64,000 bases of DNA from Oikopleura dioica (lineage: Eukaryota > Animalia > Chordata). The translations under genes were made by a program, and so were the position numbers. Positions within the stretch are counted from its first letter, which is position 1; every line of letters begins with the position of its first letter. Shown here piece after piece: positions 1 to 64,000 of the stretch. The notes under the pieces were generated by a model, which worked only from the letters and a program-made list of their open reading frames with translations, did not search any database and had not been told where the DNA came from. The stretch covers positions 12,648,001-12,712,000 of the forward strand of contig OU015569.1 of NCBI GenBank assembly GCA_907165135.1, in the 5' to 3' direction.

Positions 1-3000
1 AGAAAGGGAATATTCAGTACACGCTACTGTCGAGAATATCGCAAAATTTGAACAAAAGAAAAGTTGCTTTTCGAAATTCCTTTTTTATCAAGAAATGTTT
101 TCAGGGAAGGGAATTGTTTTTGGCAAATAGACGGGTGATTACAGTGGGTCACTTACTGGCTTTTCGTGATTTCATTCCTTGACGCTAGTTAGAGAGCACG
201 TTAGTTATAATATCCAACCCTGCGATAAAACATTTTGGCTGGCAGGCTGGACCCTTTTGACTGTATTGGGTCAAGTTATCTCCGTTTGCCCCCAGTAGAT
301 TGCGTGTAGAGGCGGTTACGTGCGCCGTAATCCATAGATAGCGAAAATTAAAAAAGCATTAAAGCATCCTGATCGCGCGTGGACGCCCTTAATTCTTCTG
401 GTCACTTTTTATCACTCTGTCTCATCTTTTAAAATCATGCATATAAAGACTGAATATAGAAGACTTTTGAAATTCTACATTCGATGCCCCCGATAACGGA
501 TGTTTTCCATCAAGCTACTGATTGGCTAAAATCAAAGCGTGTTTTTTCTCGAGAAAATCAAATCAGCAGAATTTCTTGTCTGGGAGTCTCTTGAACTGTC
601 ACTTTCACCGTCAAAATCAAGCTCTAAAATCGACATTGTTGAACTACTGTCATTGTTAACTTGTTCAGTCTTGACAGAGAACAAAGAATCGTACTTACAT
701 ATGATTTGAATTTTCGCGAAAAAGAAACTCACTCAAGCTTTTGTCGAAAAGAACTTTCTCAACTATCGACCCTCTTTGGTTCCTTTCATGAAGTTCGCAA
801 CGAGTAATTTTAAAGCGATTTAGCTTGTCGAGCATTATCAGAAAGTATAATGCGTCAAACGTGTCCCAATTTTGCGATTTGAAAGAGAAATGACCAGAAG
901 GCTAGAAGTTTCAAATTTTTAAGTCGCCAATTTTTGAAGGACGGATTTTTAGTGGGCCTTACAACCTGTGTAGAAAACCTGAGTCAGGTTCTGGAAGAGC
1001 TTGAATGAAAAGCCTAACCCTTCAAGCTCTTTTAAAACCTGACTCAGGTTTTCCACACAGGTTGTCGAGTTTCCAAAAAGCTCATTTTAGAATTAAACAT
1101 CTCCTCTTTTCATGTTGTTTTTGCTCAATTCGGAGAAGCAAGTCCAAAATTGGAGGTTCAAGTGAATCGTTTTTTGAATTGCTCGGATCGAAGATTTGAT
1201 GGCTGCTTCCAAGGGCAAGCATTTTCGGATGATGTCTCGGGAAATTATTACTGCCTCTCGGAATTTTTAGGCTGATGCCTTCTTTCGATTTATTTGAAGA
1301 AAAATGATTCAGCTTTATTCGAGAAAGAAAAATAGTGGAGGCAGCAAAATCTAGGTTCCGCGATCTGTGTACAAAAACCTGAGTCAGGCTTTGTGAGAGC
1401 ATAAACGGAAACGATAGTTTTTTTATTATTTTCGGAGCCTGACTCAGGTTTTTCGTTTGCCGAGTCCAGCTTAAAATAAAAGAAGAACTATCATTCTTCT
1501 TTTCAAACTTTGCGGTTAAAACTTAGTTTAAGACGTCTTTTACCTTCAAGAAAAAAGGTTAAGGCAGTAATCTTGCTCCCTAACTTGGACAACTTATCGC
1601 AGATAACACATAGTTTGCGCGCAAGATTTTGCGGATTTGGCCGGTCAAAATAATGCCAAGATCTTGCCTTTCCAGACTTTCAAATTGCAAAAACTACTCT
1701 TTTTTCTGAAATGACGGCTAGACTCGTGGGGAGATCACGATTACCAAACTTGACTACGACCCAAACGACCTTATTAATTTTTGGCTGTCATTACTGCTTG
1801 TAAAAACGTGTTGATTTTTTAAAGACTGTAATTGCTAGTGGCTACGCCCGGCAACCTGAGAAAAACCTGAGTAAGGGTCCGAAAAAGCCTTAAAAATCCG
1901 GGTGTCTTTTTCGGGCCCTGACTCAGGTTTTTTCCCAAGTTGTCGAGCTCAGGCTTGAGGATTCAAGTCTTCAAATAGCTGATTGCTCTTAATATCCGAA
2001 GAATAAAAACCATAAGATTTGCGAAAGGAATTCCTCGCCCATTCCACTGTCATCCAGACAACAGTGAATTTCAGTTAACAATATATAGAACAGTCTGCCA
2101 ATTGCGGCAGAAGGATAATATTTTTGATAAAATAAAATTCAATGGCAGCGTAATTGTGTCTTAAATAGAAATAGGCCTCACCGACTCGTATTTTCATGTC
2201 ATCTAATTCTTTTTCGAAATACAATAGATGCGACAAAACTCTGGGCCAATTGACAGCCTCGATTTCCAAATCATTGATAAGCTCGTTTTCAAAATGAAAG
2301 TGCCCACAACTTTTATGGAGAAAATTGATATTCGGAGTCCGAATTTTGGACCATCGAATTTTAATCTTGAAGTTAACATAGTGACACCCTTAGTTTATTT
2401 AACCTATCAATTGAAGAAACGGGACAAAGGAACCTTATTTTTTGTTGAATAAAATAAGGGCGTCATTATCTAAAGTTGAGAGAAAAATCTAGACAAATGG
2501 TGTCGACTCCCAAAATACAAGGTCTTATTAAAGTTCACCTCACGAAATCTTCTACTTATCCTTTTCAGCCGACCGAGCTCGACTGCTTCAATTCATCCCT
2601 CCAGCTATGTTTCTCATTTGCAAGTTGCTGCTGTAACTAGTCATACTTCTAAGGCAGCCGACTGACACTTTTTAATTGACATGTTTGTCCACTCATCCAA
2701 TCAAACCGACAATCTTTGAGAATATTTTCAAAACCGAGTTTTTCATTATATTTTCTTGTTTTCAGGATAACTCTTGGCTCGGGAACCTGTGTAGAAAACC
2801 TGAGTCAGATTTTGAAAAAGCTTAGTCTAAAGCTGCGAATCCTGACTCAGGTTTTCTATACAGGTTCCTGAGCTTAGGAAGAACCAGAAGCCACTAGAAA
2901 ACAGGAAGTTTGATGTCTTCTTGAGCATCTATTTCTGAAAGTTATTTCTGATTTACATTCTGCGGGAGTGAGTTTCGGCCCTTTATCGTTCCGGAAACAT

Positions 3001-3495
3001 GGCGGGACTGTCAAGCTCTCAACTCACTCGGCCAGTTTTTTTCTTGAGCTTGATAAGCTTCTTATTCTAATTCGATGATACTCGGTTACTGTTGTCGTGT
3101 CATTTAGAACTGACTGTAAGACCGCCGCGTGGTCTACTCGTTTTTGGAATTTCGCGACGGATTCTTTTCTTTTTGTGAAAAATTGCTTCTCTGAGTGCTG
3201 GAATCGCGCGGCCGAGCAATTTTGTTCAACAAAATTATTCAGATTATTTAGGCCATCCTCGTCAATTTGAGCATTTCTGATTAGTTTTCAAAACTAGGCG
3301 GATCTGGGCTCGGCAAAGAAAAGTCCTTAAAAACCTGACGCAGGTTAAACCAAGTGGTAAAACCTGAAAATATTAACAAGGGCATCAATGTGGCCCTTGT
3401 TGATATTTTCAAAAATCAACGAACGAAATCCTACGAACGAAGGCGAACTTAGAGAATTCCTCGTTCGAAATCTTGTCTCGGCGTTTGATCATTGC

Positions 3496-4435
3496 TAGGG
3501 TAAATCACTAATAATTGAGCTTTTTTGGGCTTAGTAGGGTAGGCATATAATACAGTTTTAGAAAGCTCAGAAGCTGGGGATCATTTTGACTATTGATACT
3601 AGGGGTGATCTCGTACCCTGAGGGCATTTAGAGCCCTCCAAAGTCCCGAAATCTGGCCATCTTCGGTCACGTGAATTTTCTCCGCCCGGAACGGGTTTTC
3701 AGAACCAGAAACATAGCTAGGATTGTAGCCCAGGCTTTGACGGTCATTTTGAGGGGTCTAAAAGTACTGATTACTCCCCCTTCCTGAGGCGCTAGAGACC
3801 TCCGAAGTTGGGGAAGTCGGCCGAAAATGGGTACTTTTTGCAAAAGTACACATTTTCTTCATTGATGCTTCTGAAACACTTGTAATGAGTCATTCTTTTC
3901 ATTTTTGAGGTAGCAGAAACAGTTTGGGGTCACCTGAGGTCACTTGAGGTGAATATTCTAAAAATTCTTAAAAATTGAATTCGTGACCTCAAATGACCTC
4001 AGATGACCCCAAACTGTTTCTGCTACCTTAAAATGAAAAGAATGACTCATTACAAATGTTTCAGAAGCATCAATGAAGAAAATGTGCACTTTTGCAAAAA
4101 GTACCCGTTTTCGGCCGACTTCCCCAACTTCGGAGGTCTCTAGCGCCTCAGGAAGGGGGTAATCAGTACTTTTAGACCCCTCAAAATGACCGTCAAAGCC
4201 TGGGCTACAATCCTAGCTATGTTTCTGGTTCTGAAAACCCGTTCCGGGCGGAGAAAATTCACGTGACCGAAGATGGCCAGATTTCGGGACTTTGGAGGGC
4301 TCTAAATGTCCTCAGGGTACGAGATCACCCCTAGTATTAATAGTCAAAATGATCCCCAGCTTCTGAGCTTTCTAAAACTGTATTATATGCCTACCCTAGT
4401 AAGCCCAAAAGCTCAATTATTAGTGATTTACCCTA
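3496..4435. mobile_element. Foldback-type non-autonomous DNA transposon with ~455-bp inverted arms
   Basis: Ends TAGGGTAAATCAC...GTGATTTACCCTA. Arms are near-perfect inverted repeats around a ~35-bp spacer (3951-3985). Exact 8-bp TSD ATCATTGC at 3488-3495 and 4436-4443. Confidence 0.95.
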
Positions 4436-4732
4436 ATCATTGCCAAACTGACATTTCAAAGCTTTCTCAAGAGCAGTATCTTGACTTCCGAAACTGCTCC
4501 CAAATTCGACAGTTAAATAGTAGACTCATTTTTTACTGTCAAATGATTTCACAAAAGTCAGAAATTTCGCCTTGTTGCCCTTTGCGAACCAAATTATAAT
4601 GACGCCTGCCCGAAATTTCAACCTTTTTTATTTTTTTCAATTGAAAACCGATTATTTATTTCAAGTAATTTTATAATCAGAAGAAGTCAGCTTGTGAGTG
4701 GCAAGAGAGAGAATTAAGAGAGTCATCTTCTT

Positions 4733-4940
4733 TTACTCCTCTGATGAAAACTGTTCCAGGCTGGAGTCGTCAAACCAGCCTTGCTCGCGCATCTCCCTCC
4801 TAGTCATTGAGGAGAATGTCTTCTCATAGACCATCTTAAAACTATTTTTTAATTCAGTTTTACCTATTTTTTACCTCTCGAGCCCTCTGGTACTCAACAA
4901 CCTCAGGTTTCTCGATACAACATGAAGCAATTTGGCCCAT
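4733..4940 (-). CDS. 55-aa microprotein with putative N-myristoylation/palmitoylation motif
   Basis: Exons 4875-4940 and 4733-4834 joined by a 40-nt GT-AG intron give MGQIASCCIEKPEVVEYQRAREMVYEKTFSSMTRREMREQGWFDDSSLEQFSSEE*. Confidence 0.65.
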
Positions 4941-4970
4941 AGTAGAAATTGTAGAAATACTCTTTTTCTG

Positions 4971-5321
4971 GGCGTTATACAAACTTTGGAACTTCTAAGC
5001 ATGAACGGACAAAAAAGGAATTTTTAAGCATGGACGGGTAGAAAAGGGATTTTTAGGCTTGGAAACGGACAAAAGAAATTTCGATTTTTGAAATTTTTTC
5101 AAACTTAAATTTATGAGTCTTTGGGCCCCTCTTTCATTTACACGGGGTTTTATTTGGCTGACAGGCCTTAAATACTCTTAAAATTTAATTTGAAAAAATT
5201 TCCTATATCAAAATTCCTTTTCAGTCGTCCATGCTTAAAAAGTCCTTTTTTCTCGCGTAACCGCTTAAAAGTTCCTTTTTCTCTCCGTTCACGCTAAAAG
5301 TTCCAAAGTTGGTATGACGCT
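4971..5321. mobile_element. MITE
   Basis: Imperfect TIRs GCGTTATACAAACTTTGGAACTT / AAGTTCCAAAGTTGGTATGACGC with inverted subterminal repeats. Confidence 0.75.
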
Positions 5322-5583
5322 TTTTTGCGACTTGACAAAAATATTTTGATGCGCATTTCGTTTTTGGTTTCGGTTAAGATTTCTATCGATGCACTATCGT
5401 TAATCTTTTGCGAACCCATTTAAACTTTGAACTTTATTGTAAACAAATCACTGTAAAACGTCCAGATCGACTATAATTATATTTGAAAAAAGCTCCATTT
5501 TATAAATTCAATTCAATTTTATTATTCTGTCGCAATAAATATAAAATATTAAATCAAACACAAAAGATACAGTTTAAAAAGGT

Positions 5584-6217
5584 TCATTGTGTTTGAGACT
5601 TCTTCATTGGCACAGGAGTATCTTCATCATCTTCTTCAATAAATTGAATCGACTCAAGTTCGCGCGGTTCTTGAGTTTGAAAAACAGCTCTACTTCTTCC
5701 TTTCCGTTTGTTGCCGAAGCTCAGTCGTCGTCCAGATCGAACCTCACTAAGTTTAATTTGATTGAGAACTGTTAGTCTGCTAAGATATTTTTACTTTTCG
5801 CTCAAATTCATCGCCGGGCATTTCTTCTTTTTCTGCGTGCAAGTGAGATTTTTCAGCAACGAAGCCATGTAGCAGTCTCGGCTAAAAAGGCACTAACGTA
5901 CTCGTAATCTGAAGGGGTCACCTTAAGTCCTCCTGAGTGAGCTCCTCGTCGTAGAACCGCTCCACTGTTCTATCAAAAGAGCTGTTTTTCGTCGGCGTCA
6001 TCAGCAATCGTTTCTCTTTCTCTTTTCCTAAAAATCCGCGATCAGAATCATCAAGCCCGCTTCGGAGGAAGAAAAACGCTCTTTCGGAAACAGTACCTGT
6101 ATCTTCAGTTTTAGTTGGCGTGGATTTCGTTGTCCAGAAATTTTGCGCCCGCGATGGAGAGCTCAGATTCTTCAGTGAGTCGCTTTCAAGTTCAAAAATC
6201 ATTTGATCGATCGGCAT
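5584..6217 (-). CDS. Unknown, probably disordered protein (3 exons)
   Basis: ORF 5918-6217 continues in frame through two short GT-AG introns to a stop at 5584-5586. Contains SPSR, two TPTK and RRLSF. Confidence 0.6.
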
Positions 6218-9200
6218 TTTTCGCGATTGGAAGTGTTCTTGTTTTTTCCACGGGGCTGTTTTTGATGTTTGGCTCTAGAAAACTAGCGCGAGCCTTTTTT
6301 GGCGTGAAAACAAGTTATCGAAGTATCTTTTACAAAGTCGTTTGGAAGTAAGAAAAATTGGCATTTTTTGGCCGTGTTGTTTACTTTAAGACACTAGAAA
6401 AATATTCACAATTTTTTATTAAACAAGAAAATCTATAAAAACCTGCAACTTCTATTTATTGTTGCTAGTAGCTATCTAACAGCACTTAGACATTATCTAA
6501 CAAAGAACTAGAAGTAATTAAGAGCATTAAACTCTCCAATCGAATTTCCTTGTCAGAGATCATTGATCAAGGGCCACTTAGTCACAAACATAAAGATAAG
6601 CAGTTTCATTTTTTAAAACTTGCAGCCAGGAATTAATTTTAAACATCAGTCAGCGTTACGTGTCACCGCTCTCAGCTCTGTCAGGAAAATCCGGAAGCAA
6701 AAATCGGGTGATTTGATCCTTCCGGTTCCTTGCTGTTACTAGTCAGGCTCCTTGTAGCTGTTGCTGCTTGTACTAGTTCGTCCCTTCTGTTCGCTTAGCT
6801 GGGATCGGCCAACCTGTGTAGGAAACCTGAGTCAGGTTGCCAAACTCAGGACCTGAGTCTCAGGTTCGCTTAAAATAGACGCATTCGCTACCTGGCCCTG
6901 GCGATTGGTCCATATAAGAAGGACCATTTTGTCTACTTTAAAAAAGGAAAGGGGAAGCTGAAACCTCTCCGGACGTGCCTGTGGACCGCAGTAAAACTAA
7001 AATCCTCTGTTCAATAATTTGAGAAAAAGAAAGGACCGTTGTCTCTTCCACGTTGGCCGGATGACATCCTTAATGTCGAAACTTGTTAAACAACGGAATG
7101 ATACAAAGCGTGTTTCGGGTCAAAGCAAGTTTGATCAACCATCGTTTGAAAAAGTGAATGAAACGCGCATTTAGAAAACGTCAATTCTATATAAAAAAAA
7201 GTCCGGAATGCTCAAATTTAATCTCGATCTCAATTATAAATGCTAGTAAGCCAAAGATTAATAGAAAATATTTGAAATGAAAAGTGGAGATTTGTTCGAA
7301 AAGCGCTTAAAATAAAATATTTGAGTGAGTCGCGGGATGATCTCTTTGTGATCCCCGATCATGGCTAGCGTTCCAACAAGGCGAGTTGGTAACTTTCGGT
7401 AGCGTGGAGGCTGATTTTAGGTTTACCGAACGTGGCAGCAATTTGACTCGCCGCCAATCCGTAAACTACAACTTTTCTGGCCGCGTTTCATTGTTGACCG
7501 CCGATTCTAAAGAGGTAGGCTCGGCAACCTGTGTAGATTACCTGAGTTAGGGTCGACTTACAGCCATACTGTATACAGTAGGACTTATTTATGCCTGAAT
7601 CTTTTAGTAACTGGGGTTATTAGGCGGGCAGTCAGTTATCCTAACCACCGACCTCATTGTACGTTTCTTCGATAAATAAAATAAAAGGGCGGAGGAAATT
7701 ACGAAATTCGGCCTTGGCACGTGTTCTCAGAATACCATGGACCAATTAACACTCCTTCGCGAATAAAGCAAGAGCAGTTGCATGCATTTTCAAACGGATG
7801 ATGCGGCTGTTAGAATTTTTAGCCGCCTCAGACAGTAGCTCACGCGAGCTCAGTAGCTCTTACTTTCACATCGCTCGAAATTCCGAAACCGCATTCGTTT
7901 CGCACGCCTATCTCGCAGTTTCTACAGTAGCTTTTATCCAGAAATACGAAAGTGTCCCTCAGTCACGTCCAAAATTTCGCATTCCAGCCTCTTTTGCGGT
8001 ATTGCGCACATTTTTTCCAGACAATTTTTCATTCTAATTTTTGACTCTAAAATCATCACTTTTGTCAAAATAAGGAGGTAGCCCTAAAATAGGGGTCCCC
8101 TTAAGGTTTATTTTATCCGCTAAACTGAAATTAAACAAACAAGAGAAATCGTTAAAAATCGCGTTAACGACCTCCACCTCCTTATCAAAATCAATTAAAT
8201 TTTCTAACTGTATCGCACAAGCTTTCGCTCAAAAACACTTTCATTAACTCGCGTGTCACCACAACTGAAAATATAATCAAAATTAAGCAGCCGCCTGTTT
8301 TTACGTATTCAACGTGTGTCGGTTGCGCAGGGCAATTACTGCGAGGAACGTAATTACTCGTGAAAACGGCGAGCTCACTTTTTTAACTTCATTCGCAGCA
8401 AAAAATCGGCATTATCCACATGAATCGTATTCGCCACAATCGGATAGCTTTTTCGGAGCCTTCGCCAAATTCGCGAAAAATCGCGTCTCTTCTTCCTCCA
8501 AGAACTGACAATTTTGAATTTTTTTCTGGAACCGCAGGGACAAGAAACGATATCCCATTATTTCTTTTATTCTGAGTAACCGCAGGATATTCAGCTGAAC
8601 GAAACTTTAATTTCTGCGCTTGACAGTTATGACTTTCAACTTATCAGAATTTTGAGTCAAATAAATGAGCTTTTTAAAAGAAAAAGATCAGCTCAATTTC
8701 CGGCAATCTGAGGTCAGATTGACGATTAGGGGCTTTCGCGAGAGGGCGCTGTTTGAGCCAGCCAATCAGCGCTCGACGCGTTGCAGTGGCGCTGTTTACT
8801 TTATGGGCCATAGATTTATGGCGATCTCAATTTGGATCCTTTTCTTTCTTTCCGAGTTATGTAGAAAGGGATGGAATTAAAGCCATTCTTATTGGTCCAT
8901 TTCAAATGGTCTGGAAACATGTTGCAACATGAAAGCTGCGATGCAAGATGTTAGAAAGCGTAAATTTTAAACTAGACAGTAAAACTTACCAAAGACTTAT
9001 GAGAATCGAGAAGCGCGCTGATTAGATGCGAGTTCTTCCGAGGTCATGTCCAAAAATCGACGGTGACGTGCAGTAGCGGAACAAGTACGCTGGCTGAAGC
9101 AGCGTCTTTCCAGCAACGTGCACTCAGATGCGAACATGGCCTCCCACACGCAAAGTCGCGGCTTTCGCTGCCGCCAAAACGGAAGCAATTTTTGCAAAAT

Positions 9201-10058
9201 TTGGCACCTTGACATACTCCCAACTTTGCTTTGCTTACAGACATACACAGTTCTTATAGTGCTTGTAAGCAAGTGAGGAAGAATAATGATCCTATCCTTG
9301 GATGGAAAAAGAGTTAATTTTATTTCTACTTCAACGATGTGAACCCCCTTAAAATGGTAAATCAAGAGCCAGCGCTTTAATTTTGTCCGTTCTCGGTGGT
9401 AGCCACCTTGAAGCTGTCTGCAAGTCAACTGAATAATTACCCGAGAAGGTGAACAACGTGGAGCCTCGATAGGCAAGAGAGATTGCGGCCTGCCTACAAA
9501 TGCTTCAACGGCACGTTTGTTTTGTGTTTAAAAAATCTAGCAAAAACTTCGATAATTTTTCTGAAATTTTAAGTTAAAAAAGTTATTTTGGTTGTAAAAT
9601 TTTCAGTTGAAAATTTATTTTTAGCTAAGTAGATCATTTTTCCTTTGCAGGTAAAATAAAGTTACGTAAACGAGGAACAAGTATCTGCAAAAAGCGATAA
9701 GACTCGGGCAGATAAGTGGCCCTCAACGCTTTACAACATCTATCGGCGTCTTAACACGTTGTTCTAGCAGTCAGCGAAGGTCGTCAAAGAAGAAGTTTTT
9801 ATAAAAAACCCTATTTAAGGAACCGAAATTACAAGGCTTTTAACAGGCGTTCAAATTTGCCCTAGTGCTCTAAACTTGGCCTGTTCCAACAGCTCTTTCT
9901 CGCTGATATTTGATCACTCGATAAGACGGTCTCTCATCCTGGCTATAAACATTTTCGTGTCTGTTTTTCTTCCGGAGCAAGGAGTACTCATCACTTTACT
10001 GATCGAGGAAGAGCATAAAACTGCCATCTGAAATTGACTTATAAATTCGGAGGATTAA

Positions 10059-10628
10059 CCCCCATCGGCCAAAATGTCCATTTTGGACATGGAGCACCTT
10101 CTGACGCCTGTAACTCCCTGCAATCATGGTCAGATCTTAACGAGACCCTGATGTTATGGGCCTCAAATTCGATGGGCTTTCTGGTGGTGACCTTTAATTG
10201 AGGTCCCTCTGTGGAATTTTTAAGAGTAACGGGCGTTTGAAAAAATGTCCAAAATGGACATGGCGATTTTGAGGCGATTTTTTCGAAGTTTTTCGATTAA
10301 TAATTTTTAAATCGAGCATTGGAAATGCAAATTTACCGTTCTAGTGCATATGCGATGTATTAAACTGTATAATTCTAACGCGAAGTCACTATTTTTATTT
10401 TCTAATTTTTAGAATTGGTGCGTGCCGAGCAGCTCGGCGCCCATCTTCTCTCTCAATTTTTCAACCATCCTTTGTCAAATCGAATATTTTGACACTAGAT
10501 TTATAGTAAGAAAGAGATGAGAAATTCATTCCCGCAAAAATTTTCACATAATTCTAACGTTTTCATAGAAATGTCCAAAATGGACATATTGTCCGATGGG
10601 GGTGGAATAAGGCGCTGTCCGATGGGGG
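10059..10628. mobile_element. piggyBac-like MITE
   Basis: TTAA|CCCCCATCGG ... CCGATGGGGG|TTAA. Internal quasi-palindrome ATGTCCA(TTT/AAA)TGGACAT occurs three times. The right TIR is duplicated near 10591-10602. Confidence 0.85.
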
Positions 10629-11882
10629 TTAACAATTAAAAATCTCGCCAAATAAAGGCTTTTTAAAAAATGCAGTTATTAGTCGATTCATTAGCAGGAT
10701 TCTTTAAAGCCAAAAACAGCGTTACCGGATTTCGCCTTCGGAAGTGCGCCGCTTTCTCTGTATCTTCCTAAAAACTTGTTTGACATAATTTTTATACAGT
10801 CGACCGCTACATTTGGGCCAATAAGAAAGACCAAGATATCATTCTAAACGGCAAAAATAGAAGCCTGCGTAGAACACCTAGAGTCAGGTCTTGAAACAGG
10901 TTTAATGAAAAGCCGCGGTTTTTTGAAAATAACATTTTCAGAAGATTCATAATCTTCGCGGCTTTAAATCCTTTCGAAACCCTGACTCAGGTTTCGAACA
11001 CAGGTTGTCGTGCCCAGATAACAATATTATTAATTTTTCTTTTGAATCCTTATTGCCGTTCGCAAAAATGACGGATAATGACGGACTCTTCCGCCTAATA
11101 TCCGATAAAGATTCAAGAGTAAAATTAATAACATGGTTATCTCTCCTCCAAATCGAAAAGTGACTGAGCATCGGATTGAAAGCGGAAGAGTCCATCATTA
11201 TCCGTCAATTTCATCGTCTCTAGAAGCGGCGGACGAAGAACACAAACATTTTTAAAAACGTGCAGAGCCTCCATTTGGCAATTTGCAGCCCGCTAGCCAC
11301 TTTGTCTATTGAGAGTCCACGTGAAATTGGTCACGTTCTCAGGTAATTATTCATTTTTGTCTGCGAGACAGGGACAAGGTGCCCCCATCGAAAACCGGCG
11401 AATGTAGAGCTCGGCTTCTGGACCCTCCAAATTTTCTGAAGCTCTGCTATTTTCATTATCGCCGGATTTTTTCACACGAGCACCGTGTTCAACTAAAATA
11501 TGAATTTTTCGATAAGTCTAGCAGCCAGAAAATATGTGATACGGGAAATGCCGTCGAAATTCCAGCGCCCGTGCACTTGGCGCTAAATTTTCACAAGTGC
11601 AGTTTACAATTTTGAGTGGGACAGTAGAACAGTTTCGAAACTACAGACAGGATCGGGAATTTGGGATCGGGCGCTACAATCTATGTAGAAAACCTGAGTC
11701 AGGATTCTTACAAGTGCCCTTTAGAATCCTGACTCAGGTTTTATACACAGGTTGCCGGGCCTACACTCGGGAATTCGGGGTGTTTTCCAAATGGTGGCGA
11801 TTCCAAATTCTAGATCGCGAGTTTTCTTTTGAGCAATTTTCAAAAAAGCCTTCAGATCGCAAAATCGAAAAAATACGAGAAA

Positions 11883-12812
11883 ATGTCGGCAGGAGACACA
11901 GCAACTGAGTTGATAAAAGACCTGGTTCGTGCGCGAGATACTTTTCCGAACTACGACGACGTAGCTGTTCGCGAAATCGTCGACGAGTCCATCGGCCTTT
12001 TCAACAAAAACAGGGAAGATCTGAAGTCGAAGGAAATGGAGAAGATGCTCGGCAACGACGTCAAGGACGACTACTTGGAAGAAGTGACGGTGGAGGAGAG
12101 AAGCCGATATGTGAATGTTGTTCAAAGGTGAGTTTTTCTTGGTTCTTTTTCCTCAAAGTTAACATATCGACACTCTTATTAAGAGTCGCTGCAATCGAGC
12201 GAAACAAACGTTGCATGATCGCTTACCACATGCGGCGACTGGCGAAAATCCGTGATTTGCGATGGCAAGCCGGCCCCGTCATTCCAGAGCACATCCGGCC
12301 GAATCTCTCCGCTTCGGAGAAGGACTATTCCAACAAGTACAATCGCGCGCTGGCGAAACTGATGAGAGCGCAGGGCATCGATTTCACGCAGAATTCAACG
12401 CCGCCGAAGTCACTTTTTGTGGAGGTGAACGATTTTCAACGAAGATTACGAATAATAACATTCAATTTTCAGGTCAAAGGCATGGCTGACGTCGGCGAAG
12501 TCGAATTGGCCAACGGGGAGACTTTGACTGTCGACAAGTTCAGTCGATATTTTCTGGTAAGAAAGTTCTCGGGCCTAAATTGTCGACAAAACTTCAGAAA
12601 AGGGGCCCAAGATTGTCCATTTTCAATTTATTTTCCAATAAGACCGCCGCACGCGCTTTTTGAATCTGAAAATCGACAATGATGGGCTCTACGTCCCAAG
12701 TTTCGTTTTCCTTGTATTGAATAATCTGCAATTTTTCAAATTTCAGCCCCGAGCAAACGTGGAGCCCCTCATCCGACAAGGAATTTTGATGGAAATCGAG
12801 CGACAAGTCTGA
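11883..12812 (+). CDS. GINS1: DNA replication complex GINS subunit PSF1
   Basis: Exons 11883-12127, 12184-12424, 12473-12556 and 12747-12812 with GT-AG introns. Motifs ERNKRCMIAYHMRRLAKIRDLRW, PPKSLFVEVK and PRANVEPLIRQGIL are typical of Psf1. Confidence 0.95.
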
Positions 12813-15688
12813 TGATCGAACACTTCCTTTATCGAACAGCAACGAAACTTAGGAAAAAACGAACTCACTTCCAAAATATTTACTCCCTTCTTTCTGCCTA
12901 TTTATTCAAAATGCATATTTATTCGAAATAAAAGCTGAATTTGATTCGCCCGCGTTTTCGGCCGCTTCAAGTGGAAGAGCAGAAATGCATGAATAACTAT
13001 CGCTCATTATCATAAGCACCCTCTTTTCGAAATTTAGGCCTTCTTTCCAAGTTTGCTTCTATTAGGTCAACCAGTTTTGAAACCCCTCGTTTTCAGAACA
13101 ATCAAGGCCACCAACGCAGTTATTACTAATGTCTGGGCTACGCAACCTCTGTAGAAAGCCTGAGTCAGATATTTGACAAAGCTTCAATGAAGCCGCGCAG
13201 CGGCTTTTCTAAAAACGAAGCCGCAAAGCGGCTTCGCCAGAATTACCATCTATTTTGAAGATTTAGGTTATTCAGACGAAGTTCAGAAAATTGGAAGTGG
13301 TTTTTTGGATAACCAATAAAATTGCTGTATTTGGCCTATCGGCCAATTGAAACCCAGATCCCGAAAAATCACTTCCTTTTAAGTCTGCCCGAAAAATCAA
13401 GTTCTGTCAAGTGGGTCACGTTTTGACAGTGGGCTTTTTTTCGGCTCGAAATTTAGACTTGCCAGGCCCTTAGTTAGCGGCAGACAGAAAGAACTGTAGA
13501 AATAGCGGTTCTTCAGTAATGATGATTGAGAATTAATGCTGCAAGTGAAGCTGTCATTTTTATTTTGAATTACAATACTAATTTGGGGTCAGCGATTTCG
13601 ACGGAGGCGCATTTCGCGCGAATCTGATTTCGGGGAGCTAAGAAAACCAAAACAATTTCGATGATGAGAGGAATGGCATTCTTCGTTGAGTCACTGGAAC
13701 TCGCACAGAAGAAAACAATCCCTTTCAAACAGTCATCAGAAAATAACTTTCTTGAGCGTCTTTTTTTTTGACGTTCGGAATTGCGCGAAAATGCTCCATT
13801 CTAAATGCCCAGAATTCGAACTAGTCATTCGCTGCCAGCCCGCTTACGTTCTTTTTAGCGACTCTTGAATTCTTTCAATTTTTCTTTTTTTTTAGTAGAA
13901 ATAAAGAACGAGAATGATTGACGCTGTGCTCGGCAAGCTCTGTTGAAAACCTGCGTCAGGGTTTGAAAGATCTCCAAGAAAAAGCCGCCTTGCTGCTTTT
14001 TTTTAATGAAGCCGCAGAGCGGCTTCGCCTGAACTTGAAAAGAAATTGAAAAGGAAATTTTGCGGCTTCGTTTTTAAATAAGCCGCTACGCTGGTTTGCC
14101 GAGCTCAGGATTGAAATCATCGACTTCAAAAGTGATGGTAGATCTTGGTGAAACGGGCAAATTTGAGTGTTGTGAAACAGCATGAAAATGGGGTCAATAA
14201 AACGACTTGACGGGCCAAACACTCAAATTATTTTATTTGAGCTGGGCAACTTTGTTGTCCTCGATTTTTGGAAATAAGATGGCATCGCACGCACCGATAA
14301 TGTGCGAAAAATTATAAAATGACTTAACTGCTGATTAGTTTTGTATTGCCAACTCCAGATTTTCCGAAATAAAGAGTTAATGAATAATAAGTTATTATTA
14401 ATAACATAGATAAGCAGCCAACTTGCAAGGTGAATATTTAGCTGTGCTGTTTATTTCCGTCTTCTGGTAAGAAACATTCCGGAATTTCATTTTGACGGAA
14501 ACAAGGTCAAGTTTGGAATAAGTCTCCTCGATATGCAAGTTGCGTTACGCCCTGCTTTTCCATAATTTATCTTTTGAGCTCTCTGGTTTAAATTTTCGAA
14601 TTAAGATTCAGCATAATTGTCAAATAGAAAGGAAAAACTGAAATCTTCAAAAAATATTTGATCGATCAAATAATCCGCCAAAGACTTTTGTTATTTTTTT
14701 ATTGAGGCAGGGCAAATTAGCTGACCAAATTGGCAGCCTCGTTTTGAGCATATAAAAAGAAGTATCGCGGGGGTTCGGAGAAGAAATGAAAAATGAAATC
14801 GAAAAATTTAAGCTCAGGTGCTTCAATGTCATTATGAATTCAATGAAAATTCATATGCTAGAGAAATCAACGAAAAATATAAAATGAAAGTCAAAAATAT
14901 AAGCCCAGTTTACGTATGTTCTCCACTTCAAGCAATGGTTCTCAATAAAAATGATAAAATGAAATCCACAGTCGTTGTTCTTCGCCCAGTTTACTTCATT
15001 TTCCCTGCAAAACCTTATTTTTAAAAATAAATGCTTTACCAAGGAAATAAAACTTTCAACTTTTTTTTTTCAAAAATTACGGTGTCTCTTTGTTAGCTTT
15101 TAAATTGTCAAGATTGGCAAAATCGCTTCCGCAAGTTTAGAAAATTCAGAAAATTCGAAAAAAGACGAATGGAACGGATTCCTTCTCTAATTCAGTCGGG
15201 CTGACCACATGATGCATTCGGGAAGAAGCGATTTACAAAGAGTTAACATGATCGTTATGCGTAAATGGCGGCTAAGGAGGGTTACGTGTAAAGGAGCGTC
15301 CCAGCGCTGCTCCAGCAGGGCGCCAATTTGGATCGCTGATAAAATCCGCGTATTTTATCAAGCTCCACTGTTCGACTCAACTTTCCAGAATCGCGCGCTC
15401 AGGAATCCCAAAATCGCCAAAATGACGGAATGAAGAATCATTCCCCCACATTACCGAATTCTCTCTTCAAAGTAGCAGGAGAAGTTACCTTATCGCCTTT
15501 TGCATAAGCTGCTTGAAAGAATTTTCGATTTATCAAAACCTGTTTTGTCGTTTCTCCTCCGTCTTGGCTTTGGATGTTTTTAAGGACCCCCCGTCAGCTT
15601 TTTTCAAAAATTCATATTTCGGAATTTAAAAATTTTGACCCGGGAAAAGGATTCTACGGGTAAAAAAACGATTTGGGGCTTTATTTTT

Positions 15689-15845
15689 GGGAGGTGCCTG
15701 TAATCGACAAAAAATTTCGACAAATTTTGCGTGGAAATTTTCAAGCAATCAGAAGCCTGGATTCGGCAAAGCGGCCAATCAGCAGCCGAGTAGCGGCTCA
15801 CGCAAAATTTGTCGAAATTTTTTTGTCGGTTCCAGACACCATCCC
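15689..15845. mobile_element. MULE-like MITE (family C)
   Basis: TIRs about GGGAGGTGYCTGKAAYCGACAAAAAATTTCGACAAATTTTGCGT; TSD TTATTTTT; other copies at 53194-53349 and 63134-63298. Confidence 0.85.
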
Positions 15846-16349
15846 TTATTTTTGGGGGTCTATCTCGACTCCTTCACCCCCAAAATCGCATTTGAAAATT
15901 GGACATTTTGCCGTAAATTGACAAATTTGCCCTAATTTTGCCAAAAATATTGAATTTTCTTGGTCAAAAATTCCTCTTACCAAGTTTATGAATAAAAGTA
16001 AAAATAATCTTTAAAAAAAATAAAAATACTAAATATTGCATAGTATGTTTACCTGAGTACAAAAAACACGGTCGACCCTCGAAGTCCTTTTCTAACTTTA
16101 AAATAAGTGCGAAAAATCATCTTTTCTCAGAGAAAAAAATTGTAAAAAGCAAAATAAAATCGATTCTCGTTCTTTTTCACTTTGCAGGAAAACTTTCTAG
16201 ATATAATTTTTAAAGACCATAACTCGTTTTTAATATAAGCCGAATATAAATTTTCTATTTTTCACTGATGGTTGGTAATCATTAATTAAGCTTTTCATTT
16301 AGTTTAAAAATTTGTTCTCGAATAAAGTACCCATATCATCTAATACAAA

Positions 16350-16540
16350 AAAAACACGACAATCGCTGCTCGCCCAAGATGCAGCACTGGTCATCGCGGC
16401 TCTTCCTTGTCCGTCTTCGCAGATGAGTGGACAGCCAGAGTCACCGTTGCAAGCAGAAACTCGGCCACTGTAACCAACACAGAGGGTCAAAGAATCTACC
16501 AGAAGAGAGTATTGGCCGCACTTTTTTTGAGCTCATAGAC
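16350..16540 (-). pseudogene. Trypsin-like (S1) serine protease C-terminal fragment
   Basis: TLCVGYSGRVSACNGDSGCPLICE...SAASW matches the GDSGGP region with a G>C change. No His/Asp exons found nearby, and a MITE remnant abuts it. Confidence 0.7.
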
Positions 16541-18544
16541 TATTTCGAAGGCGCAAGCCTTTGCTCGGCAACTTCGAGTCGATCCTGACTCAGGTTTTCT
16601 TCACAGGTTCCCGAATAAAGAGCCGAATTGCGAGCACAGAATGAAGTTCTTCTCGTGCAAATTTTGAATAATGACTTGGTTCTTAAAAATAGGGAGAAAT
16701 GTGCATTTACGGGATTTATTCGAAGCGATGAATTTTGCATGCCAAGTTTAGAATAACAGTTATTATTGTCATGTTCGAACGTCTTCCGAGCCTCATTCGA
16801 CATGACCAAATGACGTTGTGGCGATTCATAATTCGCGAAATGATGGAACATATCAATACTAATAACAACTCCAAACTTGACATATTTAATTCCTCAGTTT
16901 GTTTTGAGAAACATCGAAAGGCAAAATCCAACAATGAAAATACGGGGCCCTTTTTCGGGAACGGACGGTGCCGGTACCGATCCGGTTTTTGGTACCTTCT
17001 TTAGTAAAATTTAAGGGTGTCACTTTCTTAGAACGGTGAGTGACATGTCTACCAGACAAATCAGCTTGAACCCCAACCTTAATGATTTTGTTTCCAAAGA
17101 TAACAGAGTGACACCCTTATTTCCAGTCCTATCGAAGAAAATAAGAATACAGTTTAAAAACGGCTTTTGAATAAGTTCGCTAGAAAAGCTTTCCGAATTC
17201 GAAAGTTCGTAAATATTTGGCCCAGACGTGGCGATAAGTGTTTAACTCGCCGCTTTGTGATAATTATTTTCAAAGGTGTTTCAGTGGAAAAATTAAACAA
17301 ACATAGCGGAAAAATTGAGTCTCCTTTTTCTCGCCGCCAGGGTCACCTGTTTCAAGTGACGATTTCGCCCCTTTTCCGACCGCGAAAATCCAACAAGCAA
17401 AACGTTCCATCCAAAACACACACTTTTCTTCGCGGATTTATCGAAATTTATAAAACTGCGACTGACGCAGCGAAATTTCCAGTTCCATCTTCGCGGCTAA
17501 GCGCGCGCGCATGTTTACGCCAACTCGTGTTTTTTCACTCGAAATTCTTAATTTTCCGATTAGACTGTATTCCAAGCACGTTTTTATTTATTAGCGGTTC
17601 ACGCGAATCTTTATTTACTGTCTTTCAGCCAGTAACACATTATGTTATTAGCAAGCTGTTATTTATAATAACTTTGATATTTTTCAATTGTTGAAAGATA
17701 TCATCCTAATCGAAATTGAACAATTTAAGAATTAGGGGGTTCGTTTTGGCAACAATTTAAGATATGAAAATTAAATCAACTATTATAGGTGGGCCCTATA
17801 GTAGTTTTTAAGGGGAGGGGGGTTAGGAAAGCCTGAGTCAGGTTTTGAAAAAGCTCAAATGAAAAGCCGCGCAGCGGCTTTTACAAAAAAATAGTCGCAA
17901 AGTATCTAATAGATACTATACTTATAGATACTATACTAATAGATACTATCTAAAATTACAAAATTAAAATGACTATTCTGGAGAAGCCGCTTTGCGGGTT
18001 CGTTTTTGTAAAAGCCACTCTGCGGTTTTTCATTTAAGCTTTTTTAGGACCCTGACTCAGGTTTTCCACACAGGTTGCCGAGCTCAGATTCTCGATTTAA
18101 AATTTCGAAGTCCTTCTTTTTCTTTTCTTTTTGGTTTTGGTTTTTGTTGAGTTGGAGGGGCTCTTCTTGCTGGAGTGTTTTTGTTCCTGCAAAGAAGTGA
18201 GCTGTGAGTGAATCAAAGCGGAGGAGGAACTGGCGAAGACGACCCTTGAAGAAGAGAAGAGGAGCTCGTTCCTCGAAGCAGAAGAGACGAGCGAACGTGG
18301 ACGCGGTCGAACGCAATGTAAACTCGTTACTCGTTCTGAGCTGACTAATTCCGCTAATCCCAATCCCCTTTCTCGCGCCAGACCAGCCCTTGTCTATGCA
18401 TAATTCTAGCACATGTTGCATTGCAAATTTGCTTTTTACGAGCAATTTGATAACCAGATTCGAGTGTTGCAGCTTCTCGCTCTAGCTACTAGATTTCACG
18501 AATAATTTATGGCAGCGATTGGGTTTTTGAAAGAAGGTTAGGAA

Positions 18545-18660
18545 CAGGGCTCGGCAACCTGTGTTGAAAACCTGAGTCAGGTTTCGAAGTAGCGTAGCGG
18601 CTCTTTATTCAAGCTTTTCAAAGCCTGACTCAGGTTTTCTACACAGGTTGCCGAGCCCAG
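18545..18660. mobile_element. hAT MITE family A copy
   Basis: TIRs C(A/T)GGGCTCGGCAACCTGTG..AAAACCTGAGTCAGG; 8-bp TSD GTTAGGAA/GTTGGGAA. Confidence 0.9.
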
Positions 18661-20143
18661 GTTGGGAAATCACGAATAGTGTTTTTCAAGAATTTTTGGT
18701 GGTGACACCCTTATTGCATAGTATTCTGCAATTATTGCAATTTGTCCGCTATTCTCAAATCGAAATTTCTATTATTTTACTTTGCAAATTAGATGGCTGT
18801 GAAATGTAAAAAGCATCTGATTTACAGAATGCTGCATTTTCAAAGCTGGCATTTTCGAGAAGAATCTAAAACGATAATTCCTCGCAAATTCAAGTACGAC
18901 TGTTAGATATTTGAAAAATCAGCCAAAATCAGCTAGAATTTGAAGCTGAGCTCAACAACTTGCATGGTAAACCTGAGGCAGGGCTAGAAAGATCTTATGA
19001 CTTGATTTTTTAGAAAGTATAGAATTTCTATTCTAGCGCTGAAAAGAGTTAAAAAAAGTCTTGATTGGAATAACAGAGTACACCCTTAAAAATAGAAGCC
19101 TTCAAAATACATATTACATTGCGTAGCATTGTCTACTAGACATTTGAATTCAAGATGTTTTGGGTCACTTGGGACTCCTTTTCTAAATCATAAATTAGCT
19201 GTTTTTACATTTCAAGAAAGTCGGCCAGACAAATCGCGAAAAAGAGTAGATTCTTGTGATTCCTCGCAAATTCAAGTCGGCGAGTTCTATTTCAGTTATG
19301 AAACTGTCAATAATGTTAGAGAGCCTTGTCTGTTCGCCACTTTTATTCAACGAATCAGATGATGAAAATGGCTCCATGGTCCTTGTATAAAATGGGTTAA
19401 CTCACGTGTACGCCTGAGCTATACTCGTGCGGCAAGGAGTTAAACTTTCTAGAGATGGGAGATCAAGGCCAAGCTACCTGTGCAGAAAACCTGACTCAGG
19501 ATTTGAAAGGGCCCATAGCGGCTCTTTGTGCTTTCAAGTCCTGACTCAGGTTTTCTACGCAGGTTTGCGGAACCCATTCAATGATGCGCGAAAGGAAAGA
19601 ACTCTGGTAGCTTGAGTTGTACATTCTTTAGAATGTTCTAAGGCGGCGACTTCCTTAGTTGGCTGGCATTTTTGGCAGATCGCGCCAATTTCCAGAAAAG
19701 TGTCTTGGAGTGCTGAGCCATTCTTGCGGCATTGTTCGATTGGACGGGCTGATCTGGAATCGCAGAAAATACAACGGAATTGAGCCTGAGTAAGGCCGGA
19801 TAACACGGCCAGCCTAACGTGGTGGCGGGCCGCCGTCTCAACCCTGTTTTTAATCTTAATTACTTTCGAATTATTCGAATTCATTTCGCAACGTAGAACT
19901 CTGTAATTGGCCCAATACATGATGTTTAAAGTGAAATTGTGGACATTACTGTAACCTCTGTTGTTGCATCAAATAAAAAAAGGCTCTTTTTTGAAAGCTC
20001 TGACTCAACCCTGAATCAGGTTTTCTATCTACGTTCTCTGGTGTTTTCAAGGTGACACCCTTAATTTTTTTGGTCAATAGGAAGCTTCATTCGTCGTTTA
20101 CTTCCTTCTCGATTTGACTTCTGCTTTGACGAAAATTTCGAAT

Positions 20144-20335
20144 CTGGGCTCGGCAACCTGTGTAGAAAACCTGAGTCAGGTTCTAAAGAGTTAAAACGAA
20201 AAACTGCGAAGCGGCTTTTTTTTAAACAAAGCCTCGAAGCGGCTTCGCAATGTAACCATCTTTATCTATTGTTAAATTCATACGGCCTGACTGAAGAACC
20301 TGACTCAGGTCTTCTACACAGGTTGTCGAGCGTAG
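20144..20335. mobile_element. hAT MITE family A copy
   Basis: Both TIRs present; TSD TTTCGAAT/TTTCAAAT. Confidence 0.85.
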
Positions 20336-22286
20336 TTTCAAATTTCTAGCATAAATCCGTGCGAAGATAGCAGATTCACGTGAACGCTGGACAAATCAAT
20401 TGGCAACGTAGGACGGCAAACTTGAATGTCAAAACTGCGGCCGGATTTAGCCTAGAAATGCCACAGCGTCTATCTTCTCCTGGGTCACACCTGTCAACTT
20501 GCGATAACTTCCAAAGAAAACGCGCAGCCGATCGATCAAATTTTCAATTTGAACTTTGCGACTTTTCAGTTTTGAAAATTTCAAATTGAGGATTTGATTG
20601 GAGCAGCGTTCAACTGGCAGCGAGACGACTGTGGGTTCGGCTAATCTGCCAGTAAGAATGCCGCCGATAGAAAAGCGGAGAAACGTGATAAATACGGTTC
20701 TGTGGTTGTTGTTTGGGCGCGTAAGAGGGGTTCTCACCCACTTAATAATCACGATTTATGATCATCATGAGTCGGCGCACAGACGCTCAATTTATGAATT
20801 TATGAATGTGCCCGGTCGCAGCTGTGCTTGTTAATTTATCCAACTTAGATCGTCATAAAAAGGCGACTGTAAATAATCGATCGTCAAATTTTTTTTTCAA
20901 GCAAGAAACGAAGCAGAAATTTTACACAGGTTCCCGAGCCTAGCCATTAGCACATCCTACAAATTGCGGGCTACAATTCCTTAGCTTACTACTCATCTAC
21001 ATACAAGACTCAACGACCAGTACTCGGCAAAATGTGTAAGGAACCTGAGTCAGGGTCTGAGAGAGCTTCCTTGAAAATCCGCGTAGATTATCTTTTCAGA
21101 CCCTGACTCAGTTTTTTTCACATATTGCCGAGCCCAGTCGGACCAAGACTACCTTACTGATCATTTCCAAATACAAACGAAATAACGACCGTGAAAAATT
21201 GATTTTATTTAGGAACAATATCAGGAGCATCCACACTGGATGGTCTAAGTCAAGACTTTCCGCCGATCTCTTGTTCAATTTCTACTATTCTTCCCTTTTT
21301 TCGGAGACGAACGAGTCACTTTAGCAGTCGAGTTTGTCGACTGCAGGTTGAATGCGACTCTGTTTCCAGATTCAAATCAGTCTGGTCAGAGCTCTGAAGA
21401 AATTTTCAACAATCGCTGGTTTCTGAAGAATCTTACCTTTTTACGGGTGGCTTCGGACTGTCGAAGTTCGACGAACTGACTTTTGAGCTTCTTTAGGCCC
21501 GAGGTCAACAGAAGTTCTAGAGATTTGCGAAAGAGGCTGGTTGCATTACCTGAGTCAGGTTTTCCACACAGCACGGCGGAACTGGCAGGAACTGGCAGTT
21601 TTAGTTAAAAACAAAGAAAGATAGTGAATCCTGAGATTTGTATTCCGCCCGTGCCGAATTTTCAAATTTAATTCTTTTCAATTCGATTAAGCTTCAGAAG
21701 CTTCGAGCGCTGCTCTCATTCAAAAGTCGACATTTTCTTAAGATAACGCGAACTTTGCTCGGCAAACTGTGTAGAAAACCTTAGTCAGGCTTAATTTGCA
21801 TTTTCATTTTCAGTGAACGGAAAAAAGGAAGTTTTCTTTCGCTTATTTTCGGCTGATAAGACAATCTTGGATCAACAGCAACGGCAACTCTATATTTCAA
21901 GTGATAAAAATCGAAAAACAAGCATTTTTCTAGCGAAGCAATTTTCCAATTTTTTTGTTTAGAGGAACTGGCGCCGCTGTCTTTTGAAAGTCTCATTAAT
22001 ATTTTTTGATGAGAGATCGAGTCGTGTATTTTTAGAGCGAAAGAAATCTAATGAGCGCGGGCTAGCCGGCGCCTAAGCTGTTTTATGCAGGGTTCCAATT
22101 TTTCTCAAAAAATATTTGAGCGGAGCGAGCGGCTGAGCGGTCTACCAAAAAAAATTGTTGAGCTGAGCGAGCGGCTGAGCGGACGGCCGAAAAAAAAATT
22201 TGAGCGAGCGAGCGGACTTTGAGCGGAATTTTTTTAATGAAAAAAAAAATATTTTTTTGCGTTCTTTAATAATATTTCAAAAGAGT

Positions 22287-24819
22287 TTATTCTTCTAGTT
22301 TAATATTATTTTTCTGGCAGTACTGAAGAATGGCAGTTTTGAATATTTTTGCATCCTTGAACTGACGTAAGAGCAGAATCGTCTCGTTTTTCATTCGATT
22401 TCGACATGGATCCATCGTATCACGCGTTGTTTCAGAGAACTCTCTTTCAAGATCGCATGATGAGCCAGGTACATTTATAATCTTGAATCAAAGAAAAATT
22501 AGGGTTTGACTCAGTTTAAAACCTGGAGGGCGACTTTCGAAAGACGAGGAAATCGGATGCTCATCGATTTCCAGAACGCCGTCAATTTTTTGTGAATAAA
22601 ATGTGGCGATTTTTCTTCGATACGATCGGTGATTTCTTCCCATTCTTCTACGGCGATTTGACCTTCGTATCTTGAAAATTCTGCCTCAAGAGAATCATCA
22701 ACTTTTAACTTTGATGTTGAATTTGTAATGATTTTAAAATCATTATTTGGGTTCAGCTGCGGGGGTTGTTTTCGGGTTGATTCTGCCTTGTTTTTATCGG
22801 TTTGAGTATATTTTTCTAGTTCTTTGTCAATATACCAGATGAAATCTATAAGAAATGACTCAATGAATTAAGTACAAAAAAAAAACCTTTGGCTTTTTTC
22901 ATAAAAGAAGATGTCTTATCTTCGATTAATTTGATATTTCTTCCGTAGACTTGTTCGTCGGCCTGAAGGAGCGCATTCTGGAGATGACGAAACGAGCATG
23001 TGTATTTGCTTGGAGTGAGGTAGAGACATGCCAAATTTAAATCTGTGGCCCTCAGCGGCTCTTTACCATCGACCAACTTGTCGATCTGCTCGTAAAATGC
23101 ACCGAAAACCATCTTCATAAGCTTGATGAAGAGTCCAGAGCGTAGTTTCGAGTGAAATTGTTTTTGCCTAATCGATTTGAGCAATTGATGCTCTTCCATG
23201 GTTGAGTAGATGAGCATCTCTTCAAAAATCAATAGTTGATCGCAGACCTATAGTGAGTTAAGATTTTATACTCTTAAAGATTTACCTTCGAAGCAGGATC
23301 TTCGAGAGTTCTCACAAACTCCATAAGGTCTGTTGTTATTATCGATAAGCTGGTGACAAAGTCGAGATCTGGAAATGCAACTCGTCGTGGAATCAAGTAG
23401 GCGTGATCGTTGGTCGACGACGAAAGGTCCTGTAGTTTTGGCCCCCACGATACAAGAGTCTGCAAATTTTCTTGCTTCTTATTCCAGCGAATTCCGTTGT
23501 CGCGTCGTATTTGTGGATAGCCCTTCAGTAAAGATGACTTTTTCTTGATTTCTTCTTCTGTCATGTCCGTAGTGTTCGTTTTACGTTTGAACAACTCGAT
23601 CTTCTCTTCATCTGAAAGAGACTCTTTTGCAAAATAATTGTTGATCGAGGGGCAATCCTGTGGGCCGAGCTTCAGCTTCTTCTTTTCTTGGTACGTTAGT
23701 CCGTTGCGGCAATGAGAAATAAACTTGTCCACGTTGGTGGAGAGATCAGAATCTAGCCTAGCGTACAGGACGGCATTTTGTATCATTCCATCCATAGAAC
23801 GTACAGCGCTATGAGCCCCACAAATTGCTGCTTTTAGGGACACATATTCTGCCACACCTTTTTGCCCTCCATCTACAGTCACACCAATGAGTCGCTGATA
23901 CGTTTTAATTCCATATTCAGCAAGAGTTTCTTCAATTTCTGCAGCGCATGCGACGTCGGTCTTATCAGTTATTGGTGTATACTGGAGAAGATACTTGAAT
24001 CGCTGGTCTTTAGACGCGTCATAGAAGATGAGCAATGTACCAAAGGCAGAAGATTCTAAGTCACCAGTGGAAGTGCGGCCGGTATATTTGGTATCACATT
24101 CAAGCGTAACGCATCCCCGTTCGATCAGAATAGGGAGCACTTTGCTGAGAAAATCAAGCATTTCAACGTGGGACTTAAACAGCAGCGTTTTAACGTTATC
24201 ATAGGTGAGATCGAGCTGTTTTGCATCTTCTGGATGCCCACCACCGGCTGAGAAAGCGTCTCGGACAAGATTGTGGAAAGAATCACTAAATAATTTAGTG
24301 AATAGAAATATGATTAAACTATTACCTCTCCAAAAAACGAAAGGACACGTGTTGTTCAGAGCATAGGGAAACGGCAGAATTCTTGAATTTGTCTACCGCA
24401 GGCTTCAAAACTTTTCGACGCGGTTTGAAATAAGCGGCAGCTTGGTATCGTTCATTTTCTTCCCGTTCTACTTTCTTTTTGCGCGAACCTGCATCATCAG
24501 GGAGTGGAGCATGCCATCCGTTAATGTGTCTTTTGACTTAAAACAGACTTGAGTTAAATAGTTTTTTTTTCGTACCATTCGATATTTTGATCGAGTTCTG
24601 ACATCCACTCTCCTTGACACTAAAGGGATCGTTGTTATTCCGGCAAGGTCCAACGCATCTCAACCGAAATGTCCAATTGTTTTCGGAATCAAGTTCTTTT
24701 TCGAAAGAATCCGGGGCGTAGGGATGATCAACTTTGAACTCGACAAGCCAATCCGAAAATGTTTGGTTCTCGCATGGAATGAAACTTACGCCAAGCTTCC
24801 TTTTTTTAGGTCGACTCAT
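22287..24819 (-). CDS. hAT transposase, ~777 aa, 6 exons, apparently intact
   Basis: Exons 24576-24819, 24326-24536, 23286-24285, 22887-23247, 22523-22845 and 22287-22481 (2334 nt, all GT-AG). NLS PKKRK; BED-like C..C..KRHINGWH; catalytic region TLECD, VTVDGG, CGAH, RWN; C-terminal FWK..FPRLSKVALQIINVPGSSCDLEREFS. Confidence 0.93.
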
Positions 24820-24855
24820 TCTTAATTAATAAAAATCACAGACTTTAGGGCGATC

Positions 24856-25200
24856 TCATGGGAGCAAGGAGAAATTTTGGCAGACGATGCAGTAATACTG
24901 CTTGATTCGTGGATCGTTACTTGTCAGACTGGCTTCATGCAAAGCCCGCTTCTTCATGAGAACGGTCTGATGAAGTATTTCTCCTCGTGGGCTCAGTTCT
25001 TTCTGTTCCATTTCCCACCCTGGGTCATGCTCGATGTCCCAAACTTTCTTTGTGTAATCGAGCAGCTCATCGACAAGTCCATCGATTTCGCATATTCGTG
25101 TTTTGTCGGTTTTCCAGCGTTCCATGAGCTGAATCGACGTTTTAGCCATTTCTTGGTAAAACAGAAGAGTTTCTGTTTGTATTTCGATAGAGTCCGACAT
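24856..25200 (-). CDS. Transposon ORF-B, unknown 114-aa protein
   Basis: Intronless ORF inside the TIRs. TTTTTTCAG acceptor lies 4 nt before the ATG. C-terminal YCIVC. Stop is 36 nt from the transposase ATG. Confidence 0.75.
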   Translation of the reverse strand: MSDSIEIQTETLLFYQEMAKTSIQLMERWKTDKTRICEIDGLVDELLDYTKKVWDIEHDPGWEMEQKELSPRGEILHQTVLMKKRALHEASLTSNDPRIKQYYCIVCQNFSLLP

Positions 25201-25319
25201 TCAACTGAAAAAATAAAATGATCAAATTTGTAATAAATGTTTTTTTAGGAGAGGCATAAAAGGCATTTTATTCCAATGAACGAGTTTCGCAGTGTTATAG
25301 TCACTTAATTTGGCAGTTA

Positions 25320-27265
25320 CTACTCCCTCGGCAGTGTTTTCTTTTTCTTGGCTATCGGTTCTGCAGCCACTTCGAAGTCTTCTAATTCTTTCAATCGGTC
25401 ATTTTGTTTCTGAATAATGGAAAGGTTAGCAGAGGTTTTTGAAATTTCTGCTCACCTCGACAGTTGTGCGTTCTGTCCCCATGGTCATGAAGCGTTTTCC
25501 TCCTAAAATGTGCTGCTGGTACCATTCGACGCTTTTTTCCATCGCGGTTTTGAATCCTTTTTGCGTCCATCGGTGGTTTTCCGGAAGGTCACCGAATTTC
25601 GTCGCGGATGATCTACGAAGCTTTTTTTAAAGAATCGTCATTTTTTATGCTTACTGAAAAACACGGTGATCTGCGGATACCATCGGTCTGTAGAGATTGC
25701 GCAGCTTTTCAAACTTTGCTGCATTTTTGGAATCTTTGAGATAGGGCGAGAATTTTCCGACTATATCATCAAATGGAAACAACTTGAATGAATCCTTCTT
25801 CTTTTTGAGTTCATCCATTTTTTTCTTCATCCCCGCTATGCCTTGGTTGTTTTCGTAAAAGTTTCTGAAACCCTCGAAAACAATGGTCACTTCATCATCT
25901 TCATCCGAAAAGCTCTCATACACGACGAAGTATCTAGGCAGAAGTTCCAAGTTTTTCTCGTCGAGTGAGTCAGCATCAAAAAACAAGGTCACTAGCAGGG
26001 CATGGCCGATGTTGATCGTAACTGTCGCCTTCGATTTTTGTCGTTCGTAAAAAGACTTCTTTTTACATTTCTTTATGATGAAGTCTAATGAACAGATTTA
26101 ATCTTAGTAAGCAATAATGTTGATTTTTACCGCACGAGTACTCATCATCAGAGTCGCGACTTGATTGAGGAAGTTGTTTTGGAGGCGGCTCATTGAAGAT
26201 CTCGGCGATGTCGGAAGTCGATGCCGGCAAATCCTCGGGTTTTGTGTAGAGGTCTTTATTCAATTTGAGAGCAGCAGAGAGAGCCGAGATCTGGCCGCGT
26301 GAGAAAAGATGTAGATATCGAGCAATCGCTTTCGTTTCTTCCTAAGACCTCGATCATTCAATTGCTCTTATGGTTTTTAACTACCTTTTCTAGTTTGTTT
26401 TCGGACATTGTAGCCTTGAACATGTCTATCATCTTCTTCTCGTCTTTGTAGATATGCTGCTTGAAGTGAATCGGCTGGATTCCCGACATCAAAAATAGAA
26501 CCTCCCCAAATTTACTCGAGAAGGATGATCCGGGAGCGATTTGAGGAAGTGAGTTCCAGACACTTAAAAAAAATTATGCGCAAAAACTTATATAAGTACG
26601 CACAAGAGCGCTGGAAAGGGGTTGAAAATAATTTTTGAGACGCTAGGGGATTCTCGGTTGATAAAAGGATCTGGAGGTCAAGGGTAGACAGCTAACCACA
26701 AAGGGTCCACATCACACACCCTTGCATAACCATGTCCTTCAGAATAACCGCGGTGAAAAAGGGTTGAAAAAGGTTGGGGCTTTTTGGTGGTAAAAAAGGA
26801 TCTGGAGGTCAAGGGTAGACTGCTAACCACAAAGGGTCCACTTCACACACCCTAGCATAACCATCTCCTTCAAAATAAGCGAGGTGAAAAAAGGGTTGAA
26901 AAAGGTTGGGGGTTTATGGTGAAAAAAGGATCTGGAGGTCAAGGGTAGACTGCTAACCACAAAGGGTCCACTTCACACACCCTAGCATAACCATCTCCTT
27001 CACAATAAGCGCGGTGAAAAAGGGTTTGTAAAAGGTTGGGGATTTATGGTGGAAAGAAAAGGATCTGGAGGTCAAGGGTAGACTGCTAACCACAAAGGGT
27101 CCACTTCACACACCCTAGCATAACCGTCTCCTTTTCTGTTTAAAAATTGGTTTTGAAAAAGGGCCGAAATTTGGGGAGAATTCTAGCATTTCATAATTAC
27201 CTTCGATTGACGATCTTCAATTTCTCTCCTTTCATGCGCTCTTCGTCGACTCCTCTCTGCGTCAT
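25320..27265 (-). CDS. Transposon ORF-A, unknown ~376-aa protein, 6 exons
   Basis: Exons 27201-27265, 26385-26562, 26131-26341, 25655-26084, 25456-25612 and 25320-25409 (1131 nt, all GT-AG, open frame). C-terminal basic PIAKKKK; AATAAA at 25267-25272. Confidence 0.82.
26610..27131. repeat. ~131-bp tandem repeat (3.5-4 units) in intron 1 of ORF-A
   Basis: GGATCTGGAGGTCAAGGGTAGAC(A/T)GCTAACCACAAAGGGTCCAC recurs at 26667, 26798, 26928 and 27061. Confidence 0.95.
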
Positions 27266-28415
27266 TCTCTAAAAATATGATTTTTTTAGTTATTGTCTTT
27301 TTTAGTAAAAAGAACTTTCAGTTATTTTCTCTAAAAAACTTTTTTTTTCTCGAAAAAAAGAAGAGGAAAAGTTGCAGACGGAGCGTGAGTTCTGATTTTT
27401 TCTCAGAAAAACTCTCGTCCAATAGAAAGAGCGCTTTAAAGTTTCCTCCAATCAGAGAACGCGCTCATGAAATGGTCTGACTAGGTCTGAGTGTTCATTT
27501 CGCTTGGCGCTCGCAGGCGGCCAATAGGAGCGCGAGAAAAATATTACTCACGCCAAGTCACCGCTCAATCCGCTCAATCGCTCTCCCTCAATTGAGCGAG
27601 CGGGTGGGCGAGCGGGAATAATCCAACTTTGTTCTGAGCGAGCGAGCGACCGCTCATCGCTCGCTCACCGCTCGCTCACGCTCAAATTCCGCTCACCGCT
27701 CAACCAAAATTGGAACCCTGGTTTTATGCACGCCAGTTTTCATAAAAATCATTTGCATAAGCTGCCAAAACGTGCACTAGCGGATTAATTGCCTTTTTAT
27801 TTTCTTTTCAAAGCTAGGAATCATGCCCTAATGTGTTTTTTGGGGTGGTGGCTTGAATCAACAAAAAAGAAATTTTGTATTTGGTCAAATTTTGGACCCA
27901 TCAGATGTTCGCATTTGATCGATAAGCCAATCAAACTTCAGAGAAAGTTTCATTTTTGTTGACATTGCTGACTTTATATTTGTTGAATAGACTCTAGAAT
28001 CGTGCGGCGCAAAAGTATTGTCAGGAGCCGATTGGTCCATTGAGTGTTCTCTTCCTTCCCTGTTCAATTTTATTTACACGTTTGTCTGTAGTGATAGCAC
28101 GTAACGTGCTCAACCGGATTACAAGCAGTCTACTGGCCATTGTTTGGTCCTGTTATACGGTATCCGCCAATTATACTTAGCCCGATAATTTTATCGGCAT
28201 GAGTACGAATTGAGTAGATCCAGAGTCACAAGGCATTTTTAAAGGTCAGAAAGGGGCGACTACTTCAACTAGGCTCGGCAACCTGGAAAGAAAACCTGAC
28301 TCAGGGTCGAAAATATCTTGAGTGAAAAGCCTCGAAGCAAAATTATCGTTCCAGTCTGTATATAACCTTTGCGGCTTATTTTTCTACGCGGGTTTTCATC
28401 AAAGATCTTTTAGAC

Positions 28416-29355
28416 CAGTGTTTGAAAAAATGATGAGCGCGAGCCGCGAGCGAGCGTAAGCGAGCGAGCAAGCGCTCGCGCTCGCTCACTCACGAAAAAT
28501 TTCAAGGCCACTGCTCGCGCTCACTCACTCACGAAAAATTCCTAGGCCACTGCTCGCGCTCACTCGCGCTCGCTCACGGCCTGTTTACGGAAAAAACGCC
28601 CGCGACCAAGCATTTCCAGATTTGCGAAATCTTTCTTGATTTCATCTTTTAATTACGTCAAAGCGCCCGGTATGTCCACACGATTCATCCCGCTCGCCCA
28701 AGCGACGCCTATTTCTCCTTTTTCACTGTTTTTTATAAATTTTTGATGGCAAAAAACGGAAGCTTGAAGAGAATTCTCATTATGAGTTAATCTCGCGAGG
28801 AGTTTATCCAGACCTTGATCAGCTTCTAGACGATGTAACGAAAGAGAGAAAATGGCAGCCCGAACTTGAATTCAAAAAATCATCACTGATTGAAAGTGGG
28901 ACGGTCGAATAATCTGCAGTGGGCCTTGCCTTACGAATAACCCTCCTTTGAAAGCATGTTATCCAGGAACTGAAACCTTCAAATTCTTCAACGGTATGAA
29001 ATTTGTTAAAAGGCCTGCATGAAGGTGCTGAAGGCAAAGAATATTGAGGACAAGGAGAAGAAACTGGACGATGCAGCGATATTACTCTGTCAAAACTGAA
29101 GTTCGGTTTTTTGTCAATAAAAATCTTCGGGGTCATGAAAATTTCAGTGCTAAATCATCACGAGCGAGCGCGAGCGAGCGAGTGAGCGCTCTTGCTCGCT
29201 CACTCATAAAAAATTTTGGAGCTTCTGCTCGCGCTCGCTCACTCACGCTAAAATCGGCGAACCTCCGCTCGCGCTCGCTCACTCATGAAAAAATTTTGGG
29301 GGCCCTGCTCGCGCTCACTCGCTCATCTTAGTTCTGACCATTTTTTCAAACACTG
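28416..29355 (+). mobile_element. Non-autonomous hAT derivative nested in a family A MITE
   Basis: TIRs CAGTGTTTGAAAAAATG; exact TSD TTTTAGAC; GAGCG/CGCTC subterminal repeats; degenerate internal reading frame beginning GKKRKLEEN. Confidence 0.92.
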
Positions 29356-29524
29356 TTTTAGACCCTGAGTCAGGTTAGGGTCAGAAAACGCTATTTTAGA
29401 AAAACGGCGATTCAAAATTTGATATTCTTGGTTTCCTTCGAATTTAAATCAATCTGTTTGCAAATCATCGCCGCCACTACTTAAAGTTGCACAAGAATTA
29501 GTAAACACTTTTGGGGCTAATCAC

Positions 29525-30459
29525 TAGGTAAACTTGATGAAAAATGAGCTCTTTTAGAGCTTATAAATCAGGGAATATAATACAGTTTTAGAATCCTCAG
29601 AAGCTGAGGATCATTTTGACTATTCATACTTGGGGGTTTCGCTCATGCCCTGAGGGGTTTTAGGCGTTCCAAAGTCCCGAAATTGGGCCAATCTCGGTTA
29701 GGAGCTCATAACTTTTCTTCTCCCCACTTCTGGAGAAAGCCCACTATATGAGCTTGTAGAGGAGGCTCTAACGGTTCAGAATATGTATAGAAAACCACCG
29801 GACACCCCCATTCTAGAGCCTCTAGAAGGCCCGGAAGTTGAGGAAGTGACCGGAAAATCAGTACTTTTTACGAAAATAGAGCAAAATGCAATATTTTCAT
29901 CGGAAATCATTACAAAAACGTTTTTTATGAGTTTCTGACGCACAAAATTTACTCTTGGGTCATTTGAGGTCACGTGGGGTCATATTGTGAGAAAAAATGA
30001 ATTTCGTAAGAACTCACCCCGGAAGGATCCCAGACTAAATTTTGTACGTCATAAAATCATTAAAAACGTTTTTCTAACGATTTCCGATGAAAATATTGCA
30101 CTTTTGCTCTATTTTCGTAAAAAGTGCTGATTTTCCGGTGACTTCCTCAACGTCCGGGCCTTCTAGAGGCTCTAGAATGGGGTGTCCGGTGGTTTTCTAT
30201 ACATATTCTGAACCGTTAGAGCCTCCTCTACAAGCTCATATAGTGGGCTTTCTCCAGAAGTGGGGAGAAGAAAAGTTATGAGCCCCTAACCGAGATTGGC
30301 CAAATTTCGGGACTTTGAAGGCCCAAACCCTCAGGGCATGAGCAAAACACCCAAGTATCAATAGTCAAAATGATCCCCAGCTTCTGAGGATTCTATAACT
30401 GTATTATATTCCTGATTTATAAGCTCTAAAAAGAGCTCATTTTTCATCAAGTTTACCTA
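29525..30459. mobile_element. Foldback element related to 3496-4435
   Basis: TAGGTAAACTTG...CAAGTTTACCTA with long inverted arms; exact TSD CTAATCAC. Shares blocks such as ATAATACAGTTTTAGAA..CTCAGAAGCTG.GGATCATTTTGACTATT with the first element. Confidence 0.95.
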
Positions 30460-33282
30460 CTAATCACGCCTCGCATTGAGTTTATCAAATAAGTTGTTGA
30501 AGAAAGAATTTCTCCAAAGTCGCATTTCCCAAAATATCTTTTCAACAGAAATTTGAAAAAACTAAGCTGTTTTTTTCTTCAATCTGGAATCTTGAGAAAG
30601 GTGTTTTAAAAGAAGCGAGGTGGAGGGGTTAACAGGCCTAACCTTTTTCACGGGTGCAGCTGAAAATACCGCTCTGAGCGAGATAAGCGTCGAATAGAAA
30701 CTAGAACTTTCCATTAAAGATTTCTCAGACCTTGACTCAGGTTTTCTACACAGGTCGCCGAGCCAAGACGAAAGGGTACAATGAGCCACTGTTCTTGGGA
30801 ATACTTACTGACTGTTCTGAGCAAACTAAAAGCGCTAGAAAGAGCGTTACTAATACAGTAATGAGTAGCTGCAGCTTGACGAGTTGTTTGCACGTGGTCA
30901 AGTTGAATTTCCGCAGAGATGTTTTTATCGAAGCATGTTGCTTTTAAACTTTCTAAGCCCGTTTGCTGGAGAAAATGAGAGGCTTTAAGCTTGTGATTTT
31001 CGTGTTCAAGCATTTCAGCCAGACGTAACTTGGGCGAGTCTAAACCAGCTACTGTACTCTAGCTGGCAAATTTCAAATGGCAAGGTCAATTAAAACGATA
31101 CAAGATTCTAGTGAATTTAGCTATAATTTTTAAGTCGCGTCAAATTGAACTGAAATTTCGAGCCAATCAAAAGGCTGGATTTGGCCCAACAGCCAATCAG
31201 TGCTCGAATAGCAGATTTTTCAGTAAAAACTCGCAATTTCATCCTTTTCTGCAATTTTCCCAGGGTGGGAAAATAGTTTTTATTTCAATTTAGAGAAGAA
31301 AAAGCTACTGTAAAAGAAATAAAGTTTTAAAAGCCTATAATATTTTAAAAAAGAAAAGAAAGAAATTTATCAGTATTCTTTCAAAGAATGTTACGCTAAG
31401 GAAAGAGATGAGTAACTGTTCAATTTTCATTCAAGAGGAATAATATTATTCCGGCCCTGTGGTGAACGAAACACTCGAGCCCAGCTGGCGAGATAAAAAG
31501 TGACATTTTTCGGCTTTGGAAGGCGCTCGTTTCCGCCAATATCGCAGTGCAACTCTCAACTCTCTGACTCGATCACTTTTTCAAGGCACGTATTATTTCG
31601 TGTTCAGATGATGACCTCACCATAAAAAAGAAGAAGAAGAAAAACCATTCAATGCCAGCGCTATTTCTTGTTAGGCGACGGTTTCTAACCGAGGTTTACT
31701 GATGGTCTTCGACAGTACTAACAAGCCCACCAACGTTTCGAGTTGACAGTTAGGTCATCAAACTTGAGTTACTTACAATTTTTTTTTGTCTCACGGGACA
31801 TTTTTGTACTTTTAGGTCTCAAAACTTTCAGTCTCGAGAAGTTCACTCTTTGACACTTTTTTGGAAAAGGGCCCGTTAGAGTCGGGCGTAAAAATTAGAT
31901 AACGCGTTCTCCGCCGCCGGGGACACTCAACCTCAGATTGTGGGCCTTCCTTAGGCGGCGCCCTGGAAGCCCCCGAGCCTCCCCGAGGTCGGGAGGGTAC
32001 ATTGGTTATATGGGTTTGGTTTGGCAGAAAGAGGCCCTAGACGAAGTAGCAGCCCCAGAGAGCGACCCGACGGCGTTATAGCTGATTAGGTTCAGGAACG
32101 ACAAAGTCGAGATTCTCAAGTTAAAATAGAAATTATGGTGTGTACTTACTCGAATCGATAGACCTGTGAAAGTAATCAATCCTTGCTATTTTTAACGGAA
32201 ACAGTTTTTATTTAATAAAAAATAAAAATAAAAAATAAGAAATTATTAAATAAAATTCAAAATACATATTGTCCCAAAGTTTCAGACATTTACCTCGAGA
32301 GGTTCTAGGGGTTAATTTTTTGCTCGCCAGCCCTAGCGATTTTGATTGATTAGTATTGCTAAGGCCCTTGATTAGAAGATCGGCTGCTCTTTTCGGAAAA
32401 CGTGTTCAACAAAAGTTAAGGACGCGGCCGAAGCGCTGCCTTTCCATCAAGGGTCGTATTCACGACGAGTTATGAAAAGCTCATTTTAGCCATTTTCTAG
32501 GACGCGATTATGCCAGAAAAGAAGCCAGCTCCTTTCTCACATTCTTGACAGGAATAATTGACGCAGACCGAGGCGACTGCCATCGACCATGGGATTTTCT
32601 TGCGATTGGCGAGAAAATTAACATAGTGACACCCTTACATTAGGTTTTCAAATGAATGTCAAAATCAATTTCTTCTTCTTTTGAAGGGGAAGTCGCAGAA
32701 TTCGACAAAAAAAATGAGATCATTTTGGCCAAAATTTTGGGAAAAATTAGACCAATAGGATATCCGCATTCAGCCGATAAGCCAATCAGATTTCAGAAAA
32801 TTAAAATTCAAGCTAACTCAAATCTTCGAAGCAATTTTTTGTCGACTCTAGAAACCAAGTCAAATAAAAGGGAATCACTAACATAACGGGGTTTTTAAGT
32901 CTGCCAATGATAGCCTATCATTGATAGGTATCCCCTTAAAAGGGGAAAAACGCGTGTTAAAATAACTTATGATGACTAAGTTTTGATCCCTTCGAAGATT
33001 CCATCCTTATTTTAAAAATACATAACTCTTGGTCTATTTTTAATTAGCGCGGAGTTCGAGATATTAAGCTTTGAAGTTTTTGGCGCGTTAGCCGTCAATT
33101 TGACCCATGAGAAGCGGTCTTTACAGTAAGCAAGGGCAGCGGGCGGAAAGCGCGCGGTACCCCCGTGCGCGTTCGATACAAGTTACAACTTACTAGCGCC
33201 GCGGAGGATTCACGATCGTCTGCATCCCGCGCGCGCCCTCCTGGAGCAGGGACCAAAGACGCCTTTTTCGTATTTTTCAGCT

Positions 33283-33292
33283 ATTATAAAAA
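33283..33292 (+). promoter_or_regulatory. Candidate TATA box of the CUB-domain gene
   Basis: TATAAAA upstream of a probable 5'UTR intron (33311-33380) and the ATG at 33460. Confidence 0.4.
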
Positions 33293-33459
33293 CGACGGCG
33301 TGGATCCAGGTCAATCATCAATGGAATTGAAATAAAACATTCCGATTAATTTAATTTTTCCCTTTTTTAATTTTTAACAGAGAGACTCTCGCTTGAAATC
33401 AACGAAGAAAAGAATAAAAAAAAAACAAAGAAAGAAGGAAAAAGAAGAGTTTTCTCAAA

Positions 33460-36400
33460 ATGACGCGCCTAAATTTAGGAAGCAATAAAGGTAATTCAAA
33501 AATACTCTATACGCAGCGTATAACCTTATGTAAAGTACCTCCAGTCCTTCTTGTTAGCGGCTTGAATAGACAGAAAATTCTATTTTTTCTAAAATCTGAT
33601 TGGCCCAGCGGTCGGATGGGGCGATTTTACTGTTCTAAAATTTTGTCAAAATTTTCTGATGATTGTGGTATTTTTCTTTATTAAATCCATCCGCTTTTCT
33701 AGCTTTTTTCTATTTTTTCTATCATTTAATTAAGAGCCCTTAATTTCTGGACTTGTCTTTTTATTGATAATTTTACCCAATTACTAACAAAAAGAACTCG
33801 TGACTATAAATTAAAGCCATCAACAATAAAATAAAGTAATCGTAATTCCGTTACACGAGTACATGCTTTCACTGAATATTAGAGCGAGCGCCTTAAGTTT
33901 GCACTGTAAACTCGGCCAAGCATTTTTAAGAGTGCCCTCACTTTTTTGCTTCATCGGGTAAATCTGTTTTTGGTGCAAACTCTGTCGTGACATAACCGAG
34001 CGCACGTGGAATCAGCCTGATAAAAGACTGATAAGGGAGCCGCTTATCATTAGAAACACGGACACAGGACAATCCGGAAGGGTCAAAAGAAGGCTTTTGA
34101 ATAATTAGCTGGAAAAGGGGGTGAACTCCCTTAGCCTCAAAACTCCCGCTTTGACCGTTTAAATTCTCTTGAATGCAAATTAAGGGGGTACTCTTCCATT
34201 TCTGACGGACTTAATTTCCATTCAGCTAGCTTATTTTACAATTACGCTATTTGAAAAAACTGCAATTAAAAAAATCTGAAATAAAATTACTAAACAAAAA
34301 AGCCAGATTTTTTTTGAAAAGGCGATTTTTTAAAATAATTCGGGTTCAAATAAATCTCTCGAATCTCACCTTAACGTGTTTGTAAAGAAACGTTTGGCTG
34401 GGCTTTGGTGGGAGTAAGCCCAAGAATAGCATCGTCAGTGGTAATTTCAAGATTAAGTTAAGCTACTCCGTGCTCAACCTTTTCCAGCTGAGTTACCTTC
34501 TGCATTCTTTCGTTGAACGAAATCCGGAACGAAGAGAAAATAAACTAAGTCTAGGCTAATCCGCTAACGATGAGGCGCAGATTCGAGATGTAGATAATTA
34601 AACCCTCGGCGCATGTACCTCCTTTTTGTGCAAAACAGACAATTTCGAGCCGTAAAGGCAACTTCCTTCTAAAAAATTTTTGTTCACTTTTGTTATTTTC
34701 ATTATTTTCTTTATAAAAAGAGAAGTTTTTTATGATAGAAAATTTTCTATTGAAAATTATCCTATAAAAATTAATTAGAAGCAGTTTTAATAAAAAAAAT
34801 TTTCTACAAATCAAATTCTCGGAAAAAGATGATTGACGAATCAGAATTCTTCTATTCAAAAAAATTTTCTTTTTGGAAAAAGAGTCATTTTTGATGATGA
34901 CGAAAAGCAATTTTTCTAATAAGTTTTTTTGACCAATCAGAATCGTTGAAATAGATGATGGACCAATCAGAAGGCTTAATTCTCTAAAAAATTTTGAAAA
35001 ATTTCAAAAATGATAATAAAGACTTTTGTATTATAGAAAAAGTATTTTGACAATTTTGTAAGGTGTTTTTTCTTTTATGAGTCTGGCAAACATAATTTTG
35101 TGGAAAAACGTGGTTTGAACTTGTAATGTGGCGGGGTTTGATAATTCATTCGGACGGTGAACCAAATGTTCCTTAACGTGAGGGCGTCCACGTGCAAGTT
35201 AATCGCAGCCGGAGCCAGCGAAATCAAACATTTGCTGCTGATCCAACTATCTTTCCATTCTCTTTTTCGCCAAGTCAAATAAACTCAACTTTTACCTAAA
35301 ATTTCAGGATTACTGATATCGCTCCTGTCCATTTCCACAAATGCCCTCGACCTCTCTGCCGTCGACAAATTGCCACTCTGCCAAGGAGGACACATCACAA
35401 GTCAAAGGAATGGGATCAACTACTTTCAACAGTTCTTTTTTCTTGAATAAGTTGAGTTAATCTGGCACCTAGAAAAATCGAGGAGTCGCTTGCGGCTTCG
35501 AGCTTAAAAATTACTGAAGCCGCACTTTGCGCGGTTTTTTTTTGTTGAAGCTCGAAGCCGCAAGCGGCTTCTCGACTTTTCCAAGCACCATTTTGACTAA
35601 AATTATAGAGATCGAGAAGCCGTTTTCGGCTTCGAGCTAAAATATAATTGAAGCCGCGCTTCTAGCGGCTTATTATCTTATTCAAGCTCGAAGCCGCAAG
35701 CGGCTACTCGATTTTTTTTAATTTTAGTCAAAATGGCGATTTTAGCAAAGTTAGTCACGCGTTAAACTTTCGTAAAACTAGAACTTATATTCTAGTGCGC
35801 GACTAATTCTGACATGTAAAATTCATTGAGCGCCGTTTGTCCAACTTGGATCGCAAATTAAATAAGATTAAAGCCCCCTTCTCCATTTTTTCTTTTGTTT
35901 AAAATTTGAAAGTTTGTTAGAAACTGATTTGGTAACAATTTGTCTGATCGCAAAACAGTGGCCTGGAGAGGCAAGTGCCGAATGCGAACTGTCGCTGGCG
36001 CATCGAAAGCGAACAAAGCAAGAAAATCAAAGTGACCTTCCACGAGCTGACGCGCGATTGCTCGAATGACGAGGACGAGATTTATCTTCTCGACGCGCAG
36101 CGAAGCGTTTTCGGTCCTTTCTGCTCTCTCGCTGCAAATTACAACAGACACAGAAGAACTGCAGTCAATTTTGAACACGAGGTAACGACAAAAAATGGAC
36201 AAAAAATGAAATTGAATCTACCCGAATAAAATGGACATAAAAAACACAAAGGGACAAAGATAAGACTAAAAATCAATATGACTAAAAAGTACTAAAACCT
36301 AAAAAATAGACTACAAAAGGTGACTGACTCAATTTGACCAAATATGAACTAAATAATAGAAAAACAAATGAACTTTGGTTAGACAAAAAATATACTTGAC

Positions 36401-39400
36401 TAAAACGGACAAAAACTTGAAAATCGACTAATAACAAAGTGGTCTCAATTTGACAAAAGACTAAAAAAAGACTAAAATTGGATAAGACTTGAATTTCGAT
36501 GACAGAAAATAGACTGAAAATCCAGTTTACTAAAATTTTTAGTCTTAAAAGAATCATGAGTAAAATGTACTAGAACTGACAAAAATGACCTAGATAGTCA
36601 TTTTTAATCCTTTTCGACAACAAAATTGATTATTTTCTTTCAATATTTTCGAAATGAATCGCTTTTTGAGCCTGATTCGTGCATTTTGATAGACGTACCT
36701 CAGAATCTGACCTCAAATGAAACAATTATTATTTTCACAAGGGATTTTGAAAAAGCAGGGCATCGTTAACGAGTTTGAACGATGTTCTAAATCGCATTAA
36801 CAAATTATTTCCAAGGTCGACTTGCCGGAGAGCGCTGACGAGATCGAAGGAATTTTCGACGGGGACGCGGTCGAAGTGGTCTATGTCACCGCGCCTGGAG
36901 GATACAAGTTCAGATTCAAGTTCTACTTCGAGTGGGAGCTCATCGAAATGCCCTCCGCCAACGGCACGCTGGTCGCGATTGGAGACAACGAACGAGAGCC
37001 AATTTTCCCGGATGGCGTCAATGTGCACTCAGTTCCGACGACAGGAATCTGCGGGCCAGAACACTTCGCCCCTGCCGCGCTCGGTATCTTTGCCACCGAA
37101 TTAGGTAAGCCACAAAATTAATGTAAAATTTTGACAAATTTTCTAAAATTGCCAATTGCTCTATTATATTAATGACCATGTACTACTAATTGAAAGAGCT
37201 TACAATTCAAATACATCGAATTGGAATTTTAATTATTGGGAAAAACTAAGGGTAGATCTTAGATCTTATTCTAAATCAGGGTTCTTAATCGCTTTTTTTT
37301 CTCGCAGACTTATCATAGTGACACCCTAAATTTCTCCTTGGTAGCGGTTTCTTCGCTAATTGGTAAATACAGTCAATGAAAAGAACCTTCTATTAGAAGC
37401 TTTGGTGTTTGGTACAAAATAAAAGGCGCGTTTTTGTGATGTCAGATTGGGCTCGCTTCACAAATTAGCAACAAACAGCAGCTCACTCACTTTTGCGCCA
37501 CGGTTCCCAAAACAAGTCCCAATTATAAATTTATAACGCCTTTTATTTAGACTCGACTGCAGCTCCAGAAACGGCGATGGAGGGCTTCTCCAAATTCGCA
37601 GCTGCGATGACTGGCTTCGACAAATACTTTGACTCGCACTTTGCTGAATATTGCGCCCTGGAGTCGACCCAGCTCCCTTGCGAGTTTTTCCACTTCCAGG
37701 ACGACGTTACTGCTCAATTTCTTTTCGGTCACTTGGAGGCGCTAGTCGGCCATATCATCAGCCACTGCGACGACGGATTCGGCCATCTCTGGTTGAAAGA
37801 ACTCAGCGAGCTCGAATCATGGATTGGAGGCGAGATTCCAACTGTCATCGTTCCCGAATTCAATCAAGTCACGGTCAAGGACGGCAATCTTTGCGACGAA
37901 TGTCTGGTAGACGCAGACTGCGGCGATTTCCATGAGAAATGGATGCGATGCTCCTCGGAGACCAAGCAGTGCGTCTGTGGCAATCACTGGGTTGATGCCA
38001 ATGGAGACCCAACTGGTGAGTTAAAATTTCCATCGCGTAAAAAAGGGGACGTATGTTTCTTAGATATGCGAAATTGCAGGCATTTCTGAGTAATGATGCG
38101 CCGATATTGGACAAATTGATGACGTAGCCCTTAAATTCTTGCATCGGTAGCTTGAAATTTACATTTTGCGAGTACTAGAATACTTGAATGCACGAAAATA
38201 TCGGAAGCAAGTGTATCCCCTTCATATTTACGCCGTAATTTGAAATTATACGATATGGAGCATCTATTCCTTGGATAAAAAATTGTGTTTCAGACGGTTG
38301 CGAGGCTTTCTCCGGCGACTACACTCTCAACCACAATCAGTGCTCTGGCGAAAATCCACCAAAAACAACTACCACCGTCAAAACAACGACAACAACGAAC
38401 AAGTGGCAAACAACTTCTAAACCAACAACTACCACAACAAAGACGACAACAACAAAAAGCACAACGGAAGCAACAATTCCATCTCTCTGCGGATCTTGCT
38501 CGAGCAACAGCGATTGCGGAAAGAAGTCCAAGTATCACATGGTCTGCTCGGACGAGGGCCAATGCATCTGCGACAATCAATGGATCAGCACTTCTGAAAA
38601 CAATTTTGGTAAGAAGTTAGATCAGATTTTAGAAATTAGGGCAATCTTTTTGATTTATTTTTTTTTCTGAAGACTTTTATTTGAAATTTAACATAGTGAC
38701 ACCCTTATTCAAATTATGAACAAAAATTTGACATAAAATGACATAAAATAAGGGTGTCAATACGTTAAAAAATCTCAAAAAATGCCTCAGAAATATCTCA
38801 AATTGAAGGTCGTTTCTAAACGATAGTTTTGAAATACTTTCCAAGATATTTCCGCACTCAACGTGTCCTTCAAATGTTTTCAGCGATGTCGAGCGCTAAT
38901 CTAATTCTTGTATTTTTGAAGACGGTTGCCGAACGTTCAGCGCGGGCTACGAAAAGGACCAGGAGCAGTGCTCGCCCAAGACCACCACCGCGCCTCAGAA
39001 CATTGATGAGACGACCGCAATTGTTGATCACGCCAAGGTGTTCAACGTCATCGAGGTCGGTAACAATTGCCCGCAGCAGTGGTTGAAGACGCCAATGGAG
39101 GACGATAACAACCTTTGGAACGAGTTCGACGATGGCCTTCATGAACATGATGAGCCAATGTGCGCCTTTGAAAATCTACCAGGTAAAATCAACATGAATC
39201 TTTTGGAAGATAAGAAAGAAGACCAAACGAAGGGTCGAACTTAAGGGGGTAGACATCATAAACGTAGAATATAATTTTTGACAAAAAAATTATTAAATTT
39301 TCAATGGAAATTAGAAACTCCGACCTTCAGAAAGGATCGAGATAAGGGTTTGAACTTTACAAAGATAAAAAATAATAAGGGAGTCAAAGCATTAATTTTG

Positions 39401-41799
39401 GGAGAAAACTCAGCGCGAGAATCGATGTCTAAATCTCTTCATTTGATGATAGAATTCTCCTTACCATAAATTTTCAGCTTGCACGAAACCCCTTTTCGCC
39501 GGCGTCGCTGCTTCCGCCTGCCACTCTTCGACGCTGATTTCCAACTACAACGCTGTCGCCGACGAGCTGGCCCGAGTCTCCGTCTCTGGCGACTTTGACC
39601 GAACTTGCGTGTTTGCTATTGCCCGTGCTCCCTGCTCCGCGCTCGATTTCAAGGCCATTTCCGATCCACGAGAGTACGCTTACAAATTCGCCGAAGTCGT
39701 CAAGACCTTTGCCATTGAAAAATGCGGCAAGAGCCATTTGAAGAATTCGCTCGGACCGATGCTCATGCAAAACGTCGAAATCTTGGAAAACGCTGCTAAT
39801 GGAAACTGCCCAGCCGAGCTCGGGGATTTCGTCTTTGACGCTGAAGCTTTCGACGAGACGGATTTCAGCGATGTTCCAGTTCATACAACCACGACTACTA
39901 CAGTTGCCCCGGAAAAGGATGTCCAACAAACTACTCCAAAATCAATTGACGGAAGTAAGTCAACGTATCTTTTGGGAAGGGGCTATTTCTGAGCGAAATT
40001 TTTGTAGCCTTCTTAGCCAATAAGGGTCCGAGAATCGCGCTATCGACCAATCAGCATTGATTTACTTGCCTACGCAAATTTTGTCGCTCAAAAATTGTCG
40101 CTTCGCTTTTTCGAAAAGACTTTAGTTTTCTTATATATTACAATTAATTTGAACATCGACTATTATTACCTCAATTATTATCTCTAATAACTCTTTATTA
40201 TTACCCAATCCACCTCATCCCGTTTGTGCAACGAGTTAACATGTTCTACGACGCACGTAATCATAAGCATAAAAGCCCGGTGTCAAGTTAAATTCGATAA
40301 TTGAGCAAAGAGCGGTGACTAACAATCCACTTCAGAATTCACAACGCTCAAGGACGGCCAATGCACTTCTAAAGCTTACGGTCGATTGGCCACCGTCGTC
40401 TTCGATGCCAGAGCTTTCGATCTCGTCGACGCCGACACCGCCAAAGCCAACTTCAAAAGGTTCGCGGACGAAATCGGCCGATTGGGAAAGAAAACGCAAA
40501 AGTACGAAATGCAGCGCGGCGAACGACCAGATTGCGAAGTTGCTACTTCCGGAAAGATGCCCTGCGAACTCCTTGACTTTCCTTCAAAAGAAATGGCTTG
40601 CCAACTTGCTGAGCGGGCAAAGAAGCTTTACTTGCATGTCAGAACTTCTTGCAACAATGCTTGGATTAACATCTACGGACAGGTAAAAAATGATAAAGGA
40701 GAAATTCTTCGGTTTTAAAGAAAAATAGAGGATAGCCTTGTTGATCTTAGGGTTTTTGCATGGGCACCCTTATTCACTCCGGAGGCCACTTGAAAATCAA
40801 TAAGGTTAGCCCCTATTGATAATAGCCTATTATTAATAGGCTATAATAGCTTGTCTGAAATAACACAAAAACAATATTAGAATTATCAAAATTTCTTTCA
40901 AATTATTTTCTTCTTTTTAGACAATTTCTTCTCTCGTCGAAGCAGCTGAACCGGTTTCTGGAAGCTGCCCGCAAATTGGCGAACGAATGGAAAAGCAATT
41001 GCTCCAAGAATACACCGAGCGTCATGCAGAGGAAAACGACGGCGTCGACTTCAAACAGCAAATCAAAGAGATTAGAGATGCAGTCAAAGAAGATAAGGCG
41101 GAGAGGAAGAGAGAACGAGGCAGCAAGAAAATGCGACGAGAAGACCGAGAGAAGAACAAGCTCAAGAACATGGCGCGGCGGCGAATTGAATCGGCGATGG
41201 TCGAAGTTAACAAGAAACAACAGAAACTTGAGCAGCTGAGAATTGCCATTGCCGCGGCAGAGGCTGGAAACTACGCTCTTTTGGGTAAGAAATAGTGCAA
41301 AGATTAGGAGTTTAAATTTTCAGCCCGCGACGAAGAGAACGACGTTGTGGTGGAGGAGAACGATTCCGGCATGCTGATGGACTTCGGAGGCGAGTTGTAC
41401 GAATCCTACGAGTACGGCGAGTACGAAGAGGAGGAAGAGGGTGAGTGCGCGGTCCCGGTGGCGCTTGAGATCGACTCGGCCGTCGAGTTCTTCAACGCGT
41501 TGGTGGAGGCGCAGACTTCCCCGCGCTCCAAGTTGCTCCACAACGCCGTGTCGCACCGCGTCAAGCGCCGCTTCGAAGACGTCCTCAACTTCATCCGCGT
41601 CGCGCCCGGCCACTGCCCCGAAGAAGTTCTCGCCAGCTGCGCCAACGTGAACCTGGTCTACGGAAAAAGACGCGCCAAGATCACGGAAATCATCGAGGCC
41701 GCCTCGCAAATCGTCCAAAATATCGAGGAACAGTGCGAGGGCGCCTCCTTTGCCGAGTTTTTCTTGAGCGTCCATGGCAAAGCGGAAAATCTTTTTTAA
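33460..41799 (+). CDS. Large secreted CUB/Cys-rich/Thr-rich protein (oikosin-like extracellular protein)
   Basis: Signal peptide MTRLNLGSNKGLLISLLSISTNA; CUB-like NANCRWRIE..IKVTF..FGPFC; two EB/EGF-like Cys modules; Thr tracts; repeated PC..LDF helical modules. About 11 exons, including a GA-AG intron at 35414-35958. Confidence 0.8.
35462..35735. repeat. Two adjacent palindromic MITE-like units in an intron
   Basis: GCGGCTTCGAGCT ... AGCTCGAAGCCGCAAGC inverted pairs occur twice. Confidence 0.6.
36190..36600 (+). repeat. Degenerate GACTAAAA minisatellite in an intron
   Basis: Many GAC(T/A)AAAA units. Confidence 0.7.
38688..38768. mobile_element. Tiny MITE with TTAACATAGTGACACCCTTA ends (more than 10 remnants in the window)
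   Basis: Inverted ends here. The same motif appears at ~2372, 17032, 17101, 18700, 19071, 20050, 32620, 37315, 43657, 43820 and 45430. Confidence 0.75.
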
Positions 41800-42600
41800 C
41801 CATTAATTAACTAATTAATAATTCATTACTTAAATTACTTTGTATTTAAAATCATTTAACAGCAAAACTAGCAATAATCAATATTTCCTACCATTTGCCT
41901 AAAAAATCTTTCTTTTTCGAGTTTCAACTTTTTGAAAACAAAGGAATTCAATATAAAATATTTTAATTTCTCTCAAAAAATTAAAATAGTTAATTTTTTA
42001 AAGCCAAATGCCAGTGAAACAACTTTCGCCATTTTTTTCCTGATTTCCGAAATACTTGGAATCAGAAAAATAATTTTATCTAGCTTTAAGCTTGTAGAAA
42101 CAGCTCTTTTTTATATTTAAAAATTTAATATCAATATTTTGAAAAACGAAAAAATAAAACTGAGAACGAAAAAATATAGCGCGAGAAGAAACCTGTACAA
42201 AACACGAATTGAAGAAAAAGGTGCTAGACTTCAATCCTCGCCCAAGAAGCAACAGAATACTTAAAATCACGACCCTGCTCTTTCTGTAAATTTAACTTCT
42301 GTAAATAAAATCCCTTCGCAATCAATACATTTATTGTTTTTTTTTATTTCCAAAATGGAAAAATTTGTCAATAAGGTTTTAGAAATATAAAGGTCAGAGG
42401 CATCGTGAATTTGACCTGTCGATGATGATGCTGAAGATTACGGTAATCTAAAACAGCTAAAGCGGAAAGGACAAGGTCATGTTTGTAATAACCCCATATA
42501 GATGTGCGTTGCCCTGCTTCTATCAGCCACTACCAGAGGTCCATATTTAGGGTTAGGCTTAGCTCAATTGACCTAGCTTAGCAGCTGAGCCATAAGCTGG

Positions 42601-42774
42601 CTGGGCTCGGCAAGCTGTATGAAAAACCTGAATCAGGTTCTAAAGAGCTAAAATGAAAAGCTGCGTCGCGGTTTTTTTAATAAAGCCGCAAAGCGGAATC
42701 ACAAGATGACCATTTTATTCATTTCAGCTCTTTAGAACCTGACTCAGGTTTTCCACACAGGTTGCCGAGCCCAG
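42601..42774. mobile_element. hAT MITE family A copy (reference copy; about 40 copies/remnants in the window)
   Basis: CTGGGCTCGGCAA ... TTGCCGAGCCCAG with exact TSD TAAGCTGG. Other copies at ~955, 1352, 1843, 2773, 10862, 11668, 13925, 17826, 19465, 21020, 28269, 52768, 57998, 59363, 59515, 60016, 60480 and 63100. Confidence 0.97.
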
Positions 42775-45246
42775 TAAGCTGGAGACGACTGCATTGCTAA
42801 TTTGAAATGAGCATTTTAGAGACGAATTTTTGTACAGGGTTCTTTTCTATTTCGCCCTTTTTCTGTGTCCCAAACAAGCTGAATCCGGAGATTGCTGTTT
42901 TCGCTCTTTCATTATTTCTAAATTTGAAAAGTGACAGTTCCATTTACGTGTTTCAGTCACGTTGATCTGCCAAATTCACCACATCTCGCCGCGGCTTGAG
43001 CTCTTCCACGCAAAACTGATAAGATCGAGCGATAACACTATTCAGACAACTTTGGAATAAAACAAATGGTCAATCATTCACTACCGGCGCTGATTACTTT
43101 TTAACGCCATTTTGTGATTAGTAAACATTTTCCGCGAAACCTTGAAAGGGAGAGTTTTAAAAGACCAGGTCAGCAGGTCTACATCTCCCGCGCCCTTCTT
43201 TCCGGCTTAGCGAGTTGGCAGTAATGATAAGCAGTCACAGCCAACAACAAACATTCGAAGCAGCGCACGTTTTTGTACCAATCATTCGCCGAATTCATCC
43301 TTTGACCTCAAACTTGGCTGTTTGCGCTGATTTTCTGTCTTTTTTTGCGTTCTTTTTGAAATTTTTCTTTTTCGGATTAGCAACGAGAATTTTAATAAAT
43401 AACTAAATTACGTCTTTCATTGTTCTTTGTTCTAAGGTGGCTTGTTTCGAATAAAGGACTCAATAGGTGACAATCTATAGACATGCGTACATCCCTGCTC
43501 AATTATTAAAATCAAAATGTGACCATCTGACATGTAATCATTTTCTAACAGAAAAAACGAGTTTATTTCTTTGATCTTAAAAAAGAGATAGCACCTGATT
43601 AAAAGGTAACGTTTTTCTGATATTGGCATCAGAAATCGGCATTTTTACCGATAGCTAACATAGTGATACCCTTATTTGCTTTTAAGAAAAAACAGTTTGA
43701 ACCGTAAACAAGTTTACATTGCCGTAAAATTTTAAATCTTAATCATAAATTTTTGCAAAATTTTTAACTAATAGTTTTACTTAAGTAACACATTAGGATG
43801 GTGACTTTTCTTCAAAAGTTAACATATTGAAACCCTTATTAAAGTTTAATCAACAGACAGTTTAAACCTTAACTTGGCTCAGTCAAATTTTTTGACATAA
43901 CTGGCGCTAGCTGCTAAAATTGCTGCTAAAATGGTCATTTTGAATGAAATTTTAAGCGCAAATTTTGTAAAGTTTTGTCCAAAAATTCAAGTTCTTGATG
44001 ATCTCTTTAGCTAAATTAAGGATTAAAATTCCTGTTGATTGAGTTAAATAAGGTTGTCAACATGCTATTTTTTGGAGAAAAGTCACCATCTTTGATGTCT
44101 GCTCCATTTATCCCCGTGGCCTCCTTTTTTTGGTCAGAAGCAGTAATCAGAATAATCAGAGTTGTTTTTTCTTTGATAGGCGGTTGTCCAGGCTGTCCGG
44201 TCTCTCCCAAAAGAAATTATTATTCTGTAAAGGCTTCCTCCGACAGCTTGAAGGATATCCAACGGGCCTACTCATCACTAATTGGTAAGTTGACGCAAGT
44301 AGTTTTATGTATATCCAAGGAGGAGTATATAAACTTAGCCCAGCAAAAAGAGCACTACTTCTTCAATAACCAAAATCGAAAATCGAGAGAAATCTTCTTC
44401 GCCCAAAGCGATTCTTAAAAACCGCTTTCTTGAATAATAAACAAGGCCGTGACGTCGTGAATGAAAATTTTTATATATTTGAGCTTTAAATAATTCAACA
44501 GAAAAAGCAAATACTCAGCTTTTCTCAATGAAAAAGGCTAATAACAGGTTCAAATTGGAATCTGACAGTTCAGCCACTAGTCTCTCAAATCAGGATTTTT
44601 GTTCAAGTTATTTTTTCGCATCTTCTCTTTCAGAAAAGCCGCAACGCGGCTCTTAAAATCCTGACTCAGATTTCATACACAGTTTGCCGAGCTCAAATGT
44701 AAAATCAAAGAGAAAACCCGAAAAATGGGGATATTGAGGTCTACCCCCTTAAAACCGGAAGGCATAGGAAATAGTAGCACTGTGCTTGTTTTAACAACTG
44801 CTAGTACTACCTACTGTCTACATACTCAATTATCACATTTTTGAATTATAGAAGCGTCGGATAGAACTGGCCACTCGAGAAAAGGGAATTTACAATCCGC
44901 CAAGAAAAAGGAACGATTAAACTTGCACCAGTATTTTTCTTCTTTGGGCGATTTTAAAAAGAACCAAGATCCAACAAAAAAAGAAGAAATCAACGAAGAG
45001 AAACGCGCGATTTTTGAGACTTTCTGATTTTTGGTAAGTTCAAAGAGGAGCCATTATTTTCAATAATTATTAATTAAACAGATAATGTTGAATAATTAGC
45101 GCGTAGATACTGTGGTTAATTCCGTCTTTTGGGAAAAAGGATATTTCGTTTTGAAAAGTGTGAAATATACATTTGTTGGCGAGGAATCGTGTCGCCCGAT
45201 TAATGATTTATTTTTTTATCTAGCACAGAGGACACAGAAAAGAAGG

Positions 45247-46244
45247 ATGACGCACTTATTCAAGAGACAACTGATCATGCTCACCGTTTCCGAACTCGCT
45301 CTAGCAACCAGTTTAGAGGACATTTGCAAGGATGTTTATTGTACAAAGGCAAGTACACTTGTTTTACAAGAAGTTTCGTGGTGACCCCCTTATTTTTTGC
45401 GGGCTAGACTTTCTTTTTATCAAATAAAATAAGGGTGTCACTCTTTGCCCTAACTGCTCAAAATAGTTATTGTTCATGTTAGCCCTAACCCTAACCTCCT
45501 ACCCTAATATTCAAATTACAGTGTTTCGAGTTGGTTTCAATATTCCGCCGTCCAATTCCCGCCTGCCAAAAACTGCTTTCGCTGAAAAACTGCTGCAGCC
45601 TAATTCTGAACGGAGCCGACGGCTTAGTCACCGTCCGCGCGTCTTCCTGCGTCGATTTATCCACCGCCAAGATCAAAGTTGGCAGCCAGGACGAACTCGG
45701 CGCCTCGAGGTAGAAAATAAATTGAGGAGCATCGAATTCAAATACTGTCTCTGCTCCAGCGCCAATTGAAAATTAATTTAGTGGTATTAGCGAAGACGAC
45801 CTCTCGAATGTCATCTCTCAGAAAATCGATCTCTTCAGTAAGTACTTACTAAAACACAATTTCAAGACTTGAAATTTACTTCAATTTTTCATTTTGTTTA
45901 TTGGATCATCATTTTAAGACCCAGACCAAGTGGAAGTCTGCGAGCTCAAACAAACAATTGAACCTGGTAAGAAGTTAAAATGGGAAACAAAATTTCTCAT
46001 TAAAAATTATAATTAAATCCAAAAAATTATTGGCAATGAATTTTTTAATCATTAATATTTTTAGGATTACTTCTGCTCCTTTTTGGAGCCTCAATCATCG
46101 GAATGATCACAATATACAGTATTTATCTGTAAGTTACAGATAGGCAACCATGATTTTGATTTTATGAATTTCAGATTGAAATTTGGAAACTACAAGAAAC
46201 GAAAGGATTACGAGCAGCCCTTGCTGAACTCGCCAAAGAAATAA
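45247..46244 (+). CDS. Small type I membrane protein with Cys-rich ectodomain
   Basis: Signal-like MTHLFKRQLIMLTVSELALATS; CKDVYCTK|CFELV..CQKLLSLKNCC joined by a GC-AG intron; TM GLLLLLFGASIIGMITIYSIYLL; tail KKRKDYEQPLL. Confidence 0.75.
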
Positions 46245-47628
46245 AACTGCAAATTTTTATTCAAATAAACACACATTTTTTAAAAAGTTGATCGGTTTCA
46301 GTTTACAAAGAAGTGAGAGTGATTGAATAAGCTTGAGGCAGAAGATACCATTTTTCGGTTTCCATGTTGAATTCTTCGTTCACTAACTCAACAAACTCGT
46401 TGTTGTCTCCAAAATAAACGAAATCGTTGTAGCTGTTAAAACAGTCTTCCATCATTTCGTACGAAGCGTAGAATTCTCTATTTTCTGGAATTCTGATCTG
46501 AGAGCCGGAATGGTCGATCAAAGTGTTTTGGAGAACGAATTCGGAGTTTTCGATTCGGTCCAGCACCATTTGGTGGAAAAGTATTTCTCCGTTGCTGTTG
46601 AGATAGGCACCGGTTACAGTCAGGGGACGAGAGAAGACGAAGTTGCCATGGAGGAGCACTGAATTATAAATTATATTTTTTTTAGTTTTGAGTTCTTTAC
46701 CTTGCTCGAAATCAAAATTGGTATTTATCGAGGGCATGATTCTGCTTATTTTTATAATTTGCCATCCACTTTGATTCAAATAAGTCCTGAATTTCAATCT
46801 TTTGAGAAGCAATTCGATTTCGTTCTTTTGAAATTTTTGTTCATCGAATTTCGGATGGAGATTAAAGCCAGCCAAACTCCGCGGATAAACCAGCATTGTC
46901 AGTTTTGTGAAGATTTTTTCGAGAGTAAAGTTATGTTCCATTTCCCAAGTTCCAACTTTCAAATCATTTTTGAACGCCCATCTCAAAAGCACCGAAACAG
47001 AAATGGGTACACAAAGATCGCTTTCTTTTTGGTTTAAAACATTCTTTGTCACGTTTTTGTAGTCGAAATTGATCTGTCTCGTCAGTTTTTGTTTCAGACT
47101 GGCCATGGCAGTTGATTTTGTCAAATTCGGATCGTCTAAGCAAAAATCAGAAGACGCGTTTTCACGAGAAATGATTTTTGACAAGTTTTGGATTTGTTTG
47201 GTGGATGGTCTTGTTTTGTTTGAGAGCCACTCAGCATTGCATACCTAAAAAGTATTTTTCTGATATAACAAGGAGACTGACCTCTAGTTCTTTTTTGATG
47301 GTTTCTATACGTTTTTCTTCGATTGGTTTGAACAGAAGAGTCCAGGCTGTCTTCCACTCGCAACAGGGGTCTGGATTCGTTTAGCGAATTCGCTCATGAG
47401 CGAAGCGAACCGAAGCTTTCGCTTTTTGTGATTTCAATTCGTTTCGCTTCGCTTTCGCTTTTTACCGAAAATTCTCGCGAAAACTTCGCTCAAAAGAACT
47501 CGTTCCCAGAAGTGAAAATTTTGCTTTTTTTGCTTAGCTATAGCTAAAACTCAAGTTAAAATTTTGCTTATTATTGAACTAAGCTTTGCATTGAACAGTT
47601 TTACTGTTTTCAAAGTAGCCAATATTTT

Positions 47629-48045
47629 GGGGAGTCACTTAATAGCGCCGCCTTGCGCCGCCTTGCGCCGCCCAGTCCTGCTTAAAATTTTTCTTCTCGA
47701 AGATTTTCGGCGTTTCAATGATGATTTTTTTCTGTTTTCTTATCAAAACGTTTATTCTCGTATATTTGAATAGTCTGACCACCAGAAAAAAGAAAACTAA
47801 TAATTTAGGGTGTAATTATCGGGAGTCTAAATTATCTCCATATTTCGGCATAAAATCATCAATTTATTAAGCACGCGACGGGCCAAAGGCCCTTACGCGC
47901 GCATTTTCTGGTAGAGAACTCATGGGGTTGGCGGGGCCCAACTCTCGCTCTTGTTCCGATCATTTACTTTGGTCAGGATTTGGTCAGACGAGACCCGGTT
48001 TGTACCGCACCGGGCGGCGCAAGGCGGCGCTATTCAGTACCCCCC
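47629..48045. mobile_element. Nested MITE
   Basis: TIRs GGGG(A/G)GT..ACT.AATAGCGCCGCCTTGCGCCGCCC; flanking ATATTTT duplicated. Confidence 0.8.
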
Positions 48046-48312
48046 ATATTTTGAGCTCGTTGAGCTGAGCTGTCCTTCCCGTAAAATCATTGAGCTGAGT
48101 TGACTCTTCAAAAAACTCACTCAGTTGATTTGAGCAAGGCAGTCCATATTGAAAATGATTGACATGAGCTGAGCCACACAACCTTTTCAGCTCACTTAAA
48201 TCAGAGAGGGAGAACGAACGGAGTGGTCTCCCTTTTGCCTAAGTCGCTCTTTGACCAAGGACGGCGAATCGGACAATTGGCGATGTGTATTAAAGTTATA
48301 TGATTGATCATA

Positions 48313-48820
48313 TAACTTTATTTTATTGGCTTCCCCACAATCAATCCTGACTTCACCATCTTTAATCCCGGCTTCAACAACTTGAATCCTTGCTTTTCAG
48401 ACGTCAATCCTGGTAGCTCAAACGTCAATCTTGTCATCTCCAGCATCAATCCCGGCTTCTTTAACGCCGATCCGGGCGTCATATATTTTTATCCTAGCCT
48501 CTAAGACGTCAGTTTCGGCTTATCAGTTGTCGATCACGGCTTCTCCGAGATTGGATTGACGTTGGAGAAGCCTATACTGGAATTGATGAAGCCGTGATTC
48601 ACGTTGGAGAAGTAGGGATTAACGTCGATGAACCAGGGATTGACACTTGAAAAGCCATGACTAAAATCGGTGAAGACAGGATTGACGATGTAGAAACCAG
48701 AATTCACGATGGAGAATAAAATATCAATCATATTGGAGAAGACAAGATTGGCGTTTGAAGAAGCCAAGATTGACATTGGAAAAACCAAATAATGTTTCAA
48801 TTAATCAAAATAAATTTATT
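48313..48820. repeat. Two inverted arrays of a degenerate 21-bp repeat
   Basis: About 10 units resembling AATCCTGGCTTCTCCAACGTC, then about 10 reverse-complement units; the orientation switches near 48550. Confidence 0.8.
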
Positions 48821-48977
48821 CAAATCGCTGTTTGTTCAAGATCTCCGTTTCCCAAAGTTGGGTAAACAGCGACTCGGGCAAACGGAGACCACTCGTCCGA
48901 ACGTCTGAAAAGCAAATAAAAATGAAATCGAACTTGAAATGGACTTGAAATGGATTTTTCAAAGGTTAGGAAGTACA

Positions 48978-49146
48978 GTAGATAATCCTCTAGTGGGTAG
49001 GTCACTTTATCGCGTCGCTACCCGTAATAGGATTCGGTGCCCTCCGCGCTCCTTCTGCAAAATAGTGGCAAAATAGGGCTCCGCTACCCACTACACTGTA
49101 GTGACTACAGGATTCGGCGCGCGCTACCCACTAGAGGATTATCTAC
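48978..49146. mobile_element. Nested MITE
   Basis: 23-bp TIRs GTAGATAATCCTCTAGTGGGTAG/CTACCCACTAGAGGATTATCTAC. Confidence 0.8.
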
Positions 49147-50709
49147 ATATTCTCTGAAAATTTCGCTTCGCTTCGCTTTCGCTTTTGAAATTTCGATTCG
49201 CTTTCGCTATAAATTTTTGAAAAATTTTCGCTATCGCTTTTCATTATTGGCCAAAATCCAGACCCCTGCTCGCAAAGAATAAAGATATGAGAACGAGATA
49301 CATAATCTCCGTAGACTTCGCCTATTTGCTCGCCATGAGAAAAGGCAGGAGACCCAGCATCTACGAAAAAGTGATAGAACACAGCGAGCATTTTCAACAA
49401 CTCCAACTCAAAACTTACATAAACAGACGCTACTTCTAAATTTGCTCCCTCTCCTCGCGAAACCCATCTTCTGATAACTTTCTCGACCTGTCCTTTCGTG
49501 AACAATGCTGAAATCGATCCATTTTGGTTCTCCGTCTTTTTCTGGTTTCTGATCGTAATGCTCAATTCCTATTTTCAATAAATACTCTCTTCCCTCTGTA
49601 ACTCCAATCGCAATTTTCTTCCTCTCTTCCAAATTCAACTCGTCATTTTTCAATTTGCTTCTCAAATCTGAGTCGCATTTCTCCATAATCGTGATCCAGC
49701 CAAGACAGTCTTCTTTCTCCAAGTCGCTGCTCAAGAAGACTTCGATGTTGCAGAAATTTTTGATCACGTTTTTGTGAAAAGGTATCACTCGAGCGTCGTT
49801 CTTTTGGAATTCGGCGACTCCGTATTCTTAAACAAATGAAAAATAATTTTAAGAATAAAATTACCTTTCGAAAGATGAATTTTAAACTCCATCTCCTCAT
49901 CCCCCGTAAACAGGGCCGGATCAAAAGCCTGAATGCGAACCGCAACATCTATTTTTCCGAATTTCTCTTTCAAAACAATCGCTTCTCCTCCAGCTGAAAT
50001 TAATTCAAAAGATTCATCGAGAATCCATTCTCCGAGTTCTTCTTTTAATTCCGATTTTTGAATTTTTCGTCCTTCGAGGCCTAGATTTTTCGAAAGGATC
50101 ATTCTTTGAAATGAAGTTATTCCCCATTCTTCCTGAAATTTGCCGCCCCATTTGTCAGATGCAAACACCTTTCCTTTTCCATGTTCGAAAATGACCTCGT
50201 CCCATTCAGCACATAAATCATCTTCAAACTGCATTCTGTCAATCGACAAAATCAACCTGTCCAAATCATCTCTGCTCGTTTTTCTCTTCAATTTCTTTTG
50301 AAACTCTTCCAGCCATTTTTCAACAGCTTCTCTTGTCAGTTCTTCTGGATGCGTCCGTACGTCCTCGTAATTATAAGACTCATTAAATTCTTGAGTAATC
50401 TTGTCCATTTTTTCTCTTCCAAAAGTGATGATTTCTCGAAAGACGTTAAAATAATTAACAAAAAGAAAAACAGTTATATTTTTGAAATGATGATCGACTC
50501 GCTGGTTTTACGCGCAAATCATAAAACTCTTTCGATTACGCTTTTTGGGTCAATTTTAACGATCTCACCGACGAGCAAAATGCGCTGATTATCGCCGACA
50601 GCGGTTCTTTTCGTTGTTGTCAACGACTCGTCGAGTCAGGCGTCAATCGCTAGAATCTTCGATAGAGCATAAATGTTTTTGTAAATGTTATTTTCAAGAA
50701 AGAGAAAAC

Positions 50710-51591
50710 ATGAGCTCGCGTCGAGAATCTTCCAAAAAGCACTTCCGCGATTCCTCTTCTCGACGAAGAAATCGTTCTCGTTTTCGACGTAGTCCTTCTC
50801 GAAATAGGACCAGAGGACCATCAGTGATGGTCCATCACCTAGAAAAAATGAAAAAAAGCAAGAAAATCGCCAGCTTGCAAGGGAGAAAAATGAAATAAAA
50901 GAGACGTTTTTGGACAAGAAACTCGAAGAATATTCGATAAAAGCGGACCCCGACGTGAGAGAAAAGACCGATATCTTCTCGGACAAATTCGACCCCATGG
51001 CGTTTCTTTACAGTGACGTGGATCCTCCGCACTTTGACCAGCAAGCACCCGCTGCCGATTGCGTCGAAATGCTGCTCGCCAAGTGGGATCGCGAAGACGG
51101 ACTTGTAATAGGTACTCAATTACTTTAGCGGTCTTTGCTTATTCACTTTTTCCGAAAAGATGAAAACGTCGGAAAGAAGAAAAGAGGATGGAAGAAGGAG
51201 CTAAGAAAGATGGAAATCAAGACCAGAGATGTCGCAAAGCTCAGGTACAGTCGCCTGAAAAATTCAATTAACGATATCTACCCCCTTAAAATTATTATAC
51301 TCTGTATTTCAGAAATAAATTGATTTTTTCAAATGAATATTCAGAGAGATGTCAAACGAAGCAAAAAGAGCAAAGCAAGAAGAAAAACTCAAAAATCAAA
51401 AACGTCAAGAATTCGAAGAAAACTCTTCGGACAGCGATGAAGTTGACTTGGACAAACTGGCTTGGAAAATGACCGGCGAAAGTCTCCCGCAGCAAAGATG
51501 GGAGGAGCTCTATGGAAGGAAAAATAAAGAAGACATTTTTGAAGAAAAGAAAATGGCGGGAAGAAGAAAATTTCGAAGATTTAGGAAATAA
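50710..51591 (+). CDS. RS-rich basic protein with an LSM11-N-terminal-like motif and no Sm fold
   Basis: DIFSDKFDPMAFLYSDVDPPH..AP resembles the LSM11 DVSS..FDPLLALY..P motif. GT-AG introns at 51112-51159 and 51245-51344. Frame change near 50824. Confidence 0.6.
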
Positions 51592-51734
51592 AGATACAAT
51601 ATTAGCATTTCTTCTGAAACCTGACCTGAATTATTTTTGTAATTAATTTTAATCCACTATTATTCGAATTGCGGCTACCACTGTTGCAAATAATAATAAA
51701 TTAAGCTACTCAAATTTTATTCTTTTGCGATTTT

Positions 51735-54700
51735 TAGACAAGGAAGGTTGCAACTAGAATCGGTAGAGGACCAATTCTTCCGTAATATTGCTGGAATTGG
51801 TATGATACCAAACCCTTTCTCTGTTAGAGATTAGGATAAGGGGGCTGAGAGTAGCCAAATTGTCAAAAGAATTGGTCCCGTACCGGGAGTACTCGTTGCG
51901 GCGCTGGTCCCGCGAGTCTACCATCGCTCGTGACGCGGACCTCGACTTTGTAGTTCTTTTCGCCGATTTCTTTGCAGACAAAATCGCTGGGAATGAGACC
52001 CTCGAGAACTGCGAAAACTGCTTCTTCTGTTGGAGCCGCTTTCAAAACGAATAAGTATTTGGCAAAGAAAAGGGGATTCTTGTCATGGCAGGGTTGAAAA
52101 TTTCGCGGAGGGTTGAAAATAGTGTTTACTAATTAAAACATTTTTTATTAAAAAAGTGATCATAAAAGCACAGATAAAGTGAGAACAGAGATTACACTTG
52201 TCGTCTTTTTATGATTGGTTTTATAAAAAAATCCATTTATGAGGATCAAATTTCGTCGATATAAGCCAAACGATGACCCCATTTTTTTCATTGAAACCCT
52301 ACATGCAGAGTATTTCTTATACCTTCCGAAGGCCTTTTTGAAAATATGACACTTTTTTTTTGAATCTCAAAATATACACATTTATTCATTTTGTATTTAC
52401 AGATTGTTTTCTAGTCTGCCGCATCATAAATAAAAAAAAATCAAAGCAGCTCGACGTTTGGTTTTTTCTGTCGAATGATGTCATCGCCAGAACCAGGAAC
52501 TTTCAGGTTTCAATAAAAAGTCTTACTTCTACACAAGGTTGATGGAAGTTAAATTTCTAAATCGCTGTTTGAAACTTTACTGATGAAGCAAAATACTCGA
52601 TGGAGTATGCTTTTGCAACAAATTCCTTTCCAAGCTCCAGGCGCCGGTGGACCAGCCAACAGCTTACAAGGAAACTTTCTAGGGATAGCCTGGTTCGCGT
52701 CTTTATCCGACTTGTTTTTCATGACTCTGAAAGACAATTATATAATCATTTTGATGATCAATGAACATGGAACCTGTGTAGAAAACCTGACTCAGGGTTT
52801 GGAAGATCTCCAATCAAAAAGCGCTACGCGGCTTGTATCAAAGATATTTCAGAACCCTGACTGAGGTTTTCGATACAGGTTGATTAGACTGTACTTGTTA
52901 GATTCTATTTTCCAACCTTTACTGTACTTAGCGCCTATTCTTTCGGGCACACACGTGTCTTCGCCCGCAGTAGCAGCCCGAAGCAACAGTATTGAATATT
53001 CCAAATGCATGAGTTCTGGTTAAATACTTAATTGAAATTGCCGGAGCGCAGTTCTAGCGCCTGAATATTTAAAAGCGCTCGCCCTAGCTACGTGTATACG
53101 GTTTTGTCTCGCTTCAATAAATTATATTCAGTTATCTTGCTGGCGTTTAATCTCATGACATAATGTTGCTCGCCATTTTAGGTACAAAACGCGGGGAGGT
53201 GTCTGGAACCGACAACTAATTTCGACAAATTTTGCGTCGGAATTTTCAACCAATCAGAAGCCTGGATTCGGCTTACCGGCCAATCAGGAGATGAGTAGCC
53301 GCCTACGCGAAATTTTTCGAAATTTTTTGTCGGTTCCAGACACCATCCCCAAAACGCGCCAGCCTGTGTAGAAACCTGAGTATGGCCCCTGAAAGAACTC
53401 CAATGTGAAGCAGTGTTACGGCTGTGTCAGCAACCTATCTAGAAAACCTGAGTCAGGGTTAACCTTACCACCACAAACGGGAATTTCACCCCCCGACCAC
53501 AATGTGCCATATATGGCACATCGCCTTTATTGGCAATAAATTATTGCCCTCTAGAGGCTGTTTTATAAACCGAACCCGAGTCTTATCCTGACCCCGAACC
53601 GAAAGCAGACTCTGGAACAGAATTTGAGCCCTAATTCGAACTAAAATTCTAACCCAAACCTGAATAAAATTTCCCGAAAAAATGCAAAATTTTGCCGACT
53701 GAAGATATCCTACCGACCACAATGTGCCATATATCATATATGATATATGACACATCACCTCTACCGCCTTCTAGAGGCCGTTTTATTTGTCGAACCCGAA
53801 CCTTAATCTAAGCCCAAGCCCAAATCAGAATCCGAACCCGAAATAAGACGCAGAGACATACCCAAACTCGAACCACAACCCAGAAAGTCAATAGCTTCTC
53901 CGGCGGAAAAAAGGCCCCCCGACCAAAATGTGCCAGATATGGCACATTTTGAATGCATTTGTGTGCCATATATGACACAAGTGTAGCGAAGCTAGATTCG
54001 CTTTTCTGATGCATTTGTAGCGAAGCAGCGGTCATTAAGGGTATACCACGTGAAAGGTTGGCGAAAAGTAGGGCCTAAAAGGGGGGTCGGCGAAATTCTC
54101 AAGTCAAGTTAAAAATGAGTTACGGGCCTTTTTATGCCTTGGTGCCATATATGGCGCACTTGTGGTCGTAAGGTTAAGAAGTGTTTTCGAACTCTGACTC
54201 AGGTTTTTAGACAGGTTGCCGAGGCAAGCTTTAGAATAATTAAGAAAATAGATTGAGATAGCGATTTTTGACTCAGCTTTCTACACAGGCTCTGGCGCCG
54301 AGGTTAGATAGGTATGAAAGTCGGATTGGAGAGTATGAATTGGCTACCCTGGTTCCTGACGGCGCACAAAATTCCGAGGAGAAAGAAGCAGATCATTATA
54401 AAAATGCGAAATTCGAACTGAAATTCATTTCGGAAGCAGGAATCGACTGGCAGTCGTCCGAGGATGTTTTCTCAAAGGGTCAATAACACACAAACATTTA
54501 CTTGACTTATAATAGAAATCCTACTGTCGGACAATTTCTGAATTTTAAAAAAGTGCTCTTTGATCGACCCGGACCTTCATCGAGCCACAAACTTACCAGG
54601 CGTCAAAATGGAGTAATTTCTAATTTCTGGTAAATAAAGATAAATTCTAAGACACCAAAACTAGGTTTAACAGAGACGCTTTTGTTCGTCGAAAAAGCGT

Positions 54701-55715
54701 CCTGAACGTCGTGTGCTTTCCACTCGCAGCCTTCGAGAGGCGCCTTTTGGTAGATCATCTGGCATCCCTTGTCGCACTCGTTGATCAAGAAACTGCAGAT
54801 TTCTGACTCGTCTTCTTTTAGAATTTTCTCGTACGAAGCTCTACGAAAAATAATCAAAAATGAAAAAAGGTCCAAAACTGGGCTCGGGAACCTGTGTAGA
54901 AATCCTGAGTCAGAATTTGAAGAGTTAAAATGTTTTTTGCGAAGCCGCTTCATTTCAACTCTTCAGAACCTAACTCAGGTTTTCCACACAGGCTGCCGAG
55001 CCTAGGTCCAAAAGCAATGGAATTTGATTCTGATTACGCTAAATATTCTCTAACAATTTATCTGAAGAATAATTCATCAAAAAGAATGAACGTAGGAAGA
55101 AAAGAATGAGTGCTGATTACCTGGTACAGATTGAACACCTCCTCCTCCGAAGCTCGTTCGTACAAATATTACCAAGGGAAAATTCTTTGACGGATTTACA
55201 AATAGAAAACTTGGCGAAGTTGCAACAAACCCTAACCTAACCGATCTGCTCTGACTCAGGCTGGGATCCGCAGCCTGAGTCAGGATCTCGAAGATCAAAG
55301 CGGCTTCGATTGATTGATGAGTTACTTGAGCCTCGATGCGGCTTTGTTTTCCAAAAAGCCGCTGCGCGGCTTTCTATGAAAAATCTTTTCGAGCTCTACA
55401 TAGGGTTTTTCTACATGTTTCGGAGGCCAGGACTCAGGACTCTACAAAGACTCCCGACCCAAGTTTCGGAGAAAAACATAAACGTTTCTAAGTCTTCTTC
55501 GTTGAAGTTCAACTTGTCTCTTTGGAAAAGAAAATTGCGAATCCGCGGCAAAGAGATAAAGCAAAAAGAGTTTGGTACTCATCGGCGCGGAGAAGGGATG
55601 AAGCTCTGAGCGCAAAGTGCGGCGGCGAATGTGTTGAAGATCCGGAGTCCACGTCAACACAAAATGAAATCGCGTGATCAATATTCCAGTGGAGTCGATA
55701 GCGCCCGGAATGCAT
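51735..55715 (-). CDS. Unknown multi-exon gene or genes; structure unresolved
   Basis: Coding-like exons with splice sites at ~54675-54840 (SYEKILKEDESEICSFLINECDKGCQMIY) and ~51880-52080 (NYKVEVRVTSDG), and a terminal exon ~51735-51821. Confidence 0.4.
53194..53349. mobile_element. MULE-like MITE family C copy
   Basis: Long TIRs; 9-bp TSD CAAAACGCG. Confidence 0.85.
53463..54173. mobile_element. piggyBac-like MITE nested in a family A MITE
   Basis: TTAA|CCTTACCACCACAA ... TTGTGGTCGTAAGG|TTAA; repeated palindrome GTGCCATATATGGCAC and ACCCGA-type hexamer tracts. Confidence 0.85.
54878..55005. mobile_element. hAT MITE family A copy
   Basis: Exact TSD GTCCAAAA. Confidence 0.93.
55261..55430. 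mobile_element. Degenerate hAT MITE family A copy
   Basis: Exact TSD GACTCAGG; eroded TIRs. Confidence 0.75.
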
Positions 55716-56229
55716 AATTGATCCGCCACTGCGTTGATTTTAAACTTTAACTTATTCGAATTTCAATTTAATCGATATCAAGGCGAAACGTAAATCAAAA
55801 CTCGTAATGCGATTTGACACGATCAGCTTTATAAAACAGCCGAAAAACAAGAAACATTCTGAAAACCTGCTTCCTTTCCTGATCGTTTTCCTTAAAAACT
55901 TATATGAATAAGGGGCTCCTCATGCTAACGGCCGAGTTCCAATTTTAAGGATTGAATATTCCTCCAGACTTTGGAAGAATATCTGGTCTAATCTAGACTC
56001 CAGATTCTGGAGCTTTTATAATTGGGAGGTTCAAGAGAAATTAACCCGTTAAAATGGGGACCAATTTTTTCTTATGCTGAGCGAAAATCTTGATTGTTTG
56101 TCAAACGTTTTTTCCTTTTTATTTGAAGTATAAACACAAGGGGCGCAAATTACAGGGTCGTCAAGGGTATTATCATGTAAAGGGAATCTTCTGGAATGTA
56201 CAGTACATATCTCGCTAAGCAAGGTGCTG

Positions 56230-59200
56230 GTTAGTGCTCAAAAGTGTCAATCTGGATGTTGCCAGAATTGCTGACGGCGGTTTTGAACGAATCTATTTTG
56301 GATTCAGCAATTTTTCGCGAAAAAATTGACTTTTAGAAGAATTGTTAATGGAATTGTTGTGAATCCATAACATTGTGATGGAGGTTTTCTTTTTCTCGCG
56401 CTGGTAGACGTTCTTCCCAAGTTGGAGCTGTTTGGCGGCTGAGCTCGAAGGAGCACCACGATTTTGACGGGCCACGTGGTCGAGGCGGTTTGAAAGAAGA
56501 ACTGGCAACGATCTCGGGCCTGAAATCCGTAAAAAAATAGAAAAAATGACCTTAGCTTGCCTGAGTCCGTCGGAGGAACTTCGACCCTCCGCACGACGCA
56601 TCCGGAGGACTTCTTTTGCGGCGCCGCTGGGACTGCAAAATTATTCACTGGCAGCGACTTCGGCTGCTCGTCGCTAATTTTAATCGGCGACAGGGACTCG
56701 TCCAAAGTCGGCTGGGCGATTTGGCTGTCGGGTTGGTACTTGAAGCGGAGATTCGGGTCGACTATCTTTGTCGACGTTCGCAGCGGCGTCGCTCTCGTGA
56801 TGACAGGCTCGGGCGATGGAATGCGGAAGTCGGTTGGGACGAGCTCGATCGTGTCGTCTACTTTTTGATGAAGTCGTCGGTTGTCTCCCCGATATCGTAC
56901 GCGTTCGCCAGCTTTTAAAGGGTACAAATAAAAGCCCTAATTACAATTTTACCTCTTCGCCGTCATTCATCGTATTATCGTCGCTTTCAGCATCAGAATC
57001 TATCCTGAGGATCTGCACGGGCGTAATTGGCGAGTCCAGCTCCTCAAAAGTCATAGGCTTGTCTAAATATCGCGTGTTGGGACGCATTCTGAAATCAAGG
57101 AAGACTCACCCAAACCATTAAAGCGCGGAGTTACGAAGGGACGGGCCGGCATACTCGTCGCCAGCGCGGTTTTCCGTGGCGACTCGATCGAGCTAAATCA
57201 CGTGATTAATTTTAAGCCGTCGCGTGATGGCGCTTTCAGCTCTATTTTTCAAAGGAGCGGTGGGAACCGTTTCCCACGACGAAATATTTTACTTCAAGTC
57301 CAATGGGAATTGTTCGAGTGAGAAATTTCTTGCACTCGATTATTTTTAAGAAAACCTAAAAAAACTGAGTCCGAGTTAGAAAGATTTGTAAGCTTTCCGC
57401 CGCCACGCAGACTTCCCTGACTCAGGCCTTCTACACAGGTTGCCGAGCCAAGACTGTCAAGCCTAAGACTATCAAAATCTACCTTGATCTTTTTGGCTGT
57501 CTCCCGCTGCTAGCAGAGTACACCGATCGTTGCGACATTCTCCGCCGCTCGGCCATGGCCGTCGAGGGTCGTTTCGGCGTGTTTGAGACTTCCGCTGAGC
57601 GGCTGCGTCGTTTTTCTTCCGATTTGCTTCAGCGCCTCCACCAATGTACTGCAACAGTTTCAGTTTGTTTCGGAGAAATTAAAGCTACCTTGGAAGTGAA
57701 AAGCGGAGAAAGCGGCCGCTGCTCGAGGTCGCCGCTAATGTCGAGTTCGCAGTTCTCGTCGGCGAACTTGTCCCACTTGTACAAGTGCTGCTGGTGCTTC
57801 GTCGATGATTTCATCCATTCGAGCATATCCTCTCCGTCCTGGCAGGCGATGACAACGTCGTGTTTCGCGTTTTTCAAGCCAAGGGCATACTGCCGTCTTT
57901 TTAAAAATTCATTATTTGAGTCATTTCATCGAAGTCAACATTTCCCCATTTTATTAGGTGTTCACGGGGGGTGTCCACATTTTAACGGATTTTAGCTCTA
58001 GGTTCGCTACCTGTGTAGAAAAACTGAGTCAGGATCCTGGAAGAGCTAAGCTTTTCATAAGGGCTCTTTCAGGACCCTGACTCAGGTTTTTCACCCAGGT
58101 AATTCAACAGCCAAGTTCTTGTTGGTTCGAATCCGTTAAATTGGGAACACTTAAGAAATATCGTGACTCACCTTCTATCGGATTTCTTGATGATTAGGTC
58201 TCCGGTAAAAGGGACTTCCAGGATGACTTGTGATTTAGATCTTGGGTCGATTTGGCACTTGAAGACTCCATTCTTGAGCGAAGCCCAGACCATTTGCCAG
58301 GTGCCGCTTTGCTCCTTCCAGAGGTGCACGAAGCCCTCATGAATAATTTCCTCGAATACGGATATCCTGCTCAAGTGGGACTCGCCACGTGCCTAGCATT
58401 AACTATTCACCAGCTCCACGTGTTACTCAGTTATCACCCTCTTCTCAGCGTTTTTTCAATGATTCTACTTATTATCTCTTTGCGGGCTTTTTACAGAGAA
58501 TGCCGAGCCCAGATTTCGGAAACTTCCTAAATCATAATTAAAATTATTTGTAGTCACGTGTTTCGAATCCTCTCCTAGAAGCGCAGCAATCAACAGTGCC
58601 ATAAATTCGCGGAATCTTGGGAGCACTGTCTGTCGGCTCAAGAATATGCGTTTGCATCCGACTCGTCAAATCTTTCTTCGTGAGCTTCGCCGACGCCCAT
58701 TTCGAAAACTTCGCAGTTGGCGAAACTGAACCACGAATTTCAGCTGTCATTTCTTACCTTCCATTTACCTGAAGAGAGTTTTTCCTTGAGAGTCAAGTCC
58801 ATTCCGTAAAAGTCGAGGAAGAGCTCGAAATCGGCGGCTACGTTTTCAAAGTGCAATTTCGTCGGAATCTTCAGTTCCGTCACGTCCTTTCCAAAAGTGA
58901 AGAGTTCCGAGTCTTTGACCATCGATCCGATCTTCGCCACAAAGAAACACGCTTTTCTGTAGCTCGTCTTTTTCTTCTCCTTTATATTTTTAGCGCTCAT
59001 GAAGAAGAGGAGGTCTGGAGCTAACCTGTGGGATGAAAGGAACGCACAAATCTTCGAGGACGATGTCGGCGCCGCATTCTTTGTCGACGGATTTGTTCCA
59101 GTTGCTTCTGATCGCCGAAGCGCGCAATTTCGCCGTCCACGAGGTTTTGATCGCCTGGAGGCGCTGGCTCTCCCGCGTCGAGTTTTTAGAAAGCTAGAAA

Positions 59201-59780
59201 ATCCAAAAAATAATCATAAATCAATCACATTTAACTTGTCGTAGGCACTTTTCGTGATGGCAAATTTTATTAATCAGATTAAATTTTATTAATTCATTTC
59301 AATGATTGGGGGTCTATTCATCGACTCAGCCATCGTTTTCTAGCCAATTAAACAACTACGGTCCGGGCTCGGCAACCTGTGTAGAAAACCTGAGTCAGGT
59401 TTTGAGTAGCTAAAATGAAAGGCGGCTTCGCTGATTTTTAAAATATATGATAGTGATTGTGTTGCGGCTTTTCATTTCATTTCTTCAGAACCTGACTCAG
59501 ATTTCTTACACAGGGTAGCAACATGTGATTAAAAACCTGAGTCAGGATTTGAAAAGACTTTGATGAACACTATTTGCTTCATCAGCTTTGAAAATCCCGA
59601 CTCAGGATTTCAACACAGGTTGCGAAGCCCAGCCTTGGATAACTGTAAATTTCCAAATGAAGACTCTACAGTGAATTTCTACTGTATGAAATTATCAAGA
59701 TCGCCTTTTTTTACCTTCAAAAGAGCTTCAGAAACACGAGTCTCTCTCAGCAGAGCCGCTTCTTTGGTGGTTTCACTCAT
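56230..59780 (-). CDS. RTKN: Rhotekin/anillin-family protein (Rho-binding helix, anillin homology, PH domain, long tail)
   Basis: SQRLQAIKT..ECGADIVLEDLCVPF; FENVAADFELFLDFYG; PH HEGFVHLW..WQMVWASLKNGVFKC..EDMLEWMK..HLYKW. C-terminal exon frames are uncertain. Includes a GA-AG intron. Confidence 0.7.
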
Positions 59781-60332
59781 CAAGAATTCGAAATTGAAAC
59801 TAGCTTCTCATAAAAAGTAAAACGTGAAATGAGCTTCTTATGAAATGAAAATCTCCCTGTTTGAGATGGAGAGATTTGTGTGCCTTTTTTGAAAGGTGCG
59901 CGCTGATGCGTAATTGGCCAAATAAAACGTTCTGAATAAAATGGGAAACGAACCAAACTAGGGTCGCCCACCTTAACTCCGCTAGGGTTGACCACTGTAA
60001 AATTTAGCTGGGGCCTAGGCTTGGCAACCTGTGTAGAAAACCTGAGTCAGGGTTCTAAAAGTGCTTTGATTTAAGCCGCGTTGCCGCTTTTTAAAAAACT
60101 AAGCTGCGAGGCGACTTTTATCAACGCAACTTCAGAACCCTGACTCAGGTTTTCGACACAGGTTGCCGAGCCCAGACTTGTTCACCAGGGGTTGGCCTTT
60201 GTCCGTCTTTAACGATCAAGCTTCTTCTGACTCAGAACTTCTGAGGACTGTCGTCAAATTGACATTGTCAAAAAACTACAATATCATTCTTTTTATAAGT
60301 TTGATTTTATTGACAGCAGTACAAAATGACGT

Positions 60333-62517
60333 TCAGGGCATCCAAGAAAGCTTTGCTCCGAAATGCTCTTCAAAGTTCTGTTTAGAATTTTCGAAATTTC
60401 AAATTAGCATAATCCAGCAGAAATGCGATGAGTTAATATTTTATTATTCAAGAATTTATTTTAGAAATTTTTTTCAAAAACTCGGCATCCTTTGCACAAA
60501 ACTTGACTCGTGGCCTGGAAGATTTTTAATGGAAACTTTCCATTGGAAAGGCTTAGACGCGGCTTTTTATCAAAGATCTTCCAGACCCTGACTCAGGTTT
60601 TCTGCAAAAGTTTCCGTGCTCACCAAAGGTCGGGCTTACTGAAAAGTACAAAAATAAAATGTTCTGAGCTCAGGATTCCAGTTTTGATTTAAATAAGATT
60701 CGAAAATCTTTTCTTGGAGAAGGGCTTGTAGAAATTCGTCAGTAATTCCGCGCTTTCCCTGGACATAGATTTCTTGCCAAGTCCAGTAACTCCCTTCGTG
60801 GCTGGCATACAGTCGACTTCGCCGCTAGAATCGTAGCTTGGATACTTGTTCCCGCTTCCGTCTTTCTTGATACAGTAGAATCCGTCTTCTCGCTGCTTGA
60901 ATCGCTCCTTGGTGAAATACTTGTCCAGTCCCATCACGCTCGTCGCCTTGTCCAGTCCGATCCAGGGCGCCGTCTTCAGCTCGTTTCCGTCGATGAGGAT
61001 GAATTTCGGTCCAAAAAGGCGATCGAGCTCGAAAATGTCCGAAAACATTCCTCTGATGAACATGTACTTTTTCGGGAATTCAAACTTTGAATTTCAAAGT
61101 ACTCAAAATTGATTTCTCGGTAAAATAATTCATTAATTATCAATAATTATCATAAAGTAATCGAAAACAATTGAAATCCGCTCGTAAAGAGGAAACTGCT
61201 TCCATTTCTCCGGCTTTCCAGTTTCGAAAATCTCAATCGCCTTTGGAAGATGAGTTTTCACCATTTCGTCAAAGGTCAAATTCGCGAAGGGAAACAAGAA
61301 GGAGTCCTTTTCGAGCCACTCGACGCTTCCGTGCCCGTCGGTCACGTGGACAAAGTCCGACAAAAGCCGCTTCACTGGATCGCAAATCACCGATATCACG
61401 TAGACCTCGCTAAATTAAATTAATCAAATTATTCTAAAAATATTCTACCTTGGCCACTTATCAAGCGGCGGCTGGATTTGGTGCAGAAATGGGACTTGTT
61501 CCGCGGCGGGCTTTTCGTACTCTTTTTTGACTTTTTGAAGAAAGTCCTTGATTCTCATTCCAGCTACGCCTAGCCTGGGCTCGGCTACCTGTGTAGAAAA
61601 CCTGAGTCAGGGTTCTGAAAGATGATTTACGTTCCAATCTATTTTTGGATTCTAAATCTTCGTCTTTTTGAAAAAGCTGCATTGTCAAATTTCATTATAG
61701 ATCCTTCAGGACCCTGACTCAAGATTTCTGCACAGGTTGCCGAGCCCAGCGCCTAGCTGAGACTTTGTCACTCGAATCTGTCGCCTAGAGAGATCCTCGC
61801 CGGAGTCAGCCCACTTGAATTTGCCGAGATAACCGGCCAGTTCAGCTCTTTGCGGGGCGCAGAATAATATAATAAATATGATTTCCTTATTTTTTGAACC
61901 CTGCCGTGAAATTTTTATTGCCGCGCAACTGGAGCTCGCTGTTTCTGCCGATTATATCTGGGTGGTGGAGGAGAAAGAATTGGAGCGCCTTATTCTGAGC
62001 TCGGAAACCTGTGTGGAAAACCTGACTCAGGGTCATGAAAAAGTTTTATTGAAAAGTCGCTTAGCGCTTTTTTTAAAAACGAAGCTGCGATGCGGCTTTC
62101 TCAGAATTATTTGGCTATTCAGTAAAGGCTCTACTGTAGAGTTCTTTCAGGTCCCGTGACTTTTCTACACAGGTTGCCGAACCCAGGACTTGGTGCCGCA
62201 TTTTTTCTCGCCAGAAATGATCAAATCCGGGAGTCTCAGATTTCCGCGTTTTTGAAAGTTGGCAACGTCGCGCTCGTCTTCTTCGTCTTTGATCGCGTAT
62301 CTTAGTTTCAGCAATTAAAAATCAAGAAATGCTAAATTTACTTTTTCTTCTTGGAGGCGATCATTTTCCGCAAAAACTCTTTTTCAACTTGCGTCTCTTT
62401 TTTGAGCATTTCCGAGCTGATCTCTTCCTTGATCGCGCGCCATTCGTAAATCGACCTTATTTTCAACAAAACGCCAAAAAACGCAAACGCGGTGATCCAA
62501 CTCTTTTTAAATCGCAT
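60333..62517 (-). CDS. Heparan sulfate 3-O-sulfotransferase-like type II membrane protein (possibly defective)
   Basis: N-terminal TM; RLPDLIISGEKKCGTKAL (PAPS loop); VICDPVKRLLSDF; ILIDGNEL; GFYC; LTNFYKPF. Two MITEs lie in coding context and there is an apparent frame anomaly near 61787. Confidence 0.8.
61575..61749. mobile_element. hAT MITE family A in the sulfotransferase
   Basis: Exact TSD CGCCTAGC. Confidence 0.95.
61995..62186. mobile_element. hAT MITE family A splitting the PAPS-loop codons
   Basis: Both TIRs present; degenerate TSD, 5 of 8 positions match (ACCAAGTC/AATAAGGC on the minus strand). Confidence 0.9.
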
Positions 62518-62783
62518 TTTCTCCTCCAACATAAAATTTATCCGCCAGACTTGAGGGTTAGGAACGACCTTTAAACAACCGGCCCGCAAGTGAAATTTCA
62601 TATTCATTCCGCCAACAATCACAAAAGAAAAAAAAAACAAACTTTTTGAGAAAGTTTTTTTTTAATTAGCAATTGTTACTATACTAGACAAAGAGACTTT
62701 TGAGGGTACATTTTTAAAGAGTCCTTTATTGATAAGCTTTGAGCCGCAAGTAGAAAAGTACAAAAAGAGCATTCCAAGATAAC

Positions 62784-63967
62784 TTAATTCAAACCGACTT
62801 TTCGCGGTGTCGGACAGCGCTTCGTTTGCCTCCTTCCAGGGTTTCGATCGCGGCAGCCTTCGTCAACGTAAGCTCTTCCACCTATGCACTTTCTGTTTCT
62901 CCAAATGTTTCTGCCTCCATTTTCCTAAGAATATTTCCATTAATCTTTTTTGATTTCAAAGCGCTGCTTACCGCAACGCAAGCCCTGTTCCAAGCACTCC
63001 ACTCGCTCCAAAACGGTCCAGAGCCGCATTTTTGAGTTTCTGTTACTGGCTCGCCGTCGTATTCCATCCTTGATTTTAGATTTATGCGGTTTTTCAATTA
63101 AGCTCTTCAAAGCCTGACTCAGGGTTTCTACACGGGGTAGCGTCTAGATTCTAGAACCGACAAAAAAATTCGACAAATATTGCGTGGGCGGCTACAAGTC
63201 TGCTGATTTGCCGGTTTGCCGAATTCAGGCTTCTGATTGGTTGAAAATTTCAACACAAAATTTGTCGAAATTTTTTTGTCGGTTTCAGACACCTCCCCTT
63301 CTACATAGGTTGCCAAGCCCAGGTTTTTACTCAGGGTCTGACTCAGGTTCAGAACTTGACCCAGAGCCTGACTCAGGGTTTCTACACCGTTTGCCGAGCC
63401 CAGTGTCTGGTCCTACCTGCAGAACTTGTTCTTGATGCTGCCTCTTTTGCAACAAGTTGGGCTTCTCTGCTTTGTCCCGTCTGTGCAATATCTGTAGCGA
63501 GTCCGCGTTTGTCCAGTGAATCCGTCGCAAGAGGCCTTGTCCCAGTTCGACCAGGGTCCGTAATAAGGAGCTTTTTTCTCCGCGATTCGTTTCTCGCAAA
63601 ATTTGCCTTGGAAAGGATCTTTGCAGATGCAGGAAGGAGTGGTTTGGCACTTAACAGGAAGTTACAGTCAGCTCTAACGGCGAGATCTTACTTCGTCAGC
63701 GTAGCACTGCGCACATTGGCCGCCATTTTTGCAGGGGCAGTTGAAAGTGGCGCAGTTTGTGCCGCTAAAGTACTTTTTGCATTTACACTTGAAGAAGGGC
63801 GCTCTATCGATGCTGCTGCAGCCCTCGGCGTTTCCTCCCACAGTCCCTTTCTCGTTGCACGGCGAGTCTCGATAGCACCTGTCGCTGTAATCTGCTCCGT
63901 TCGGGCAATCGCCGCAAGTTCGACGACACTGAGTTTGGGCTCTCAAACCTGTTCGAATATCAATCAA
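62784..63967 (-). CDS. EGF- and thrombospondin type 1-repeat extracellular protein (3' part; continues off window)
   Basis: CKCKKYFSGTNC, CPCKNGGQC, WSNW..RTRYRYC, WSEWSAWNRAC..WRNRKC; GT-AG introns; stop at 62784-62786. Confidence 0.85.
63134..63298. mobile_element. MITE family C nested in a family A TIR
   Basis: Duplicates TTCTACA(C/T) of the host TIR. Confidence 0.8.
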
Positions 63968-64000
63968 AATAAATTATTCCTCAGCAAAAAGAATTTCCGA

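Follow-up and report, generated by a model that had tools for sequence, protein, structure and literature searches.

An intact three-gene hAT transposon in Oikopleura dioica with a conserved pair of accessory genes and a gene layout resembling that of host operons

The window analysed here, a stretch of 64,000 nucleotides from the Okinawa form of O. dioica, contains a hAT transposon inserted within the X-specific region. The element spans positions 22088-27720 on the minus strand (5,633 bp) and carries three open, co-directional genes, namely ORF-A of 376 aa, ORF-B of 114 aa and a hAT transposase of 777 aa. The splicing models involve only GT-AG introns, of 38-46 nt with one of 638 nt, and leave all three frames open. 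The features are as follows, in the direction of transcription.

27721..27728, unstranded: target-site duplication (TSD), upstream copy, 8 bp
27706..27720, minus strand: 5' terminal inverted repeat (TIR), 15 bp, starting CAGGG
27562..27701, unstranded: subterminal GAGCG repeats of the 5' end (sequence motif)
27376..27525, minus strand: putative single promoter, with CCAAT boxes at 27525, 27452 and 27423 and an initiator-like ACGC..GTCT at 27386-27376
27269..27270, minus strand: acceptor-like AG, candidate spliced-leader (SL) site, 3 nt 5' of the ORF-A ATG
25320..27265, minus strand: ORF-A, 376 aa, exons 27265-27201, 26562-26385, 26341-26131, 26084-25655, 25612-25456 and 25409-25320
26661..27184, minus strand: 131-nt unit, present four times within ORF-A intron 1 (sequence repeat)
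25335 (last ORF-A codons) and 25317, minus strand: ACTGCC motifs near the A-B gap
25201..25319, minus strand: A-B gap, 119 nt, with AATAAA, an acceptor-like AG at 25206-05 and a TGA abutting the ORF-B ATG
24856..25200, minus strand: ORF-B, 114 aa, one exon in the window, spliced in relatives
24820..24855, minus strand: B-transposase gap, 36 nt, with an acceptor-like AG at 24822-21 followed by A-ATG
22287..24819, minus strand: hAT transposase, 777 aa, exons 24819-24576, 24536-24326, 24285-23286, 23247-22887, 22845-22523 and 22481-22287
22118..22225, unstranded: subterminal GAGCG repeats of the 3' end (sequence motif)
22088..22102, plus strand: 3' TIR, 15 bp, a perfect match to the 5' TIR
22080..22087, unstranded: TSD, downstream copy, 8 bp, identical to the upstream copy

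The first-pass annotation had described an intact hAT transposon whose TIRs and TSD enclose three genes separated by 119 and 36 nt, and this description held, with 15-bp TIRs, an 8-bp TSD, open frames and the same two distances upon re-measurement. Identical 8-bp TSDs likewise flank the related elements L031, L059 and L060. The window copy is best read as a young, intact autonomous hAT element, which also has non-autonomous derivatives. The element shares with members of the hAT superfamily such as hobo, Ac, Tam3 and Hermes the 8-bp TSD, short TIRs, subterminal repeats, a candidate BED-type finger, a DDE triad with CxxH and RW, and a putative C-terminal dimerisation region, in line with the published description of the superfamily as regards the TSD, TIRs, subterminal repeats, finger, DDE and dimerisation region (PMC8616336). 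The GAGCG repeats of the 5' end are probable binding sites for the transposase.

In the transposase, the candidate BED-like finger (C55/C59/H85/H90), D216, D290, CxxH 307-310, RW 418-419, E725 and the putative dimerisation region follow in order, and D, D, C and H are invariant across five distant members. The DDE triad, CxxH and RW were placed by motif, at the usual hAT positions. The finger (C55-x3-C59 ... H85-x4-H90) was spotted by eye, its separate exons having no Pfam match, and a PDB sequence search with the transposase returned none. Pfam and similar searches of the spliced models were made one exon at a time, full-length ORF-A being searched only as database record P0005; the intron-split C-terminal dimerisation domain (PF05699), its exons searched separately, gave E values of 0.055 and 0.02, each falling short of the Pfam cut-off, and 0.005 in the transposase of L063. 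The window transposase is strongly divergent, with sub-threshold Pfam matches only, exon by exon.

The ORF-A model is identical, in every letter, to the published model XSR.g16986. It comprises a helical N-terminal part, an acidic linker, an alpha/beta core (approximately residues 170-330) and a basic, NLS-like tail. Structure prediction modelled the core with confidence, and searches of Pfam, PDB sequences, the ESM Atlas and Foldseek/VIA returned no match for ORF-A, the modelled core having no counterpart among solved folds. Copies with A alone also occur (L056, L058, L066 and G000 C4:9598358, the last with no transposase match inside 50 kb). Relatives bear their own repeated unit within ORF-A intron 1, which is long and repeat-bearing in four elements, and the unit is also present in non-autonomous hAT MITEs. 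We rejected the unit as a known RNA, as an Rfam search gave no match and its folding was not better than that of shuffles (z-scores around -1). ORF-B had no match in Pfam or the ESM Atlas and was unrelated to ORF-A when the two were compared. In five elements it retains a start and a stop of its own together with conserved motifs. It was found solely inside elements of the A-B-transposase type, and its 114-aa product is recorded separately as a protein on the window contig.

The A-B-transposase order was also found in L051 (41% identity for A, 65% for B and ~70% for the transposase), in L060 (transposase 42-50%) and in L059 and L063 (transposase ~20%). Among these relatives are Norwegian and metagenomic elements, with transposases just ~20% identical, and L059 and L060 are complete elements, each with its own TIRs and 8-bp TSDs. 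In a 4.5-kb metagenome contig, an apparent tandem duplication was rejected, the equal lengths being ORF-A exons. The pN/pS ratio was 0.39 for ORF-A, 0.35 for ORF-B (dN 0.26, dS 1.35) and 0.25 for the transposase. That the two accessory genes are genuine was thus borne out by open frames, purifying selection and the recurrence of the gene order in distant relatives. Their loss or neutral decay in sister copies, raised earlier as a point against the operon proposal, was for the most part not observed: A is retained and open, while B is kept in four relatives and absent from two, L031 and L054, which means that the three-gene set is not universal. One further reading, that A and B are pieces of host sequence picked up as inert Pack-type cargo, could draw on the A-only copies; it is hardly tenable, being already largely refuted by open frames, retained introns and purifying selection across elements whose synonymous sites are saturated, and B is confined to such elements, with no host family match.

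A and B can be much more alike than their transposases, as between L059 and L063 (45% for A, 56% for B, 19% for the transposase), the reverse being seen between the window element and L031 (28% for A, 64% for the transposase). This suggests that the A-B pair may be a swappable cassette; since forcing ORF-A onto the transposase grouping left exchange neither shown nor rejected, the suggestion rests on these identities and on intron position. The cassette evolves faster than the transposase, it precedes transposases only 19% alike, and A also occurs without a transposase. On these grounds, A may act on the host side, with dispensable help from B: it could protect chromatin or RNA of the element against silencing, or raise the element's expression, in a host-directed role rather than as the fitted partner of one transposase; we rate this proposal at slightly short of even.

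Upstream of A, a CCAAT pair and an initiator-like motif recur with similar spacing in 4/4 elements and are not kept in the gaps, where single CCAAT-type words were found in 3 of 12 cases; the TCTAGA male promoter motif was absent from the whole element. Across elements, the gaps range from 28 to 215 nt (A-B, 113-215 nt; B-transposase, 28-75 nt in five elements), and AATAAA or ATTAAA is present in five of the seven gaps downstream of A. As previously proposed, an acceptor-like AG lies 1-4 nt before each ATG in the window, at 3 nt (27270-69), 4 nt (25206-05) and 1 nt (24822-21). In seven elements, such an AG was found within 10 nt of 11 of the 16 start codons, against 1.9 expected from shuffles, and, even though these start codons come from related elements and are not fully independent, the arrangement is on this count not attributable to chance. 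The transposase acceptors of L031 and L054 are weak and A-rich, and the B acceptors mostly lack a following A. ACTGCC was rejected as a miR-34 site, G000 being devoid of mir-34. As a general host intercistronic signal it gained no clear backing, being present at 0/36 host ATG-acceptor sites; by a 3'-end proxy, it was found in the host 6 times against 1.7, many of these proxies looking spurious.

O. dioica operons are transcribed from one promoter and resolved by SL addition at AG acceptors that lack a paired donor and mostly have A as the next base (PMC6389100); the largest gap allowed in defining them has been 60 bp (PMC7986045) or 500 bp (PMC11067885). The 36-nt gap passes the 60-bp rule and the 119-nt gap only the 500-bp rule, the A-B gaps (113-215 nt) all exceeding the stricter cut-off. 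The element shares with host operons head-to-tail genes, short AT-rich gaps, unpaired AGs near the ATG and a putative single upstream promoter (PMC6389100, PMC7986045, PMC11067885). By contrast with host operons, which are little conserved between O. dioica cryptic species (PMC11067885), it forms a mobile unit that retains the order of its genes across lineages. Because the genes are laid out like a host operon, host leader-splicing is probably used to express the three proteins; from sequence, A, B and the transposase likely form an SL-resolved operon with a single promoter. One promoter upstream of A would yield a tricistronic pre-mRNA, and addition of the host's single spliced leader at the three acceptors would then release three separate capped mRNAs, the way O. 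dioica operons are normally processed. RNA runs X1, X3, X4 and X5, probably from another cryptic species, gave 0-1 partial reads per run over 22050-26650, a region that excludes the tandem array and hence the ORF-A acceptor.

An acceptor before an ATG is in itself ambiguous, as it occurs also at monocistronic trans-spliced genes and 5'-UTR introns. The downstream acceptors are unpaired in the gaps, with no usable splice donor inside the 36-nt B-transposase gap, but a donor further upstream could still pair with them. The main alternative, overlooked by the first-pass annotation, is that ORF-A exon 1 is joined to the transposase acceptor by alternative cis-splicing from one promoter, which would skip ~2.4 kb and add a short leader peptide, a fusion akin to En/Spm- or P-element-like control. 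In 4/4 elements the end of exon 1 is in phase 2. Joining it in that phase to the transposase acceptor keeps the frame and meets no stop in the window element, L031, L051, L054 and L060; in L059, a second AG allows the same. In L054, the sole AG within 30 nt lies 22 nt off, yet in frame. The long intron 1 with its repeated units in four elements could moreover steer the choice. However, the five in-frame cases form one related clade (47-71% identical); the frame is lost in L063, and in L059 when its best acceptor is used. The AG-A-ATG spacing also precedes ORF-A in L031, where fusion is impossible, and the transposase begins with its own Met and a basic stretch in all close relatives. B is left unexplained: exon 1 joined to B's best acceptor meets a stop or the wrong frame in 4/5 elements, and B must therefore obtain a separate 5' end, by SL addition or reinitiation. 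We thus hold exon 1 cis-splicing to be rather unlikely.

The absence of room for a transposase promoter, advanced by the first-pass annotation, does not prove the operon, as 693 internal promoters have been mapped in O. dioica operons (PMC6389100); the layout itself fits the host rule of one promoter and unpaired acceptors. Three independent transcription units, with B and transposase promoters cryptic in upstream coding sequence and acceptors serving monocistronic trans-splicing, which O. dioica also practises (PMC6389100), could use the isolated CCAAT-type words of the gaps. Conservation of promoter motifs before A only, the lack of TCTAGA and the shortness of the B-transposase gaps make such units improbable. 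Still less credible is a longer transposase whose coding sequence would open with ORF-B, spliced as its first exon to the acceptor at 24821. The GC donor announced near 24900 was indeed located in phase, at 24901-00, and a GT at 24898-97 is in phase too; both are kept in L051 amid highly conserved nucleotides, and L060 has another phase-2 GT close to B's end. Against this, the conserved bases overlap an ACTGC motif that recurs where other genes end, the last codons of B contain no GT in L059 and L063, which terminate at a conserved stop position, L031 and L054 share the transposase start without B, and the 114-aa protein is recorded on its own. Overall, an autonomous hAT element with a conserved A-B cassette and an SL-resolved tricistron is the best explanation, and a moderately probable one.

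Canonical hATs are textbook cut-and-paste transposons with the transposase as their single gene. The window lineage departs from them in retaining one or two additional upstream genes, so that this trait, typical of hATs and not strictly defining, is broken by two more conserved genes. Accessory proteins alongside the transposase are a feature of CACTA En/Spm (TnpA-TnpD), MuDR (mudrB) and VANDAL elements (the VANC anti-silencing proteins); En/Spm relies on alternative splicing from one promoter, and these plant elements have no SL trans-splicing. A and B differ from these proteins in that no sequence or fold similarity to them was found. PIF/Harbinger elements, like the window element, are TIR elements with a conserved second gene, encoding a SANT/Myb protein (PMC8616336). 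They differ in superfamily and TSD; the window lineage has as many as three genes, arranged head to tail, with the cassette beside very distant transposases, and no SANT/Myb match was found for A in Pfam, PDB or fold searches or for B in Pfam.

ORF-A and ORF-B represent two new protein families, the core of A being modelled confidently with no match to a solved fold. That two extra genes were retained while transposase identity fell to 20% is a sign of an as yet unrecognised function required for survival in a very compact genome. More tentatively, and less likely than not, an old appendicularian hAT lineage may combine true SL operons, an exchangeable two-family anti-silencing cassette (with the undescribed fold of ORF-A) moving between distant transposases, and SL-linked translational control of transposase output. 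If SL is added at the three acceptors, this would be an animal DNA transposon exploiting host operon processing, of which we found no description in the limited literature searched, and it would offer a small movable reporter for the building and resolution of operons in a chordate.

The three-gene hAT element described by the first-pass annotation proved to be accurately delineated. On the minus strand (22088-27720), it is bounded by perfect 15-bp terminal inverted repeats (TIRs) and identical copies of an 8-bp target-site duplication (TSD), and lies in the X-specific region of the O. dioica OKI2018_I69 genome, with no long host frame interrupted at the insertion. Gene models, built with GT-AG introns only, gave three open genes: ORF-A (6 exons, 376 aa), ORF-B (1 exon, 114 aa) and the transposase (6 exons, 777 aa), separated by 119 nt (A-B) and 36 nt (B-transposase), with AG dinucleotides 3, 4 and 1 nt upstream of their respective ATGs. 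The ORF-A model is identical to the published gene XSR.g16986, which stems from RNA-seq-guided prediction and is not in itself proof of ORF-A expression (PMC8008620). The genome has one copy of the full element, alongside internally deleted derivatives (0.6-1.3 kb) with the same ends and TSDs of their own, indicating that its family has moved. A hAT-type MITE lies 700 bp away (28416-29355), and its CAGTGTTTG termini match the TIR of L048, a more distant hAT.

The transposase displayed a BED-like finger, D216, D290, CxxH, RW and E725 (within an ERxFS motif), both aspartates and the CxxH being invariant in five distant members. The spliced models were searched one exon at a time and, since the PF05699 domain is interrupted by an intron, its match fell below the Pfam cut-off. 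Judged on these motifs and on the 8-bp TSD, the element is a divergent but genuine hAT. Another hAT transposase occurs in genome G000 as four equal-scoring copies with long open frames (C1:8232127, C4:9675202, C4:9795562 and C5:11694048), which probably form a currently active family.

Both accessory genes recurred in relatives. L031, a second full element of the same genome (5,304 bp, transposase 57-64% identical to that of the window), carries an open ORF-A of 368 aa (26% identity, E 7e-24) sharing 4/5 intron sites, and is devoid of ORF-B; a second such element, L054, likewise has just A and the transposase. ORF-B has one database homologue, 65% identical, flanked by an ORF-A and a transposase on contigs from marine metagenomes. 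Between this element and that of the window, synonymous sites are close to saturation, and pN/pS was 0.39 (A), 0.35 (B) and 0.25 (transposase). Further members were found using a profile of one ORF-A exon, whose matches bearing a name were all Oikopleura proteins. These loci include L059 and L060, both complete Norwegian elements bounded by TIRs and TSDs, and L063, on a metagenome contig; all three have the order A, B, transposase, and the transposases of L059 and L063 are only about 20% identical to that of the window. The motifs, start and stop of B were kept in five elements, its exact intron boundaries being uncertain in the distant three. Recurrence, open frames and pN/pS establish that A and B are real and deeply conserved genes, in agreement with the first reading. 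That reading had also proposed looking for their loss or decay in sister copies: A was kept open, but B was missing from L031 and L054. Since A also occurs in these B-less elements, and B in other relatives, A is a constant and B a frequent passenger.

The L031 element is itself nested (L031:2306-8045) inside a small hAT MITE with its own 23-bp TIRs and 8-bp TSD. In L048 (1878-6387, 4,510 bp, G000 C3), about 1.3 kb precedes the transposase, with a short exon after an acceptor and, on the opposite strand, coding-like frames; this stretch is maybe another accessory gene.

From a mechanistic point of view, O. dioica operons have one promoter and are resolved by the spliced leader (SL) at AG acceptors that are unpaired and usually precede an A; trans-splicing also affects monocistronic genes, and operon-internal promoters exist (PMC6389100). 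Across seven elements, an acceptor-like AG was found at <=10 nt from 11/16 start codons, versus 1.9 expected. In 4/4 elements, a pair of CCAAT boxes and an initiator-like motif stand upstream of A at similar distances, neither being kept in the gaps; 5/7 gaps after A contain AATAAA or ATTAAA, and the window element has no TCTAGA. Most B-transposase gaps (28-75 nt) contain no usable donor. When A exon 1 is joined to the best acceptor of B, 4/5 elements run into a stop or the wrong frame, so that B requires a 5' end of its own, as the SL would provide. These features make an SL operon the most likely, and a reasonably probable, expression mode. Four public RNA runs, none shown to contain OKI2018_I69 sequence, each gave 0-1 partial reads against 22050-26650, a yield that does not speak for silence of the element.

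Transposase mRNA could also be made by alternative cis-splicing from A exon 1 to the transposase acceptor, since that exon ends in phase 2 in 4/4 elements where known and the join preserves the reading frame in the window, L031, L054, L060 and L051 (a relative with the same gene order), whereas it is out of frame in L063. Such splicing would perhaps be steered by a unit repeated within A's long first intron, possibly a cis-acting element, and could coexist with the SL operon. The unit (window 26661-27184; L009-L028) is shared with an abundant family of hAT MITEs, about 850 bp long and bounded by a different, 20-bp TIR, and L031 derivatives of 2-3 kb still contain a related unit. As for the B-to-transposase fusion raised earlier, the join is in phase in the window but improbable as a general rule, given that no GT donor lies near the end of B in L059 and L063 and that B-less elements share the same transposase start.

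Around the stop of A and in the gaps, ACTGCC occurred 15 times versus 0.23 expected, with 0 on the opposite strand, and again near the transposase stop in the window and L031.

25335, 25317, 24893, 24884, 22337 and 22321, minus strand: sense-strand ACTGCC near gene 3' ends

The motif was seen near gene 3' ends in the window, L031, L051, L054, L059, L060 and L063, and partly encodes the 'xLP' tail of ORF-A. An end-of-gene signal would fit separate mRNAs; a miR-34 site was rejected as far as tested.

Neither ORF-A nor ORF-B matched Pfam, ORF-A matched no PDB sequence, and Atlas searches with both gave no usable lead. The ORF-A core was confidently modeled (pLDDT 85, pTM 0.79), with helices following a three-stranded sheet. 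Compared with 48,161 chains, its structure reached at best Z 3.2, and Foldseek gave no match at E 0.001 against either the PDB or viral models. The model thus indicates no known fold, which does not prove a new one. A basic, NLS-like C-terminal stretch was present in all members of A with the C-terminus recovered.

A usually diverges faster than the transposase (28% vs 64% identity between the window and L031), while L059 and L063 share 45% in A, 56% in B and 19% in the transposase. In the A tree, window/L051/L060/L061 and L031/L054/L059/L063 form separate groups (96/94), a grouping followed by the third-intron position in A, and the transposase tree places the window, L051, L031, L054 and L060 close together. 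These sequence relationships suggest exchange of the A/B cassette between hAT lineages; a formal clade test with A constrained to the transposase grouping neither confirmed nor rejected that grouping. ORF-A family genes were also found at loci with no nearby transposase (L056, L058, L066/L067 and G000 C4:9598358-9598699), one of them, of 312 aa, being largely intron-free; they may be domesticated copies, deletion derivatives or genes on other carriers.

Like the window hAT, CACTA, MuDR and VANDAL elements carry accessory genes, whose products match neither A nor B. Harbinger also carries an accessory gene (PMC8616336), and again A and B match no Harbinger protein. The literature searched, of limited coverage, described no such multi-gene hAT and no SL-resolved DNA transposon; 44% of O. 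dioica OKI2018_I69 repeats are unclassified (PMC8008620). A role as transposase cofactor seems unlikely for A and B, and one as autoregulator slightly more doubtful still. The window element is a hAT superfamily member departing from the one-gene norm, and its A protein, with B as an optional partner, may, tentatively, be nuclear and host-directed, acting in anti-silencing or expression support, a role preferred because the cassette is fast-evolving and not tied to one transposase.
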